UHGV virus genome: UHGV-0137073 | Source of the DNA: a virus | Length of the DNA stretch: 42,824 nucleotides | Reading direction: 5' to 3' (one strand) | In this document: positions 1 to 42,824 of the stretch, in pieces | How positions within the stretch are numbered: position 1 is the stretch's first letter | Layout of the letters: each line of letters begins with the position of its first letter | Notes under the pieces: generated by a model | Database searches by the model: none | Told to the model about the DNA's origin: nothing | The model's input: the letters and a program-made list of their open reading frames with translations, nothing else | Program-made: the position numbers and the translations under genes

Positions 1-55
1 ATGGAGCTTAACGTAGTGAGAAGTTCAACCACCTGGTCTGACATCGGGACCACAT

Positions 56-99
56 TGATGCGCCGCGCGATAAATGCACTCTATCTTGTGCGATAAATG
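56..99 (+). repeat. Left terminal repeat of Mu-like element (putative transposase binding boxes)
   Basis: TGAT(56-59)-N9-GATAAATG(69-76)-N15-GATAAATG(92-99); same architecture in inverted orientation at 37063-37106. Confidence 0.65.
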
Positions 100-133
100 G
101 CATCCACGCGGCGTTTCATTATTTGAAAAAGAA

Positions 134-706
134 TTACATTTCAGGTTGCGTTATGACAGTCCCAACAGGGTGGTAGCGGTAGATCGTTGACAGTCCAATA
201 TCATAGATAATTGCCAGCCGCTTTCTGTCATACCCTTTCTGGAGCAATCTTGCGATCTGCTCATGCTGCTCCTTCGTCAGTTTCGGGCGACGTCCTCCAA
301 CTCTTCCTTGTGCTCGCGCAGCAGCCAGTCCTGCCAGCGTGCGCTCAACTATCAGTTCACGCTCCATTTCTGCCAGTGCACCCATCATATGAAAAAAGAA
401 CCTTCCCATCGGAGTGCTGGTATCGATTGAATCCGTCAGACTGCGAAAATTGACACCTTTTGCGCGTAGCTCTTCTGTGAGAGCAATGAGGTGTTTCATT
501 CTTCTACCCAACCGATCCAGCTTCCAGACCACCAATGTATCCCCTCTTTTAAGGCACTTTAAAGCGCGTTTCAGGCCTGGTCGTTCCGACTTGGTTCCGC
601 TCATTTTGTCCTCAAAAATCTGTTCACATCCTGCGCACATTAATGCATTGCGTTGCAAATCTGTGTTTTGGTCATTTGTTGACACACGTATGTAGCCAAT
701 CAGCAT
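134..706 (-). CDS. Serine DNA invertase, Gin/Pin/Cin/Hin family
   Basis: Translation from internal ATG gives MLIGYIRVSTNDQNTDLQRNAL..., near-identical to the Mu Gin N-terminus as recalled; the ORF extends upstream to 835 but the family start is the MLIGY methionine. Confidence 0.9.
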   Translation of the reverse strand: MLIGYIRVSTNDQNTDLQRNALMCAGCEQIFEDKMSGTKSERPGLKRALKCLKRGDTLVVWKLDRLGRRMKHLIALTEELRAKGVNFRSLTDSIDTSTPMGRFFFHMMGALAEMERELIVERTLAGLAAARAQGRVGGRRPKLTKEQHEQIARLLQKGYDRKRLAIIYDIGLSTIYRYHPVGTVITQPEM

Positions 707-760
707 TAAAAATACTCCCTTTTGAGTGGTTAAAGTACTGAGATAATGTGGGGAGGATTT

Positions 761-786
761 GAGAGATAAACGTTGGTTTGGGGGAA
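761..786 (+). promoter_or_regulatory. Invertase crossover site 1 (gix/hix-like 26-bp site)
   Basis: Reverse complement TTCCCCCAAACCAACGTTTATCTCTC resembles hix/gix half-site TTC..AAACC around a central dinucleotide; sits at the 5' end of cassette A. Confidence 0.6.
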
Positions 787-1281
787 GGCTCTGCACTGCC
801 TGTTGGTGTGCCTGTTCCATGGCCCACCGCCACACCGCCAGCAGGCTGGTTAAAGTGCGACGGGCGCGCCTTTACAAAAGAACAATATCCTGTTCTGGCC
901 AGAGTCTACCCGACCCTCCGTCTTCCCGATTTGCGCGGTGAGTTTATCCGTGGATGGGACGACGGGCGCAAAGTTGATACGGGGCGTTCATTGCTAAGTG
1001 GTCAGGCTGCAACATTTATTCGTACAGCTTTGCAGGATTATTACGGTTACGATCTGAATACTAATGTCAAAGTAGGTATCGCTTTTGCTACTGCTGATTC
1101 TGTTATAACCGTTGGAAACCCAGCTAATCCTAAAGCAGGAAATAATAGCGATTATGTTCCTGCATCAGCAGATAACTCTATAACGGGTATTCAAAGGACA
1201 GCGGAGGATAATTTTACCGGGGCATGGATATCAATGCGCCCCCGCAATGTTGCGTTTAATTACATCGTAAGGGCCGCATAA
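778..1281 (+). other. Silent tail-fiber C-terminal cassette A (promoterless alternative receptor-binding segment)
   Basis: First ~68 aa (GEGSALPVGVPVPWPTATPPAGWLKCDGRAFTKEQYPVLARVYPTLRLPDLRGEFIRGWDDGRK) nearly identical to an internal stretch of the expressed tail fiber, then divergent, ending in conserved NYIVRAA. Confidence 0.75.
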
Positions 1282-1300
1282 AAACGTTGGTTTGGGGGAA
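1275..1300 (+). promoter_or_regulatory. Invertase crossover site 2
   Basis: Same conserved half-site as site 1 (..AAACGTTGGTTTGGGGGAA), directly repeated relative to site 1. Confidence 0.6.
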
Positions 1301-1765
1301 GGCTCTGCATTGCCTGTTGGTGTGCCTGTTCCGTGGCCCACCGCCACACCGCCAGCAGGCTGGTTACAGTGCAACGGAGCTACGTTCACCAAAGAACAAT
1401 ATCCTGTTCTGGCCAGAGTCTACCCGACCCTCCGTCTTCCCGATTTACGCGGTGAGTTTATCCGTGGATGGGACGACGGGCGCAAGATTGACGAGGGGCG
1501 TAAGTTGCTTTCATGGCAGAAAGGTACACTGGTCGGCGGTCATGACGATAACGATTCTTCGCTGGATATCTCGTACATGAGTAACGGAAATAATATTGAC
1601 TATGGCGGCGATAAGGTGTTTGCGGGGAATTACTGTAGCGATTATTTGTGGTACGCAATTCTGGGTGGAACAAACAGTCGCGCAAAAGCCGAATTAAACG
1701 GAGCATTCTTTAACATAACCCGCCCCCGCAATATCGCGTTTAACTATATCGTGAGGGCGGCGTGA
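1292..1765 (+). other. Silent tail-fiber C-terminal cassette B
   Basis: Same conserved leader as cassette A and the expressed fiber, different variable middle, conserved C-terminal NYIVRAA. Confidence 0.75.
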
Positions 1766-1771
1766 TACCGT

Positions 1772-2386
1772 TCAGCTGGCAAGTGCCAGTGGCGCTTCCG
1801 GCCAGCTGATTTCAGGTGCCGTGCTGATATCCAGTGCGTTCAGCTCGTCGATATAATCCAGCACGGCGTTCAGTTTTGCCGTTTCTTCTGGTGTCAGACT
1901 GCGACCAGCACGCAGTTTGAGGTTGATAAGATCGACGGACGCCATCGCCTGTTTCACCCGTTGCTGGCGTTGCTGTCTGGCAACCTCCAGTTCTGCGGCT
2001 CGCTGCCGTTCAGTATCGGTTACCCACGCCTCACCGTTCCAGGTATCCCATGGCGTGGCCGGCTGTTTTGTGGTGGTGTCCGCCGGGTAATCACCCGGTT
2101 GGGTAATCAGAACGGGGTTACCGTTCTCCGTGCTGTATACCGTCTCGCCGCGGTGATCAGGCACATGCTCCCACCCGTTCAGCGTGGCAGTCCGGCAAAC
2201 CACGTAACCCGAAATTGCCTCCGGCGGTGCATCGGCGCACGAATGTGCCGGAGTACCCACCCCAAGGGCGAGATACTCCACAGAGGATGAGGTGTATTCC
2301 CGGGTTTCCTCGTCATAGTGATATACAGTGATCTCGCCCGCTACAGTGGCGATACCGTTTTCATCCAGAACTGCAGTGTTACTCAT
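1772..2386 (-). CDS. Tail fiber assembly chaperone (Tfa, Mu U / P2 G-like)
   Basis: Immediately downstream of the tail fiber gene with overlapping start/stop; acidic C-terminus ...LDYIDELNALDISTAPEISWPEAP typical of Tfa proteins. Confidence 0.7.
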   Translation of the reverse strand: MSNTAVLDENGIATVAGEITVYHYDEETREYTSSSVEYLALGVGTPAHSCADAPPEAISGYVVCRTATLNGWEHVPDHRGETVYSTENGNPVLITQPGDYPADTTTKQPATPWDTWNGEAWVTDTERQRAAELEVARQQRQQRVKQAMASVDLINLKLRAGRSLTPEETAKLNAVLDYIDELNALDISTAPEISWPEAPLALAS

Positions 2387-3555
2387 TAAACTGCCCTCAC
2401 AATGTAATTAAGTGCAATGCTACGGGGTCTGACAGTGATACCCTTCGCATACCCGCTTCTGATAGAGGTCAGAATAGTAGCCTGCATACCATTGTCTGAC
2501 ATTGCCACGACAGGATCGCTGAATGTTGTCCCGTCCGGCATTTTAAAGCTGCCCTCACGAAGGTCTGTAATGGAATCTTCATTGTTGAATCCCATGCCGA
2601 CTATCCCCGAGGTTCCCGTAGTGTCCTGGTTATAATAATCCAGCATTGCTGTTCTTAACAGCGTTGCCCCTTGTGCGGACAGCAACTTACGTCCTGTATC
2701 AACTTTGCGCCCGTCGTCCCATCCACGGATAAACTCACCGCGTAAATCGGGAAGACGGAGGGTCGGGTAGACTCTGGCCAGAACAGGATATTGTTCTTTT
2801 GTAAAGGCGCGCCCGTCGCACTTTAACCAGCCTGCTGGCGGTGTGGCGGTGGGCCACGGAACAGGCACACCAACGGGTAGCGCCGAGCCTTCTCCTAAAC
2901 CAAGGTAATTGAGGACATCTTTTATACTGCCCTTAGCGATAATAGCGCGACCAATAGCTGTAAGGGTTGCCAGCGCTGCGCGGTCTGCTCCGGTAAAATA
3001 AGGCAACCGATCTGCTGCAGTGGCAAGTCCTGCCAGAGCAGTGAGCGTGGCATCTGCCGGTTGTTTTCCGTTTGCCAGATCGTATGCAGCCTTGACCGCT
3101 TTCGGTGTGGCGGCCTCAGTTTCTGATTGACTGTCCGTGGCACTGCTCAGCTGTACGGTGCCTTTTGCCGTCAGCGAGGCAGCAGGCACTCCCGTTATCT
3201 GACTCCACGGGTGAGTGTGACTGACGGGTGCCTTGCCGGCTGCAAGGTCGTATGCAGCCTTGACGGCTTTTGGTGTGGCGGCCAGCGTTTCAGAGGTGCT
3301 GTTGGTGGCACTGCTCAGTTGGGTGAACCCCTTAGCTGTCAGTGTCGCGTCCGGGTGGTTACGGGAACGTACGTGTTCAGCCAGTGACTGTGCGGCTTCC
3401 TCCGTTTTTTTCTTCAGCCATTTCGTCCTGTTTGCCAGTTGCCGGGGGGCTCGATTTGATATCCCGTCAGCACCACCCAGAACCGGATCTGATGTCTCCA
3501 GTTGATAGATTTTTTCTTCCCACTTTTCTGTTTCATTCAGGTTTCCCATAATCAA
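2386..3555 (-). CDS. Tail fiber protein (constant N-terminal part plus currently expressed variable C-terminus)
   Basis: Two tandem ~36-aa fiber repeats (TAKG..QLSSAT.S.SET.AATPKAVKAAYDLA); contains crossover site 3 and the conserved cassette leader. Confidence 0.85.
   Translation of the reverse strand: MIMGNLNETEKWEEKIYQLETSDPVLGGADGISNRAPRQLANRTKWLKKKTEEAAQSLAEHVRSRNHPDATLTAKGFTQLSSATNSTSETLAATPKAVKAAYDLAAGKAPVSHTHPWSQITGVPAASLTAKGTVQLSSATDSQSETEAATPKAVKAAYDLANGKQPADATLTALAGLATAADRLPYFTGADRAALATLTAIGRAIIAKGSIKDVLNYLGLGEGSALPVGVPVPWPTATPPAGWLKCDGRAFTKEQYPVLARVYPTLRLPDLRGEFIRGWDDGRKVDTGRKLLSAQGATLLRTAMLDYYNQDTTGTSGIVGMGFNNEDSITDLREGSFKMPDGTTFSDPVVAMSDNGMQATILTSIRSGYAKGITVRPRSIALNYIVRAV
2890..2915 (-). 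promoter_or_regulatory. Invertase crossover site 3 (inverted relative to sites 1 and 2)
   Basis: TTCTCCTAAACCAAGGTAATTGAGGA on the + strand, close to hixL TTCTTGAAAACCAAGGTTTTTGATAA; lies in the codons for NYLGLGE of the tail fiber. Confidence 0.65.
3067..3342 (-). repeat. Tandem in-frame repeat inside the tail fiber gene (two ~108-bp units)
   Basis: Near-identical nucleotide blocks ...gtcgtatgcagccttgac(c/g)gct..ggtgtggcggcc... at ~3067-3174 and ~3235-3342. Confidence 0.6.
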
Positions 3556-4130
3556 CTGCTCCCGTGGTTATAACTGCCATCATGGATGGCGGTATTGTTA
3601 TAGCGAATGGCCACAGACTGATACTCCAGGCTGGCCAGATGGCAGCGGGCCGGTGCAAATGCAGCGAGCGTCTGACGCAGCATCGCGGCCTGATCGTTAG
3701 TAATGGGCTGTTTCAGAATAACGCGATAAACCGCCCAGGCGGCTGCATCTCCATGAACAAACAGTCCGTTATAGCTGCGATTGCCGTCGTAACTGAGACG
3801 ACCTGTGCCTTCAATCAGATCCACTTCACCAAAGCCAAAACGGCGGATAACTTCCCGGATTGACCACGGCGTCCCTTTATACCGGTGTAGTTCGATGGCT
3901 GCTTTTATAAGCATGCGGCGAACATCGTCCGATTCCGCCAGCTCCCAGCCATCGCCAGACAGTGAGAACTGCTCGCCCAGCCATGGCAGCGCAGAACTGT
4001 CGACGATATCGACGAGAAAGACCATCAGTACGCTCAGGTCGATGTTATCCAGCCGCCCTGCCAGTCTTCCCAGCGTCCTGAGACTGATATCACCCTCAAG
4101 CGGTGGCGGGAGTTGTAATGGCTCAGTCAT
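3552..4130 (-). CDS. Baseplate/tail protein, P2 gpI-like (Mu gp48-like)
   Basis: Position between gpJ-like and tail fiber genes; ATG at 4130 overlaps the upstream stop (GTG alternative at 4142). Confidence 0.6.
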   Translation of the reverse strand: MTEPLQLPPPLEGDISLRTLGRLAGRLDNIDLSVLMVFLVDIVDSSALPWLGEQFSLSGDGWELAESDDVRRMLIKAAIELHRYKGTPWSIREVIRRFGFGEVDLIEGTGRLSYDGNRSYNGLFVHGDAAAWAVYRVILKQPITNDQAAMLRQTLAAFAPARCHLASLEYQSVAIRYNNTAIHDGSYNHGSS

Positions 4131-5226
4131 CAGACACTCCACTCATGTTAAGTGTGATCGCCGTACAGTTTGCCCATTCGTTTTCTGCCACCACCCTCAG
4201 TGCCGGTGTCACCAGTTCAACCTGGTACACCCCGGAAACGGACAATGCACTGATAATCTGGCTGGGGACAATATCACGCCCCAGCGTGGCGGCACGTGAT
4301 GCCACCCAGTTCTGTATGGCGCTGTTAGCGGCATCTTTTACAGACCTGGCATCCTGATCACGATAGATCGTAATCCTGGCTTCAATGGTGTAATCCACCT
4401 TCACTGGTGTTTTAGCCCGCACTGTATCAGTGAGTGGCCTGACTTTCTCATCAGAGCAGAAACTCTCTACCAGCGTGAGAACACCGCCGTCCGGCAGACC
4501 GGTACTGAGCAGCGGATACAGATCTACGGTCCCGGGAACCGGGGAAAGCACAGCAACATCGACAATGTTGGGATGGGCCTGCATGGCATGAAAGCGGTAT
4601 GCGCCACGGCTTCCGGCATTGGTGAATGACTCCGGGGCCAGCCTGATACGCTCCCGGAGCCTGTCATCGTCTTCCTGTTCTGAACCGCCGGAACTGGCCG
4701 TCAGATTGCTCACCAGCAGGTCGACGTTATCAATCTCATCGAGTAACTGACTGACCTGCGCAGGTTGCCAGCCGTTACCAGCGGTACCGGGTTCGGTACA
4801 GGTGGACGTGACATTGACCAGCAGCAATCCGGCCTTCAGTACCACATCTGTATCGGTGGCAAAAATAACGCTGTCGGAAGCGCTGACGCGGGTGCCTGCC
4901 GGGATCAGCACATCAATGGTCAGTGCCTCATCCACAGAGAACTGAAGTGTGGTGGTGGCAGGCTGCGCGGCAAGGCGGTATACACCAACCAGTTCTCCGA
5001 GGTAATCAATCATCGGCTCTCGTGAAAAGGCGACCAGATTCTGCTTTGCTGCCTCCTGTACCGCAACCCTGACCAGCATTTCGCGATAGGCCCACAGATC
5101 AATCAGCAGACGTTCTGCCTGTGCCGGGTACAGCGTTTTGCCGGTATCCGCTTCATACTTCGCAATCATTTCTGCCGTGATTTTGTCGGCATCGCGTTCA
5201 ATAAAATCGGGTTCTGTCAGCGCCAT
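4123..5226 (-). CDS. Baseplate protein J-like (P2 gpJ / Mu gp47)
   Basis: 367 aa, conserved position after gpW-like gene, family resemblance by recall. Confidence 0.7.
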   Translation of the reverse strand: MALTEPDFIERDADKITAEMIAKYEADTGKTLYPAQAERLLIDLWAYREMLVRVAVQEAAKQNLVAFSREPMIDYLGELVGVYRLAAQPATTTLQFSVDEALTIDVLIPAGTRVSASDSVIFATDTDVVLKAGLLLVNVTSTCTEPGTAGNGWQPAQVSQLLDEIDNVDLLVSNLTASSGGSEQEDDDRLRERIRLAPESFTNAGSRGAYRFHAMQAHPNIVDVAVLSPVPGTVDLYPLLSTGLPDGGVLTLVESFCSDEKVRPLTDTVRAKTPVKVDYTIEARITIYRDQDARSVKDAANSAIQNWVASRAATLGRDIVPSQIISALSVSGVYQVELVTPALRVVAENEWANCTAITLNMSGVSDD

Positions 5227-5564
5227 AGCAACTCCTGAGTCCGGGTCTGTCCGTCTGAGCCTTTCCAGCTCACCCGGAGCGTAAGATGTTCGCCGTCGAC
5301 GGCGGGTTTAACTGACATAAGCTGGCAGCGGGGCTCCCAGCGTCGGATGGCATCGACGGATTCGCGCACCACATGCGGAATGGCCCGGTCTACAGGCCAG
5401 TCGATATAAAGATGCAGATTGCTGCCGAACTCCGGGCGATGCGGGTCGCTGCCGCGGGGAGTCCGCAGGATAATTTGAATCGCCTGCCGGATATCATCCA
5501 GCCCCCGGACAATTTCGCCGGGAGCCTGCAGGGTCGGTTGCCAGAATACTGAGGTTGTTTTCAT
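5217..5564 (-). CDS. Baseplate protein, GPW/gp25-like
   Basis: 115 aa, ...IRQAIQIILRTPRGSDPHRPEFGSNL... typical of the gp25/GPW lysozyme-like fold. Confidence 0.7.
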   Translation of the reverse strand: MKTTSVFWQPTLQAPGEIVRGLDDIRQAIQIILRTPRGSDPHRPEFGSNLHLYIDWPVDRAIPHVVRESVDAIRRWEPRCQLMSVKPAVDGEHLTLRVSWKGSDGQTRTQELLWR

Positions 5565-5618
5565 GGGGGCAGTATTGCCCCCGTGCGGGAACGCTGATAT
5601 TAAAGGCGTTTAAAAAGC

Positions 5619-6215
5619 TCAGTGGGAGTGGTGGCTGGAGTTTTCGCCATCAGACAACATACTGCCCGTGGCATGGGCATTCCCTTTAATCTCGATATTG
5701 CCATGGATGGTCGCGGTAACACCTTCACCACCAGAACCCGCCATGCCTCCTTCGTAAATCAGCTTACCCCTGACACGCAGATCTCCGGTAAGTTCGGTTT
5801 CCGGTGCGTCAATCGTGGCTTTCTGTGTTTTCAATACCACATCAGCACCACACTCAATGACAATATGCTCAATGCCGCCCCGGATGATCAGAGTGTGCGT
5901 CTTCCGGTTGTAGCTGTACTCTGCACCATCAGCAAACCGGGTTCCCCGGATATTTTTGTCACTGAACGGTGGTTTATCGACGTCTGAATACACCGCGCCC
6001 AGAATAACACCATCCTCGCCGTTGGCATCGAGCAGCACCTCAACCTGCTCCCCCACGTCAGGGAGCCAGTAATCTTTGTTATCCTGGGTATTGCGCTGCA
6101 GCACGTTAAGCCAGTTTGTGCGCAGGTTATCGCATTCAGGCAGACGAACGCGGGCCTGAACCCTGTCGGCATCAACGGCACTGACCGTACCGACCTGACG
6201 AGTGACACCAGTCAT
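5619..6215 (-). CDS. Baseplate spike/assembly protein V-like
   Basis: 198 aa; N-terminal OB-fold-like region; position between gpD-like and gpW-like genes. Confidence 0.65.
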   Translation of the reverse strand: MTGVTRQVGTVSAVDADRVQARVRLPECDNLRTNWLNVLQRNTQDNKDYWLPDVGEQVEVLLDANGEDGVILGAVYSDVDKPPFSDKNIRGTRFADGAEYSYNRKTHTLIIRGGIEHIVIECGADVVLKTQKATIDAPETELTGDLRVRGKLIYEGGMAGSGGEGVTATIHGNIEIKGNAHATGSMLSDGENSSHHSH

Positions 6216-7384
6216 TTTTTCTTCTCTCTTATTACTGTGGACGTGCTGCCGTCCGGTTTATAGATGGTCAGCATCCGGGTTTTGCCGATTTTTTTACCTT
6301 TCTTCGCCTTGCCCTGTGTGATCGGCCCCCGTGCCACTTCCAGCTCTGTGGTGTAGCCGCTGTTACGGTCAAACGCATGGCGGGCAGTGGTTATGAGCCA
6401 TGGCCCGGATAACTGCCCAAAACCCACCAGTTCAATTTTGTTGCCTGCTGTCAGTTGAGGTGTTCCCGTCAGCGTCAGGGAGCCGTTCTGCTGGTATTCG
6501 TTATGTCTGGCCAGTGCTGAATCCGCTTTAATCCGGGCACTGTCCGGGTCGCTGACGCGGCTGTTAACTTTAAGTGAGTCAGCGCTGGTAACCTTACCAC
6601 CTTTGAGCTTTTTGTCGCTTTCACGGGTACCACCATCAGCTTCGTAGACGATCAGTTTTTTACTGCTGCTTTTCTGGTGTTTTACCTTTGCAGATTTATA
6701 GACCCGGTTGATGGTGTCACGCAGGGAAAAGCGGGCCACATCCTGCGGTTTTAACTGCCTGACCGGCTCCTGACTGCGCAGTGTGGCCAGATGAGAAAAA
6801 ATCAGCTGGTCACTGACCACTTTCACTGCATAACCATACTCGCTGGCCAGCCGGCGCAGAAAACCCACGTCGGTTTCAGCATACTGGGTCACCCGGTCGA
6901 TTCTGATGGACTCAATGCTGCCCACCAGTTTCAGCCGGTGCTTTCTGGCAATCCGCCCCGCAACAGCTGCCAGCGTGGTGTTCTCAAAACCACGACTGGT
7001 TTTAGTCCGCAGGGCACTGTTAACCGAGGTGGCCACCCCACGGATAGAAACAACGGAAGCGGGCGAACTCACTTCGATCTCGTCTATAGAGAACGTACCG
7101 CAGGACAGCAGCTTCTCGTCCTGATAGCCCATTTTCAGCGTCAGCGTGTCACCCTTGCCCGGATACCACTTATCCAGCCAGCGGCCATCGGTGTCGTCCA
7201 GCTCCACCTCAATGGTATCGGACTCATTTTTGATGTTATCGCTCCAGGTCACACGGGTGACATAAGGCGCGATATCAGAGGTGATGTTTTTCTGCAGATA
7301 CCACAGAGTGAACACCGGTGTCAGCACATCGCTGACGCCGGTTAACGCTGATGTGACTTGCGCAGTGCTGTTTATCTCAGCCAT
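6212..7384 (-). CDS. Tail/baseplate hub protein, P2 gpD-like (Mu P-like)
   Basis: 390 aa; position after gpX-like gene; family resemblance by recall. Confidence 0.65.
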   Translation of the reverse strand: MAEINSTAQVTSALTGVSDVLTPVFTLWYLQKNITSDIAPYVTRVTWSDNIKNESDTIEVELDDTDGRWLDKWYPGKGDTLTLKMGYQDEKLLSCGTFSIDEIEVSSPASVVSIRGVATSVNSALRTKTSRGFENTTLAAVAGRIARKHRLKLVGSIESIRIDRVTQYAETDVGFLRRLASEYGYAVKVVSDQLIFSHLATLRSQEPVRQLKPQDVARFSLRDTINRVYKSAKVKHQKSSSKKLIVYEADGGTRESDKKLKGGKVTSADSLKVNSRVSDPDSARIKADSALARHNEYQQNGSLTLTGTPQLTAGNKIELVGFGQLSGPWLITTARHAFDRNSGYTTELEVARGPITQGKAKKGKKIGKTRMLTIYKPDGSTSTVIREKKK

Positions 7385-7587
7385 GGGGCAATATCCTCTT
7401 CTGTACGGGCTTCTTCAGCCTCAATCACCGGGATCAGTAACAACAGCCCGGAGGGCAGCACCGGCGTGATGGCCACGTGCGGATTGGCGGCAATAATCCG
7501 GGGATAGCCCAGCGGGTCACCGTAGTACTGCCATGCCAGCGAATCCCAGCGCTCTCCGTCACGGGTAACATGTTCAAGAAACATCAC
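7372..7587 (-). CDS. Tail protein X-like (LysM-like)
   Basis: 71 aa, ...RDGERWDSLAWQYYGDP... LysM-like motif. Confidence 0.6.
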   Translation of the reverse strand: MMFLEHVTRDGERWDSLAWQYYGDPLGYPRIIAANPHVAITPVLPSGLLLLIPVIEAEEARTEEDIAPWLR

Positions 7588-8468
7588 ACACTCCTCGTCA
7601 GTATTCTGGCGGCCATTGCACTTAATCCCGGAGACATGCGGTTGAATGCTGTTCCGACGGCGTTAAGCTGCCCGGAAACGGTATCCAGAGCACCTGCAAT
7701 ATTTCTTTTGTCCACACCACTCAGCGCAGACTGTGCCTGCTGTACATACGTGGCTGCTTCGCTGGCTGTTCTGGCCAGACTGATGGCATCGGGCATGGAT
7801 TCAGAGAGTGCGTTAAACGCCGGAACACTTTTCCCCAGAGCCCCGGAGATATTACCCAGTCCGCTCATCAGCCCCGGCACACGGGTCAGTGCGACAACGG
7901 GGTTATCCTTCATTTTCTGTGTCACCCGAACGGCGCTGATAGTGGTCTGGAGTACAGACTGCGCCTGTTTCGCATAGTTGACGCCGTTGCGGATGAACTG
8001 CGCCACCCCGGAAGGTGAAGGAATGGCACCGGAGACCGCCCCGACACCCGGGAGCTTCGTGCGTATTGCCGGTGGTTGCAGAGGATTTTTCGGGTCACCG
8101 GTGTATTCCCGGAGAGACACGGTGGCACTGACAGCCAGCACGTTGCCGGTACTGTCAGTCTGCTCGCTGGTTGCAGTCACATCGGTAATCACGAACCAGC
8201 CGCGATAGTCACCGTTGCCGAAGACCAGCGCCAGTGCCTGATGGGCTTTCATGGCTGTTCGCAGTCTCGCCAGCTCCACATCGGGTACACAATAATGCTG
8301 ATGGAAAACCAGAGTTATCTGGATTTCGTCCAGCCTGTCGCCGACGAACTGCAGGCCAGGCTTACCCCCGATGCGGGCATGCTCCGCATAATCGACGCCG
8401 AACGTGGCCTCGAAGCCGTCCCAGTAGGTAATCAGCTCAAACTCAATATCACCCAGTACGGCAAACAT
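7584..8468 (-). CDS. Tail protein, gpU / DNA-circularisation-N-like N-terminal domain with Ala/Ser/Gly-rich C-terminal extension
   Basis: N-terminus MFAVLGDIEFEL... resembles the P2 gpU pattern; directly downstream of the tape measure gene. Confidence 0.5.
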   Translation of the reverse strand: MFAVLGDIEFELITYWDGFEATFGVDYAEHARIGGKPGLQFVGDRLDEIQITLVFHQHYCVPDVELARLRTAMKAHQALALVFGNGDYRGWFVITDVTATSEQTDSTGNVLAVSATVSLREYTGDPKNPLQPPAIRTKLPGVGAVSGAIPSPSGVAQFIRNGVNYAKQAQSVLQTTISAVRVTQKMKDNPVVALTRVPGLMSGLGNISGALGKSVPAFNALSESMPDAISLARTASEAATYVQQAQSALSGVDKRNIAGALDTVSGQLNAVGTAFNRMSPGLSAMAARILTRSV

Positions 8469-18240: not shown

Positions 18241-19062
18241 TTATCCTCTCAGTTCCTGTTGTGCCAGTGGCTGAAGCGTACCCTGATAGCGGGCCAGGTC
18301 GGGACGGTATGCTGCCCCCGGTGCATAAGACCAGCCGACGTCGGTGGTCACCTTCGTGGTGCCGGTATTAAAGGTGGCCACGTTCCGCATTTCGCCGGTT
18401 TTCTCTGAGACCAGTTTCAGTTCCTGGCCCATGGCAGAGCCGGAGCTGATAACCTTCAGGCCACGGGCACGGACATCCGCCGCACTCAGGGCAATCACAC
18501 TACAGCGGCAGCGCCAGCCGTTCGGCGGGTAAAATGCCTGCCAGAACGGGTCATCCCAGCGCAGCACCAGACCATGCAGCGCCAGATGGCTCCTGCGGGT
18601 ATGGCTGTCGTTGATGCCGGTATACATCCAGTACGGCCTGTCGTCGACGTTTTCCATCTGCTCCGCCCAACGACCGGCGCTGTAGAGTACGGACATATTG
18701 GTGCGAAAGATGGTGTCGAGCCGCCACGGGCTGCCCTGCTGAATGGTGACCGGCTCACCCGTTACCGGGTCAGTCGTGTCACGTGGTCCCCACCATCCCT
18801 TACGCTTCAGCACCGGCTCCAGCTCCTGCCGGAACCAGCGATCGGTTTTTCCTTCATCGACAGCCTGCTGCAGTGCCCCGCGAATATCTTCCAGAATATC
18901 CAGGCGGGTCACTTTAGCGACGGTAAAGGCGCGGGCATGGGCTTCCTGCCACATTTCTTCCCAGTCCCAGGTAATCTGATACCCTTTGGACTTCAGGTAA
19001 CTGACTGCCCGCTTCGGGGGAAGCGTCATGCAGTACGCCAGTTCAGCCGTTGTCACGCTCAT
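18241..19062 (-). CDS. Head morphogenesis protein, Mu F-like
   Basis: Family resemblance by recall; start set at the ATG with GGGGG Shine-Dalgarno (longer ORF to 19089 possible). Confidence 0.75.
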   Translation of the reverse strand: MSVTTAELAYCMTLPPKRAVSYLKSKGYQITWDWEEMWQEAHARAFTVAKVTRLDILEDIRGALQQAVDEGKTDRWFRQELEPVLKRKGWWGPRDTTDPVTGEPVTIQQGSPWRLDTIFRTNMSVLYSAGRWAEQMENVDDRPYWMYTGINDSHTRRSHLALHGLVLRWDDPFWQAFYPPNGWRCRCSVIALSAADVRARGLKVISSGSAMGQELKLVSEKTGEMRNVATFNTGTTKVTTDVGWSYAPGAAYRPDLARYQGTLQPLAQQELRG

Positions 19063-20539
19063 GCAGACGCCCCCAGATATTTGCCACAAAGAGAATGCGG
19101 GCCAGCCGTTCCTGCAGATCGTCCGTGTTCATCTGAGGGTAGAGCTCCGCCAGTTCGCCCAGCAGCTCAGACGGGTTAACCCCGTTTTCGACCCGCTTAA
19201 ACAGAGGTGCCAGGACGGGTTCCAGCGTGCCATTTAACACACCTCCGTTCATCAGAATGTCCAGCGCGTCGTCAAGCTGCTGCTGAGCCTGAATATCGGC
19301 ATCAATCGCCTCGGCAAATGACAGCGGCAGCATGTTATTCTGGCGTTCCGACGGTGGTGTCTCGTCAATATCGCCGTCCTGCAGCTGGTACTCACGCTTA
19401 AAGTATTGCGGGGTCAGACGCAGACCCGCCCGGGTGAGTTTTTCGTCGCGGGTGGCGCGGGTGTCATCAATGGTCTCCTGTTCCCACATGGCCCAGACCG
19501 GACACGGCACATCGCCGAAGTTCAGGGTGACCACCGTTCTGATAACCTGATTCACTGCTGCCTGAATGATGTCCGCATCCGCATCGCGGATATCAGCCGT
19601 TACCTCCAGCCCGGCCTGTGCAGAGGCCTTGTTACTGTTCGCTTCCGTGGTCTGATTCTGACCAAGTAATGCAATGGAGATCTCACTGCGTGACAGTGTG
19701 ATCAGCTCGCGGAATACCTCGCTGCTGTCCGCCTTACCATCCGCGGCTTTGAGTTCGATGCTGCTGTCATCGGGGATGGCGGCCACCGCGTCCTCCACCA
19801 TCTGCTCCATGGAGTCCAGCAGTTTTTCAATCTCTGCATCATTTGCACCCCTCGGGTGCTTACCGATCACCCACGGGGAGCCAAACTTTTCGGCAAAGCG
19901 GAGCCAGAATTTCATCCCGCCTTTCTTGAAGGCGACCGGCCAGAAGCACATGGACAGGTCCGGGAAACCGTAAGGATTGTCATACGAGGCATCCTGTGCC
20001 GGCACCACGAATTTTGACGGTGACAGCAGCTCACCCTCCACACCCGCATCACGCGCCCGGAAGCGCAGGCAGTTGTCCGTATCAAACTGAAACCACTCAG
20101 GCGGTTTGCCGACAATATCCGTCACTGCCCACGCCCTGACCGAACGGCCCCACATGATTTCACAGGGCTGATACCCGTAGAGCACGGCATCACTCATCTC
20201 ACCGATGATGCGGGACAGATCCAGATCGTCGAGCATGTCGCGGATGAAACGGAAGACCCGGGCAGAAGCGTGACCGCGCTCCAGTCCACGCTCCAGTGAT
20301 TTGAGCGCTGCTTTACGTCTGCGGATACAGCCCCCGACCAGCGGGTCGGTGCGCAGTTCGCGGTAGATACGGATATCCCGTCCCTGAGCCTTGAGAATGG
20401 GATCAGGATTGGGCAGATACATGCCCAGTCCGTAAAAGTCGATCGCGCGGCTGCGGGAGGCAATCTGCGCGGTCAGTGATTTCTGAGGCTCAGAAAAAGC
20501 AACAAATTCATCGGGTGAAACCCAGATACCCCTCGCCAT
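19043..20539 (-). CDS. Portal protein (Mu gp29 / DUF935-like)
   Basis: 498 aa directly downstream of the terminase large subunit with overlapping stop/start. Confidence 0.8.
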   Translation of the reverse strand: MARGIWVSPDEFVAFSEPQKSLTAQIASRSRAIDFYGLGMYLPNPDPILKAQGRDIRIYRELRTDPLVGGCIRRRKAALKSLERGLERGHASARVFRFIRDMLDDLDLSRIIGEMSDAVLYGYQPCEIMWGRSVRAWAVTDIVGKPPEWFQFDTDNCLRFRARDAGVEGELLSPSKFVVPAQDASYDNPYGFPDLSMCFWPVAFKKGGMKFWLRFAEKFGSPWVIGKHPRGANDAEIEKLLDSMEQMVEDAVAAIPDDSSIELKAADGKADSSEVFRELITLSRSEISIALLGQNQTTEANSNKASAQAGLEVTADIRDADADIIQAAVNQVIRTVVTLNFGDVPCPVWAMWEQETIDDTRATRDEKLTRAGLRLTPQYFKREYQLQDGDIDETPPSERQNNMLPLSFAEAIDADIQAQQQLDDALDILMNGGVLNGTLEPVLAPLFKRVENGVNPSELLGELAELYPQMNTDDLQERLARILFVANIWGRLHERDNG

Positions 20540-22062
20540 CAGAATCCCTCCAGCATACGGGCCGCCTGACGACGACGGCGTGAGCTTGCCTTCACCGGCC
20601 CTTTGTTAATTTCACGGCTGGCGAAATACGCCAGCGCCAGTGCGATGGCTGAATCCCCGTGACGTTTACCACCATCAGCCTTTGCTTTTGAGCGTTGCTC
20701 CGGCACGCGGGGGACACCGTTCACCACCTGAACGGCCCGCAGGTCATCCAGTGTGTCTTCATCCTTTGGTAAGTCCACCAGGTTACCGTCTTCCAGTGCA
20801 GCTTTGACCGGAGGCATATGCTCCCGGTACCAGCCTTCGGTTGGCATCACCTGCTGAACCCGGCCGGAGCCGTAGCGCTGCATGGCGTATTCAGCCAGAT
20901 AGGCACCATTACCACGGGCATCAAACGCTGCACCCAGCAGACCGGGCAGGCCATCCATCAGATACCAGGTGATTTGCTCCTGCTGCCTGAACGGCACGTT
21001 ACGCAACTCCAGTACGAATGGCACGCGTCGTATCAGGTTCTTCTCCTGCAACAACGGGTAGTCCACCGACAAATCCCCGCTACGGCCAAAGTCACGCCCC
21101 AGAAAAGAGCGGGCACCAGCGGGGAGCGCCTCCAGTAATGGTTTCAGATGCTCATCAAGCCAGTCCTGCGTCTCGCGGAAGCGAACCTCATCAGACAGCA
21201 GTTCATAACCTTCCTTGCAGGTCAGACGCAATACCGGCGTATCAGCGGACATGCGGGACTCTATCAGGGCTCGGGACAGCCAGGCACCGCCACCGTTGGC
21301 CGGAATACAGTCAAGCTCTTCGGATGCACCGGCACCGTAGAATTTGTACACCGACGCCATCCAGGCCTGCTCGGATGCCTCCGACCATTCCTTCCCGGTG
21401 CGCAGACAAACGCGCCGGAACAGCCCCTCAGATACGGCTTCCCGGAAAGTGATGCGATGTACGCTGCCTCCCTGACGTCCGGCACGGATATCCCCGATAA
21501 GCGTATTGAACGGATTGTCGTCACCGTCATGGGTGGAGATAACGCGTACCTTTCCCCCCCAGATAAGCATCGCCAGCGCCGCTTTCAGCAGTTCGTCCAG
21601 TTGCTCATGGAACGCCGCTTCGTCGATAACAATAATACCCTGACGGCCACGCAGGTTAGACGGGCGGCTGGAGAGCGCAACAATACGAAAGCCGGAGTCA
21701 GGAAATTTGATGGTGTAAGTCCTGATGTGTTTGTCGTCGTCGTCCTCTTCCCAGAATCCTTCTTCAATTTCACTGGCCGCATAGTTGAATGCCCGTGCCC
21801 ACATCGCACACGCCTGAATGTATTCGACGGTCATGTCCTGGTTATAAGCGATGTAATACACATTCATCCCGCCTGCTGGCGCAGAAGAGGCGGCGGTCAG
21901 TACGTTATCGGATGCCTCAGCCCATGTAATACCGGTACGACGGCTCTTTTCTATCACCTTAAGCGGAGAGGCATCTGCCACCCAGCGCTGCTGGTAGGGC
22001 AACAGAACGGGAGGGGCCTTATAACTCGCGGTGTCAGGAATGTGCGGCGGCAGCTCCGTCAT
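20539..22062 (-). CDS. Terminase large subunit
   Basis: 507 aa; ATPase region (...GIIVIDEAAF...) and C-terminal nuclease-like region. Confidence 0.85.
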   Translation of the reverse strand: MTELPPHIPDTASYKAPPVLLPYQQRWVADASPLKVIEKSRRTGITWAEASDNVLTAASSAPAGGMNVYYIAYNQDMTVEYIQACAMWARAFNYAASEIEEGFWEEDDDDKHIRTYTIKFPDSGFRIVALSSRPSNLRGRQGIIVIDEAAFHEQLDELLKAALAMLIWGGKVRVISTHDGDDNPFNTLIGDIRAGRQGGSVHRITFREAVSEGLFRRVCLRTGKEWSEASEQAWMASVYKFYGAGASEELDCIPANGGGAWLSRALIESRMSADTPVLRLTCKEGYELLSDEVRFRETQDWLDEHLKPLLEALPAGARSFLGRDFGRSGDLSVDYPLLQEKNLIRRVPFVLELRNVPFRQQEQITWYLMDGLPGLLGAAFDARGNGAYLAEYAMQRYGSGRVQQVMPTEGWYREHMPPVKAALEDGNLVDLPKDEDTLDDLRAVQVVNGVPRVPEQRSKAKADGGKRHGDSAIALALAYFASREINKGPVKASSRRRRQAARMLEGF

Positions 22063-22607
22063 GATACCACCCCCAGAATTTCCCGGCGCAGTGCCTGTAC
22101 GGCTTCCGCAGAGAGCCCGCCCTTACGGGCAATTTTCTCGGCGGCAGCGGCAGCACGTTCAACCCTCTCTCTGACTTCTGCCTGATAGCGCTTGAGGTTG
22201 ACCGAGGCGCGGGTCAGTGTGGCGATATTTTTTGAAGCCGTTGCCAGCAGTTTTGCCCGGGCGAAGGGATCGTCGTTTTCCCGCGACTCCTGCAGGCGCA
22301 TCAGGATATCCGTCATTTCGGTCTGGACGAGGGTTATCAGCCCGGCTGAACGGTCATCAGGATCGTCTCCGGCCTCCCGGGCAAGCAGACGCGCTGCCTC
22401 GGTTGCCGCCCGCACCCGGGCCAGTTGCTGCTCCATTTTGTAGCCAAACCGCTGCAGGGAAGAGCGGGTGATGCTGTACCCCTTTTCCTTCAACAGACTT
22501 TCAAGCTCTGCATAGCCGGTGAAATTATTCTCCGTCAGTGCCCGCTCAAGCCAGCGACGGACCTCCTTCGGCAGAGAATCAATGCTGCTGCGACGTCCCA
22601 TAATCAC
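22059..22607 (-). CDS. Terminase small subunit-like protein (Mu gp27-like)
   Basis: 182 aa directly upstream of and overlapping the terminase large subunit start. Confidence 0.6.
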   Translation of the reverse strand: MIMGRRSSIDSLPKEVRRWLERALTENNFTGYAELESLLKEKGYSITRSSLQRFGYKMEQQLARVRAATEAARLLAREAGDDPDDRSAGLITLVQTEMTDILMRLQESRENDDPFARAKLLATASKNIATLTRASVNLKRYQAEVRERVERAAAAAEKIARKGGLSAEAVQALRREILGVVS

Positions 22608-22915
22608 TCACTCCAGTATTTTTCCGGGCGGGCAATACCGGGGCCGCATTCCACGGTGTATTCCACAATATCCACACCAAGGCGACTCAGATCGGCAAAC
22701 CAGTCACCGGAAGGCCTCTTCTCCAGTTCCACCATCTTGCGATCTGCCAGGTAATCAAGCTCACGGCGCAGCTCCAGTTGCGTGGTGTCCGGGTAGATGG
22801 CGCGGGACACTTCCAGCAGCAGCGTCTCGCTGGCGGTATAAGGGCGGGTTTTGTTCAGGGCAACCAGCAGACTCCAGCGCAGGGATTCGCGGCGTACCCG
22901 GGTAATATCGACCAT
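22604..22915 (-). CDS. Hypothetical phage protein
   Basis: 103 aa in the late operon between the lysis genes and terminase; start overlaps upstream stop. Confidence 0.45.
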   Translation of the reverse strand: MVDITRVRRESLRWSLLVALNKTRPYTASETLLLEVSRAIYPDTTQLELRRELDYLADRKMVELEKRPSGDWFADLSRLGVDIVEYTVECGPGIARPEKYWSE

Positions 22916-23241
22916 TATTGACCTCCGGTATTGCGGTACTGCTGTACCACTTCCAGTTTGTTGTAGAGCGCGTCCAGTTTGGCCTCGATGACTGTCTGGC
23001 CACGGATATAATCCTCGCGACGGACATAATTCAGCGGTAAATCCGCTTTAAATCGCATAAATTCTTTTTCCAGTTCGCCCCAGTTGGAGGCGGACTGTTG
23101 CAGGGCCTGCTCAAGGGAGGCGAATCGTGCCGCCTGGCGTTCTTCTGTTTTACTGAACAACCATTTGGCGAGCCCTCCCACAAACCCCATGAAGGTGAGC
23201 AAAAAACTCACCACCGTCCAGAATTCAACCTGCAGTGTCAT
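22915..23241 (-). CDS. Small membrane protein with N-terminal transmembrane helix
   Basis: 108 aa; hydrophobic N-terminus WTVVSFLLTFMGFVGGLAKWLF followed by a coiled-coil-like region. Confidence 0.45.
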   Translation of the reverse strand: MTLQVEFWTVVSFLLTFMGFVGGLAKWLFSKTEERQAARFASLEQALQQSASNWGELEKEFMRFKADLPLNYVRREDYIRGQTVIEAKLDALYNKLEVVQQYRNTGGQ

Positions 23242-23849
23242 TTCTGTAATCCTTCCCGTTCATCCAGTAGCGCGTTTATCTGGTTTCGCCAGCGACGACA
23301 TTGCCCTGCGTTGTCGATGATGTTGGCAAGGACGTCAAGCTGGGAGACACCCGAATTGCGTAACCGGGCGTCAGCGGTTTCAGGTTGCCCGGTCGCTGCG
23401 CCAGTGCCGGTGCCAGCGGCGGCAACTGAGTCTGAATGACCGGTGTCGACGGATGCGTTGTCGTATCCGAGTGCGGCGTTGTACTGGCGCACGAAACCGC
23501 GAGTAAACACGCACTCAATGGGATGGCTCTTACCTTTTTCATCAATCCAGCGCTGTGTGACATCGTTAATTTGCCCCTGTAGTTGTTTGTTCTGGTCCTC
23601 CAGTTGAGCAATCTGCTCAAGATAACCAGCTTCAGCCCGTTGCCCGGCGGCTACCTGCTCCTGATAACGCTCAGACCATGCGCGCAACGCCGCCACCTCA
23701 CGCCGGGCCTGTTCTGCCCGGTATCCGTCAAAATCCGCCTGCAGGCGGCTGAGCGCCGCCTGACCGTCAGCGGAGGCCCGGTCGTGGCCTGTGCTGTATC
23801 CCAGCCACCAGATCGCCAGCAGGAAGGTGTTCAGGAGAATGGCCAGCAT
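23238..23849 (-). CDS. i-spanin (Rz-like)
   Basis: N-terminal TM helix MLAILLNTFLLAIWWLGY then a long Gln/Ala/Glu-rich coiled-coil periplasmic domain; follows the endolysin. Confidence 0.6.
   Translation of the reverse strand: MLAILLNTFLLAIWWLGYSTGHDRASADGQAALSRLQADFDGYRAEQARREVAALRAWSERYQEQVAAGQRAEAGYLEQIAQLEDQNKQLQGQINDVTQRWIDEKGKSHPIECVFTRGFVRQYNAALGYDNASVDTGHSDSVAAAGTGTGAATGQPETADARLRNSGVSQLDVLANIIDNAGQCRRWRNQINALLDEREGLQK
23276..23542 (-). CDS. o-spanin (Rz1-like lipoprotein) embedded in the i-spanin gene in another frame
   Basis: MKKVRAIPLSACLL... signal peptide with lipobox LSAC, Pro/Thr-rich mature part, fully embedded in the Rz-like gene. Confidence 0.55.
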   Translation of the reverse strand: MKKVRAIPLSACLLAVSCASTTPHSDTTTHPSTPVIQTQLPPLAPALAQRPGNLKPLTPGYAIRVSPSLTSLPTSSTTQGNVVAGETR

Positions 23850-23877
23850 AATGACCCGCCACGGCAGCGACCGTAAC

Positions 23878-24615
23878 TTACGTACCCACACAGCTTGCCC
23901 CTCCCCATGAGAGATAACGCGGGGCCAGCGTGAACAGGATGCGCTGGGGATAATGACGGTTCTCCCGCCAGCTGGCAGTGCTGCGTCCGGCATTCACCGT
24001 GGCGACATGACCAAACCAGCGGGTGCTGTCCAGCCCTTTTTGTGATGCAAGCCGCCTGTCCCGCTGTACCCAGCCCAGACCACCGTTATAGCCCGACAGT
24101 GTCATGGCCATACGCTCGCAGTCACTGGCGGCGCTGACGCGCTGCCACAGCCAGCGGTCATAGCTGACCAGCGCCCGGATGGCCCATGCCGGATTAAATG
24201 GCTCACGGCTGTTAAGCCCCGGCATCAACTGACTTATCCAGTCGGCGGTGGCGGGCATGAACTGCGCCAGTCCCTGAGCGCCAACCGGCGAGATCGCATC
24301 AGGTCGCCAGCCGCTTTCCTGATGCAGTTGCGCAGCGAAATCAGCCACCGGCGCAGACAGTCCCCATTCAAGCCGGGCATTACGGATCACATCATCGCGA
24401 TACTGCAGCGCTGCCTGCGGAGGCTGCGCTGCGCGGGCCTGACTGAAGAAGCCGCCACACCAGAGCAACATTGCGACAAAGAATACCCGTGCCATATGAA
24501 CCAGAAAGGTCCCGGCGCGGACTGACAGGCGTTCGGTTCTGATGAAGACCCTAAAGGCTTCGAAAGCCAGTTTCAGGGACATGCATACAATCCAGGTGAT
24601 CTGCGGCCAGTTCAT
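23878..24615 (-). CDS. Endolysin, lytic transglycosylase (SLT domain), with N-terminal signal or SAR-like sequence
   Basis: Catalytic region ...LHQESGW...AQGLAQFMP...; hydrophobic MARVFFVAMLLWCGGFFSQARA near the N-terminus; alternative start ATG at 24495. Confidence 0.75.
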   Translation of the reverse strand: MNWPQITWIVCMSLKLAFEAFRVFIRTERLSVRAGTFLVHMARVFFVAMLLWCGGFFSQARAAQPPQAALQYRDDVIRNARLEWGLSAPVADFAAQLHQESGWRPDAISPVGAQGLAQFMPATADWISQLMPGLNSREPFNPAWAIRALVSYDRWLWQRVSAASDCERMAMTLSGYNGGLGWVQRDRRLASQKGLDSTRWFGHVATVNAGRSTASWRENRHYPQRILFTLAPRYLSWGGASCVGT

Positions 24616-24617
24616 GA

Positions 24618-24968
24618 TTAAAGCCCCATCGCAACAGCCAGACAGACCGCTGCAACAATCAGTGCACGGCGGATTAACGCAGCAGAAAACACCAGGTGAA
24701 GGCCGGTCTGTACCGGGAAACGCCCATCAGCCATCAGCCTGTCGTCATGTTTCAGGTACTGACCGGGACGGGCTTTGGGGAAGAGCGAACGGTCAAGCCA
24801 GTAACCCAGCACTGCTGCCAGCGTGATGAGTGCCAGCTTGTAGATCACAACAGGCAACTGCTGTGGCGAGACCAGAGCGATGGTGCCCAGCAACAGCACT
24901 GAGGTCAGCAGCCAGCCGCTGAGGCGAGGTTTTTTAACAGGGGGAATGAATTTTTTCAGGTTTTTCAT
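24618..24968 (-). CDS. Putative holin (three predicted transmembrane segments)
   Basis: 116 aa from the ATG with strong SD (AAGGAG-N7-ATG); three hydrophobic helices; stop overlaps the endolysin start. Confidence 0.5.
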   Translation of the reverse strand: MKNLKKFIPPVKKPRLSGWLLTSVLLLGTIALVSPQQLPVVIYKLALITLAAVLGYWLDRSLFPKARPGQYLKHDDRLMADGRFPVQTGLHLVFSAALIRRALIVAAVCLAVAMGL

Positions 24969-24972
24969 GTGT

Positions 24973-24994
24973 GTCTCCTTGTCTGGTGGAGACA
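24973..24994 (-). promoter_or_regulatory. Stem-loop that can sequester the holin Shine-Dalgarno
   Basis: Inverted repeat tgtctcc (24973-24979) / ggagaca (24988-24994); the AAGGAG of the holin start lies in one arm. Confidence 0.35.
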
Positions 24995-25098
24995 GCATCA
25001 CAAATACAGGGCGCGAAGGATTTTAAAGCGCGTTAAGAGAGCCGGGGATACGGGATGTGCAGGATAAACGATGAATTATTCACAGAGGAGAATACGAT

Positions 25099-25842
25099 AT
25101 GACGCAGACACTGAATCCGGTCATCACTGTCACCGTGTCCGGTCCTGTGGGCAGCGGTAAAAGTTACATATTGGCGCGGATAGAGGAAGTGGTGAAACAG
25201 GAATTCGGGGGCAGCGTCATTGTCGATGCTGCAGACGTAGATGATGAGCGGCGTATGAGTGGCGATGATCTGACGACCTGGCAGAAGCCACGGGGTGGCA
25301 CAGTGATCAGGCTGGAGGAATACACGGGACAGGGCCTGTTGTCATACGGCGAGGAGCGTATCTGTCGGACGAATGAGCTGCTGGATGTTATATGCCCCAC
25401 GGGCCGGCAACCCTGGATACTGCCCGATGCACTGCATGCCACCATTGCGGCACTGATGACAGTTTACGATCAGGAGCTGCTCATGAAGGAGCTACGTAAA
25501 CTCACCGGTCAGCCAACAGAATGTTTTTCTGCCCCGAAGTACGGGAAACAGGAACACATCCCGGTGAACACGCTCCCCGTTAACCAGCCTCCCCGGTTCT
25601 TCGACGAATACATTCTGACACCGGAAAATAAAGCTGAGCACGAAGAGATCAAAGCGGCGTTGTTCCGGGAAATCAGGAAGATTGCTGAAATGCAACTGGG
25701 GGGCGGGCTGGACAGAGTGATGGCGAGAGGAGAATGGGAGTCGCTGTTTGAAAGAGTTTCCCCGGAATTACTTCCCCTCGCACTGGCTATCGGGATTATG
25801 CAGACAGCGGATAAACCTCACTTACGTTCATTAAACACGTAA
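25099..25842 (+). CDS. Hypothetical P-loop NTPase-like protein (accessory gene)
   Basis: Walker A-like GPVGSGKS near the N-terminus; GAGGAG Shine-Dalgarno; divergent from the late operon; no family recognised. Confidence 0.5.
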   Translation: MTQTLNPVITVTVSGPVGSGKSYILARIEEVVKQEFGGSVIVDAADVDDERRMSGDDLTTWQKPRGGTVIRLEEYTGQGLLSYGEERICRTNELLDVICPTGRQPWILPDALHATIAALMTVYDQELLMKELRKLTGQPTECFSAPKYGKQEHIPVNTLPVNQPPRFFDEYILTPENKAEHEEIKAALFREIRKIAEMQLGGGLDRVMARGEWESLFERVSPELLPLALAIGIMQTADKPHLRSLNT

Positions 25843-26222
25843 CGCATAATCCGGGATACGCATTCAGCGATGACTGCATTTTCACCGGTTTTTACTGCAT
25901 CCAGAAGTGACTCTTTAAATGGTGCGGGCCGGGGCTGCAGAAGGGTCGGCGTGGCATTGAGCAGACGGAGCGTTTTTTCCGTGAGGACGACATCAGCCGC
26001 TCCCACAGCCAGCAACTGAGAGTAACGAATATAGCTGTTATCCCGAAGCCATATCAGCGTATCAATAAAATACCGGCACTTTTTCTGGTCGTGATCAACC
26101 TGGTCCGGGATATCGAAAAAACCAGAATAAATCAAAACCTGAGGTGCCGGATGCGTGTTCAGTAATCGGCAGAATATTTTGCCGGTGAGTGCATAAAAAT
26201 CATCATTTAAGGAGTGCATCAT
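25818..26222 (-). CDS. Hypothetical protein (accessory gene, convergent with the P-loop gene)
   Basis: 134-aa ORF exactly fills the gap between two + strand genes; start codon overlaps the divergent start of the next gene. Confidence 0.4.
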   Translation of the reverse strand: MMHSLNDDFYALTGKIFCRLLNTHPAPQVLIYSGFFDIPDQVDHDQKKCRYFIDTLIWLRDNSYIRYSQLLAVGAADVVLTEKTLRLLNATPTLLQPRPAPFKESLLDAVKTGENAVIAECVSRIMRYVFNERK

Positions 26223-26436
26223 GAATCCCCGATTAACGTTAACAGAACATCAGCGCCGTGCTGAAGCAGTGAACAATGTTCTGGAAGATATTATCCGGTT
26301 ACATCGCGGAGAACTGAGTGTCTGTCGTGCCGCTTTTCATTTTCAGGGAATACAAAAGCAGTTTGATACTTCTGTTTTTGCAGAAGGTATTACTTATGCC
26401 CTGGACCGGATAAGGTCAGAAAATCGCCCCGGATAA
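26221..26436 (+). CDS. Hypothetical small protein (accessory gene)
   Basis: 71 aa with strong TAAGGAG Shine-Dalgarno. Confidence 0.45.
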   Translation: MNPRLTLTEHQRRAEAVNNVLEDIIRLHRGELSVCRAAFHFQGIQKQFDTSVFAEGITYALDRIRSENRPG

Positions 26437-26627
26437 TCCCTAAACCACATTAACAGAAATCCCACTATCCCTGCCGCATCATGAAAGAACGACCAGCCCG
26501 GTGCTTCGGACCCACCGGGCTGGCCATCGTCCCACAGAAGTGGCTGTGAGCCGACCGAGGTTCAGTCAGTCTCGCGAGACCAGACTAGCCTGCCATATTT
26601 TTAATAATTGTAAAAGGCTTACAGATT

Positions 26628-27392
26628 ATGAAAATGAAGACATTACCCATCGTTCCATGGATTGGTGGCAAACGTCGCCTGGCAAAACACATCCTGCCGC
26701 TGTTTCCGGCGCATGAATGTTATGTGGAGCCGTTTTGTGGGGCAGCAGCGCTCTATTTTCTTAAGACACCCGGCAAGATCGAAGTCATCAATGATATCAA
26801 CGGTGAACTGGTGAATCTGTACCGGGTGGTAAAGCATCACCTGGAAGAATTTGTCCGCCAGTTCAAATGGGCGCTGGTCAGCCGTCAGATCTACAAATGG
26901 CTGCAGATCACCCCGGAAGAAACACTGACGGATATCCAGCGTGCGGCACGGTTCTACTACCTTCAGAAGCAGGCGTTTGGCGGCAAGGTGGCAGAGCACA
27001 GCTTCGGTACCTCCACCACATCCCCGCCACGCTTCAACCTGCTGCGTATTGAAGAAGAACTGTCAGCAGCACACCTGCGGCTTTCCAGAACAGTCATAGA
27101 ACACATGGACTGGCAACAGTGCATTGAGCGTTATGATCGTCCGCACACACTGTTCTACTGCGACCCACCGTACCTGGGTACGGAAGGCTATGGTGTGGAT
27201 TTTCCTGAAGGGAACTACTCGCGGCTGGCAGAGCTGGCCCGGTGCATCAGAGGAAAAATGATAATTTCGGTGAACGATATCCCACAGATGCGCGAGGTGT
27301 TCACTGGACTGAACATACAGACAGTGAACATCAACTACAGTCTGGCGGGGAAATCTACGCCGCGCCGTGAACTGGTAATCTGCAACTTCTGA
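26628..27392 (+). CDS. DNA adenine methyltransferase (Dam-like, D12 class)
   Basis: N-terminal AdoMet region PWIGGKRRL...FCGAAA and catalytic DPPY motif (CDPPYLGTEGYG). Confidence 0.85.
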   Translation: MKMKTLPIVPWIGGKRRLAKHILPLFPAHECYVEPFCGAAALYFLKTPGKIEVINDINGELVNLYRVVKHHLEEFVRQFKWALVSRQIYKWLQITPEETLTDIQRAARFYYLQKQAFGGKVAEHSFGTSTTSPPRFNLLRIEEELSAAHLRLSRTVIEHMDWQQCIERYDRPHTLFYCDPPYLGTEGYGVDFPEGNYSRLAELARCIRGKMIISVNDIPQMREVFTGLNIQTVNINYSLAGKSTPRRELVICNF

Positions 27393-27399
27393 AACAAAA

Positions 27400-27422
27400 C
27401 CGGAAAGCACAATGCTTTCCGG
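27400..27422 (-). terminator. Putative intrinsic terminator downstream of the repressor gene
   Basis: Perfect 9-bp stem ccggaaagc/gctttccgg with 5-nt loop, T-rich tract on the minus strand. Confidence 0.45.
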
Positions 27423-27508
27423 TAAACCAAACAACTTCCACTATGTCACTGGCGATGTTTTCTGAAAGCATCCAGATCAACCACCTGTCCTTTGTGTCCA
27501 GGTCAAAA

Positions 27509-27847
27509 TCAGCCTGCGAGTTTGCTTGGTTTGGGTTGAATGAAGACTTTGCCGACCTCAAGAATTGCCCTCCGTTGTTCGGGGCTCATTTCGTCGAATG
27601 CATCCATTAACTCTTTCTTTTCTTGTGACACATAAGGTGCAACAACAGGCTGACTCCGCACCCCAGTAACTACATACAAAATATCTACACCGATTTCTGA
27701 TAGTGCAGATAACTGCACTGCAGTAGGAGAAGTGCGATCTTTTTCCCAATCAATGAAAGTTCTCTTTGCCACACCTATAGCATCAGCCAACCCTTGCTGT
27801 GTAAGAGATAGACGCTCTCTTTCTTCTTTAATACGTAACCCGATCAT
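27509..27847 (-). CDS. HTH XRE-family repressor (putative prophage repressor)
   Basis: MIGLRIKEERERLSLTQQGLADAIGVAKRTFIDWEKDR helix-turn-helix; divergent from the ner-like early operon. Confidence 0.7.
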   Translation of the reverse strand: MIGLRIKEERERLSLTQQGLADAIGVAKRTFIDWEKDRTSPTAVQLSALSEIGVDILYVVTGVRSQPVVAPYVSQEKKELMDAFDEMSPEQRRAILEVGKVFIQPKPSKLAG

Positions 27848-27947
27848 GTGAGTTTTTCTGCACTCTTTAAGTTGACTGGTGAGGTAATCTGCACCATAAT
27901 CTATCACACATAAGGCAAACATCATTGCATCAACAAAGGAGACAACG

Positions 27948-28136
27948 ATGACTGCAGAACAAGTCAAAGCTCTCTTCCGCCAGCGCGGGATCACTTTCAC
28001 CCGCTGGGCAGAAGAAAACGGCTACAACCGCAATGAGGTATACCGCGTTCTCAATGGGCAGACCAAAGCCCGTTACGGTAAATCCCATGAAATCGCCGTG
28101 AAGTTGGGGCTGAAATCAACAGCTCAGGCAGCCTGA
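27948..28136 (+). CDS. ner: Ner-like DNA-binding protein (early operon regulator)
   Basis: 62 aa; first gene of the rightward operon; motif pattern ...GITFTRWAEENGY...EIAVKLGL resembles Ner/Nlp proteins. Confidence 0.55.
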   Translation: MTAEQVKALFRQRGITFTRWAEENGYNRNEVYRVLNGQTKARYGKSHEIAVKLGLKSTAQAA

Positions 28137-28188
28137 AGATTTTGAGTCTTTGTAAAAGGTTATCACATATCGCAAAAGAGGTATGCAG

Positions 28189-28497
28189 ATGAGTAAGACG
28201 AATGTTTCAAGCTCCGGCAGTCGCATCCTCCGGGTACTCAAAGCGCTGCGCGGTCATGCCCTGAACGGTATTTCCAACGGTGAACTGGCGGCAGCACTGC
28301 ACGAGTCACCGGCAAACATCAACCGGGCACTCAACACCCTCATTGAAGAAGGGTTGGCCCTGAAACTGGAAAACGGGCGTTTCGCGCCGGGCATCCAGTT
28401 ACTGCAGATCGCTATGGCCCACAGTAACGAGATGGCACGTGCACAGGATCGCATTAACGAAATCAACCAACGTGTCATTTCAGGTAGTCGTTTGTAA
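28189..28497 (+). CDS. Hypothetical winged-helix-like DNA-binding protein
   Basis: ~100 aa; SD AAGAGG 7 nt upstream of the second ATG. Confidence 0.4.
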   Translation: MSKTNVSSSGSRILRVLKALRGHALNGISNGELAAALHESPANINRALNTLIEEGLALKLENGRFAPGIQLLQIAMAHSNEMARAQDRINEINQRVISGSRL

Positions 28498-28507
28498 GGA
28501 GTAATAA

Positions 28508-29419
28508 ATGGGACGCACCAAATCACCGATTAACACTGAACTGAACGCCGAGGTACCGCTGTCGGATGATCTCAATGTCAGTCTGAACGCCATGACACAG
28601 CATCGTATGGAGATCATGCAGCAGTTTGGCGATGGTCAGCCCTATGAGCGTGATCGCATAGTTCATGAGGCTCGGTTTTATATGGCACAGAGCGCTGAGG
28701 CCATGCTGGAAGCAGGTAAACGACTTATTATTCTCAAAGAAAATGAACCTCACGGGGACTTTGTTGGAATTGTAGAAGAACAACTTGGTCTGCATGTGCG
28801 CGCAGCACAACGAATGATGAAAGCATCTTTGAAATACCTTTCACCAAAACTAGAGCCAAAAGCGACAACGTTGTCGCTTTTAGGTAAGGCAAAATTATTT
28901 GAACTTGTTGCTGAAGATGACGACGACCTTGCTGAACTGGCCGACGGTGGCACAGTTGCCGGACTGACGCTTGACGATGTTGATCGCATGTCAGTACGTG
29001 AATTGCGTCAGGCCCTGCGCGAAGCGCGCGAAACCAACGCAGCACAACAGCGCGTACTCGCCGACAAAAATGAAAAAATAGACTCACTCTCCACCAGACT
29101 GGAGAAGAAATCCCGTATTCAGCCACCTGAGCCTGATGAAGAGGTGAAGAAACTGCGGGCAGAAGTGACCGCGTTAGCGGTTGAGGCGGAATCTGCCATC
29201 GCCGTTCGACTGTCCAGCGCTTTTGAGACGCTGTGCGCATATTGTGCTGAAAACATGATTGATACCCCCAGAGACTTCATGGCAGGCCTGGTCTGTCAAC
29301 TGGAAAGCACAGCGCGTAGCCTGCGCTCCACATTTGACCTGCCGGACGAGCCAACAGGCAATGCAGCGCCTTCATGGCTGACTGAGCCGACGCCACAGAT
29401 TAACGGGCTGGAGGCATAA
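28508..29419 (+). CDS. Hypothetical early protein (DUF3102-like?)
   Basis: 303 aa, TAAGGAG Shine-Dalgarno, acidic/coiled-coil; precedes the transposase. Confidence 0.45.
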   Translation: MGRTKSPINTELNAEVPLSDDLNVSLNAMTQHRMEIMQQFGDGQPYERDRIVHEARFYMAQSAEAMLEAGKRLIILKENEPHGDFVGIVEEQLGLHVRAAQRMMKASLKYLSPKLEPKATTLSLLGKAKLFELVAEDDDDLAELADGGTVAGLTLDDVDRMSVRELRQALREARETNAAQQRVLADKNEKIDSLSTRLEKKSRIQPPEPDEEVKKLRAEVTALAVEAESAIAVRLSSAFETLCAYCAENMIDTPRDFMAGLVCQLESTARSLRSTFDLPDEPTGNAAPSWLTEPTPQINGLEA

Positions 29420-29422
29420 CCA

Positions 29423-31192
29423 ATGAATGCTGCCCTGACTGAACGACTGGTTTATGTCGCCCGCGCGGCACGTGACGCGGGGCATGGTAAACGCGGCGCA
29501 GTATACGACGCTGCCTGTGCTGAACTTGGCATGTCCCGCGCCACTCTGCTGCGCAGGCTGAAGGAGGTATCTGTGACTGATAAACGCAAAAAACGCGCCG
29601 ATGCCGGGCGCAGCGCCCTGACCCGCGACGAAGCCGCGCTGATATCTGCCACACTGCGTGAGGCCACCCGCAAGAACGGTAAGCGTCTCTATTCCATCGC
29701 GGATGCAGTGGAAACCCTGCGGGCTAACGGCTTTATATCCGCAGGCAGAACAGATGAAACCACCGGTGAGTTTTTCCCGTTGTCCGAAGATGCCATCAGC
29801 CGAGCCCTGCGTAACTATGGCCTGCACCCGGAACAACTGGATGCCCCTGCGCCGCATACCGAAGTGGCCAGTCTGCATCCCAATCATGTCTGGCAGATTG
29901 ACGCCTCACTCTGCACGCTTTACTACCTGAGCAATGGACATAAAGGGCTGCAGGTGATGGACAGCGCGAAGTTCTACAAGAACAAGCCCGCTAACCTTGC
30001 CCGTATCGCCAGTGACCGCGTGTGGAGTTACGAGATTACCGACCATGCCAGCGGCTGGATTTACGTTGAGTATGTGACGGGCGCGGAATCAGGTGAGAAC
30101 CTGTGTTCTGTGCTTATCAACGCCATGCAGGAGCGTGGCGGCGCAGACGTGCTGCACGGTGTGCCGAAAATACTCTATCTCGACCCCGGCTCGGCAAACA
30201 CCGCGGGTATGACGAAAAACATGTGCCGCTCACTGGGCATCGACCTGATAGCGCACAAGCCGCATAACGCCCGCGCCACCGGACAGGTGGAAAAGGCGCG
30301 GGACATTATCGAACGCAAGCTGGAGCCGGGTCTGAAGTTCCGGCCGGTTCACAGTCTGGAAGAACTCAACGCGCTGGCCGCGAAATGGCGCAGCCACTTT
30401 AACGCCACGGCTGTTCACAGCCGCCACGGTAAAACCCGCACGGATATCTGGCTGAAGATTACTGCTGAGCAGCTGAAAAAAGCGCCTTCCGTTGAGGTAT
30501 GTCGTGAACTGGCTGTGGCGGCACCAGAACTCCGCAAAGTCACGCCAAAACTTCGTGTCTCGTTCCGGGGCACTGAATTTGACGTATCAACGGTACCGGG
30601 CGTACTGGTTGGTGAAAAACTGATGATTACCCGTAACCCGTGGCGCAGCGATGTGGCACAGGTGGTTCTGACCGGTGAGGACGGCCACGAGACGTTCTTC
30701 CTGGTCGAAGAGGTCAGAAAGAACGAGTTTGGCTTTGCTGAAGGCGCGGCGGTATTTGGCGAAAGTTACAAAGCCCTGCCGGAAACCCCGGCGCAGATGG
30801 CGGCAAAAGAAACCGAAGCGCTGGTCACCGGTACAGACAACGCCGCAGATGCAGCTGCCGCACGCAAGGCGAAGGCGCTGCCGTTCGGCGGGCGGCTTGA
30901 CCCGTATAAACATATCGACGACACCACACTTCCGGCCTATATGCCGAAGCGTGGTCAGGCCTCTGACGTACGCGGGCCGCGCACTGAACAACGTCCCATG
31001 ACTTATGTGGAGGCCGCGAAAGCCCTGCGCGATAAGTTCAGCGCCAACGGCTTTACCTGGACGCCGGAACATTACCGCCAGTTAACGGCACAGTATCCGG
31101 ACGGCGTACCGGAAGCCGCACTGGATGAAGTCATGGCCACGCTGACCACGCCGGCCCGCAGCAGCGTTATCAGTATTGTTAACGGCAACTGA
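29423..31192 (+). CDS. DDE-type transposase (integrase catalytic core)
   Basis: Candidate DDE residues in HVWQIDAS, KILYLDPGSAN and TGQVEKARD; followed by a MuB-like ATPase. Confidence 0.8.
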   Translation: MNAALTERLVYVARAARDAGHGKRGAVYDAACAELGMSRATLLRRLKEVSVTDKRKKRADAGRSALTRDEAALISATLREATRKNGKRLYSIADAVETLRANGFISAGRTDETTGEFFPLSEDAISRALRNYGLHPEQLDAPAPHTEVASLHPNHVWQIDASLCTLYYLSNGHKGLQVMDSAKFYKNKPANLARIASDRVWSYEITDHASGWIYVEYVTGAESGENLCSVLINAMQERGGADVLHGVPKILYLDPGSANTAGMTKNMCRSLGIDLIAHKPHNARATGQVEKARDIIERKLEPGLKFRPVHSLEELNALAAKWRSHFNATAVHSRHGKTRTDIWLKITAEQLKKAPSVEVCRELAVAAPELRKVTPKLRVSFRGTEFDVSTVPGVLVGEKLMITRNPWRSDVAQVVLTGEDGHETFFLVEEVRKNEFGFAEGAAVFGESYKALPETPAQMAAKETEALVTGTDNAADAAAARKAKALPFGGRLDPYKHIDDTTLPAYMPKRGQASDVRGPRTEQRPMTYVEAAKALRDKFSANGFTWTPEHYRQLTAQYPDGVPEAALDEVMATLTTPARSSVISIVNGN

Positions 31193-31202
31193 GGAGGGAA
31201 AC

Positions 31203-32369
31203 ATGCTGGTACTGAAGCAGCAACTGAAAGAAGCCCGTATTCCACAGGCGGTGGTGGCGAGAGCTGTCGATGTTTCTGAGGCCACGCTGGCCCAGATTGT
31301 GAATCATAACGCGTGGCCCCGCACCAGCCCCGGAGAAGTGCGCCGGCGTCTTGCGTCCTGGCTGGAAAGTCAGGGGATTGATACAACGAAGAGTTTTGAT
31401 GCTGTACAGGGCGCGGCCACGCCCCGTACAGCGGGTACCACAGATAAAACGAGCCTCAGTGAGGAAGAGAATATGTTACTCAAAAAACAGGTGTTATTTC
31501 CAGCAACCAAAAAAGCGTTTGGTCTTTTCCGTGACCCGTTCGCCGACGAAGCCATGCAGGGTTCTGATGATGTGTTCACCACCCCGGATATTCGCTACGT
31601 GCGTGAGGCGTTGTACCAGACAGCCCGTCATGGTGGGTTTATGGCCGTCATCGGTGAGTCCGGTGCGGGTAAATCCACGCTGCGCCGCGACCTGACTGAA
31701 CGTATCAACCGCGAGAATGCGCCGGTAATTGTTATCGAGCCATACATCATCGCTATGGAAGACAACGATGTGAAAGGGAAAACCCTGAAGGCAGCAGCGA
31801 TTGCCGAAGCCATTATCAGTACCATCGCACCACTGGAAAGCATCAGACGCAGTCAGGACGCCCGCTTTCGCCAGTTGCATCGCGTCCTGAAAGACAGCAG
31901 CCAGGCGGGGTTCAGCCACGTTCTGGTGATTGAGGAGGCCCACAGTCTGCCCATTCCGACACTGAAACACCTCAAACGCTTTTTTGAGCTGGAGTCCGGT
32001 TTCAAAAAACTGCTGTCCATCGTGCTGATTGGCCAGCCGGAACTGGCGACAAAACTGTCTGAACGCAATATGGAAGTCCGTGAAGTCGTTCAGCGCTGTG
32101 AGGTGGTCGAACTTCTGCCTCTGGACAATAACCTTGAAGAGTTTCTGACGTTCAAACTGCAACGGGCCGGTAAACAACTGACGGACATTATGGACGCCAG
32201 CGCAGTGGATGCCATACGTGCCCGCCTGAGCAATCCGGGAAGTCATCGTAAAAATATGGTCAGCCTGCTGTATCCGCTGGCCGTCAGTAACCTGGTAATA
32301 GCCGCCATGAATCTGGCCGCTGAAATCGGGGTTCCACAGGTCAACGCTGACGTTGTCAAAGGGGTTTAA
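31203..32369 (+). CDS. Transposition helper ATPase (MuB / TniB-like AAA+)
   Basis: Walker A GESGAGKST, Walker B-like VLVIEEAH; GGAGGG Shine-Dalgarno before the ATG at 31203. Confidence 0.8.
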   Translation: MLVLKQQLKEARIPQAVVARAVDVSEATLAQIVNHNAWPRTSPGEVRRRLASWLESQGIDTTKSFDAVQGAATPRTAGTTDKTSLSEEENMLLKKQVLFPATKKAFGLFRDPFADEAMQGSDDVFTTPDIRYVREALYQTARHGGFMAVIGESGAGKSTLRRDLTERINRENAPVIVIEPYIIAMEDNDVKGKTLKAAAIAEAIISTIAPLESIRRSQDARFRQLHRVLKDSSQAGFSHVLVIEEAHSLPIPTLKHLKRFFELESGFKKLLSIVLIGQPELATKLSERNMEVREVVQRCEVVELLPLDNNLEEFLTFKLQRAGKQLTDIMDASAVDAIRARLSNPGSHRKNMVSLLYPLAVSNLVIAAMNLAAEIGVPQVNADVVKGV

Positions 32370-32371
32370 TA

Positions 32372-32641
32372 ATGAAATCCACCACAGGTATCAACCAGCA
32401 AATCAGCAAAGTGCAGTCAGCCATTATGGCGCTTAAGGCGACGAACACGGATGTACAAAGCATCACCATCAGGGGTAACAAACCTGTCATCCGCGTTTCC
32501 CGGAGTGCGCATTGCATGCGCATGCTTGAGCAGGGAAAGGCCTGTTATCTGTATACCGGTCATGACCACAGGGGACATTTCCGTCAGGGCGTTTTCGAAC
32601 TGCACGGCTGTCGCGTCGTGTGGCCGGAATCTTTGTGGTAA
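32372..32641 (+). CDS. Hypothetical early protein
   Basis: 89 aa, immediately after the ATPase gene. Confidence 0.4.
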   Translation: MKSTTGINQQISKVQSAIMALKATNTDVQSITIRGNKPVIRVSRSAHCMRMLEQGKACYLYTGHDHRGHFRQGVFELHGCRVVWPESLW

Positions 32642-32668
32642 TCAGCACAACAGGAGGAGTCATAAAAT

Positions 32669-33199
32669 ATGGCAAAAAGTACAAAAGGGGCAAAACGTAT
32701 CAAAGCCGCAGCAGCACTCTGGGTGCCGGGGACACGCGAAGAGGTCATTGAGGGAATCAGACTGCTTGGTGACGCGCAACGTGAACTGGTCAGGGCTGAA
32801 ACAGAAATGAATGACACCATTGGCGACATCACCGCACGTTATGCCCCGCTCACCGAGAGCCTGAAAAAACGCATGGCCGAACTGCAGTCCGGTATTCAGA
32901 CATGGTGTGAGGCACACCGTGATGAACTGACCGGCAACGGGAAGGTGAAGTTCGCTAACCTCACCACCGGCGAGGTGCAGTGGCGAAACCGTCCGCCGTC
33001 AGTCAGTATCCGTGGGGCGGATAATGTTATTGAATTACTGAGACGTCTGGGGCTTGAGCGCTTTATCCGTGTAAAGGAGGAAATAAATAAAGACGCCATC
33101 CTGAATGAAAAGGACGCCGTGAAAAATATTCCCGGTATTACCATAAAAAGTGATATTGAGGATTTTTCAATAATTCCTTTTGAGCAGAATGTGCAGTAA
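32669..33199 (+). CDS. gam: Host-nuclease inhibitor Gam (Mu Gam-like, Ku-like DNA end binding)
   Basis: 176 aa; N-terminus MAKSTKGAKRIKAAAALWVPGTREEV... and coiled-coil region match the Mu Gam family as recalled. Confidence 0.8.
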   Translation: MAKSTKGAKRIKAAAALWVPGTREEVIEGIRLLGDAQRELVRAETEMNDTIGDITARYAPLTESLKKRMAELQSGIQTWCEAHRDELTGNGKVKFANLTTGEVQWRNRPPSVSIRGADNVIELLRRLGLERFIRVKEEINKDAILNEKDAVKNIPGITIKSDIEDFSIIPFEQNVQ

Positions 33200-33295
33200 A
33201 AACAGCATATAAGCTATTTAAAACAGCCTTTTCTTTTTTATTCCGGCATCAGCGCCGTGGGCTTCTGCACGCCGGAAACAGAGGAGAATTAAATC

Positions 33296-33490
33296 ATGAT
33301 ATTTAAATGTATTCAGTGCGAGAGGGATATAACAGCCCTGCGTTTTCACAGCGCCATCGCCGTGATGTCCGGTAAGTACCACGTACCTGCAGTACGCGTC
33401 ACCCTGGTCTGTCCGTACTGCAGTCAGCATTTTTCGGCAGACGTGCCCGTCATGGAATTCTCCCGCCCTGACAGGGAGGACTCGCAATGA
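33296..33490 (+). CDS. Small zinc-ribbon protein (CxxC...CPYC), Com-like architecture
   Basis: 64 aa with Cys pairs at CIQC and CPYC; overlapping stop/start with the next gene. Confidence 0.4.
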   Translation: MIFKCIQCERDITALRFHSAIAVMSGKYHVPAVRVTLVCPYCSQHFSADVPVMEFSRPDREDSQ

Positions 33491-33759
33491 TTACCCCACA
33501 GGAAGCACGACAGCGCACCCGAACCCTTGTTGAACACTATGTCAACGAGTGTGAATGCCGCGACCTCACCGATGTGAAGCACGTCCTGACGGCGCTAATC
33601 AGCATGACCGCTCAGGCCATTGTGGCGACCAACGGAAAGGCGGCTGCCCTGCAGGTACTGGTGAACACACTCACCCACACGGCAGAGCACGATGTGCCGT
33701 ACCGGATGGAAACCACTGCAGAAGGCGGCCTGAACATCACCGTCGACCGGAAACACTGA
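33487..33759 (+). CDS. Hypothetical early protein
   Basis: 90 aa in the early operon. Confidence 0.4.
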   Translation: MITPQEARQRTRTLVEHYVNECECRDLTDVKHVLTALISMTAQAIVATNGKAAALQVLVNTLTHTAEHDVPYRMETTAEGGLNITVDRKH

Positions 33760-33768
33760 GGGCGCGGC

Positions 33769-34074
33769 ATGACACGGAACACCGAACTCACCCGCACCGC
33801 CCTCTACCGTCTGGCCCTGCAGCGTTTCGGGCCGGACGCACAGGCTCTGAAACTGACAGAAGAGGCCGCTGAACTGGCGGCCAGTGCCGCCCGCAACCTG
33901 AACGGACAGGGCAGCGAAAGTGACCTCGCGGCAGAGCTGGCAGACGTGGAAATCATGACAGAGCAGCTGCGCCTTCAGGGAATGGACCGGCTGATTGACT
34001 TCCACAAACAGAAAAAACTGGAACGCCTTGCCGCACGGCTGGGCGTCATGTACACCGGAGATACTGAACAATGA
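33769..34074 (+). CDS. MazG-like nucleotide pyrophosphohydrolase domain protein
   Basis: 101 aa with EExxE...E/D-rich helix pattern (LTEEAAELAASAARNL ... LAAELADVEIMTEQL). Confidence 0.5.
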   Translation: MTRNTELTRTALYRLALQRFGPDAQALKLTEEAAELAASAARNLNGQGSESDLAAELADVEIMTEQLRLQGMDRLIDFHKQKKLERLAARLGVMYTGDTEQ

Positions 34075-34754
34075 CAGACCAGGATAAACACATTGAGAAA
34101 CTGAAAAAGTTGCTGGCGCTGGCCGCATCCGGCAACCCTCACGAGGCCGCTCTGGCACTGCGCCGTGCCCGTAAACTGATGGATGTTCACGGCATCACAC
34201 ATTCCGACATCGCCATGAGTGATATTGATGAAACCATCAGTCACTACTGGCCGACAGGCAGCCTCCGTCCACCGCGCTACATGCTGGGCCTGATGAACAT
34301 CATCCGCGAGGCATTTGGTGTTAACTCCATCATTCACCCCGGCACATATCCGGGTGTGGGGTTCTACGGCAACCGGGAACGGGCTGCACTGGCTGCGTAC
34401 ACCTGGGAAGTGCTGGCCCGCCAGCTGAAAAAGGCGCGTCAGCAATATATCAGCGCACAGAACAAAAGAATAAAAACTGCCACCCGTACCAGCCGTGGTG
34501 ACCAGTTTGCTGAAGGCTGGGTGCTGGCCGTTATCAGTGAAATACAGTCCTTCGCCCTGACCGATGACGAACGTGAACTGATGCAGCAGTGGCTGGAACA
34601 TAAATACCCGCAGACGCAAACCACCAGGGCGCGTAAACCGGGAAGAAGCCGCAATGGCGACGCCTCGCGCTATGCGGGGTTTCTTGAAGGGCAGAACGTC
34701 AGACTGCACCGCCCGGTCAGTGGGCAGGAACAACAGAAACTGGAGGCCAGATGA
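34071..34754 (+). CDS. Conserved phage early protein (DUF2786-like)
   Basis: 227 aa; N-terminus ...IEKLKKLLALAASGNPHEAALALRRARKLM... Confidence 0.45.
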   Translation: MTDQDKHIEKLKKLLALAASGNPHEAALALRRARKLMDVHGITHSDIAMSDIDETISHYWPTGSLRPPRYMLGLMNIIREAFGVNSIIHPGTYPGVGFYGNRERAALAAYTWEVLARQLKKARQQYISAQNKRIKTATRTSRGDQFAEGWVLAVISEIQSFALTDDERELMQQWLEHKYPQTQTTRARKPGRSRNGDASRYAGFLEGQNVRLHRPVSGQEQQKLEAR

Positions 34755-34981
34755 TTACGCTATCAGGTAAAAGCCGGAAATTAAAAGCCTGCCGAATATC
34801 TGCCAGATACCTTTTTGCCCGCGCCTTTTTTAAGAACGTCAGGCCGGGGATCACAATTGGTGTTATTGCCGGACGCGAACAGGTTGAAAAATACATGTCA
34901 GGTGCATGGTGGAATAACGACCCTGTCATTGCTGCCCGTAATATTCATATCAGTTGGGGGGATATTCAGAATGACGGCTGA
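34751..34981 (+). CDS. Hypothetical small protein
   Basis: 76 aa, start overlaps upstream stop. Confidence 0.3.
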   Translation: MITLSGKSRKLKACRISARYLFARAFFKNVRPGITIGVIAGREQVEKYMSGAWWNNDPVIAARNIHISWGDIQNDG

Positions 34982-35186
34982 ATCTGTTGTATGTGCCCTG
35001 TTCTGGTATTGTTTTGTCGGTTGGTGTACTGCTGAACTGCACCGCCGTTCAGGGTTTTATTCACGTTACAGTGGTGCTGGCTACTGGATTAGCTGGTCGG
35101 TGATGTTCCTGTGCTGGCCTGTGGCGCTTCCTTTATATGTCGATTATATCGGTGGCGCAGGTAAAAGGAGCAACGATGATGACTAA
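34971..35186 (+). CDS. Small membrane protein
   Basis: 71 aa with two hydrophobic helices (VVCALFWYCFVGW..., WSVMFLCWPVALPLYV). Confidence 0.35.
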   Translation: MTAESVVCALFWYCFVGWCTAELHRRSGFYSRYSGAGYWISWSVMFLCWPVALPLYVDYIGGAGKRSNDDD

Positions 35187-35628
35187 ACAACGTCTTATCC
35201 AGCTCATTCATATTGCCCGTAATGAACTGGGTATGGATGAAGACACCTACCGCCAGATGTTACAGGGGCTGACCGGTAAAGCCTCAACCAAAGGAATGGA
35301 TACCACACAACTAAACTGCGTGCTGGAATCCATGAAAAGGAAAGGCTTTCGCGTTAAGCCTGCCGGAAAAGCCAGCTCCGGTTTACCGCTGGATAACCAT
35401 CCGCAGTCCAGGAAAATCCGTGCGCTATGGCTTGAAATGGCTGCTGCCGGCATTGTTCGTGACCGTTCAGAAAATGCATTAGCGCGGTGGATCAAGCGGG
35501 AAACGGGCATCAGCGCCCTGCGCTGGCTCAGTACTGAACAGGCAAGCAGTGTTATTGAGAAACTGAAGAAGTGGCAGCGCAGAGCTGCGGGAGTCAAACA
35601 TGAGCGACCTGAATCAGTTTCGAAGTAA
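35176..35628 (+). CDS. gemA: GemA-like protein (Mu gp16 / DUF1018)
   Basis: MMTKQRLIQLIHIARNELGMDEDTYRQML... typical GemA N-terminus; AAGGAG Shine-Dalgarno. Confidence 0.65.
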   Translation: MMTKQRLIQLIHIARNELGMDEDTYRQMLQGLTGKASTKGMDTTQLNCVLESMKRKGFRVKPAGKASSGLPLDNHPQSRKIRALWLEMAAAGIVRDRSENALARWIKRETGISALRWLSTEQASSVIEKLKKWQRRAAGVKHERPESVSK

Positions 35629-35998
35629 AGGGCCGGAACTCCTGGTGGAGCTGGCACAGCATACCTCTGAGACCGTTCGCGAGATTATTGATATTGAGCC
35701 CGCAATTGCCGACCAGATTGGTCAGGCCGTCGCGAACCGAATGATGCAGGTCTGGGGCGGGCAAAACGTTTATTTCCCGATGGGCATGGTATGGAAGGTC
35801 AGTCAGCGCGACCGGGAAATCTTCAGGGAGTTTAACGGACGCAACCACCACGAACTGGCCCGCAAGTTTGGTGTTTCGCTTCAGTGGGTCTACAGCGTGG
35901 TTAAGCGGGTCAGAAAAGAAGAACTGGATCGGATGCAGGGCAGGTTGTTTGATGAAGATCTGCCAGAGGAGACGAAAGACGTTAACAAATCCAGATAA
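35600..35998 (+). CDS. mor: Mor/C-family transcriptional activator (middle or late gene activator)
   Basis: 132 aa with C-terminal HTH ...ELARKFGVSLQWVYSVVKR; last gene of the early operon before a terminator. Confidence 0.7.
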   Translation: MSDLNQFRSKGPELLVELAQHTSETVREIIDIEPAIADQIGQAVANRMMQVWGGQNVYFPMGMVWKVSQRDREIFREFNGRNHHELARKFGVSLQWVYSVVKRVRKEELDRMQGRLFDEDLPEETKDVNKSR

Positions 35999-36043
35999 TT
36001 CCTGCTTGTTAAAGTCCTTTCAAAAATCTCCTTATTGTATAAA

Positions 36044-36075
36044 AGCACGGTAGACCCCTTACCGTGCTTTTTTTA
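36044..36075 (+). terminator. Rho-independent terminator after the Mor-family gene
   Basis: agcacggta-loop-taccgtgct followed by TTTTTTT. Confidence 0.75.
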
Positions 36076-36112
36076 TGCTCTCTCTTTAGTATTCAGGATG
36101 CAGGGAGAAAAT

Positions 36113-36745
36113 ATGTTTGACGTTTCGTTGTTAAATCTGCCATGGGCAACACTGGTGACCCTGACCAGTGGCTATATTGGGTATTTTATTGCGAATGTGG
36201 GACTGAAGGATCACCACAAGCCCATTGAGGTGACTTTTTCTTCGCTGATTTTTGGCCTGACAGCAATGATGGCTTACCAGGCTGTTATGTGGGCAGGTCT
36301 GAATGCCTGGCTGGCAACACCACCAGCACTTCTGTGTGCCGTTACATGCGGTGCGTGGTGGCGCAGGTACGGTCGCAAATGGATGTACAGATTACTGTGG
36401 AATAATGATATTTCATGGTCTGACGATACCAGCTCAGCATGGCAGGCAATGTTTGATCAAACAGGCTTCAGCGTTACCGAGGTCAGAGTGATTCTTCGCG
36501 ATGGTTCCGGTATGATGTCACGGCTGCCAGGGAACTTTGAAGAGTGGCCTAACGGTCCGTTTACCCTGGGGAATAAAGGCGATATGGTTCTTTACGTCAC
36601 GCACAGCAGCCCTTCAGGCAGTAACGAATGGGAAGAGTATAAAGGCGTGGTTGATAAGTACTGGGGAGCTCTGGCAACCTATATTCCAGCAGATCAGATT
36701 GCCAGAGTGGAGATCAGGCGCGTTCGTGCAACGAACGATGAATGA
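36113..36745 (+). CDS. Membrane protein of unknown function (moron at the prophage right end)
   Basis: 210 aa, three hydrophobic segments then a soluble C-terminal domain; own AGGGAG Shine-Dalgarno, downstream of the terminator. Confidence 0.5.
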   Translation: MFDVSLLNLPWATLVTLTSGYIGYFIANVGLKDHHKPIEVTFSSLIFGLTAMMAYQAVMWAGLNAWLATPPALLCAVTCGAWWRRYGRKWMYRLLWNNDISWSDDTSSAWQAMFDQTGFSVTEVRVILRDGSGMMSRLPGNFEEWPNGPFTLGNKGDMVLYVTHSSPSGSNEWEEYKGVVDKYWGALATYIPADQIARVEIRRVRATNDE

Positions 36746-36748
36746 TGT

Positions 36749-36910
36749 TTATTTTTTCCCTGGGGCAGGGGCTGCCGGCATAGTGGTTTTATTGGCAGAG
36801 GAAGACGATTCTCCTTTTCTACCGGAATCGCGCTCGAACGTCACGATGTGCTTGCTTTTGGGCTTTTCTGAGTAATCCAGGCTATCATGCTTATTGTTTT
36901 GAGTAGTCAT
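36749..36910 (-). CDS. Small hydrophilic ORF (53 aa), hypothetical
   Basis: AAGGA Shine-Dalgarno ~9 nt before ATG at 36910; below the ORF-track length cutoff; Ser/Lys/Pro-rich. Confidence 0.25.
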   Translation of the reverse strand: MTTQNNKHDSLDYSEKPKSKHIVTFERDSGRKGESSSSANKTTMPAAPAPGKK

Positions 36911-37062
36911 TGGAATCATCCTTTTTGTTGCGGGTCATGTTTCAGCAAACTCGATTCTAAGTTGCCAGGAAGGATGATTTCAATGCCCGACTTATCTATC
37001 GTATAGCGGAAAAGAATTTCAGTTCTGTTCACCAGAACCCATGTTAACCCACTCCAATTCGT

Positions 37063-42824: not shown

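What the first reader, a model, noticed from the sequence alone, without database searches (positions are those of the whole stretch)
134..3555. Three-site invertible tail-fiber cassette system (Min/shufflon-like) with only one assembly chaperone
A Gin-family invertase sits beside three 26-bp hix/gix-like crossover sites (761-786, 1275-1300 direct; 2890-2915 inverted). Each is followed by ~200 bp of near-identical sequence encoding a shared ~68-aa leader, then a different C-terminal receptor-binding segment. Only the segment now fused to the constant tail-fiber N-terminus (2386-2889) is expressed; cassettes A (778-1281) and B (1292-1765) are silent and promoterless. Classical Mu/P1 G/C segments carry two variable ends, each with its own chaperone. 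Here three alternatives share one tfa gene (1772-2386), which would be flipped out of the late operon whenever A or B is selected. All three cassettes end in the same motif RPRN(I/V)A(F/L)NYIVRA, which may be a common docking or intramolecular chaperone element. This implies a three-way host-range switch, and how the chaperone is supplied to A and B is unexplained.
Basis: partly seen in the sequence, partly recalled or inferred. Interest (0 to 1): 0.75.

Follow-up and report, generated by a model that had tools for sequence, protein, structure and literature searches.

The report
Three-way invertible phage tail-fibre switch
A prophage in this E. coli window uses a Gin/Pin-type DNA invertase and three crossover sites to swap among three alternative tail-fibre tips; the switch is real and demonstrably active, but this kind of system, and this prophage family in particular, has already been described.

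Summary
The locus holds an intact Gin/Pin-type serine invertase, three 26-bp pix-like crossover sites (two direct, one inverted), three collar-type fibre-tip cassettes with 228-274-nt near-identical leaders, and a single tfa gene. The switch is active: the same cassette set (98-100% identical) occurs in other complete E. coli genomes in all four isomers that three sites allow. In every isomer the exchange point maps to a 7-nt interval containing the central TT.

It is not new. Window sites 3 and 1 are letter-for-letter the crossover sites published for prophage Phi2 of E. coli ST131 EC958, where PacBio reads showed the inversion. A three-repeat, four-variant, three-C-terminus fibre switch was PCR-verified in EPEC E2348/69 in 2014. 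A Gin-dependent three-isoform switch was dissected in Enterobacter phage FRphi in 2026.

Cassette A has one isomer with tfa still in the operon. Only B is never co-oriented with tfa. The shared C-terminal motif is invariant across this tip family and also ends e14 StfE, whose partner TfaE is 59% identical to this Tfa. How B obtains Tfa remains unexplained.

The parts
134..706 (-). pin/gin-type serine DNA invertase (190 aa), intact, with Ser in the RVST motif
   Evidence: Pfam Resolvase + HTH_7. E 2e-93 to the Mu Gin structure 4M6F. 76% identical to e14 PinE. Same protein (WP_000904922.1) in relatives.
707..760 (.). spacer between the pin start and site 1; presumed pin promoter region; holds an extended -10-like TGAGATAAT at 739-747 on the + strand
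   Evidence: Read from the sequence. No sigma-70 match in the consensus scan. Promoter function not shown.
761..786 (+). crossover site s1 (pin-proximal), GAGAGATAAACG TT GGTTTGGGGGAA
   Evidence: Identical to the published EC958 Phi2 3' site. 20/26 match to the pinE-proximal pix site of e14.
775..1281 (+). silent fibre-tip cassette A (168 aa from GLGEG to stop): collar leader, variable middle, RPRNVAFNYIVRAA end
   Evidence: Pfam Collar. 100% identical copy fused to Sc in DA33135 and AVS0750.
1275..1300 (+). crossover site s2; its left half is the 3' end of cassette A
   Evidence: The left half CGCATAAAAACG is found joined to cassette C in CD306 and AVS0750.
1289..1765 (+). silent fibre-tip cassette B (158 aa), convergent to tfa with a 6-bp gap and no site between them
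   Evidence: Pfam Collar. Found fused to Sc as one contiguous 779-nt match at 98% in CD306 and other genomes. Intact in all alleles, pN/pS 0.13-0.38.
1772..2386 (-). single tail-fibre assembly gene tfa (204 aa); own GAGG Shine-Dalgarno; start overlaps the cassette C stop (TAATG)
   Evidence: Pfam Caudo_TAP. 59% identical to e14 TfaE. Relatives also carry Caudo_TAP_N.
2386..2901 (-). cassette C, currently fused to the constant part and so expressed
   Evidence: Carries right half-site GGTTTAGGAGAA wherever it sits.
2890..2915 (-). crossover site s3 at the constant/variable junction, TCCTCAATTACC TT GGTTTAGGAGAA on the coding strand
   Evidence: Identical to the published EC958 Phi2 5' site.
2902..3549 (-). 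constant N-terminal part of the tail fibre (Sc) with Phage_fiber_2 repeats; follows gpI/gpJ baseplate genes
   Evidence: Pfam Phage_fiber_2. Weak match to Mu S residues 110-153. 168-nt internal repeats.

Best explanation
This is the host-range switch of a Mu/BcepMu-like transposable prophage (window about 56-37106).

A Gin/Pin-type serine invertase cuts at the central TT of three 26-bp pix-like sites. One site (s3) lies at the junction between the constant tail-fibre N-terminus and its tip. The other two (s1, s2), in the opposite orientation, precede two promoterless tip cassettes. Inversions s3 x s1 and s3 x s2, and then s2 x s1 once s2 has been flipped, interconvert four isomers:
1. Sc-C, tfa>, <B, <A (the window).
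2. Sc-B, <tfa, <C, <A.
3. Sc-A, B>, <tfa, <C.
4. Sc-A, C>, tfa>, <B.

Each isomer fuses one of three complete T4-gp37-like collar tips in frame to the same shaft, so virions carry one of three receptor specificities. A is expressed in two of the four isomers.

The single TfaE-type chaperone gene travels with cassette C. It is co-oriented with the late operon in isomers 1 and 4 and inverted in isomers 2 and 3.

Shown here: the parts, frame conservation, all four isomers in nature, and the exchange point. Shown in the literature: inversion at these exact sites. Inferred: different receptor specificities, and that one Tfa serves all three tips through their shared C-terminal region. Not resolved: how Tfa is supplied in isomers 2 and 3.
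For: - Parts and repeats.
- All four isomers occur with 98-100% identical cassettes: the window, CD306 (L004), AVS0750 (L005), and DA33135 and AR_0015 (L006, L007).
- CD306 and DA33135 have 0 differences from the window in A, tfa and pin, at most 1 in B and at most 2 in C, yet are different isomers at different chromosomal sites.
- Left half-sites stay with their position and right half-sites travel with their cassette. This confines the exchange to TTGGTTT, which contains the central dinucleotide.
- EC958 and AR_0086 carry the prophage at the same aroA site as different isomers.
- EC958 Phi2's published crossover sites equal window s3 and s1, and PacBio reads showed the inversion (PMC4134206).
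- The four-variant logic was verified by PCR in EPEC (PMC4272514).
- The FRphi isoform ratio of about 50:25:25, abolished by deleting gin, is what four equally frequent isomers predict (PMC13418256).
- Invertase homology. Site similarity to e14 pix.
- Tip resembles the T4 gp37/gp12 tip.
- A TfaE-type chaperone accompanies collar tips in e14, Cronobacter and S. Typhi.
Against: - No experiment on this particular window. Its own population heterogeneity is unknown.
- The Fis enhancer was not tested.
- Receptor specificities of A, B and C are unknown.
- B can never be transcribed together with tfa from the late promoter. No sigma-70 promoter that would serve inverted tfa was found. If Tfa is essential, two of the four isomers should make poor fibres, which sits awkwardly with the conservation of B.
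- The AF2 model of the cassette is confident only for the collar and the last strand (mean pLDDT 56.5).
Confidence: 0.9

Rival explanations
1. Sub-question, Tfa supply (a): tips A and B fold, or fold well enough, without Tfa made in cis. Tfa would then be needed only for C or be merely helpful, so all isomers give infective virions.
For: - B is intact in every allele examined, with pN/pS below 1.
- B is fused to Sc in about 100 complete genomes.
- The single-tfa module [C tfa> <V] recurs in an unrelated S. Typhi prophage, so a cassette convergent to the only tfa is kept over time.
Against: - Collar tips of this family are normally followed by a tfa: e14 StfE-TfaE, both cassettes in Cronobacter, and HK106, whose match spans tail fiber and tail fiber assembly genes.
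- T4 gp37-type tips are known to need chaperones (established knowledge).
- The divergence counts are small.
Confidence: 0.3
2. Sub-question, Tfa supply (b): tfa is expressed whatever its orientation. The source could be a second promoter reading inward from the pin side (candidate extended -10 TGAGATAAT at 739-747, + strand), or transcription entering the phage right end from host DNA during transpositional replication. tfa has its own Shine-Dalgarno sequence.
For: - In both tfa-off isomers, tfa lies downstream of and co-oriented with whatever starts next to pin.
- An extended -10-like element is present in the 54-bp spacer.
- tfa has a GAGG sequence 7-8 nt upstream of its ATG.
Against: - The consensus scan found no promoter there.
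- The extended -10 was noticed post hoc.
- The S. Typhi single-tfa locus has a different, e14-like spacer.
- There are no expression data.
Confidence: 0.2
3. Sub-question, Tfa supply (c): Tfa is required and is made only in isomers 1 and 4. B-on virions and half of the A-on virions would then be fibre-defective, a tolerated cost of a reduced G-segment that lost its second tfa.
For: - Classical relatives have two convergent tfa genes (e14; Cronobacter), so the single-tfa form looks like a derived loss.
- In FRphi only one of three locked isoforms infected the tested host, although that may simply reflect receptor specificity.
Against: - It would make B useless, yet B and other cassettes in that position are intact and conserved.
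- In the two-cassette form, half of all progeny would be wasted.
Confidence: 0.3
4. The rearrangements come from RecA-dependent homologous recombination between the 230-nt leaders, not from the invertase.
For: The leaders are 88-91% identical over 228-274 nt, which is long enough for RecA.
Against: - In every isomer each cassette keeps its own leader from the first polymorphic base (position 6 after the TT).
- The flanking half-sites stay in place, so exchange is confined to 7 nt.
- Inversion in FRphi stops when gin is deleted.
Confidence: 0.03
5. Cassettes A and B are decayed remnants and the locus is frozen.
For: Some relatives are decaying. B36 has a 1-nt deletion in the centre of its pin-proximal site and a fragmented fibre gene. 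The S. Typhi copy has a 31-aa invertase stub.
Against: - A and B are full-length ORFs with all family-invariant residues.
- Both are found as the expressed tip in other genomes.
- pin is intact.
Confidence: 0.03

Closest known systems
Prophage Phi2 of E. coli ST131 EC958 (Forde et al. 2014, PMC4134206)
   Same: - Same prophage family and the same pin protein (WP_000904922.1).
- Its published 26-bp crossover sites are identical to window s3 and s1.
- Same cassette C and tfa, and also three sites and three cassettes.
- PacBio reads showed the inversion.
   Different: - The two silent cassettes are other alleles (143 and 154 aa, against A at 168 aa and B at 158 aa).
- It is inserted at aroA rather than inside a lambdoid prophage.
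- The paper lists only the two outer sites and describes a mirror-image layout. It does not discuss the middle site or the single tfa.
Three-inverted-repeat tail-fibre switch in a P2-like prophage of EPEC E2348/69 (Goldberg et al. 2014, PMC4272514)
   Same: - Three partly homologous repeats, two overlapping inversions (about 2.2 and 1.8 kb; here about 2.1 and 1.6 kb).
- Four coexisting variants and three alternative C-termini, verified by PCR.
   Different: - It sits in a different prophage.
- I could not retrieve that locus, so sequence relatedness and its number of tfa genes were not checked.
Gin-dependent tail-fibre 'shufflon' of Enterobacter phage FRphi (Nat Microbiol 2026, PMC13418256)
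   Same: - Three C-terminal isoforms at about 50:25:25, frozen by deleting gin.
- Only one isoform infects the test host, via FhuA.
- Related loci have up to six paralogs. The 50:25:25 ratio fits the four-isomer scheme found here.
   Different: - Different phage, with lambda-like regulation, and a different host.
- Chaperones are not mentioned in the paper.
- Relatedness of the tips was not tested.
e14 P segment / PinE of E. coli K-12
   Same: - PinE is 76% identical and TfaE 59% identical.
- StfE is a collar cassette about 50% identical, with the same GLGEGSALPVGVPVPWP start and RPRNIAFNYIVRAA end.
- The pix sites are very similar.
   Different: - e14 has two sites and two cassettes, each with its own tfa (tfaP, tfaE).
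- One e14 tip (StfP) is not a collar type.
Mu G segment / Gin and P1 C segment / Cin
   Same: - Invertase about 80% identical to Gin.
- The constant part has Mu-S-like fibre repeats.
- The switch sits at the right end of a transposable phage with the invertase just outside it.
   Different: - Mu and P1 have two sites and the S-U / S'-U' pairs.
- Here there are three sites, three tips and one U-like gene. There is no mom, and the early region is organised as in BcepMu.
Min multiple-inversion system of plasmid p15B; R64 shufflon
   Same: More than two crossover sites shuffle alternative 3' ends of one gene. Min uses a Din-family serine invertase on a fibre gene (from memory; Sandmeier et al. 1992, 1994).
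   Different: - Min has six sites and many isomers, with segments that combine.
- The R64 shufflon uses the tyrosine recombinase Rci on pilV, so this locus is not a shufflon in the strict sense.

Membership tests
Din-family (Gin/Hin/Cin/Pin) serine DNA invertase systems | Serine recombinase of about 190 aa with an N-terminal catalytic domain (Ser near position 10) and a C-terminal HTH | tested here: met
   Pfam Resolvase 3-135 and HTH_7 138-180. Full-length alignment to Gin 4M6F at E 2e-93, with MLIGYIRVSTNDQ conserved.
Din-family (Gin/Hin/Cin/Pin) serine DNA invertase systems | 26-bp imperfect-dyad crossover sites sharing a central dinucleotide, with at least one pair in inverted orientation | tested here: met
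   All three sites have central TT on the cassette-coding strand. s3 is inverted relative to s1 and s2. They are close to e14 pix and identical to the published Phi2 sites and their consensus table.
Din-family (Gin/Hin/Cin/Pin) serine DNA invertase systems | Inversion actually occurs, with exchange at the site centre | tested here: met
   Four natural isomers, with exchange confined to TTGGTTT. PacBio evidence for the same sites in EC958.
Din-family (Gin/Hin/Cin/Pin) serine DNA invertase systems | Fis-bound recombinational enhancer inside the 5' part of the invertase gene | not tested
   The first 240 nt of pin align well with pinE. No Fis-site analysis or functional test was done.
Mu G-segment-type fibre switch (Sc + Sv/U, Sv'/U') | Constant 5' fibre part fused in frame to alternative 3' parts by inversion | tested here: met
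   Synthetic Sc+A and Sc+B junctions are open in frame and exist in other genomes.
Mu G-segment-type fibre switch (Sc + Sv/U, Sv'/U') | Each alternative tip is followed by its own assembly chaperone inside the invertible segment | tested here: not met
   One Caudo_TAP gene for three cassettes, with 6 bp between the tfa and B stops. The classical two-tfa layout is seen in e14 and Cronobacter.
Multiple-inversion systems (p15B Min type) | More than two crossover sites acted on by one serine invertase, giving more than two isomers | tested here: met
   Three sites and four isomers observed.
Shufflon sensu stricto (R64) | Rci-type tyrosine recombinase acting on asymmetric sfx sites | tested here: not met
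   The recombinase is a serine resolvase/invertase.
T4 gp37/gp12-like collar receptor-binding tip | Phage Tail Collar domain followed by a distal excursion, within one C-terminal module | tested here: inconclusive
   Pfam Collar in all three cassettes. phmmer hits to gp37 2XGF (1e-13) and a short tail fibre (2e-14). Foldseek top hits are 2XGF and gp12. However, the model is confident only for residues about 10-55 and 161-168, and contact of the C-terminal strand with the collar could not be measured.
Tfa / Caudo_TAP tail-fibre assembly proteins | Conserved C-terminal Caudo_TAP domain, with the gene immediately downstream of a fibre tip | tested here: met
   Caudo_TAP 79-199 at E 3.5e-28. TAATG overlap with the cassette C stop. 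59% identical to TfaE.
Transposable (Mu/BcepMu-like) phages | Different chromosomal insertion site in each host; DDE transposase plus AAA+ partner; Mor-type activator | tested here: met
   Flanks in other genomes: yfaL, lom, aroA, ybaP, yehY, gspL and ybjC at the pin end; flgA, yfaV, clbG, gspL and yodD at the other end. rve and AAA_22 proteins. Mor annotated in relatives.

The most novel reading that the evidence does not exclude
One TfaE-type chaperone serves three different collar tips by recognising their invariant C-terminal region. Either it is expressed in both orientations, for example from an inward-facing promoter in the 54-bp pin/s1 spacer, or the B-type tip has become chaperone-independent. 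Either way, this would be a compact solution that lets cassette arrays grow (three or more, reportedly up to six) without duplicating chaperones.
Probability: 0.2. Interest if true: 0.45.

Novelty: new member of a known kind. Interest (0 to 1): 0.3.

Why it matters
The locus gives a clean, sequence-level demonstration of a three-state host-range switch in a widespread E. coli transposable prophage (ST131 and others). All isomers are captured in public genomes. That helps when annotating these regions, because the silent cassettes are routinely miscalled as genes or pseudogenes. It also helps when engineering phage host range.

The only open biology is modest. A tip that can never be co-transcribed with the sole chaperone gene is nevertheless conserved. 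Resolving how it folds would say something about how strictly Tfa proteins are required and how specific they are.

Tried and rejected
- Promoter and terminator scan of 1-3700. It found one promoter-like site, fewer than in shuffles and in an irrelevant place (1234-1205, - strand). It found nothing that would drive inverted tfa.
- Tfa against PDB sequences: no meaningful hit, including no hit to Mu U.
- The 34-aa C-terminal motif against PDB: no hit. The idea that the motif closes the collar domain therefore rests on the gp37 topology (from memory) and on a confident terminal strand in a poor model.
- AF2 monomer model of cassette A from a 29-sequence alignment: mean pLDDT 56.5, with the variable middle unreliable. 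Fold matches beyond the collar should not be trusted.
- Scan of genome contigs with the Pin protein returned only five loci, too few for a family census of cassette and tfa numbers. Two look-ups of encoding contigs partly replaced it.
- Comparison of the pin/s1 spacer across relatives to test the extended -10 idea. The spacers of e14 and S. Typhi are unrelated, so the comparison was uninformative.
- I did not estimate isomer frequencies across genomes. My junction queries bias the sample, and the state of a lysogen is not under selection.
- I could not retrieve the EPEC E2348/69 or FRphi loci for direct comparison.
- The left end of the prophage was not found by searching for an inverted repeat. 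It was located by BLAST break-points instead.

Full report
**Observation**

- ORF 134-706(-) is a 190-aa serine recombinase with Pfam Resolvase (E 8e-51) and HTH_7 domains. It aligns end to end with the Mu Gin crystal structure 4M6F (E 2e-93) and is 76% identical to PinE of e14.
- The three 26-bp sites, read on the cassette-coding strand, are GAGAGATAAACG TT GGTTTGGGGGAA (761-786), CGCATAAAAACG TT GGTTTGGGGGAA (1275-1300) and TCCTCAATTACC TT GGTTTAGGAGAA (2890-2915, opposite strand).
- Each site is followed by a leader that repeats at 88-91% identity over 228-274 nt.
- Cassettes A (775-1281), B (1289-1765) and the expressed cassette C (2386-2901) each contain a Pfam Collar domain. The constant part has Phage_fiber_2 repeats, and 1772-2386(-) is a Caudo_TAP assembly protein.
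- A crossover at the central TT keeps the frame...DVLNYL|GLGEGSALPVG....

**Is the switch active?**

Yes. I built Sc+A and Sc+B junctions in silico and searched 5,426 complete E. coli genomes. Both junctions exist. Fetching loci showed the same cassette set, 98-100% identical, in every arrangement that three sites allow:
- Window: Sc-C, tfa>, <B, <A, pin.
- CD306: Sc-B, <tfa, <C, <A, pin.
- DA33135 and AR_0015: Sc-A, B>, <tfa, <C, pin.
- AVS0750: Sc-A, C>, tfa>, <B, pin.

CD306 and DA33135 do not differ from the window in A, tfa or pin and differ by at most 1-2 bases in B and C. Even so, they are different isomers inserted at different chromosomal sites.

Cassette C carries a diagnostic right half-site, GGTTTAGGAGAA. 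A and B carry GGTTTGGGGGAA. In every isomer the right half-site travels with its cassette, while the left half-site (Sc side, pin side, or the A 3' end) stays where it was. This confines the exchange to the 7 nt TTGGTTT, which contains the central dinucleotide. That is the signature of a Din-family invertase, and it excludes homologous recombination within the leaders.

The two-cassette relative in CE10 has exactly the junction expected from an s1 x s2 deletion.

**What the parts are**

- The sites closely resemble the e14 pix sites.
- The cassettes are about 50% identical to e14 StfE. They share its GLGEGSALPVGVPVPWP start and its RPRNIAFNYIVRAA end. The Tfa is 59% identical to TfaE, StfE's partner.
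- In a 29-sequence alignment of cassette homologues, the RPR and NYIV residues of the C-terminal motif are invariant, as is much of the collar leader. The middle of the cassette varies.
- By sequence the tip matches the T4 gp37 tip (2XGF, 1e-13) and a short tail fibre. A low-confidence AF2 model (mean pLDDT 56.5; confident only for the collar and the last strand) again finds 2XGF and gp12 as top folds.
- In gp37 the chain runs out to the tip and returns to the collar (from memory, Bartual et al. 2010). The simplest reading is therefore that each cassette is one complete module. Its conserved ends form the collar and its variable middle forms the receptor-binding end.

**Context**

Homology to other genomes starts at window 56 and stops at about 37106. 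The flanking host genes differ in every genome. At the pin end they are yfaL, a lom-like gene, aroA, ybaP, yehY, gspL and ybjC. At the other end they are flgA, yfaV, clbG, gspL and yodD. The element encodes an rve transposase, an AAA+ partner and a D12 methylase, and relatives carry a Mor activator. It is therefore a transposable Mu/BcepMu-like prophage. Its fibre switch and invertase sit at the extreme right end, as in Mu. In this window it has landed inside a lambdoid prophage that encodes O, a cI-like repressor and RexA.

**What is already known**

- Forde et al. 2014 (PMC4134206) reported PacBio evidence for tail-fibre inversion in prophage Phi2 of ST131 strain EC958. They printed its crossover sites, TCCTCAATTACCTTGGTTTAGGAGAA and GAGAGATAAACGTTGGTTTGGGGGAA. 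These are identical to window s3 and s1.
- I fetched that locus. It has the same pin, tfa and cassette C, a third internal site and two other silent cassettes.
- AR_0086 carries the prophage at the same aroA site as a different isomer.
- Goldberg et al. 2014 (PMC4272514) verified by PCR a switch with three inverted repeats, four variants and three C-termini in an EPEC prophage.
- A 2026 study of Enterobacter phage FRphi (PMC13418256) showed three Gin-dependent isoforms at about 50:25:25, with different infectivity, and related loci with up to six paralogs. The 50:25:25 ratio is what the four-isomer scheme predicts.
- An ST131 preprint also confirmed switching by PCR in an 'Entero_P88'-labelled prophage. 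That is the label of one of my closest phage-database hits.
- The phenomenon, the architecture and this prophage family are therefore all on record.

**The chaperone question**

Because s2 lies between A and B, one A-on isomer (the AVS0750 type) keeps C and tfa downstream and co-oriented with the late operon, and tfa has its own Shine-Dalgarno sequence. Only B, which is convergent to tfa with 6 bp and no site between them, can never be co-transcribed with it.

Compatibility is not a problem:
- All three tips are of the StfE type with the same C-terminal region.
- TfaE-type chaperones (Caudo_TAP_N + Caudo_TAP) accompany such tips in e14, Cronobacter and S. Typhi.
- North et al. 2019 reported that the variable N-domain of Tfa binds the fibre's C-terminal region (from memory).

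Expression in the two tfa-off isomers is unexplained:
- The consensus scan finds no promoter.
- An extended -10-like TGAGATAAT at 739-747, pointing into the cassettes, is the only candidate, and I noticed it post hoc.
- B is intact in all alleles with pN/pS of 0.13-0.38 (small counts).
- The same [C tfa> <V] single-tfa module occurs in an unrelated S. Typhi prophage. A Cronobacter relative has the classical two-tfa layout.

I rate the three options about equally: a tip that does not depend on Tfa, orientation-independent tfa expression, and a tolerated defect. None is established.

**Verdict**

It is a new member (a different cassette set) of a known and recently well-studied kind. The single shared chaperone is a genuine but small loose end.

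Noticed in passing
window 56-37106 (flanks 1-55 and 37107-42824): The whole element is a transposable Mu/BcepMu-like prophage of about 37 kb, with an rve transposase at 29423-31192, an AAA+ partner at 31176-32369 and late genes on the - strand. It is inserted inside a lambdoid prophage. Positions 1-55 match a CUS-3-type integrase gene. The right flank encodes replication protein O, a cI-like S24 repressor and RexA. The target duplication is ambiguous: CACAT at 51-55 against CACAT at 37105-37109 or CATAT at 37107-37111.
   Followed up: partly
window 3065-3342: The constant fibre part contains 168-nt tandem units (Phage_fiber_2 repeats) whose copy number varies between genomes. The fibre is about 387 aa here, against 640-730 aa in CD306, AVS0750, DA33135 and AR_0015. 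Shaft length therefore varies by repeat gain and loss.
   Followed up: partly
L001 (E. coli B36) 2208-2233: The pin-proximal site has lost one T of the central dinucleotide (AAACGTGGTTT instead of AAACGTTGGTTT), and the fibre gene is annotated as pseudogene fragments. This is probably a locked, decaying copy.
   Followed up: no
L010 (Escherichia sp. MOD1-EC7003) 2-1056: At least three tandem silent collar cassettes, each preceded by a site, lie next to a pin homologue with 84% identity at a contig end. Larger arrays of the same design therefore exist.
   Followed up: no
L014 (S. Typhi GCA_001081025.1) 4876-6979: The same cassette C, the same tfa type and the 154-aa cassette of EC958 Phi2 sit in a prophage with different baseplate genes (Phage_Wedge1, Sheath_initiator). 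The invertase there is reduced to a 31-aa stub, and the locus is frozen in the tfa-inverted state. This is evidence that the single-tfa module moves horizontally.
   Followed up: partly
L009 (contig CAXORL010000041.1, labelled Moraxella osloensis): A 1,268-bp contig is 100% identical to this E. coli pin at protein level and also carries part of a cassette leader. This is most likely E. coli contamination in that assembly.
   Followed up: no
window 739-747 (+): The extended -10-like sequence TGAGATAAT lies in the 54-bp spacer between pin and site 1 and points into the cassettes. It would be placed correctly to transcribe tfa in the two inverted isomers, but it was noticed post hoc and is unsupported.
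   Followed up: partly
window 26628-27392 (+): A D12-class N6-adenine DNA methyltransferase is encoded in the early region of the transposable prophage.
   Followed up: no

What the first reader, a model, noticed from the sequence alone, without database searches (positions are those of the whole stretch)
23238..25001. Compact lysis cassette: holin with hairpin-sequestered SD, signal/SAR-type SLT endolysin, and embedded Rz/Rz1 spanins
The holin start (24968) has a strong SD that lies in one arm of a 7-bp stem-loop (24973-24994), suggesting translational gating. The endolysin is a lytic transglycosylase whose N-terminus carries a hydrophobic signal or signal-anchor-release-like segment, implying export independent of large holin holes. 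The o-spanin lipoprotein gene (lipobox LSAC) is entirely embedded out of frame in the i-spanin gene.
Basis: partly seen in the sequence, partly recalled or inferred. Interest (0 to 1): 0.4.

Follow-up and report, generated by a model that had tools for sequence, protein, structure and literature searches.

The report
BcepMu-type prophage lysis cassette

Summary
The cassette is real and is a member of the published BcepMu-type lysis module. It is 100% identical in many E. coli genomes and present in 638 of 5426.

All genes are on the minus strand:
- holin, 24968-24618 (PF13272)
- SLT endolysin, 24615-23878
- i-spanin, GTG 23891-23238
- embedded +1-frame o-spanin, 23563/23542-23276

- The conserved endolysin start is 24615, not 24495.
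- The endolysin N-terminus ends in a conserved AXA signal-peptidase site and its hydrophobic segment is not SAR-like. A cleavable Sec signal is likelier than SAR.
- The lipobox Cys is more likely the second one (LLAVS|C, codon 23491-23489) than LSAC.
- A further membrane protein (p108, 23241-22915) is ATGA-coupled to the i-spanin. It sits where Mu has its releasin gp25, but homology is not detectable.

The SD hairpin (24994-24972) is conserved in enterobacterial relatives, with arms that change together. Its 5' arm is also the -7..-1 stretch of a Mor/C-type late promoter motif that occurs four times in the window. Late holin mRNA therefore probably starts just after that arm, as in T4 gene e. 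Novelty is low and interest modest.

The parts
24987..25036 (-). Predicted Mor/C-type late promoter of the lysis operon. It has a TTAA-N6-TTAA dyad (25036-25023), the hexamer GATGCT (24999-24994) as -10, the discriminator GTCTCC, and a predicted +1 near A24987.
   Evidence: The same architecture, TTAAWATC-N20-ANNCTG, occurs exactly 4 times in the window, always on the minus strand and always intergenic. With one mismatch allowed there are 5 matches against 0.26 expected (sequences). The 26-nt spacing and the A and T of the hexamer are invariant across relatives. The dyad centre falls at about -42.5; Mor and C bind a dyad centred at -43.5 (PMC4390567, PMC2582627). A Mor-family gene lies at 35600-35998. 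The transcription start itself was not measured.
24972..24994 (-). Inverted repeat or RNA hairpin, 7 bp with a 9-nt loop, whose 3' arm contains the holin Shine-Dalgarno sequence (AAGGAG, 24980-24975).
   Evidence: Fold energy -9.8 kcal/mol, z = -2.67. Conserved in nearly all of 77 distinct 5' regions, with at least 5 different arm-sequence types. Cognate arms pair better than non-cognate arms (-15.2 vs -11.6 kcal/mol; 0 of 10000 permutations reach this). 70.8% of cells are paired against 37-46% in slid controls; 13 both-sides changes against 4.0 in shuffles. Core pairs: 148 WC, 13 G-U, 2 A-C.
24618..24968 (-). Holin, 116 aa. The N-terminus is strongly basic, there are two clear TMDs (16-35 and 38/45-58), and a third hydrophobic C-terminal segment (102-116).
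   Evidence: PF13272 Holin_2-3, 1.1e-41; phrog_1528 'holin', 6e-55. Hydropathy. Alignment A2. RefSeq names it 'putative holin'.
23878..24615 (-). SLT-family lytic transglycosylase endolysin, 245 aa. It starts 3 nt after the holin stop (TAATCATG).
   Evidence: PF01464, 2.1e-14; phrog_669 'endolysin', 5e-67. ES motif at E100, GLAQ at 115, YNGG at 176. The MNWPQIT start is conserved.
24430..24615 (-). Export region of the endolysin, residues 1-62. It comprises a long basic n-region (1-43), the h-region VFFVAMLLWCGGFF (44-57; 24486-24445), and the c-region SQARA, with predicted signal peptidase I cleavage after A62.
   Evidence: Hydropathy and composition. AXA is conserved in 91 distinct relatives whatever lies upstream. 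BcepMu gp22 carries a plain signal peptide, MRVLIAFVVALLGAAAPVAA|QVP. Cleavage is inferred, not shown.
23238..23891 (-). i-spanin (Rz-like), 217 aa. It has a GTG start behind GGGGAGG, a basic N-tail, a TMD at about 13-32, a helical periplasmic domain, and Cys127 and Cys198. It overlaps the endolysin 3' end by 14 nt.
   Evidence: phrog_1403 'Rz-like spanin', 5e-88. Start conservation. Features.
23276..23563 (-). o-spanin (Rz1-like), embedded in the +1 frame of the i-spanin gene. It is 95 aa from ATG 23563 or 88 aa from ATG 23542. The mature part is 71 aa with 11 Pro and 21 Ser+Thr.
   Evidence: 55 distinct products in relatives keep the signal sequence, the Cys and the Pro-rich body. Several relatives lack the second Met, so 23563 is the conserved start. 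There is no Pfam or PHROG hit. BcepMu gp24 is annotated 'Rz1, out of frame, embedded proline-rich protein'.
23489..23491 (-).
   Evidence: The PS51257-like pattern and the G+LPP-like pattern match only this Cys. Relatives read LASC, LVSC or VASC here. This is inferred, not shown.
22915..23241 (-). p108, a 108-aa single-pass membrane protein (TMD about 8-28, predicted N-out/C-in) with a cytoplasmic helix. Its start overlaps the i-spanin stop (ATGA). It is the positional counterpart of Mu gp25 (releasin) and BcepMu gp25.
   Evidence: phrog_462, 1.6e-36. Synteny is kept in almost all related loci that reach far enough downstream, and also in BcepMu and B3. AF2 predicts one helix over residues 7-104, pLDDT 81. 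The invariant motif is LP..YVRREDY.RGQ.VIEAKLD. PF10805 does not match and hhalign probability is 5.7%.
22604..22915 (-). p103, a homologue of Mu gp26. It is context rather than a lysis gene and links the cassette to the terminase genes (gp27 homologue at 22059-22607).
   Evidence: phrog_436 matches both p103 (3e-40) and Mu gp26 (7e-43). PF11985 Phage_Mu_Gp27, 8e-51, for the next gene.

Best explanation
This is the lysis module of a BcepMu-type, Mu-like prophage. It is the first block of the leftward late operon.

Shown by sequence and homology:
- a Holin_2-3 family holin;
- an SLT lytic transglycosylase;
- an Rz-like i-spanin with an Rz1-like lipoprotein gene embedded in its +1 frame;
- a tightly coupled downstream membrane protein (p108), followed by homologues of Mu gp26 and gp27.

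Inferred mechanism:
1. A Mor-family activator (gene at 35600-35998) turns on a -35-less late promoter just upstream of the holin.
2. The endolysin is exported by the Sec system through an N-terminal signal and is probably cut by signal peptidase I after A62. It therefore does not need large holin holes.
3. The holin then acts mainly as the timer, by membrane depolarisation or permeabilisation, that lets the periplasmic or membrane-held enzyme degrade the wall.
4. The i-spanin/o-spanin complex then disrupts the outer membrane.

The conserved hairpin that buries the holin SD has its 5' arm in the promoter's -7..-1 stretch. Transcripts that start at the late promoter are therefore probably open. 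Any transcript that reads in from upstream is probably translationally closed, as for the lysozyme gene e of phage T4.

The role of p108 is unknown. Its position and topology suggest a releasin-like or holin/endolysin-modulating protein.
For: Family and identity:
- Pfam and PHROG hits; Bcepmuvirus relatives; 638 of 5426 E. coli genomes; BcepMu gp21-gp27 has the same order and annotation; the seven-gene order is kept in almost all related loci that reach far enough.

Export:
-. A hydrophobic segment followed by AXA is conserved across six or more unrelated upstream N-terminal designs. Position -1 is Ala in 87 of 91 and -2 is hypervariable.

Spanins:
-. Embedding from 0.50 to 0.94 of the i-spanin length matches the typical range reported in PMC6139136.

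Promoter:
-, with PMC4390567 and PMC2582627.

Hairpin:
-. The T4 gene e precedent is in PMC3014915.
Against: - Nothing here is experimental. No transcription start, signal-peptide cleavage, lipid modification or lysis phenotype is known for this element.
- Most relatives have two hydrophobic segments before the AXA site, and this window has a 43-residue n-region. Both are atypical for a simple Sec signal, so a stable or regulated membrane anchor is possible.
- A constitutively secreted and cleaved endolysin would need some further restraint that I cannot identify.
- In this prophage the early genes are divergent from the late genes. The only source of read-through into the holin is the small minus-strand gene at 25818-26222, or spurious transcription, which weakens the rationale for a T4-e-type switch at this promoter.
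- BcepMu itself does not bury its SD in the same way.
Confidence: 0.72

Rival explanations
1. One reading: the endolysin is a SAR (signal-anchor-release) enzyme. It stays tethered and inactive in the inner membrane and is released uncleaved when a pinholin depolarises the membrane.
For: - The N-terminal hydrophobic segment includes a GG pair and a Cys.
- Mu and D3112-like Mu-like phages use SAR endolysins (PMC9239132).
- Most relatives carry a second, weaker hydrophobic segment, FWWQLAGNLVIVWLLWCGGFF (mean Kyte-Doolittle hydropathy 1.38), that includes N and Q.
- A downstream protein sits in the releasin position.
Against: - The window segment is strongly hydrophobic and aromatic (mean KD 2.26, G/A/S/T fraction 0.21) compared with the Mu gp22 SAR domain (0.89, 0.55).
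- The AXA site is almost invariant and sits exactly at the junction with the mature domain in 91 distinct relatives. These include relatives with Leu-rich classical signal peptides and BcepMu gp22.
Confidence: 0.15
2. The hairpin is part of the late holin mRNA because transcription starts upstream of 24994. It throttles or delays holin translation directly, acting as a lysis-timing device.
For: - The pairing is conserved and the arms co-vary.
- G-U is tolerated far more often than A-C in the core pairs (13 vs 2), which points to a sense-strand RNA.
- The fold extends to include the AUG (-14.6 kcal/mol).
- No sigma-70 consensus promoter is found in the 130-bp intergenic region, so the start site is not established.
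Against: - The hexamer xAxxCT immediately before the 5' arm has an invariant A and T, and sits at a fixed 26-nt distance from a conserved dyad, in 4 window sites and across the family.
- With Mor/C geometry (dyad at about -43), the +1 falls just after the 5' arm.
- At P4 the same geometry puts +1 on the A of the ATG.
Confidence: 0.25
3. The inverted repeat has no RNA function. The pyrimidine-rich discriminator GTCTCC is kept for promoter reasons, and the purine-rich SD is complementary to it by nature. Alternatively, the repeat acts on DNA, for example as a protein site or in promoter melting.
For: - CTGYCYCC is shared by all four late-promoter-like sites.
- At P4 and in BcepMu the discriminator pairs with sequence upstream of the -10 hexamer rather than with an SD.
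- Any CTCC-containing stretch will pair with GGAG.
Against: - Completely different arm pairs keep the complementarity: GACCACCTC/GAGGTGGTT, GCCTCCAT/ATGGAGGC and AACTGTTTCCAT/ATGGAAACAGTT.
- Cognate arms pair better than non-cognate arms; 0 of 10000 permutations reach the cognate mean.
- G-U outnumbers A-C.
Confidence: 0.2
4. p108 is a functional analogue of the Mu releasin gp25, or an antiholin-like regulator. On this view it is required for timely activation of the exported endolysin, making this a five-gene lysis cassette.
For: - Same position (after the spanins, before the gp26 and gp27 homologues), same size and same predicted N-out/C-in single-pass topology as gp25.
- ATGA translational coupling to the i-spanin.
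- Kept next to SLT endolysins in BcepMu, B3-like and other phages.
- Two relatives at 59-60% identity are named DUF2730 by UniRef.
Against: - PF10805 gives no hit at E <= 1 for p108, BcepMu gp25, B3 ORF28 or eight relatives.
- BLASTP finds nothing and hhalign gives a probability of 5.7%.
- The family's invariant motif (YVRREDYxRGQ) is absent from gp25.
- The endolysin here looks cleavable, so the rationale for a releasin is weak.
Confidence: 0.3

Closest known systems
Burkholderia phage BcepMu lysis cassette gp21-gp24, plus gp25 (NC_005882; Summer et al. 2004, cited from memory; annotation)
   Same: Same gene order and families: holin, SLT endolysin with an N-terminal export signal, Rz, an embedded out-of-frame proline-rich Rz1, an inner-membrane protein, gp26 and TerS. 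The holin is the same Pfam family. p108 is about 52% identical to gp25.
   Different: - The endolysin here has a 62-residue export region; most enterobacterial relatives have two hydrophobic segments. BcepMu gp22 has a 20-residue plain signal peptide.
- The SD-burying hairpin of the enterobacterial members is not present in the same form in BcepMu.
Phage Mu lysis system: gp22 SAR endolysin, gp23/gp23.1 spanins, gp25 releasin, no holin (PMC9239132)
   Same: It is the first block of the late operon under a Mor/C-family activator. The order is endolysin, then spanins, then a small N-out/C-in membrane protein, then gp26 and gp27. The gp26 and gp27 homologues fall in the same PHROG or Pfam families.
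   Different: - A holin is present here.
- The endolysin is a transglycosylase with an AXA site, not a SAR muramidase.
- The spanins are embedded here but overlapped in Mu.
- p108 is not detectably DUF2730.
Lambda Rz/Rz1 embedded two-component spanin (PMC6139136)
   Same: The o-spanin lipoprotein gene lies wholly inside the i-spanin gene in the +1 frame, over 0.5-0.94 of its length. The mature o-spanin is proline-rich. The i-spanin is a type II membrane protein with a helical periplasmic domain.
   Different: - There is no sequence similarity to the lambda proteins, and the PHROG family differs.
- The i-spanin is longer (217 aa) and has a Gly/Thr/Ala-rich linker.
- The mature o-spanin here has no Cys other than the lipidated one, although some relatives have one.
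T4 gene e (lysozyme) translational control: late promoters lie inside the 5' strand of an RBS-sequestering hairpin (PMC3014915; McPheeters et al. 1986)
   Same: A lysis gene whose SD is paired with a segment that coincides with the late promoter. Promoter-initiated RNA lacks the 5' arm and is open, while longer RNAs are closed.
   Different: - The promoter type is Mor/C-dependent sigma-70, not T4 gp55.
- The gene is a holin, not the lysozyme.
- The transcription start is only predicted.
- The early operon is divergent, so the source of read-through RNA is unclear.
Secretory endolysins with cleavable signal peptides, for example Lys44 of Oenococcus phage fOg44 (mentioned in PMC2628397)
   Same: An N-terminal Sec-type signal with a signal-peptidase site on a phage endolysin that is encoded next to a holin.
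   Different: - The host here is Gram-negative.
- The enzyme is an SLT type.
- The n-region is unusually long or has two segments.
- Cleavage is not demonstrated.

Membership tests
Holin (Pfam PF13272 Holin_2-3, BcepMu gp21 type) | Significant match to the family profile over its full length | tested here: met
   PF13272, 1.1e-41, profile positions 1-106 of 106; phrog_1528, 6e-55.
Holin (Pfam PF13272 Holin_2-3, BcepMu gp21 type) | Small membrane protein with at least one TMD, encoded next to the endolysin | tested here: met
   116 aa with 2-3 hydrophobic segments. Its stop is 3 nt before the endolysin start.
Holin (Pfam PF13272 Holin_2-3, BcepMu gp21 type) | Forms timed lesions in the cytoplasmic membrane (function) | not testable with these tools
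   I found no experimental paper on this family in the library. Pfam itself calls it 'putative'.
SLT lytic transglycosylase endolysin | SLT domain with the catalytic Glu (ES motif) and the GLxQ and YNxG motifs | tested here: met
   PF01464, 2.1e-14. E100-S101, GLAQ at 115, YNGG at 176.
SAR (signal-anchor-release) endolysin | N-terminal TMD that is weakly hydrophobic and rich in Gly/Ala/Ser/Thr | tested here: not met
   G/A/S/T fraction 0.21 and mean Kyte-Doolittle hydropathy 2.26, against 0.55 and 0.89 for the Mu gp22 SAR domain.
SAR (signal-anchor-release) endolysin | Not processed by signal peptidase (no cleavage site after the TMD) | tested here: not met
   ARA|A follows the h-region. Position -1 is Ala in 87 of 91, -3 is A/V/S in 85 of 91, and -2 is variable. 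This concerns the motif only; cleavage was not assayed.
SAR (signal-anchor-release) endolysin | Release from the membrane and activation on depolarisation | not testable with these tools
   Needs fractionation and lysis assays.
Sec signal-peptide (secretory) endolysin | n-h-c organisation with a (-3,-1) small-residue site at the junction with the mature domain | tested here: met
   R43, then a 14-residue h-region, then SQARA|AQPP. The site is conserved in all N-terminal classes.
Sec signal-peptide (secretory) endolysin | Short n-region typical of Sec signals | tested here: not met
   The n-region here is 43 residues. Most relatives have an additional upstream hydrophobic segment (50 of 91).
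Two-component spanin, embedded architecture (Rz/Rz1 type) | i-spanin: N-terminal TMD in N-in/C-out orientation, helical periplasmic domain, located just downstream of the endolysin | tested here: met
   phrog_1403 'Rz-like spanin', 5e-88. Basic N-tail plus TMD at 13-32.
Two-component spanin, embedded architecture (Rz/Rz1 type) | o-spanin: lipoprotein signal with a lipobox Cys, and a +2 residue that is not Asp | tested here: met
   LLAVS|C-A. The PS51257-like and G+LPP-like patterns match, and the site is conserved in 54 of 55 distinct products. Which of the two Cys is modified is inferred.
Two-component spanin, embedded architecture (Rz/Rz1 type) | o-spanin gene lies wholly within the i-spanin gene in another frame | tested here: met
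   23563-23276 lies inside 23891-23238, in the +1 frame. The same holds in relatives; the o-spanin ends 35-62 nt before the i-spanin end.
Releasin / DUF2730 (Mu gp25) | Match to PF10805 | tested here: not met
   No hit at E <= 10 for p108 and none at E <= 1 for 10 relatives. Mu gp25 itself scores 2.5e-13.
Releasin / DUF2730 (Mu gp25) | Profile-profile similarity to the gp25 family | tested here: inconclusive
   hhalign probability 5.7%, E = 0.0067, collinear over the TMD and the first helix only. The gp25 alignment is shallow. Two UniRef names of p108 relatives say DUF2730.
Releasin / DUF2730 (Mu gp25) | [quoted passage not shown] | tested here: met
   The criterion comes from PMC9239132.
Releasin / DUF2730 (Mu gp25) | Required for release of the endolysin | not testable with these tools
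   Genetic test needed.
T4 gene e-type promoter-embedded RBS hairpin | SD and/or AUG paired with an upstream segment | tested here: met
T4 gene e-type promoter-embedded RBS hairpin | Late transcription starts inside or after the 5' strand of the hairpin | tested here: inconclusive
   Predicted from promoter geometry only (PMC2582627). No mapped 5' end is available.
T4 gene e-type promoter-embedded RBS hairpin | Longer transcripts that cross the site exist before late transcription begins | not tested
   The minus-strand gene at 25818-26222 lies upstream, and no terminator-like site was found between it and the holin. There are no expression data.

The most novel reading that the evidence does not exclude
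In the enterobacterial BcepMu-like prophages examined here, the -7..-1 discriminator of the Mor-dependent late promoter may double as an anti-Shine-Dalgarno strand for the first gene of the operon. This is seen at the holin promoter across those relatives (not in BcepMu itself), and within this window also at the head and tail promoters. Only RNA born at the activated promoter would then be translatable. That would be a T4-gene-e-like safety catch that arose independently in transposable phages and guards the holin. In addition, p108 may define a second, non-DUF2730 family of releasin-like lysis regulators, paired with signal-peptide or two-segment-anchored SLT endolysins.
Probability: 0.3. 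Interest if true: 0.55.

Novelty: new member of a known kind. Interest (0 to 1): 0.3.

Why it matters
As a gene cassette this is routine. It re-finds the BcepMu lysis module in a very common E. coli prophage.

Its practical value is in better annotation:
- RefSeq leaves both spanins unnamed. The i-spanin is called from the wrong start and the o-spanin is not called at all.
- p108 is annotated only as 'membrane protein'.

Three points could matter to specialists in phage lysis if they are confirmed:
- A holin whose ribosome-binding site is paired with the discriminator of its own activator-dependent promoter.
- An SLT endolysin family with a near-invariant signal-peptidase site behind very different, often two-segment, membrane-targeting regions. 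This raises the question of how a secreted endolysin is kept harmless in a Gram-negative host.
- A conserved protein in the releasin position that is not DUF2730.

Tried and rejected
- Internal endolysin start at ATG 24495. Rejected: the Met is not conserved (it is Val in L016 and absent in most relatives), no SD is correctly spaced, and residues 1-40 are conserved as protein.
- The window's odd N-terminal variant as a compensated frameshift of the common two-segment form. Rejected: the other frames give a stop or an unrelated peptide (my reading). It looks like a diverged version of the L077-type sequence.
- ATG 23849 as the i-spanin start (the RefSeq choice). Rejected.
- TAAAAT/TAATAT inside the dyad as the -10 hexamer, which would put the hairpin in the leader. 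Judged unlikely: about ten relative types have TAAAAG, which lacks the key T, whereas the A and T of xAxxCT are invariant.
- Sigma-70 consensus scan of the intergenic region: nothing found.
- Rfam scan of 22000-26500: only two sub-threshold snoRNA-like chance hits.
- p108 tested as DUF2730 by Pfam, NCBIfam, BLASTP and hhalign: negative or inconclusive.
- The AF2 model of p108 is a single long helix, so I did not run a fold search; it would not be informative.
- PADLOC scan of p108, p103 and the two upstream genes: nothing significant.
- Literature search for 'BcepMu holin' experiments: none found.

Full report
**What is there**

All genes of the finding lie on the minus strand. The window is a Mu-like prophage of the BcepMu type.
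- The stretch 22000-25100 is 100% identical to chromosomes of E. coli ABU 83972 and many other strains. It occurs in 638 of 5426 complete E. coli genomes.
- The nearest phage records are Escherichia phage PhiKM (classified as Bcepmuvirus, 92%) and a record named Klebsiella phage KP12 (87%).
- Downstream are homologues of Mu gp26, gp27 (PF11985, 8e-51), the large terminase and the portal protein.
- A Mor-family activator gene and a GemA gene lie at 35600-35998 and 35137-35628 on the plus strand.

**The genes**

- *Holin*, 24968..24618. PF13272 Holin_2-3, 1.1e-41 over the whole profile, and phrog_1528 'holin'. It has a very basic N-terminus, two clear transmembrane segments and a third hydrophobic C-terminal stretch.
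- *Endolysin*, 24615..23878. SLT domain (PF01464, 2e-14; phrog_669) with the ES, GLAQ and YNGG motifs. It starts 3 nt after the holin stop.
- *i-spanin*. phrog_1403 'Rz-like spanin', 5e-88. Relatives show that the conserved start is the GTG at 23891, behind GGGGAGG. The ATG at 23849 that RefSeq uses aligns with Leu, Ala or Val elsewhere.
- *o-spanin*. It lies wholly inside the i-spanin gene in the +1 frame, from 0.50 to 0.94 of its length. That is the typical range for embedded spanins (PMC6139136). The mature part is proline-rich.
- BcepMu itself is annotated with exactly this layout: gp21 holin, gp22 SLT endolysin, gp23 Rz, gp24 'Rz1, out of frame, embedded proline-rich protein', gp25 inner-membrane protein, gp26, gp27 TerS.

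The order holin, SLT, Rz/Rz1, p108, p103, gp27 is kept in almost all related loci that reach far enough, down to about 40-60% protein identity. The same layout recurs in further loci from other enterobacterial genera.

1. *Endolysin start.* MNWPQIT (or MxWPQ) at 24615 is conserved. The internal Met at 24495 is not.
2. *Lipobox.* Both Cys residues are conserved. LSAC lies only six residues after the charged n-region. A PS51257-like pattern and a G+LPP-like pattern accept only the second Cys, LLAVS|C. Distant relatives have canonical LASC, LVSC or VASC at the second site and degenerate CPAC, SGAC or SIAC at the first. Several relatives lack the MKKV Met, so the conserved o-spanin start is ATG 23563. 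Which Cys is modified remains an inference.

**Signal peptide or SAR**

The window protein has three parts before the mature domain:
- a 43-residue, net basic n-region;
- a 14-residue, strongly hydrophobic, aromatic h-region (VFFVAMLLWCGGFF; mean Kyte-Doolittle hydropathy (KD) 2.26; G/A/S/T fraction 0.21);
- SQARA|AQPP.

The Mu gp22 SAR domain scores mean KD 0.89 and G/A/S/T 0.55 on the same measures.

Across 91 distinct N-termini from relatives, the region upstream of the mature domain takes very different forms. There are two hydrophobic segments separated by a charged loop in 50. Others have short single segments that look like deletions, Leu-rich classical signal peptides, or the plain BcepMu signal. 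The junction, however, is constant. Position -1 is Ala in 87 of 91 (the other four look like register slips). Position -3 is Ala, Val or Ser in 85. Position -2 is hypervariable.

That is the signature of a signal peptidase I site. A cleavable Sec signal is therefore more likely than a SAR anchor. The long or two-segment n-regions are unusual, and cleavage has not been shown.

p108 (23241..22915) starts in an ATGA overlap with the i-spanin stop.
- It has one N-terminal TMD with a predicted N-out/C-in orientation. AlphaFold models it as one long helix (residues 7-104, pLDDT 81).
- It occupies the position of Mu gp25, the releasin that frees the Mu SAR endolysin (PMC9239132).
- The next gene, p103, falls in the same PHROG as Mu gp26.
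- p108 relatives accompany SLT endolysins in BcepMu, phiE255 and Pseudomonas B3-like phages, among others.
- Homology to gp25 could not be shown. There is no PF10805 hit for p108 or ten relatives, BLASTP finds nothing, and hhalign gives a probability of 5.7%.
- Two UniRef names of relatives at 59-60% identity do say DUF2730.

I treat p108 as a positional and topological analogue of unknown function.

**The hairpin**

The stem (24994-24988 with 24978-24972) exists and folds at -9.8 kcal/mol, z = -2.7. With flanks it also covers the AUG (-14.6 kcal/mol).

In 77 distinct holin 5' regions from 139 loci, almost all keep an inverted repeat whose 3' arm holds the SD. The arm sequences can be quite different: GTCTCC/GGAGAC, GACCACCTC/GAGGTGGTT, GCCTCCAT/ATGGAGGC, TGCCTTCAT/ATGGAGGCA, AACTGTTTCCAT/ATGGAAACAGTT and GGTCTCC/GGAGACC.

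Supporting measures:
- Cognate arms pair better than non-cognate arms (-15.2 vs -11.6 kcal/mol; 0 of 10000 permutations reach the cognate mean).
- On a 26-sequence alignment, 70.8% of cells pair against 37-46% when the partner is slid. There are 13 both-sides changes against 4.0 in shuffles (0 of 500 shuffles as high).
- Core pairs are 148 Watson-Crick, 13 G-U and 2 A-C.

The pairing is therefore selected, and the G-U excess hints at sense-strand RNA. Relatedness among the sequences inflates these figures.

**The complication: a promoter across the 5' arm**

Just upstream lies a conserved block, yTTAA-N6-TTTAAAAKC. Exactly 26 nt further on is the T of a hexamer xAxxCT whose A and T are invariant. 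The 5' arm follows immediately.

The same architecture (TTAAWATC-N20-ANNCTG) occurs exactly four times in the window: at 25026-24993, 17628-17595, 11711-11678 and 5603-5570. All four are on the minus strand, in intergenic gaps ahead of blocks of late genes. With one mismatch allowed there are 5 matches against 0.26 expected.

Mu late and middle promoters have a -10 hexamer and no -35. They carry a 16-bp dyad centred at -43.5 that is bound by C or Mor (PMC2582627, PMC4390567). Here the TTAA-N6-TTAA dyad centre falls at about -42.5 if xAxxCT is the -10.

On that reading, transcription starts near A24987, just after the 5' arm. That RNA is unstructured (-0.5 kcal/mol).

This is the arrangement described for T4 gene e. 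There, late promoters lie in the 5' strand of an RBS-sequestering hairpin. Late RNA is translated, and longer early RNA is not (PMC3014915).

The other sites behave as follows:
- P2 and P3 also pair their discriminator with the SD region of the next gene (z = -4.5 and -3.9).
- P4 pairs it with sequence upstream of the -10, and its predicted +1 is the A of the ATG.

Caveats:
- The transcription start is only predicted.
- The early operon is divergent, so the source of read-through RNA at the holin promoter is unclear. The small minus-strand gene at 25818-26222 has no terminator-like site after it.
- BcepMu and B3 do not show the same SD hairpin.

**Verdict**

This is a correctly recognised but ordinary lysis cassette of a known family.
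- The SAR suggestion is not supported.
- The lipobox and the alternative start were mis-assigned.
- The hairpin is real and conserved, but it probably acts, if at all, on transcripts other than the late message.

The promoter-embedded anti-SD arrangement, the unusual export regions on the endolysin and the non-DUF2730 protein in the releasin position are the only parts that go beyond annotation. Each needs an experiment.

Noticed in passing
window 17595-17628, 11678-11711, 5570-5603 (all minus strand): Three further copies of the late-promoter-like motif TTAAWATC-N20-ANNCTG lie in intergenic gaps ahead of the head, tail and baseplate gene blocks. Each has a hairpin that involves the CTGYCYCC block after the hexamer (z = -4.5, -3.9, -3.2).
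   Followed up: partly
window 5564 (ATG of the GPW/gp25-family baseplate gene 5564..5217, minus strand): With the same promoter geometry, the predicted +1 of the fourth site falls on the A of the start codon. There is no correctly spaced SD, so this gene may be expressed from a leaderless mRNA.
   Followed up: no
endolysin N-terminus, window 24430-24615; relatives L002, L006, L069, L074, L076, L121, L127, L131, L138, L143: The export region of this endolysin family is a mosaic hot-spot. At least six designs precede the same AXA|AQPP junction: two hydrophobic segments with a charged loop, the window's amphipathic variant, short fused forms, and Leu-rich classical signals.
   Followed up: partly
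window 25099-25842 (+) and 25818-26222 (-): A 247-aa P-loop protein (phrog_3787; some genomes call it 'ABC transporter ATPase') is divergent from the holin. Its 3' end overlaps by 25 bp that of a convergent 134-aa gene (phrog_2266). This slot between dam and the holin holds different genes in KP12 and other relatives, so it behaves like a variable accessory region. There is no significant PADLOC hit.
   Followed up: partly
L087 (E. coli ABU 83972, NC_017631.1 around 1804489-1804572): In ABU 83972 the prophage appears to sit just downstream of rstA. The next gene, annotated only as 'histidine kinase', is left as an 84-nt pseudogene fragment missing its C-terminus. The insertion therefore appears to have disrupted that sensor-kinase gene (presumably rstB).
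   Followed up: no
L116 (QPLR01000374.1, 521-nt contig of Halobellus sp. Atlit-31R): A 521-nt contig in an archaeal (Halobellus) assembly carries the enterobacterial holin/endolysin junction; the holin part is 96% identical at protein level. This is most likely contamination of that assembly.
   Followed up: no
window 23238-23891 / RefSeq annotation in L001: RefSeq (PGAP) annotates the i-spanin as a 'hypothetical protein' from ATG 23849 and does not call the embedded o-spanin at all. Phage records label the i-spanin 'putative lipoprotein'.
   Followed up: yes
o-spanin relatives in L062, L064, L069, L078, L086: Distant relatives have an extra periplasmic Cys in the mature o-spanin (for example PPSACP or PSVCK). 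The window-type protein lacks it, while the i-spanin here keeps two periplasmic Cys (127 and 198). The disulfide pattern of the spanin complex may therefore differ within the family.
   Followed up: no
L143 1205-1232 (BcepMu, upstream of holin gp21): In BcepMu the equivalent promoter-like site (CTAA-N6-TTAA, with the T of CAAGAT 26 nt further on) has an 8-bp inverted repeat, ATGCCGTC/GACGGCAT, with the -10-like hexamer as its loop. The discriminator can alternatively pair with the start-codon region (GGCATAT/ATATGCC).
   Followed up: partly

What the first reader, a model, noticed from the sequence alone, without database searches (positions are those of the whole stretch)
25002..26627. Uncharacterised three-gene accessory module between the lysis cassette and the Dam methylase
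Between the start of the late operon and the Dam-like gene lie three ORFs with no recognisable phage role. One is a 247-aa protein with an N-terminal Walker A-like motif GPVGSGKS (25099-25842). A convergent, overlapping 134-aa ORF follows (25818-26222). A 71-aa ORF (26221-26436) has a start codon overlapping the 134-aa ORF start divergently. Their organisation breaks the co-linearity of the flanking operons. A GC-rich stem-loop with a UUCG-like loop (26493-26523) lacking a U-tract follows. This is a typical position and architecture for a prophage-borne defense, anti-defense or toxin-antitoxin-like cargo, and I cannot match any of the three proteins to a known family by eye.
Basis: inference. 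Interest (0 to 1): 0.65.

Follow-up and report, generated by a model that had tools for sequence, protein, structure and literature searches.

The report
Mobile three-gene prophage cargo cassette
The three unannotated genes are real, conserved cargo in a swap-prone slot of a Mu-like E. coli prophage; two of them form a head-to-head pair, sharing the letters of their start codons, that also sits in the known anti-phage "hotspot" of unrelated P2-like phages, so they are a good untested candidate for phage-versus-phage conflict genes.

Summary
All three ORFs exist at the stated coordinates. PGAP annotates them as hypothetical proteins, and they occur in about 9% of complete E. coli genomes (492-499 of 5426). 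None matches a known family.

Comparative genomics confirms that the locus is cargo. Homology among related BcepMu-like prophages stops at about 25040 and resumes at 26481, with at least 12 different gene sets in between.

The trio is not uniform:
- **247-aa protein (A).** It is a mosaic. Its N-terminal ~75-aa Walker-A mini-domain is a resident of this position, always the first gene divergent from the holin. Its C-terminal parts vary.
- **134-aa (B) and 71-aa (C) genes.** They form a mobile pair whose start codons share the tetranucleotide CATG. The same pair occurs in Serratia and Salmonella Mu-like prophages and in the gpA-cos-gpQ defence hotspot of P2-like phages, next to a type VI retron. 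It is under strong purifying selection there (dN/dS 0.08 and 0.16).
- **A's last ~60 residues.** This module always travels with B/C.

The geometry makes the two ribosome-binding regions mutually antisense, which implies either/or expression. The biochemical function is unknown; a conflict role is inferred from location only.

The flagged hairpin is not part of the cargo. It is helix P1 of a widespread, covarying, structured RNA element in front of the Dam gene.

The parts
25020..25039 (.). Left boundary of the cargo slot. The conserved motif ATTTTAAAGCGCGTTAAGAG lies in the holin-proximal intergenic region. Homology among related prophages ends at 25035-25039.
   Evidence: BLAST breakpoints; intergenic alignment of 14 loci
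25099..25842 (+). Gene A, 247 aa: a mosaic protein with a strong SD (GAGGAG) 8 nt upstream.
   Evidence: phrog_3787; dN/dS about 0.2 among E. coli variants
25099..25323 (+). A N-terminal mini-domain, residues 1-75. It carries Walker A GPVGSGKS (25141-25164), an invariant W61 and a near-invariant E74. This is the only part of A that is conserved widely.
   Evidence: Exhaustive phmmer search; alignment A2; generic P-loop beta-loop-alpha hits only; AF2 pLDDT 82-90 for this segment
25654..25839 (+). A C-terminal module, residues ~186-247 (QL..D.V..R..WE..L...LL). It co-occurs with the B/C pair and is a free-standing 89-aa protein in Serratia.
25818..26222 (-). Gene B, 134 aa (133 aa if it starts at 26219). 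It is the only reverse-oriented gene and is convergent with A (25-nt overlap).
   Evidence: phrog_2266; P2-type homologues have dN/dS 0.08
25851..26168 (.). Segment deleted in a rare natural variant (e.g. NZ_CP076279). The deletion removes most of B and leaves A and C intact.
   Evidence: Genome counts: B 492, A C-terminus 499, C 499
26220..26223 (.). CATG shared by the start codons of B (- strand) and C (+ strand). Each gene's Shine-Dalgarno lies in the other's first codons (C: AAGGAG 26209-26214; B: complement of 26227-26231).
   Evidence: the same geometry in 53/53 viral-contig loci and in L021; P2-type consensus
26221..26436 (+). Gene C, 71 aa, co-directional with A and Dam.
   Evidence: phrog_4490; P2-type counterparts have dN/dS 0.16
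26482..26627 (+). Conserved structured element upstream of Dam; NOT cargo. Helices: P1 26493-26503/26513-26523; CACAG 26533-37 / CUGUG 26544-48; P3 26558-26591. Segments AGCCU (26587-91) and CUGUGAGCC (26544-52) are complementary to the SD region (26612-26624).
   Evidence: no Rfam match
26628..27392 (+). Dam-type (D12 class) N6-adenine methyltransferase: right-hand neighbour, semi-conserved in this slot.
   Evidence: Pfam PF02086, E = 6e-29

Best explanation
The locus is a horizontally mobile accessory cassette in the cargo slot of a BcepMu-like transposable prophage. The slot lies between the lysis/late operon and the Dam/repressor region.

The functional core is the B/C gene pair (134 aa and 71 aa). 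The two genes are arranged head to head, so that their start codons share CATG and each ribosome-binding site is encoded inside the other gene. In Mu-like phages the pair comes with a ~60-aa helical module. Here that module is fused to the end of gene A, whose N-terminal 75-aa Walker-A mini-domain is a resident of this genomic position.

Shown:
- the cargo status of the locus;
- the mosaic structure of A;
- the conservation of the pair, its geometry and its purifying selection;
- the pair's presence in the P2 defence hotspot.

Inferred from geometry: the 5' ends of the B and C mRNAs must be mutually complementary across both translation start regions. The two genes therefore cannot be efficiently expressed together. 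B is read from the strand of the repressor and late genes. C is read with A and Dam from the other strand, through antisense B.

Inferred from location only: B is an effector used in phage-versus-phage conflict (superinfection exclusion or defence in the lysogen). C, with or without the A tail module, is its counter-acting or regulating partner, made when the opposite strand is transcribed.
For: Cargo slot:
- Homology breakpoints lie at 25035-25039 and 26481/2, and at least 12 different gene sets were seen in 15 related loci.

A is a mosaic:
- Only residues 1-75 are conserved across 55 database relatives.
- A family member is the first gene next to the holin in all ten BcepMu-like loci that carry one.

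The tail module is linked to B/C:
- It is present in 4/4 lineages with B/C, including a stand-alone 89-aa gene in Serratia.
- It is absent in 6/6 loci without B/C.

The B/C pair is conserved:
- Serratia B is 53% identical, in the same three-gene order.
- The pair is present in Salmonella.
- It occurs in P2-like phages and 43 viral contigs at ~30% identity.
- The CATG start overlap is found in 53/53 loci plus L021.
- dN/dS is 0.08 for B and 0.16 for C.

Orientation: B is the only reversed gene in every context.

Location in the P2 hotspot:
- The pair lies between gpA/DinI and cos/portal, as that hotspot is defined in PMC9122126.
- It is adjacent to a type VI retron (RT_VI E = 5e-104, HTH_VI E = 4e-31).

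Prevalence and linkage in E. coli: A tail 499, C 499 and B 492 of 5426 genomes.
Against: - No biochemical or phenotypic evidence exists for any of the three proteins.
- No hit to any PADLOC defence model, Pfam or NCBIfam family or solved structure.
- The AF2 model of B is unusable (pLDDT 48).
- The model of A gives no fold match.
- No convincing sigma-70 promoter was found for B or C, so which strand is active in the lysogen is unknown.
- Hotspots also carry non-defence cargo (PMC9122126).
- Among close E. coli variants B shows 6 non-synonymous and 0 synonymous changes. The numbers are too small to interpret.
- The linkage of the A tail to B could merely reflect their overlapping 3' ends.
Confidence: 0.4

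Rival explanations
1. Anti-defence or host-takeover operon. A, C and Dam form one rightward operon expressed on infection or induction to protect phage DNA and disarm host immunity. A's variable C-terminal modules are diversifying inhibitor domains. B is an unrelated nested moron.
For: - A, C and Dam are co-directional and closely spaced.
- Dam-type self-methylation is an established anti-restriction strategy (general knowledge).
- A shows a conserved N-terminus with rapidly shuffled C-termini.
- Remote relatives of A's N-domain sit among early-type genes of lytic phage contigs.
Against: - B/C occur without Dam (L021; all P2-like loci).
- Dam occurs without A, B or C.
- The invariant start-codon overlap ties C to B, not to Dam.
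- No similarity to known anti-defence proteins was found; hhalign against T7 gp5.5/5.7 gave probability below 2%.
Confidence: 0.2
2. Toxin-antitoxin or addiction-type module. B is a toxin and C (and/or the A tail) is its antidote, stabilising the prophage or aborting infection.
For: - A small partner gene is tightly coupled to a larger one, and the pair is mobile among phages.
- At the level of genome counts, C and the A tail (499 genomes each) are found without B, but B (492) is not found without them.
- Reciprocal antisense control resembles type I TA logic.
Against: - The genes are divergent rather than an autoregulated bicistronic operon.
- No known toxin or antitoxin domain was detected.
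- B is not an antitoxin for A or C, because it can be deleted.
- The proteins are neither strongly basic nor membrane-active.
Confidence: 0.15
3. Phage-internal regulatory switch. B and C are a pair of small regulators (for example a DNA-binding protein and its antagonist) that tune lysogeny, late transcription or Dam expression. They would not be conflict genes.
For: - Divergent, mutually exclusive gene pairs are typical of phage switches.
- The locus lies close to the repressor in Mu-like phages, and close to the early operon end in P2-like phages.
- C has a weak HTH-like match (HTH_psq, E = 0.08).
- One source names a B relative 'DUF2513'.
Against: - Most relatives of both phage families lack the pair, so it cannot be essential to their regulation.
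- The DUF2513 name was not reproduced by Pfam scans.
- The proteins are neutral to acidic (pI 4.6-8.0).
- No operator-like space lies between the genes.
Confidence: 0.15
4. Decaying or selfish filler. The genes are carried passively and have no current function in E. coli.
For: - Distribution of the exact proteins is narrow, almost only E. coli.
- dN/dS is relaxed for B and C among close variants.
- A deletion variant exists.
Against: - ORFs are intact in about 98% of carriers.
- Purifying selection is strong over longer distances.
- Architecture is conserved across genera and across phage families.
Confidence: 0.05

Closest known systems
Cargo of the P2-like phage defence hotspot (gpA-cos-gpQ; old, tin, retrons, PARIS-type systems; Rousset et al. 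2022, PMC9122126)
   Same: Homologues of B/C sit in exactly this hotspot, next to a type VI retron. The window locus is an analogous swap-prone slot in a different temperate phage family, and the cargo moves between unrelated phages.
   Different: - No sequence or profile similarity to any catalogued system.
- No recognisable enzymatic or sensor domain.
- Very small proteins.
- Anti-phage activity is untested.
Excludon / cis-antisense divergent gene pairs, and type I toxin-antitoxin antisense control
   Same: Divergent genes whose 5' regions overlap, so each transcript is antisense to the other's translation start. Mutually exclusive expression is predicted.
   Different: - Both strands encode conserved proteins.
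- The overlap is reduced to a shared CATG with reciprocal embedded Shine-Dalgarno sequences.
- Transcripts have not been mapped.
P-loop NTPases / designed minimal 'phosphate-loop' proteins (e.g. PDB 6c2u)
   Same: A's N-terminus has a canonical GxxGxGK[ST] motif between a hydrophobic strand-like segment and a helix. Profile hits are confined to this beta-loop-alpha element.
   Different: - The conserved domain is only ~75 residues and also exists as stand-alone 78-92-aa proteins.
- Some members have a degenerate motif (AESSGKN).
- No P-loop family threshold is reached.
Phage Mu com-mom translational control (knowledge of the Mu system; not tested here)
   Same: For the neighbouring Dam leader only: a structured 5' region whose helices can sequester the ribosome-binding site of a phage DNA-modification gene.
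   Different: - No sequence similarity.
- No Com-like zinc-finger gene.
- The element accompanies a D12-class Dam gene, not Mom.
- The acting strand and the regulatory ligand or protein are unknown.

Membership tests
   - B, C and A's C-terminal part are absent from KP12, L004-L007, L009, L010 and L079-L081.
- Only A's N-terminal domain is semi-conserved, and it is missing in 4 loci.
Prophage accessory cargo ('moron') in a variable hotspot | Variable gene content between conserved flanks; the same genes occur in unrelated phages | tested here: met
   - Breakpoints lie at 25035-39 and 26481/2.
- At least 12 arrangements were seen.
- B/C are also present in P2-like phages.
Prophage accessory cargo ('moron') in a variable hotspot | Own promoter and terminator; expression from the repressed prophage | tested here: inconclusive
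   The consensus scan found no convincing promoter for B or C. Expression state cannot be read from sequence.
P-loop NTPase (gene A) | Walker A GxxxxGK[ST] | tested here: met
   GPVGSGKS at residues 15-22. G20 and K21 are invariant in family alignment A2, but some members carry AESSGKN.
P-loop NTPase (gene A) | Walker B and a five-stranded alpha/beta core; score above a family threshold | tested here: not met
   - The conserved domain is ~75 aa.
- The only Walker B candidate is hhhhEE at 69-74.
- Best Pfam hit is 17.1 bits against a cut-off of 27.
- The AF2 model shows no strands by DSSP.
Type II toxin-antitoxin system | Co-directional two-gene operon with a recognisable toxin or antitoxin domain | tested here: not met
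   B and C are divergent; A and B are convergent. No TA domains in Pfam, NCBIfam or PADLOC.
Type II toxin-antitoxin system | The antitoxin cannot be lost while the toxin is intact | tested here: inconclusive
   B is deleted in 7 genomes with A and C intact, so B is not an antitoxin. B as toxin with C as antidote is not excluded.
Known anti-phage defence systems (PADLOC-DB v2) | Significant match of any component to a defence-system model | tested here: not met
   Best hits are E = 0.005 (mad8) and 0.03 (SngB), on the P-loop motif only. B and C have none.
Cis-antisense / excludon-type gene pair | Divergent genes whose 5' transcript regions must overlap | tested here: met
   Start codons share CATG, and each SD is inside the partner's coding region. 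The transcripts themselves could not be observed.
DUF2513 (name attached by UniRef to Serratia homologue P0031) | Match to Pfam PF10711 | tested here: not met
   No Pfam hit for P0031 at E <= 0.01, nor for any of 6 family members at E <= 10.
T7 gp5.5/5.7-like (HHpred note in the phage Midge record) | Profile similarity to T7 gp5.5 or gp5.7 | tested here: not met
   hhalign of the B family profile against gp5.5 and gp5.7 gave probabilities of 0.1% and 1.3%. The templates were single sequences, so sensitivity is limited.
Rfam RNA families (for the hairpin / Dam leader) | Match to any of the 4227 covariance models | tested here: not met
   Only chance-level miRNA and snoRNA hits at E >= 0.17, none in 26482-26627.

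The most novel reading that the evidence does not exclude
B/C is a previously unrecognised two-protein anti-phage (or self-immunity) system. It has a built-in antisense toggle created by the shared CATG start, and it is exchanged between P2-like and Mu-like temperate phages. In Mu-like phages it is plugged, through an adaptor tail, onto a natural ~75-residue minimal P-loop domain. Alongside it lies a new structured riboregulator that controls a phage Dam methylase.
Probability: 0.25. Interest if true: 0.75.

Novelty: new variant of a known kind. Interest (0 to 1): 0.55.

Why it matters
**Prevalence.** The cassette is carried by roughly one in eleven complete E. coli genomes, including ST131 clinical strains, yet all three proteins are blank in every database searched.

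**A testable candidate.** The B/C pair recurs in the best-documented prophage defence hotspot. It also has an unusually rigid, conserved gene geometry. That turns an anonymous "hypothetical protein" cluster into a concrete candidate for a new conflict or regulatory system, made of a pair only ~620 bp long.

**Gene A.** Its family offers natural ~75-residue Walker-A proteins with shuffled tails, which is of interest for minimal P-loop evolution.

**Dam leader.** The adjacent element is a widespread, covarying RNA structure with no Rfam family. It may control epigenetic or anti-restriction methylation in transposable phages.

Tried and rejected
**Family scans.**
- Pfam, NCBIfam, PADLOC and PHROGs scans of the three proteins and of their relatives gave only PHROGs of unknown function and sub-threshold P-loop hits.

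**Profile searches against PDB sequences.**
- The A N-domain, B, C and A-tail profiles were searched.
- Only the generic Walker-A element matched.

**AlphaFold2.**
- A reached pLDDT 61, with a confident N-domain.

**Leads from database names.**
- The 'DUF2513' name for a B homologue was not reproduced.
- The 'T7 gp5.5/5.7-like' note in the phage Midge record was not reproduced.
- The PGAP name 'ABC transporter ATPase' for truncated A variants rests on the Walker-A motif alone.

**Other negatives.**
- No LexA boxes near the locus, so no SOS-controlled antirepressor idea.
- Sigma-70 promoter scans were not above chance.
- No literature hit for the protein accessions.
- Nothing on these genes in the P2-hotspot papers read.
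- A weak B-like hit in Nitratiruptor phage NrS-1 lacks the partner gene and was set aside.
- Synonymous-site conservation near the shared start is only mildly raised.
Full report
**1. Context.**
The window is a BcepMu-like (genus Bcepmuvirus-type) transposable prophage of E. coli inserted next to yjjW.
- In identical RefSeq prophages the minus strand carries tail, head, terminase and lysis genes, up to a Holin_2-3 holin.
- The plus strand carries a Dam methylase, Ner-like and IclR-like regulators, a MuA-like transposase, an ExeA/MuB-like ATPase, Gam and Mor.
- An HTH repressor lies on the minus strand at 27509-28000.
- The 2.8-kb region around the finding is found in 636 of 5426 complete E. 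coli genomes, 492 of them with at least 80% coverage. These include O25b:H4-ST131 strains. It is also found in Escherichia phage PhiKM.

**2.
- The three ORFs, the 25-nt convergent overlap and the overlapping divergent starts are exactly as reported.
- PGAP annotates all three as hypothetical proteins.
- I call them A (247 aa, 25099-25842 +), B (134 aa, 25818-26222 -) and C (71 aa, 26221-26436 +).
- Each belongs to a PHROG of unknown function (3787, 2266, 4490).
- No Pfam, NCBIfam or PADLOC family is matched beyond sub-threshold hits to A's Walker-A motif.

**3. The locus is cargo in a hypervariable slot.**
Related prophages share the holin and its upstream region up to 25035-25039. Similarity resumes at 26481/2 where Dam is present, or only at the repressor/Ner region (about 27895) where it is not. 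Between these points the content differs:

| Locus / source | Content of the slot |
|---|---|
| L008 | A-C-Dam, without B |
| L004 | Truncated 158-aa A, plus two membrane proteins |
| L005, Klebsiella phage KP12, L081 | DUF2441 proteins |
| L007 | Dam pseudogene plus others |
| Salmonella diarizonae, Citrobacter braakii, metagenomic loci | Further combinations |

**4. Gene A is a mosaic.**
- An exhaustive phmmer search of 1.8 billion representatives found 55 relatives. Apart from near-identical E. coli proteins, they match only residues 1-75.
- Their C-terminal regions are built from different, shuffled modules.
- The N-domain has an invariant G20-K21, W61 and a near-invariant E74. It also occurs as stand-alone 78-92-aa proteins, and a few members have a degenerate motif.
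- A profile of the N-domain hits only the generic strand-P-loop-helix element of ABC ATPases, kinases and a designed 'phosphate-loop protein'.
- I therefore call it Walker-A-bearing, not a demonstrated NTPase.
- In all ten BcepMu-like loci that have a family member, it is the first gene divergent from the holin. Remote members lie in lytic-phage-like contigs.
- Among E. coli variants A has dN/dS of about 0.2.

**5. B and C are a conserved, mobile pair.**
- B's nearest non-E. coli relative (Serratia, 53% identity) lies in BcepMu-like prophages in the same order: holin, then an 89-aa gene convergent with B, then B, then a divergent 73-aa gene, then Dam.
- The 89-aa protein has no P-loop. It aligns with the last ~60 residues of A (46% identity over 48 residues, E = 1e-9).
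- In Salmonella contigs two other A variants with this same tail are again followed by B and C homologues.
- Six A variants with other tails are not followed by B or C.
- More distant B homologues (about 30% identity) occur in P2-like phages (Klebsiella ST147-VIM1phi7.1, Escherichia phage Midge, Salmonella FSLSP004) and in 43 viral contigs. In every case a divergent 63-66-aa gene accompanies them.
- In 53 of 53 viral-contig loci and in L021 the two ATGs share CATG. One Salmonella lineage (L077) has an 8-nt overlap instead.
- Each gene's Shine-Dalgarno lies in the partner's first codons, both in the window and in the P2-type consensus.
- The P2-type genes are under strong purifying selection: median dN/dS 0.08 for B and 0.16 for C. 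Both are therefore real proteins.
- In every context B is the only reversed gene. An upstream gene (A, DinI or a retron RT) converges on it, and C continues that gene's direction.

**6. Location in P2-like phages.**
- The pair lies between gpA/DinI and cos/portal. This is the hotspot shown experimentally to hold anti-phage systems (PMC9122126, read).
- In ST147-VIM1phi7.1 the immediate neighbour is a type VI retron.
- This is guilt by association. The same paper notes that non-defence cargo occurs there too.

**7. Linkage and loss in E. coli.**
- The A-tail segment and C each occur in 499 genomes, and the interior of B in 492.
- The difference corresponds to a deletion of 25851-26168 that leaves A and C intact.
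- B is therefore not an indispensable antidote for A or C.
- B as a harmful effector with C as antidote remains possible.

**8. Mechanistic reading.**
- What the sequence shows directly: the mRNAs of B and C must overlap across both ribosome-binding sites, so they are mutually antisense.
- What I infer: an either/or switch. B is read from the strand of the repressor and late genes. C is co-transcribed with A and Dam through antisense B.
- I assign the conflict (exclusion or defence) role with modest confidence. The main rivals are an anti-defence operon with Dam, a TA-like addiction module and a phage-internal regulatory pair.
- Physicochemical properties do not discriminate between these: pI 4.6-8.0 and no transmembrane segments.

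**9. The hairpin belongs to Dam.**
- Region 26482-26627 is conserved wherever Dam is present, whatever lies upstream. It persists even beside a Dam stub.
- On 14 leaders, 96% of predicted pair cells are canonical, against 32-49% when partners are slid, and 6 pairs show compensatory changes.
- A motif scan of viral contigs returned 119 extractable sites. Of these, 102 have a Dam homologue (55-100% identity), in most cases starting ~66-86 nt downstream and most often at 72 nt.
- Fifty diverse leaders support the following helices, with 18 of 36 pairs covarying:
  - P0, a closing helix (GAGC/GCUC);
  - P1, the flagged hairpin;
  - P2, with an invariant CACAG/CUGUG stem and a hypervariable loop;
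  - P3;
  - pairing of AGCCU with the Shine-Dalgarno AGGCU.
- A competing CUGUGAGCC:GGCUUACAG pairing also covers the SD region.
- Strand evidence is mixed. Most helices have G-U pairs on the plus strand. P1 has many C-A pairs, which read as G-U on the minus strand. On that strand P1 is followed by CGCUCUUU(U), so it may double as a minus-strand terminator shielding the cargo and lysis genes.
- No Rfam family matches.

**10. Verdict.**
- The specific functional guesses remain untested.
- The TA variant is weakened and the module's anatomy is revised.
- The locus is a good experimental target, and the Dam leader comes as an additional find.

Noticed in passing
window 26482-26627 (P1 26493-26523; CACAG 26533-37; CUGUGAGCC 26544-52; P3 26558-91; SD 26612-17): There is a ~150-nt structured element in front of the Dam gene, with many compensatory base changes and segments able to sequester the Dam ribosome-binding site. 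It precedes a Dam homologue at 102 of the 119 viral-contig sites where its motif was found. It has no Rfam family. It is a candidate new cis-regulatory RNA, and P1 may also act as a minus-strand terminator.
   Followed up: partly
window 24966-24993 (minus strand): The holin's Shine-Dalgarno (GGAG) lies in the 3' arm of a hairpin, GUCUCC-N9-GGAGAC, directly upstream of its ATG. The hairpin is kept, with different sequences, in Salmonella, Citrobacter and Serratia relatives. This may be translational control of lysis timing.
   Followed up: no
window 25020-25039 and 25055-25062: The motif TTTTAAAG-GC-TTAA-AG is almost invariant in all 14 related holin-upstream regions, and a conserved (T)GCAGGAT lies ~20 nt further on. 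It is probably the late (activator-dependent) promoter region for the lysis operon and/or the start signals for gene A.
   Followed up: no
L019 5556-6792 (Klebsiella phage ST147-VIM1phi7.1) and several IMG/VR contigs (e.g. L034, L049, L057): A type VI retron (RT plus HTH protein) is annotated only as 'polymerase' and 'helix-turn-helix protein'. It sits directly beside the B/C homologues in the P2 hotspot. Other contigs carry a GNAT acetyltransferase there instead.
   Followed up: partly
L004 6014-7672, L007 4750-5319, L002 6371-6904, L080 5567-5938, L010 8568-8903: In related prophages the genes next to the repressor encode predicted membrane proteins (glycine-zipper plus C-terminal TM) or lipoproteins. 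These are typical of superinfection-exclusion or lysogenic-conversion cargo. None matches PADLOC.
   Followed up: no
L004 5500-5976 and proteins P0017/P0019: Truncated or alternative versions of gene A (141-158 aa) are named 'ABC transporter ATPase' in RefSeq. The name rests only on the Walker-A motif and is misleading.
   Followed up: partly
window 27399-27423 (minus strand): A strong intrinsic terminator (11-bp stem plus U-tract) follows the repressor gene on the minus strand. On the plus strand, after Dam, it has no U-tract. Dam-strand transcription may therefore run antisense into the repressor gene.
   Followed up: no
window 24618-25001 vs 24618-24968: The mechanical ORF for the holin starts at a GTG (127 aa). 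PGAP and the alignment of relatives favour the ATG at 24968 (116 aa), which has the SD hairpin just upstream.
   Followed up: partly

What the first reader, a model, noticed from the sequence alone, without database searches (positions are those of the whole stretch)
26628..27392. Orphan Dam-like adenine methyltransferase next to the immunity region of the Mu-like prophage
A D12-class MTase (DPPY motif) is encoded with no adjacent restriction endonuclease, transcribed toward the repressor gene and separated from it by a hairpin (27400-27422). An orphan MTase in a transposable phage could protect phage DNA from host restriction or alter host methylation-dependent regulation. Its position differs from Mu mom at the far end of the genome.
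Basis: partly seen in the sequence, partly recalled or inferred. Interest (0 to 1): 0.4.

Follow-up and report, generated by a model that had tools for sequence, protein, structure and literature searches.

The report
Prophage orphan methylase with antisense RNA
An E. coli BcepMu-type (Mu-like) prophage carries a stand-alone DNA methylase that is already catalogued (99% identical to M.EcoMIV) and probably shields phage DNA from restriction; what is not catalogued is a conserved structured RNA directly in front of it, which accompanies this gene in about 80% of related phages.

Summary
ORF 26628-27392(+) encodes a 254-aa D12-class DNA methyltransferase (motif I, DPPY) in a Bcepmuvirus-like transposable prophage of E. 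coli. It converges on the repressor gene across an 11-bp hairpin. No restriction enzyme lies beside it here, and none recurs beside 80 homologues.

The gene itself is ordinary. It is 99% identical to M.EcoMIV of ST131 strain EC958, which is published, poorly transcribed in the lysogen and has no assigned motif. RefSeq annotates it, and the region occurs in 637 of 5426 complete E. coli genomes.

Three refinements:
- "Dam-like" overstates it. The GATC-reading hairpin signature shared by EcoDam and DpnM is absent, so the specificity is unknown.
- The conserved position is the cargo slot between lysis cassette and immunity region, not the repressor. In other Mu-like phages the same family follows a Com homologue, and in phage TJ1 it sits at the genome end, the com-mom layout.
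- The hairpin reads as the repressor's terminator.

The unexpected part is a ~120-nt structured element (26477-26595, best read on the minus strand) directly upstream of the start codon. It is found in 136 of 169 searched sources (167 of them family loci), has strong compensatory covariation and matches no Rfam family. It is probably a divergent/antisense regulatory RNA.

The parts
26628..27392 (+). Orphan D12-class (alpha-group) DNA methyltransferase gene, 254 aa. Motif I is around F36-G38 and motif IV is DPPY at residues 179-182. It is 99% identical to M.EcoMIV of EC958 prophage Phi2.
   Evidence: ORF and translation. Pfam PF02086. TIGR00571 117.4 against 114.85, NF008152 68 against 441. PADLOC MTase_II PDLC03253, E 6e-113. 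RefSeq annotation. Identity to EC958.
26477..26595 (-). Conserved structured element, a candidate ~100-120-nt RNA encoded opposite to the methylase. It has a 5' hairpin with a palindromic apex (GTCTCGCGAGAC), then a three-way junction. The junction consists of a closing helix GAAC:GUUC (GAGC:GCUC in most relatives), hairpin GCUCACAG..CUGUGGGA, and the 11-bp GC-rich hairpin at 26493-26523. A U-rich tail follows.
   Evidence: Covariance model R1 gives one hit in the window: 86.3 bits, E 2e-18. Covariation. Strand preference. No Rfam family. Hairpin arms. 5' hairpin statistics.
26587..26595 (-). Candidate extended -10 promoter element of the minus-strand RNA. It reads TGGCAGGCT here; the family consensus is TGnTAGGCT, and A at position 2 and T at position 6 of the hexamer are kept in every variant printed. 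This is an inference, not a demonstrated promoter.
   Evidence: Consensus of 57 distinct upstream sequences. Alignment A8, in which A5 and T9 are invariant.
26596..26627 (+). 32-nt A/T-rich spacer between the element and the ATG, holding the methylase ribosome-binding site (AAGG at 26614-26617). The segment AAAAGGCTT is invariant in 12 enterobacterial prophages. The spacing between element and start codon is constant across the family.
27399..27423 (-). Intrinsic-terminator-like hairpin between the convergent methylase and repressor genes. The U-tract lies on the minus strand, so it is most simply the repressor terminator. It may also stop methylase transcription.
27509..27847 (-). Repressor candidate (HTH_3, DicA/CI-like). 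RefSeq starts it at 27967, which overlaps the ner-like gene 27948-28136 (+).
25099..26436 (.). Three cargo ORFs of unknown function inserted between holin and methylase: 25099-25842 (+), with a P-loop; 25818-26222 (-); 26221-26436 (+). They are absent from the Photorhabdus, Xenorhabdus and Brenneria relatives, where the methylase module abuts the holin.
   Evidence: PHROGs 3787, 2266 and 4490, all of unknown function. No defence or nuclease match. Comparison of contexts.
24618..24968 (-). Holin, the first gene of the leftward lysis and late gene block. It marks the other border of the cargo slot.
   Evidence: Pfam Holin_2-3, E 1.5e-41. RefSeq coordinates.

Best explanation
The gene encodes a stand-alone S-adenosylmethionine-dependent DNA methyltransferase. 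It belongs to one tightly conserved phage-borne family that also includes M.EcoMIV, Pseudomonas phage B3 ORF48, Burkholderia phiE125 gp27 and KS9 gp25, and Vibrio VP882 gp37. It rides as a self-contained cargo module in the variable slot between the lysis cassette and the immunity region of a BcepMu-type transposable prophage.

Most likely it methylates adenines in replicating phage DNA during lytic growth, so that progeny DNA escapes restriction in the next host. That would make it the functional counterpart of Mu Mom.

Its target sequence is probably not read the way Dam reads GATC, and remains unknown.

Expression appears to be kept low in the lysogen. The module carries its own conserved control region: a ~120-nt structured element directly upstream of the start codon. 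This element is most likely transcribed from the opposite strand as a small divergent/antisense RNA, from an extended -10-type promoter 30-40 nt from the ATG. It would act on the methylase (or com-methylase) leader.

Status of each step:
- Shown here: the gene, its family, its orphan status, the conserved context, and the existence, covariation and linkage of the element.
- Inferred: adenine methylation, the anti-restriction role, timing of expression, transcription of the element, and how the element acts.
For: Enzyme:
- PF02086 and the TIGR00571 subfamily are matched.
- Motif I and DPPY are invariant.
- Profile matches to DpnM, M.CbeI and EcoDam give E 6e-38 to 7e-33 over the full length.

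Family:
- 63-67% identity to proteins of unrelated temperate phages of Pseudomonas, Burkholderia, Vibrio and Curvibacter.
- 677 clusters at E<=1e-30.

Orphan status:
- No endonuclease among the neighbours in the window.
- None in the annotated neighbourhoods of six annotated phage records.
- None among the 25 commonest Pfam families of 139 flanking ORFs.

Mom analogy:
- A Com homologue lies directly upstream in 24 of 80 genome loci, in B3 and in TJ1, where the pair is terminal.
- PMC3299994 notes that B3 has Com plus a methylase in place of Mom.

Cargo slot:
- 10 of 80 loci show holin(-)..MTase(+)..repressor(-)/ner(+) with variable inserts.
- BcepMu itself holds other genes in that slot.

Silence in the lysogen:
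- M.EcoMIV (251/254 identical) is transcribed significantly below dam, and no motif could be assigned to it (PMC4659465).

Not Dam-type reading:
-.

Structured element:
- Found by nhmmer in 58 loci.
- Model R1 hits 67 of 89 and 69 of 80 searched sources (169 in all; two of them, the window and BcepMu, are not fetched family loci). Apart from five weak hits (21-30 bits) on the same strand as the methylase, in loci that also carry a strong hit, every hit lies opposite the methylase and just upstream of it or of com.
- 90.8% of cells are paired against 80.2+-0.5 in shuffles, and 22 of 36 pairs show compensatory change.
- On a second alignment, 92.3% against 73.7, and 29 of 32 pairs.
- The minus strand folds better in 41 of 43 sequences. 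Mean z is -4.42 against -3.46, with the minus strand lower in 34 of 43.
- Conserved G.U pairs exist only on the minus strand.
- The TGnTAnnnT motif is conserved at the element's 5' edge.
Against: - No activity, target base or target sequence has been shown for this protein.
- The evidence for adenine rests on family membership and on my recollection that phiE125 gp27 gave N6-methyladenine when cloned (Woods et al. 2002, which I could not read here). M.CbeI, an equally close structural relative with DPPY, is an N4-cytosine enzyme (PMC8616854).
- The homologue in phage phi1026b is expressed in a lysogen (PMC2920897). 'Silent until lytic growth' may therefore not be general.
- No sigma-70 promoter for the methylase was found.
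- Transcription of the element on either strand is unproven. Part of the strand difference in folding energy comes from base composition (shuffled means -41.5 against -33.3).
- The palindromic apex of the 5' hairpin (25 of 31 sequences) is not explained by a simple antisense model.
- The AlphaFold model was too poor to examine the DNA-reading loop (pLDDT 55).
Confidence: 0.6

Rival explanations
1. It is simply a second GATC-specific Dam. That would be redundant with host Dam in E. coli but useful to the same phage family in Dam-less hosts, and it would have no special regulation.
For: - It passes the TIGR00571 'Dam family' subfamily model, narrowly (117.4 against 114.85).
- The best single-sequence PDB hits are the GATC enzymes DpnM and EcoDam.
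- The absence of any extra motif in the EC958 methylome would also fit GATC redundancy.
Against: - It fails the EcoDam equivalog model (68 against 441).
- The hairpin segment that DpnM and EcoDam share (NGL-x-R-x-N...FNVP-x-GRYK) is three residues shorter and unrelated here (FGGKVAEHSFGTSTTSPP).
- The position aligned to EcoDam R124 varies within the family (A, D, T, H, E).
- The non-GATC enzyme M.CbeI scores as well as EcoDam (130 against 117 bits).
- According to PMC4659465, REBASE classes M.EcoMIV as type IIA (asymmetric site), provisionally.
Confidence: 0.2
2. It acts mainly in the lysogen, as an epigenetic regulator of prophage or host promoters. One possibility is that it helps to maintain lysogeny by methylating the early or immunity region next to it.
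For: - It sits 116 bp from the repressor gene and converges on it.
- A prophage methylase (gp51) of B. cenocepacia H111 is reported as essential for keeping its phage lysogenic (bioRxiv 10.1101/2020.03.09.983379).
- The phi1026b homologue is expressed in a lysogen.
Against: - Proximity to the repressor is not conserved (about 50 bp to about 3.4 kb to the detected repressor match in relatives). Most family members sit behind lysis or tail genes, or at the genome end with Com.
- In EC958 the gene is poorly transcribed and leaves no motif.
- The relation of H111 gp51 to this family was not tested.
Confidence: 0.15
3. The conserved upstream element works on the plus strand as a structured 5' leader of the methylase mRNA. 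It would be a translational attenuator or ligand/protein-sensing riboregulator that alternately hides and frees the ribosome-binding site, rather than a separately transcribed minus-strand RNA.
For: - It is always directly upstream of the regulated gene at fixed spacing.
- The plus strand is also significantly structured (mean z -3.46; RNAalifold gives 14 of 17 pairs with compensatory change).
- AGCCT at the element's 3' edge on the plus strand is complementary to the Shine-Dalgarno segment AGGCT (89% of cells paired, helix 1).
Against: - The minus strand is more stable in 41 of 43 sequences and has the lower z in 34 of 43.
- Many positions alternate G.U with G-C or A-U on the minus strand, which would be C.A mismatches on the plus strand.
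- Several Com-type loci (L039, L057, L063, L074) have TAAACT in place of TAGGCT, which is no longer AGGCT, yet keeps the TAnnnT pattern.
- Helix 1 shows almost no covariation.
Confidence: 0.25
4. The enzyme is an N4-cytosine methyltransferase rather than an adenine methyltransferase.
For: M.CbeI (PDB 7M6B) is an alpha-class enzyme with a DPPY motif that makes N4-methylcytosine. It is the second-best structural relative of the family profile (E 6.8e-37), and its recognition loop has the same length.
Against: - Nearly all characterised members of PF02086/TIGR00571 are adenine enzymes.
- A 65%-identical homologue (phiE125 gp27) was, as I recall, shown to give N6-methyladenine (not verified here).
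- Identity to M.CbeI is low.
Confidence: 0.05

Closest known systems
M.EcoMIV (EC958_1101), orphan methylase of prophage Phi2 of E. coli ST131 EC958 (Forde et al. 2015, PMC4659465)
   Same: - 251 of 254 residues are identical.
- The BcepMu-type prophage and the neighbouring genes are the same.
- The upstream structured element is the same (90.9 bits).
   Different: Nothing of substance; it is an allele in another strain. The paper reports low transcription and no motif. It does not mention the upstream element or the Com-linked relatives.
Pseudomonas phage B3 ORF48 'Dam' with ORF47 Com (Braid et al. 2004; GenBank AF232233)
   Same: - 63% identical protein in a Mu-like transposable phage.
- The structured element is present upstream (L002 3705-3822, 61.4 bits).
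   Different: - B3 has a Com translational-regulator gene overlapping the methylase start. The window has none (best tblastn E 0.2-0.8).
- In B3 the pair lies among the tail genes.
Phage Mu com-mom operon
   Same: - It is a DNA-modification gene of a transposable phage under unusually tight, multi-layer control.
- Relatives of this methylase follow a Com homologue; in phage TJ1 the pair is terminal, where Mu carries mom.
   Different: - Mom is an unrelated enzyme that makes N6-acetamido-adenine (PMC3299994).
- Here the gene lies mid-genome, without Com and on the strand opposite the late genes.
- Control by C, Dam/OxyR and Com is not evident. A structured RNA element is found instead.
Hia5 / Hin1523 / Nma1821, non-specific adenine methyltransferases at the mom position of FluMu-type prophages (Drozdz et al. 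2012, PMC3299994)
   Same: They are orphan Dam-fold enzymes of Mu-like prophages with a divergent recognition region, proposed to act as broad anti-restriction devices.
   Different: It is a different sequence family. The paper states that B3 ORF48 was not among the 1000 closest relatives of Hia5. Whether the present family is also relaxed in specificity is unknown.
EcoDam, T4 Dam, DpnM (GATC adenine methyltransferases with solved structures)
   Same: Same fold and motif order. Full-length profile alignment gives E 6e-38 to 1e-11.
   Different: - The GATC-reading hairpin signature is absent and the loop is three residues shorter.
- The EcoDam equivalog model is not met.
Small cis-encoded phage and plasmid antisense RNAs (lambda OOP, P22 sar, IS10 RNA-OUT, plasmid ctRNAs such as Rfam RF00236 ctRNA_pGA1)
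   Same: It is a short, highly structured RNA encoded opposite the 5' region of the gene it would control, with its own promoter-like element and a terminator-like end. Three loci give sub-threshold ctRNA_pGA1 hits on that strand (27-36 bits).
   Different: - No Rfam family reaches its threshold (gathering score 45).
- The architecture is a three-way junction plus a hairpin with a palindromic apex.
- Transcription and any overlap with the methylase mRNA are unproven.

Membership tests
D12-class (alpha-group) DNA methyltransferases, Pfam PF02086 | Profile match above the curated threshold over the whole domain | tested here: met
   102 bits against a cutoff of 22, residues 11-234. PHROG 56, E 6e-101.
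D12-class (alpha-group) DNA methyltransferases, Pfam PF02086 | AdoMet-binding motif I (FxGxG-type) near the N-terminus and catalytic motif IV (D/N)PP(Y/F) after the recognition region (alpha order) | tested here: met
   EPFCGAAALYF (F36, G38) and D179-P-P-Y182 are invariant in 40 relatives. They align to the same motifs of EcoDam and DpnM.
D12-class (alpha-group) DNA methyltransferases, Pfam PF02086 | Transfers methyl to adenine N6 in DNA | not testable with these tools
   An alpha-class DPPY enzyme can be an N4-cytosine methylase (M.CbeI).
Dam proper (GATC-specific; EcoDam/T4 Dam/DpnM) | Equivalog-level sequence match (NCBIfam NF008152) | tested here: not met
   68.3 bits against a cutoff of 441. 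Only the broad subfamily TIGR00571 is passed, narrowly (117.4 against 114.85).
Dam proper (GATC-specific; EcoDam/T4 Dam/DpnM) | Recognition hairpin with the residues that read GATC. From the published EcoDam-DNA structures, as I recall them, these are EcoDam L122, R124 and P134. The shared signature is NGLxRxN...FNVPxGRYK. | tested here: not met
   In the profile alignment they align to K120, A122 and S129 (S132 in the ungapped single-sequence alignment). The loop is 3 residues shorter. The R124-equivalent varies in the family.
Type II restriction-modification system (methylase with cognate endonuclease) | Endonuclease gene adjacent, here or in homologues | tested here: not met
   The window neighbours have no nuclease match. 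Six annotated phage records have none. Among 139 flanking ORFs from 77 of the genome loci, no restriction family is among the 25 most frequent (families seen only once beyond that list were not shown).
Mu-type com-mom modification module | Com zinc-finger translational activator immediately upstream | tested here: not met
   There is no Com-like sequence in the window (best E 0.23). Com is present in 24 of 80 relatives.
Mu-type com-mom modification module | [quoted passage not shown] | tested here: not met
   The enzyme is a D12 methylase, not Mom. The gene lies mid-prophage, between the holin and the repressor.
Hia5/Hin1523 non-specific adenine methyltransferases | Sequence membership in that family | not tested
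   No Hia5 sequence was available here. PMC3299994 reports that B3 ORF48 (63% identical to this protein) falls outside the 1000 nearest relatives of Hia5.
Any described RNA family (Rfam 15) | Covariance-model match at or above the gathering score for the element at 26477-26595 | tested here: not met
   Nothing relevant at E<=10 in the window. In 14 related loci only ctRNA_pGA1 appears, at 27-36 bits against 45.
Cis-encoded antisense regulatory RNA | Conserved secondary structure supported by compensatory changes on the proposed strand | tested here: met
   (0 of 500 shuffles reach the observed values; slid controls give 31-52% paired). Strand.
Cis-encoded antisense regulatory RNA | Own promoter and terminator, transcript detected, overlap with the target mRNA | tested here: inconclusive
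   A conserved TGnTAnnnT motif and a U-rich tail are present. There are no expression data, and the methylase promoter was not located.

The most novel reading that the evidence does not exclude
The ~120-nt element at 26477-26595 is a previously undescribed small RNA, transcribed divergently/antisense from an extended -10 promoter. It would be the ancestral, family-wide switch of this widespread phage methylase module, with Com added in some lineages. It would keep a potentially promiscuous, non-GATC adenine methylase silent in lysogens and release it during lytic growth.
Probability: 0.4. Interest if true: 0.65.

Novelty: new variant of a known kind. Interest (0 to 1): 0.4.

Why it matters
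The methylase alone adds little. It is a catalogued orphan enzyme found in about one in nine complete E. coli genomes.

Two things would matter if confirmed.

1. Specificity. The family is among the most widely shared cargo genes of temperate phages of Proteobacteria, yet as of 2015 no close homologue had an assigned specificity. Its recognition loop is not Dam-like. A new or relaxed specificity would be relevant to phage escape from restriction, to reading bacterial methylomes, and possibly as a tool enzyme, as Hia5 and M.EcoGII became.

2. Regulation. The tightly linked structured element offers a concrete, testable explanation for why such prophage methylases appear silent in methylome studies. 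It would add an RNA-based counterpart to the classic Com/C/Dam control of Mu mom.

Tried and rejected
- AlphaFold2 on a 40-sequence alignment gave mean pLDDT 55, with the recognition region below 50. I did not use the model and ran no fold search.
- The second homologue search, with a mixed profile, returned only 83-88% enterobacterial relatives. A third search with non-enterobacterial sequences was needed for diversity.
- My recollection that PDB 7M6B was the GTWWAC enzyme M.BceJIV was wrong. It is M.CbeI, an N4-cytosine enzyme.
- Papers on phiE125 (Woods 2002) and VP882 (Lan 2009), which may hold activity data, are not in the library. The Ralstonia methylome paper was irrelevant.
- Two 50-kb reads of EC958 missed Phi2 before the right region was found.
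- A Com remnant in the window: none.
- A sigma-70 promoter for the methylase: none.
- A shared 11-mer between the methylase 3' end and the early promoter (GGTAATCTGCA) is within chance expectation for 3.4 kb, so I dropped it.
- The 'D12-methyl' RNA motif that I recalled from Weinberg et al. 2017 could not be traced in the library or its supplements. No Rfam model matched.
- I considered hammerhead or other ribozyme cores by eye. They did not fit, and Rfam agrees.
- I also considered reading the palindromic hairpin apex as a binding site for a Mor/C-type activator. This is unlikely, because the element is equally present in lambda-like and P2/N15-like phages (KS9, phiE125, VP882), where no such activator was seen in the regions examined.
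Full report
**1. What is there**

The ORF 26628-27392 (+) is real. It starts at the first ATG after a stop and encodes 254 aa. RefSeq annotates the identical coordinates as 'DNA adenine methylase' WP_001573937.1.

- It matches Pfam PF02086 (D12-class methyltransferase) at 102 bits against a cutoff of 22.
- It matches PHROG 56 at E 6e-101 and a PADLOC type II methylase model at E 6e-113.
- Motif I (F36, G38) and DPPY (179-182) are invariant across 40 relatives.

The 11-bp perfect hairpin at 27399-27423 is also real. It folds at -17.6 to -17.9 kcal/mol, and none of 200 shuffles is as stable.

**2. Setting**

The window is E. coli chromosome carrying a BcepMu-type transposable prophage.

- Rightward early genes: a BcepMu gp16-family ner-like gene, an IclR-type HTH, DUF3102, an rve transposase, an ExeA-family protein (BcepMu's counterpart is annotated as its DNA transposition protein), Gam, GemA-like and Mor.
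- Leftward lysis and structural genes, starting with the holin at 24618-24968.

The 4.5 kb around the gene occurs in 637 of 5426 complete E. coli genomes. Phage PhiKM (Bcepmuvirus) encodes a 98.8% identical protein.

The methylase lies between the two divergent gene blocks, on the strand opposite the late genes. It converges on the repressor gene (27509-27847, HTH_3/DicA-like).

The hairpin's U-tract is on the minus strand (UUUUGUUU), so it is best read as the repressor terminator.

**3. Already known**

EC958 prophage Phi2 has the same gene order and a protein 251/254 identical. This is M.EcoMIV of Forde et al. 2015. That paper reports the following (PMC4659465):

- It is a D12-class orphan methylase.
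- It is transcribed significantly below dam in LB.
- No methylation pattern could be assigned to it.
- No recognition site was known for any homologue above 65% identity.

So the gene is catalogued, and in the one lysogen studied it is essentially silent.

**4. Family and orphan status**

Relatives at 63-67% identity sit in unrelated temperate phages:

- Pseudomonas B3 (ORF48)
- Burkholderia KS9, phiE125 and phi1026b
- Vibrio VP882
- Curvibacter TJ1

The recognition region is nearly invariant among them. An exhaustive search finds 677 clusters at E<=1e-30.

None of the neighbours is a restriction enzyme:

- In the window.
- In six annotated phage records.
- Among 139 ORFs flanking the gene in 77 of the genome loci. 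The commonest families there are terminase, tail fibre, sheath and capsid proteins, plus host housekeeping genes.

**5. Position**

Ten of the 80 genome loci are BcepMu-type. All are enterobacterial, with proteins at 81-87% identity. All have holin(-)..methylase(+)..repressor(-)/ner(+).

- The gap from holin to methylase ranges from about 170 bp to about 1.1 kb.
- The gap from the methylase to the detected repressor match ranges from about 50 bp to about 3.4 kb.

The conserved feature is the cargo slot, not the repressor. BcepMu itself carries other genes in that slot.

In the window, three ORFs of unknown function (25099-26436) separate holin and methylase. In Photorhabdus, Xenorhabdus and Brenneria the methylase module abuts the holin.

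Elsewhere the gene follows lysis or tail genes. In 24 of 80 loci it directly follows a homologue of Mu Com.

In the complete Mu-like phage TJ1, a Com-like ORF (PHROG 6417, E 1.5e-12) and the methylase are the last two genes of the genome. In 13 of 80 IMG/VR contigs the gene is the last thing on the contig. Host genes flank it in several genomes.

This matches the com-mom layout, and it is the main indirect support for an anti-restriction role. The window has no Com.

**6. Not Dam in the narrow sense**

- The EcoDam equivalog model fails (68 bits against 441). Only the broad subfamily model passes, by 2.5 bits.
- In the HMMER alignments, the GATC enzymes DpnM and EcoDam share NGL-x-R-x-N...FNVP-x-GRYK.
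- The query has FGGKVAEHSFGTSTTSPP, and the family profile needs a 3-residue deletion there.
- The position aligned to EcoDam R124 varies within the family (A, D, T, H, E).
- That R124, L122 and P134 read GATC is my recollection of the EcoDam-DNA structures, not a result obtained here.
- The family profile matches M.CbeI (7M6B) as well as it matches EcoDam. M.CbeI is an N4-cytosine enzyme with DPPY, so even the target base is inferred rather than shown.
- I recall that cloned phiE125 gp27 produced N6-methyladenine (Woods et al. 2002), but I could not read that paper.

The AlphaFold model was unusable.

**7. The unexpected element**

Aligning the 260 nt upstream of the gene in 12 enterobacterial prophages showed that about 150 nt before the ATG are conserved, with arms of inverted repeats changing in step.

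*Distribution*
- A DNA profile found the element in 58 loci, including VP882 and Com-type loci, where it lies upstream of com.
- A covariance model built from 31 sequences hits 67 of 89 and 69 of 80 searched sources. That is 136 of 169, of which 167 are family loci.
- Apart from five weak hits (21-30 bits) on the same strand as the methylase, in loci that also carry a strong hit, every hit is on the strand opposite the methylase. The strong hits lie about 32 nt from the start codon of the methylase or of com.
- The hits include B3, KS9, phiE125, VP882, PhiKM, KP12 and EC958.
- The window has exactly one hit: 26477-26595, 86.3 bits, E 2e-18.

*Structure*
- RNAalifold and pair counts support a three-way junction: a closing helix and two hairpins, one of which is the 11-bp hairpin at 26493-26523.
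- On a MAFFT alignment, 90.8% of cells pair against 80.2+-0.5 in shuffles and 31-48% in slid controls. 22 of 36 pairs show changes on both sides.
- On the model-based alignment of the viral set, the figures are 92.3% against 73.7%, and 29 of 32 pairs.
- A further 5' hairpin is present in all 31 sequences. In 25 of them it has a perfect 6-16-nt palindrome at its tip.
- No Rfam family matches. Only sub-threshold ctRNA_pGA1 hits appear on the minus strand in three loci.

**8. Which strand**

- The minus strand folds more stably in 41 of 43 sequences (mean -57.2 against -44.9 kcal/mol).
- Part of this difference is base composition. The z-scores still favour the minus strand: -4.42 against -3.46, lower in 34 of 43, Wilcoxon p about 1e-6.
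- For the window, the figures are -64.4 kcal/mol (z -4.6) against -48.3 (z -2.6).
- Several positions are conserved G.U pairs, or alternate G.U with G-C or A-U, on the minus strand. These would be C.A mismatches on the plus strand.
- At the 5' edge of the element on the minus strand, TGnTAGGCT is conserved. The variants TAAACT, TAGAAT, TAGACT, TACGCT, CAGGCT and CATACT (and every other variant printed) all keep A2 and T6. This is the pattern of an extended -10 promoter.
- The 3' side ends in a pyrimidine/U-rich tail.

My reading is a small RNA transcribed away from the methylase start. It would be antisense to the methylase leader if that mRNA begins further upstream. No sigma-70 promoter for the methylase was found, and none of this is expression data.

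A plus-strand leader that alternately pairs AGCCU with the Shine-Dalgarno segment AGGCU remains a live rival.

**9. Mechanism proposed**

- Shown: an orphan D12 methylase of a conserved phage family. It forms a self-contained module of structured element, 32-nt spacer with ribosome-binding site, and gene. The module moves between phage types and, in BcepMu-type prophages, sits in the cargo slot.
- Inferred: the enzyme methylates adenines at an unknown, probably non-GATC target during lytic growth, protecting progeny DNA from restriction as Mom does for Mu.
- Inferred: the element, with Com in some lineages, keeps it off in the lysogen. This is consistent with EC958, though the phi1026b homologue is expressed in a lysogen.
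- Less likely: a lysogen-phase epigenetic role, as reported for another prophage methylase in B. cenocepacia H111.

**10. Verdict**

The finding as written is correct but describes a known, annotated gene, and 'Dam-like' overstates what can be said about its specificity.

The linked structured element is, as far as Rfam 15 and the searchable literature show, undescribed. It is the part worth following up.

Noticed in passing
window 26477-26595 (minus strand); also L002 3705-3822, L007 3849-3965, L008/L009 3849-3968, L172 1637-1753: A conserved ~120-nt structured element lies directly upstream of the methylase (or of com) in 136 of 169 searched sources, with strong compensatory covariation and no Rfam match. 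In B3 it underlies the tiny annotated ORFs 45/46. In VP882 it underlies the annotated gp36, which are therefore probably not genes.
   Followed up: yes
window 25021-25039, 26224-26247, 26435-26458: The motif TTTTAAAGCGCGTTAAGAG lies in the holin/ORF-247 intergenic region. It matches the sequence next to the holin in Photorhabdus, Xenorhabdus, Mixta and Brenneria prophages. On the minus strand it offers a TAAAAT -10, so it may be the late lysis promoter. Two degenerate copies form a 211-bp-spaced direct repeat that exactly brackets the 71-aa ORF 26221-26436, as if cargo genes had been inserted at this motif.
   Followed up: partly
window 25099-25842 (+), 25818-26222 (-), 26221-26436 (+): Three cargo ORFs of unknown function (PHROGs 3787, 2266, 4490). 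The first has a Walker-A P-loop (GPVGSGKS) and nothing else recognisable. The second and third start back-to-back, with start codons overlapping by 2 nt on opposite strands.
   Followed up: partly
window 27509-28000 and 27948-28136: RefSeq starts the repressor at 27967, so that it overlaps the divergent ner-like gene by 20 nt. The HTH domain begins only at the Met at 27847, and a TTGACT-17-CATAAT early promoter sits at 27872-27900 inside the longer reading frame. The shorter repressor start looks more likely.
   Followed up: no
L107 (IMG/VR contig) about 2957-2975, spacer between element and methylase: One relative has an insertion (GCCATGCTGGCATTGTTTTT) that creates a small hairpin plus T-run in the otherwise constant spacer.
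   Followed up: no
P0322, P0336, P0341, P0348, P0374 and others: Proteins of 800-2500 aa contain two to four tandem copies of this methylase domain at about 30-35% identity. These are giant multi-methylase proteins of unknown origin.
   Followed up: no
phage records OR820920.1 and OM835952.1: A 'Bacillus phage vB_BpuM-ZY1' record encodes a 65%-identical copy of this proteobacterial phage methylase. The BcepMu-like 'Klebsiella phage KP12 clone KP12_2' is filed under Vequintavirinae. Both look like host or taxonomy mislabels, or mixed assemblies.
   Followed up: no
L001 (phage PhiKM) 29341-29908: PhiKM annotates the methylase 30 codons longer than the window allows. It has no annotated repressor between the methylase and the ner-like gene, only a 41-aa ORF, so its immunity region may differ or be truncated.
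   Followed up: no
P4' hairpin, window about 26563-26585, and equivalents in 31 relatives: The tip of the element's 5' hairpin is a perfect palindrome in 25 of 31 sequences. The palindrome differs between lineages: GTCTCGCGAGAC, GTCATCGATGAC, GTTCTCGAGAAC, CGTCGACG, GTGCAC, GCGATCGC, ATGGCCAT. An ordinary RNA hairpin does not need this, and I have no explanation for it.
   Followed up: partly
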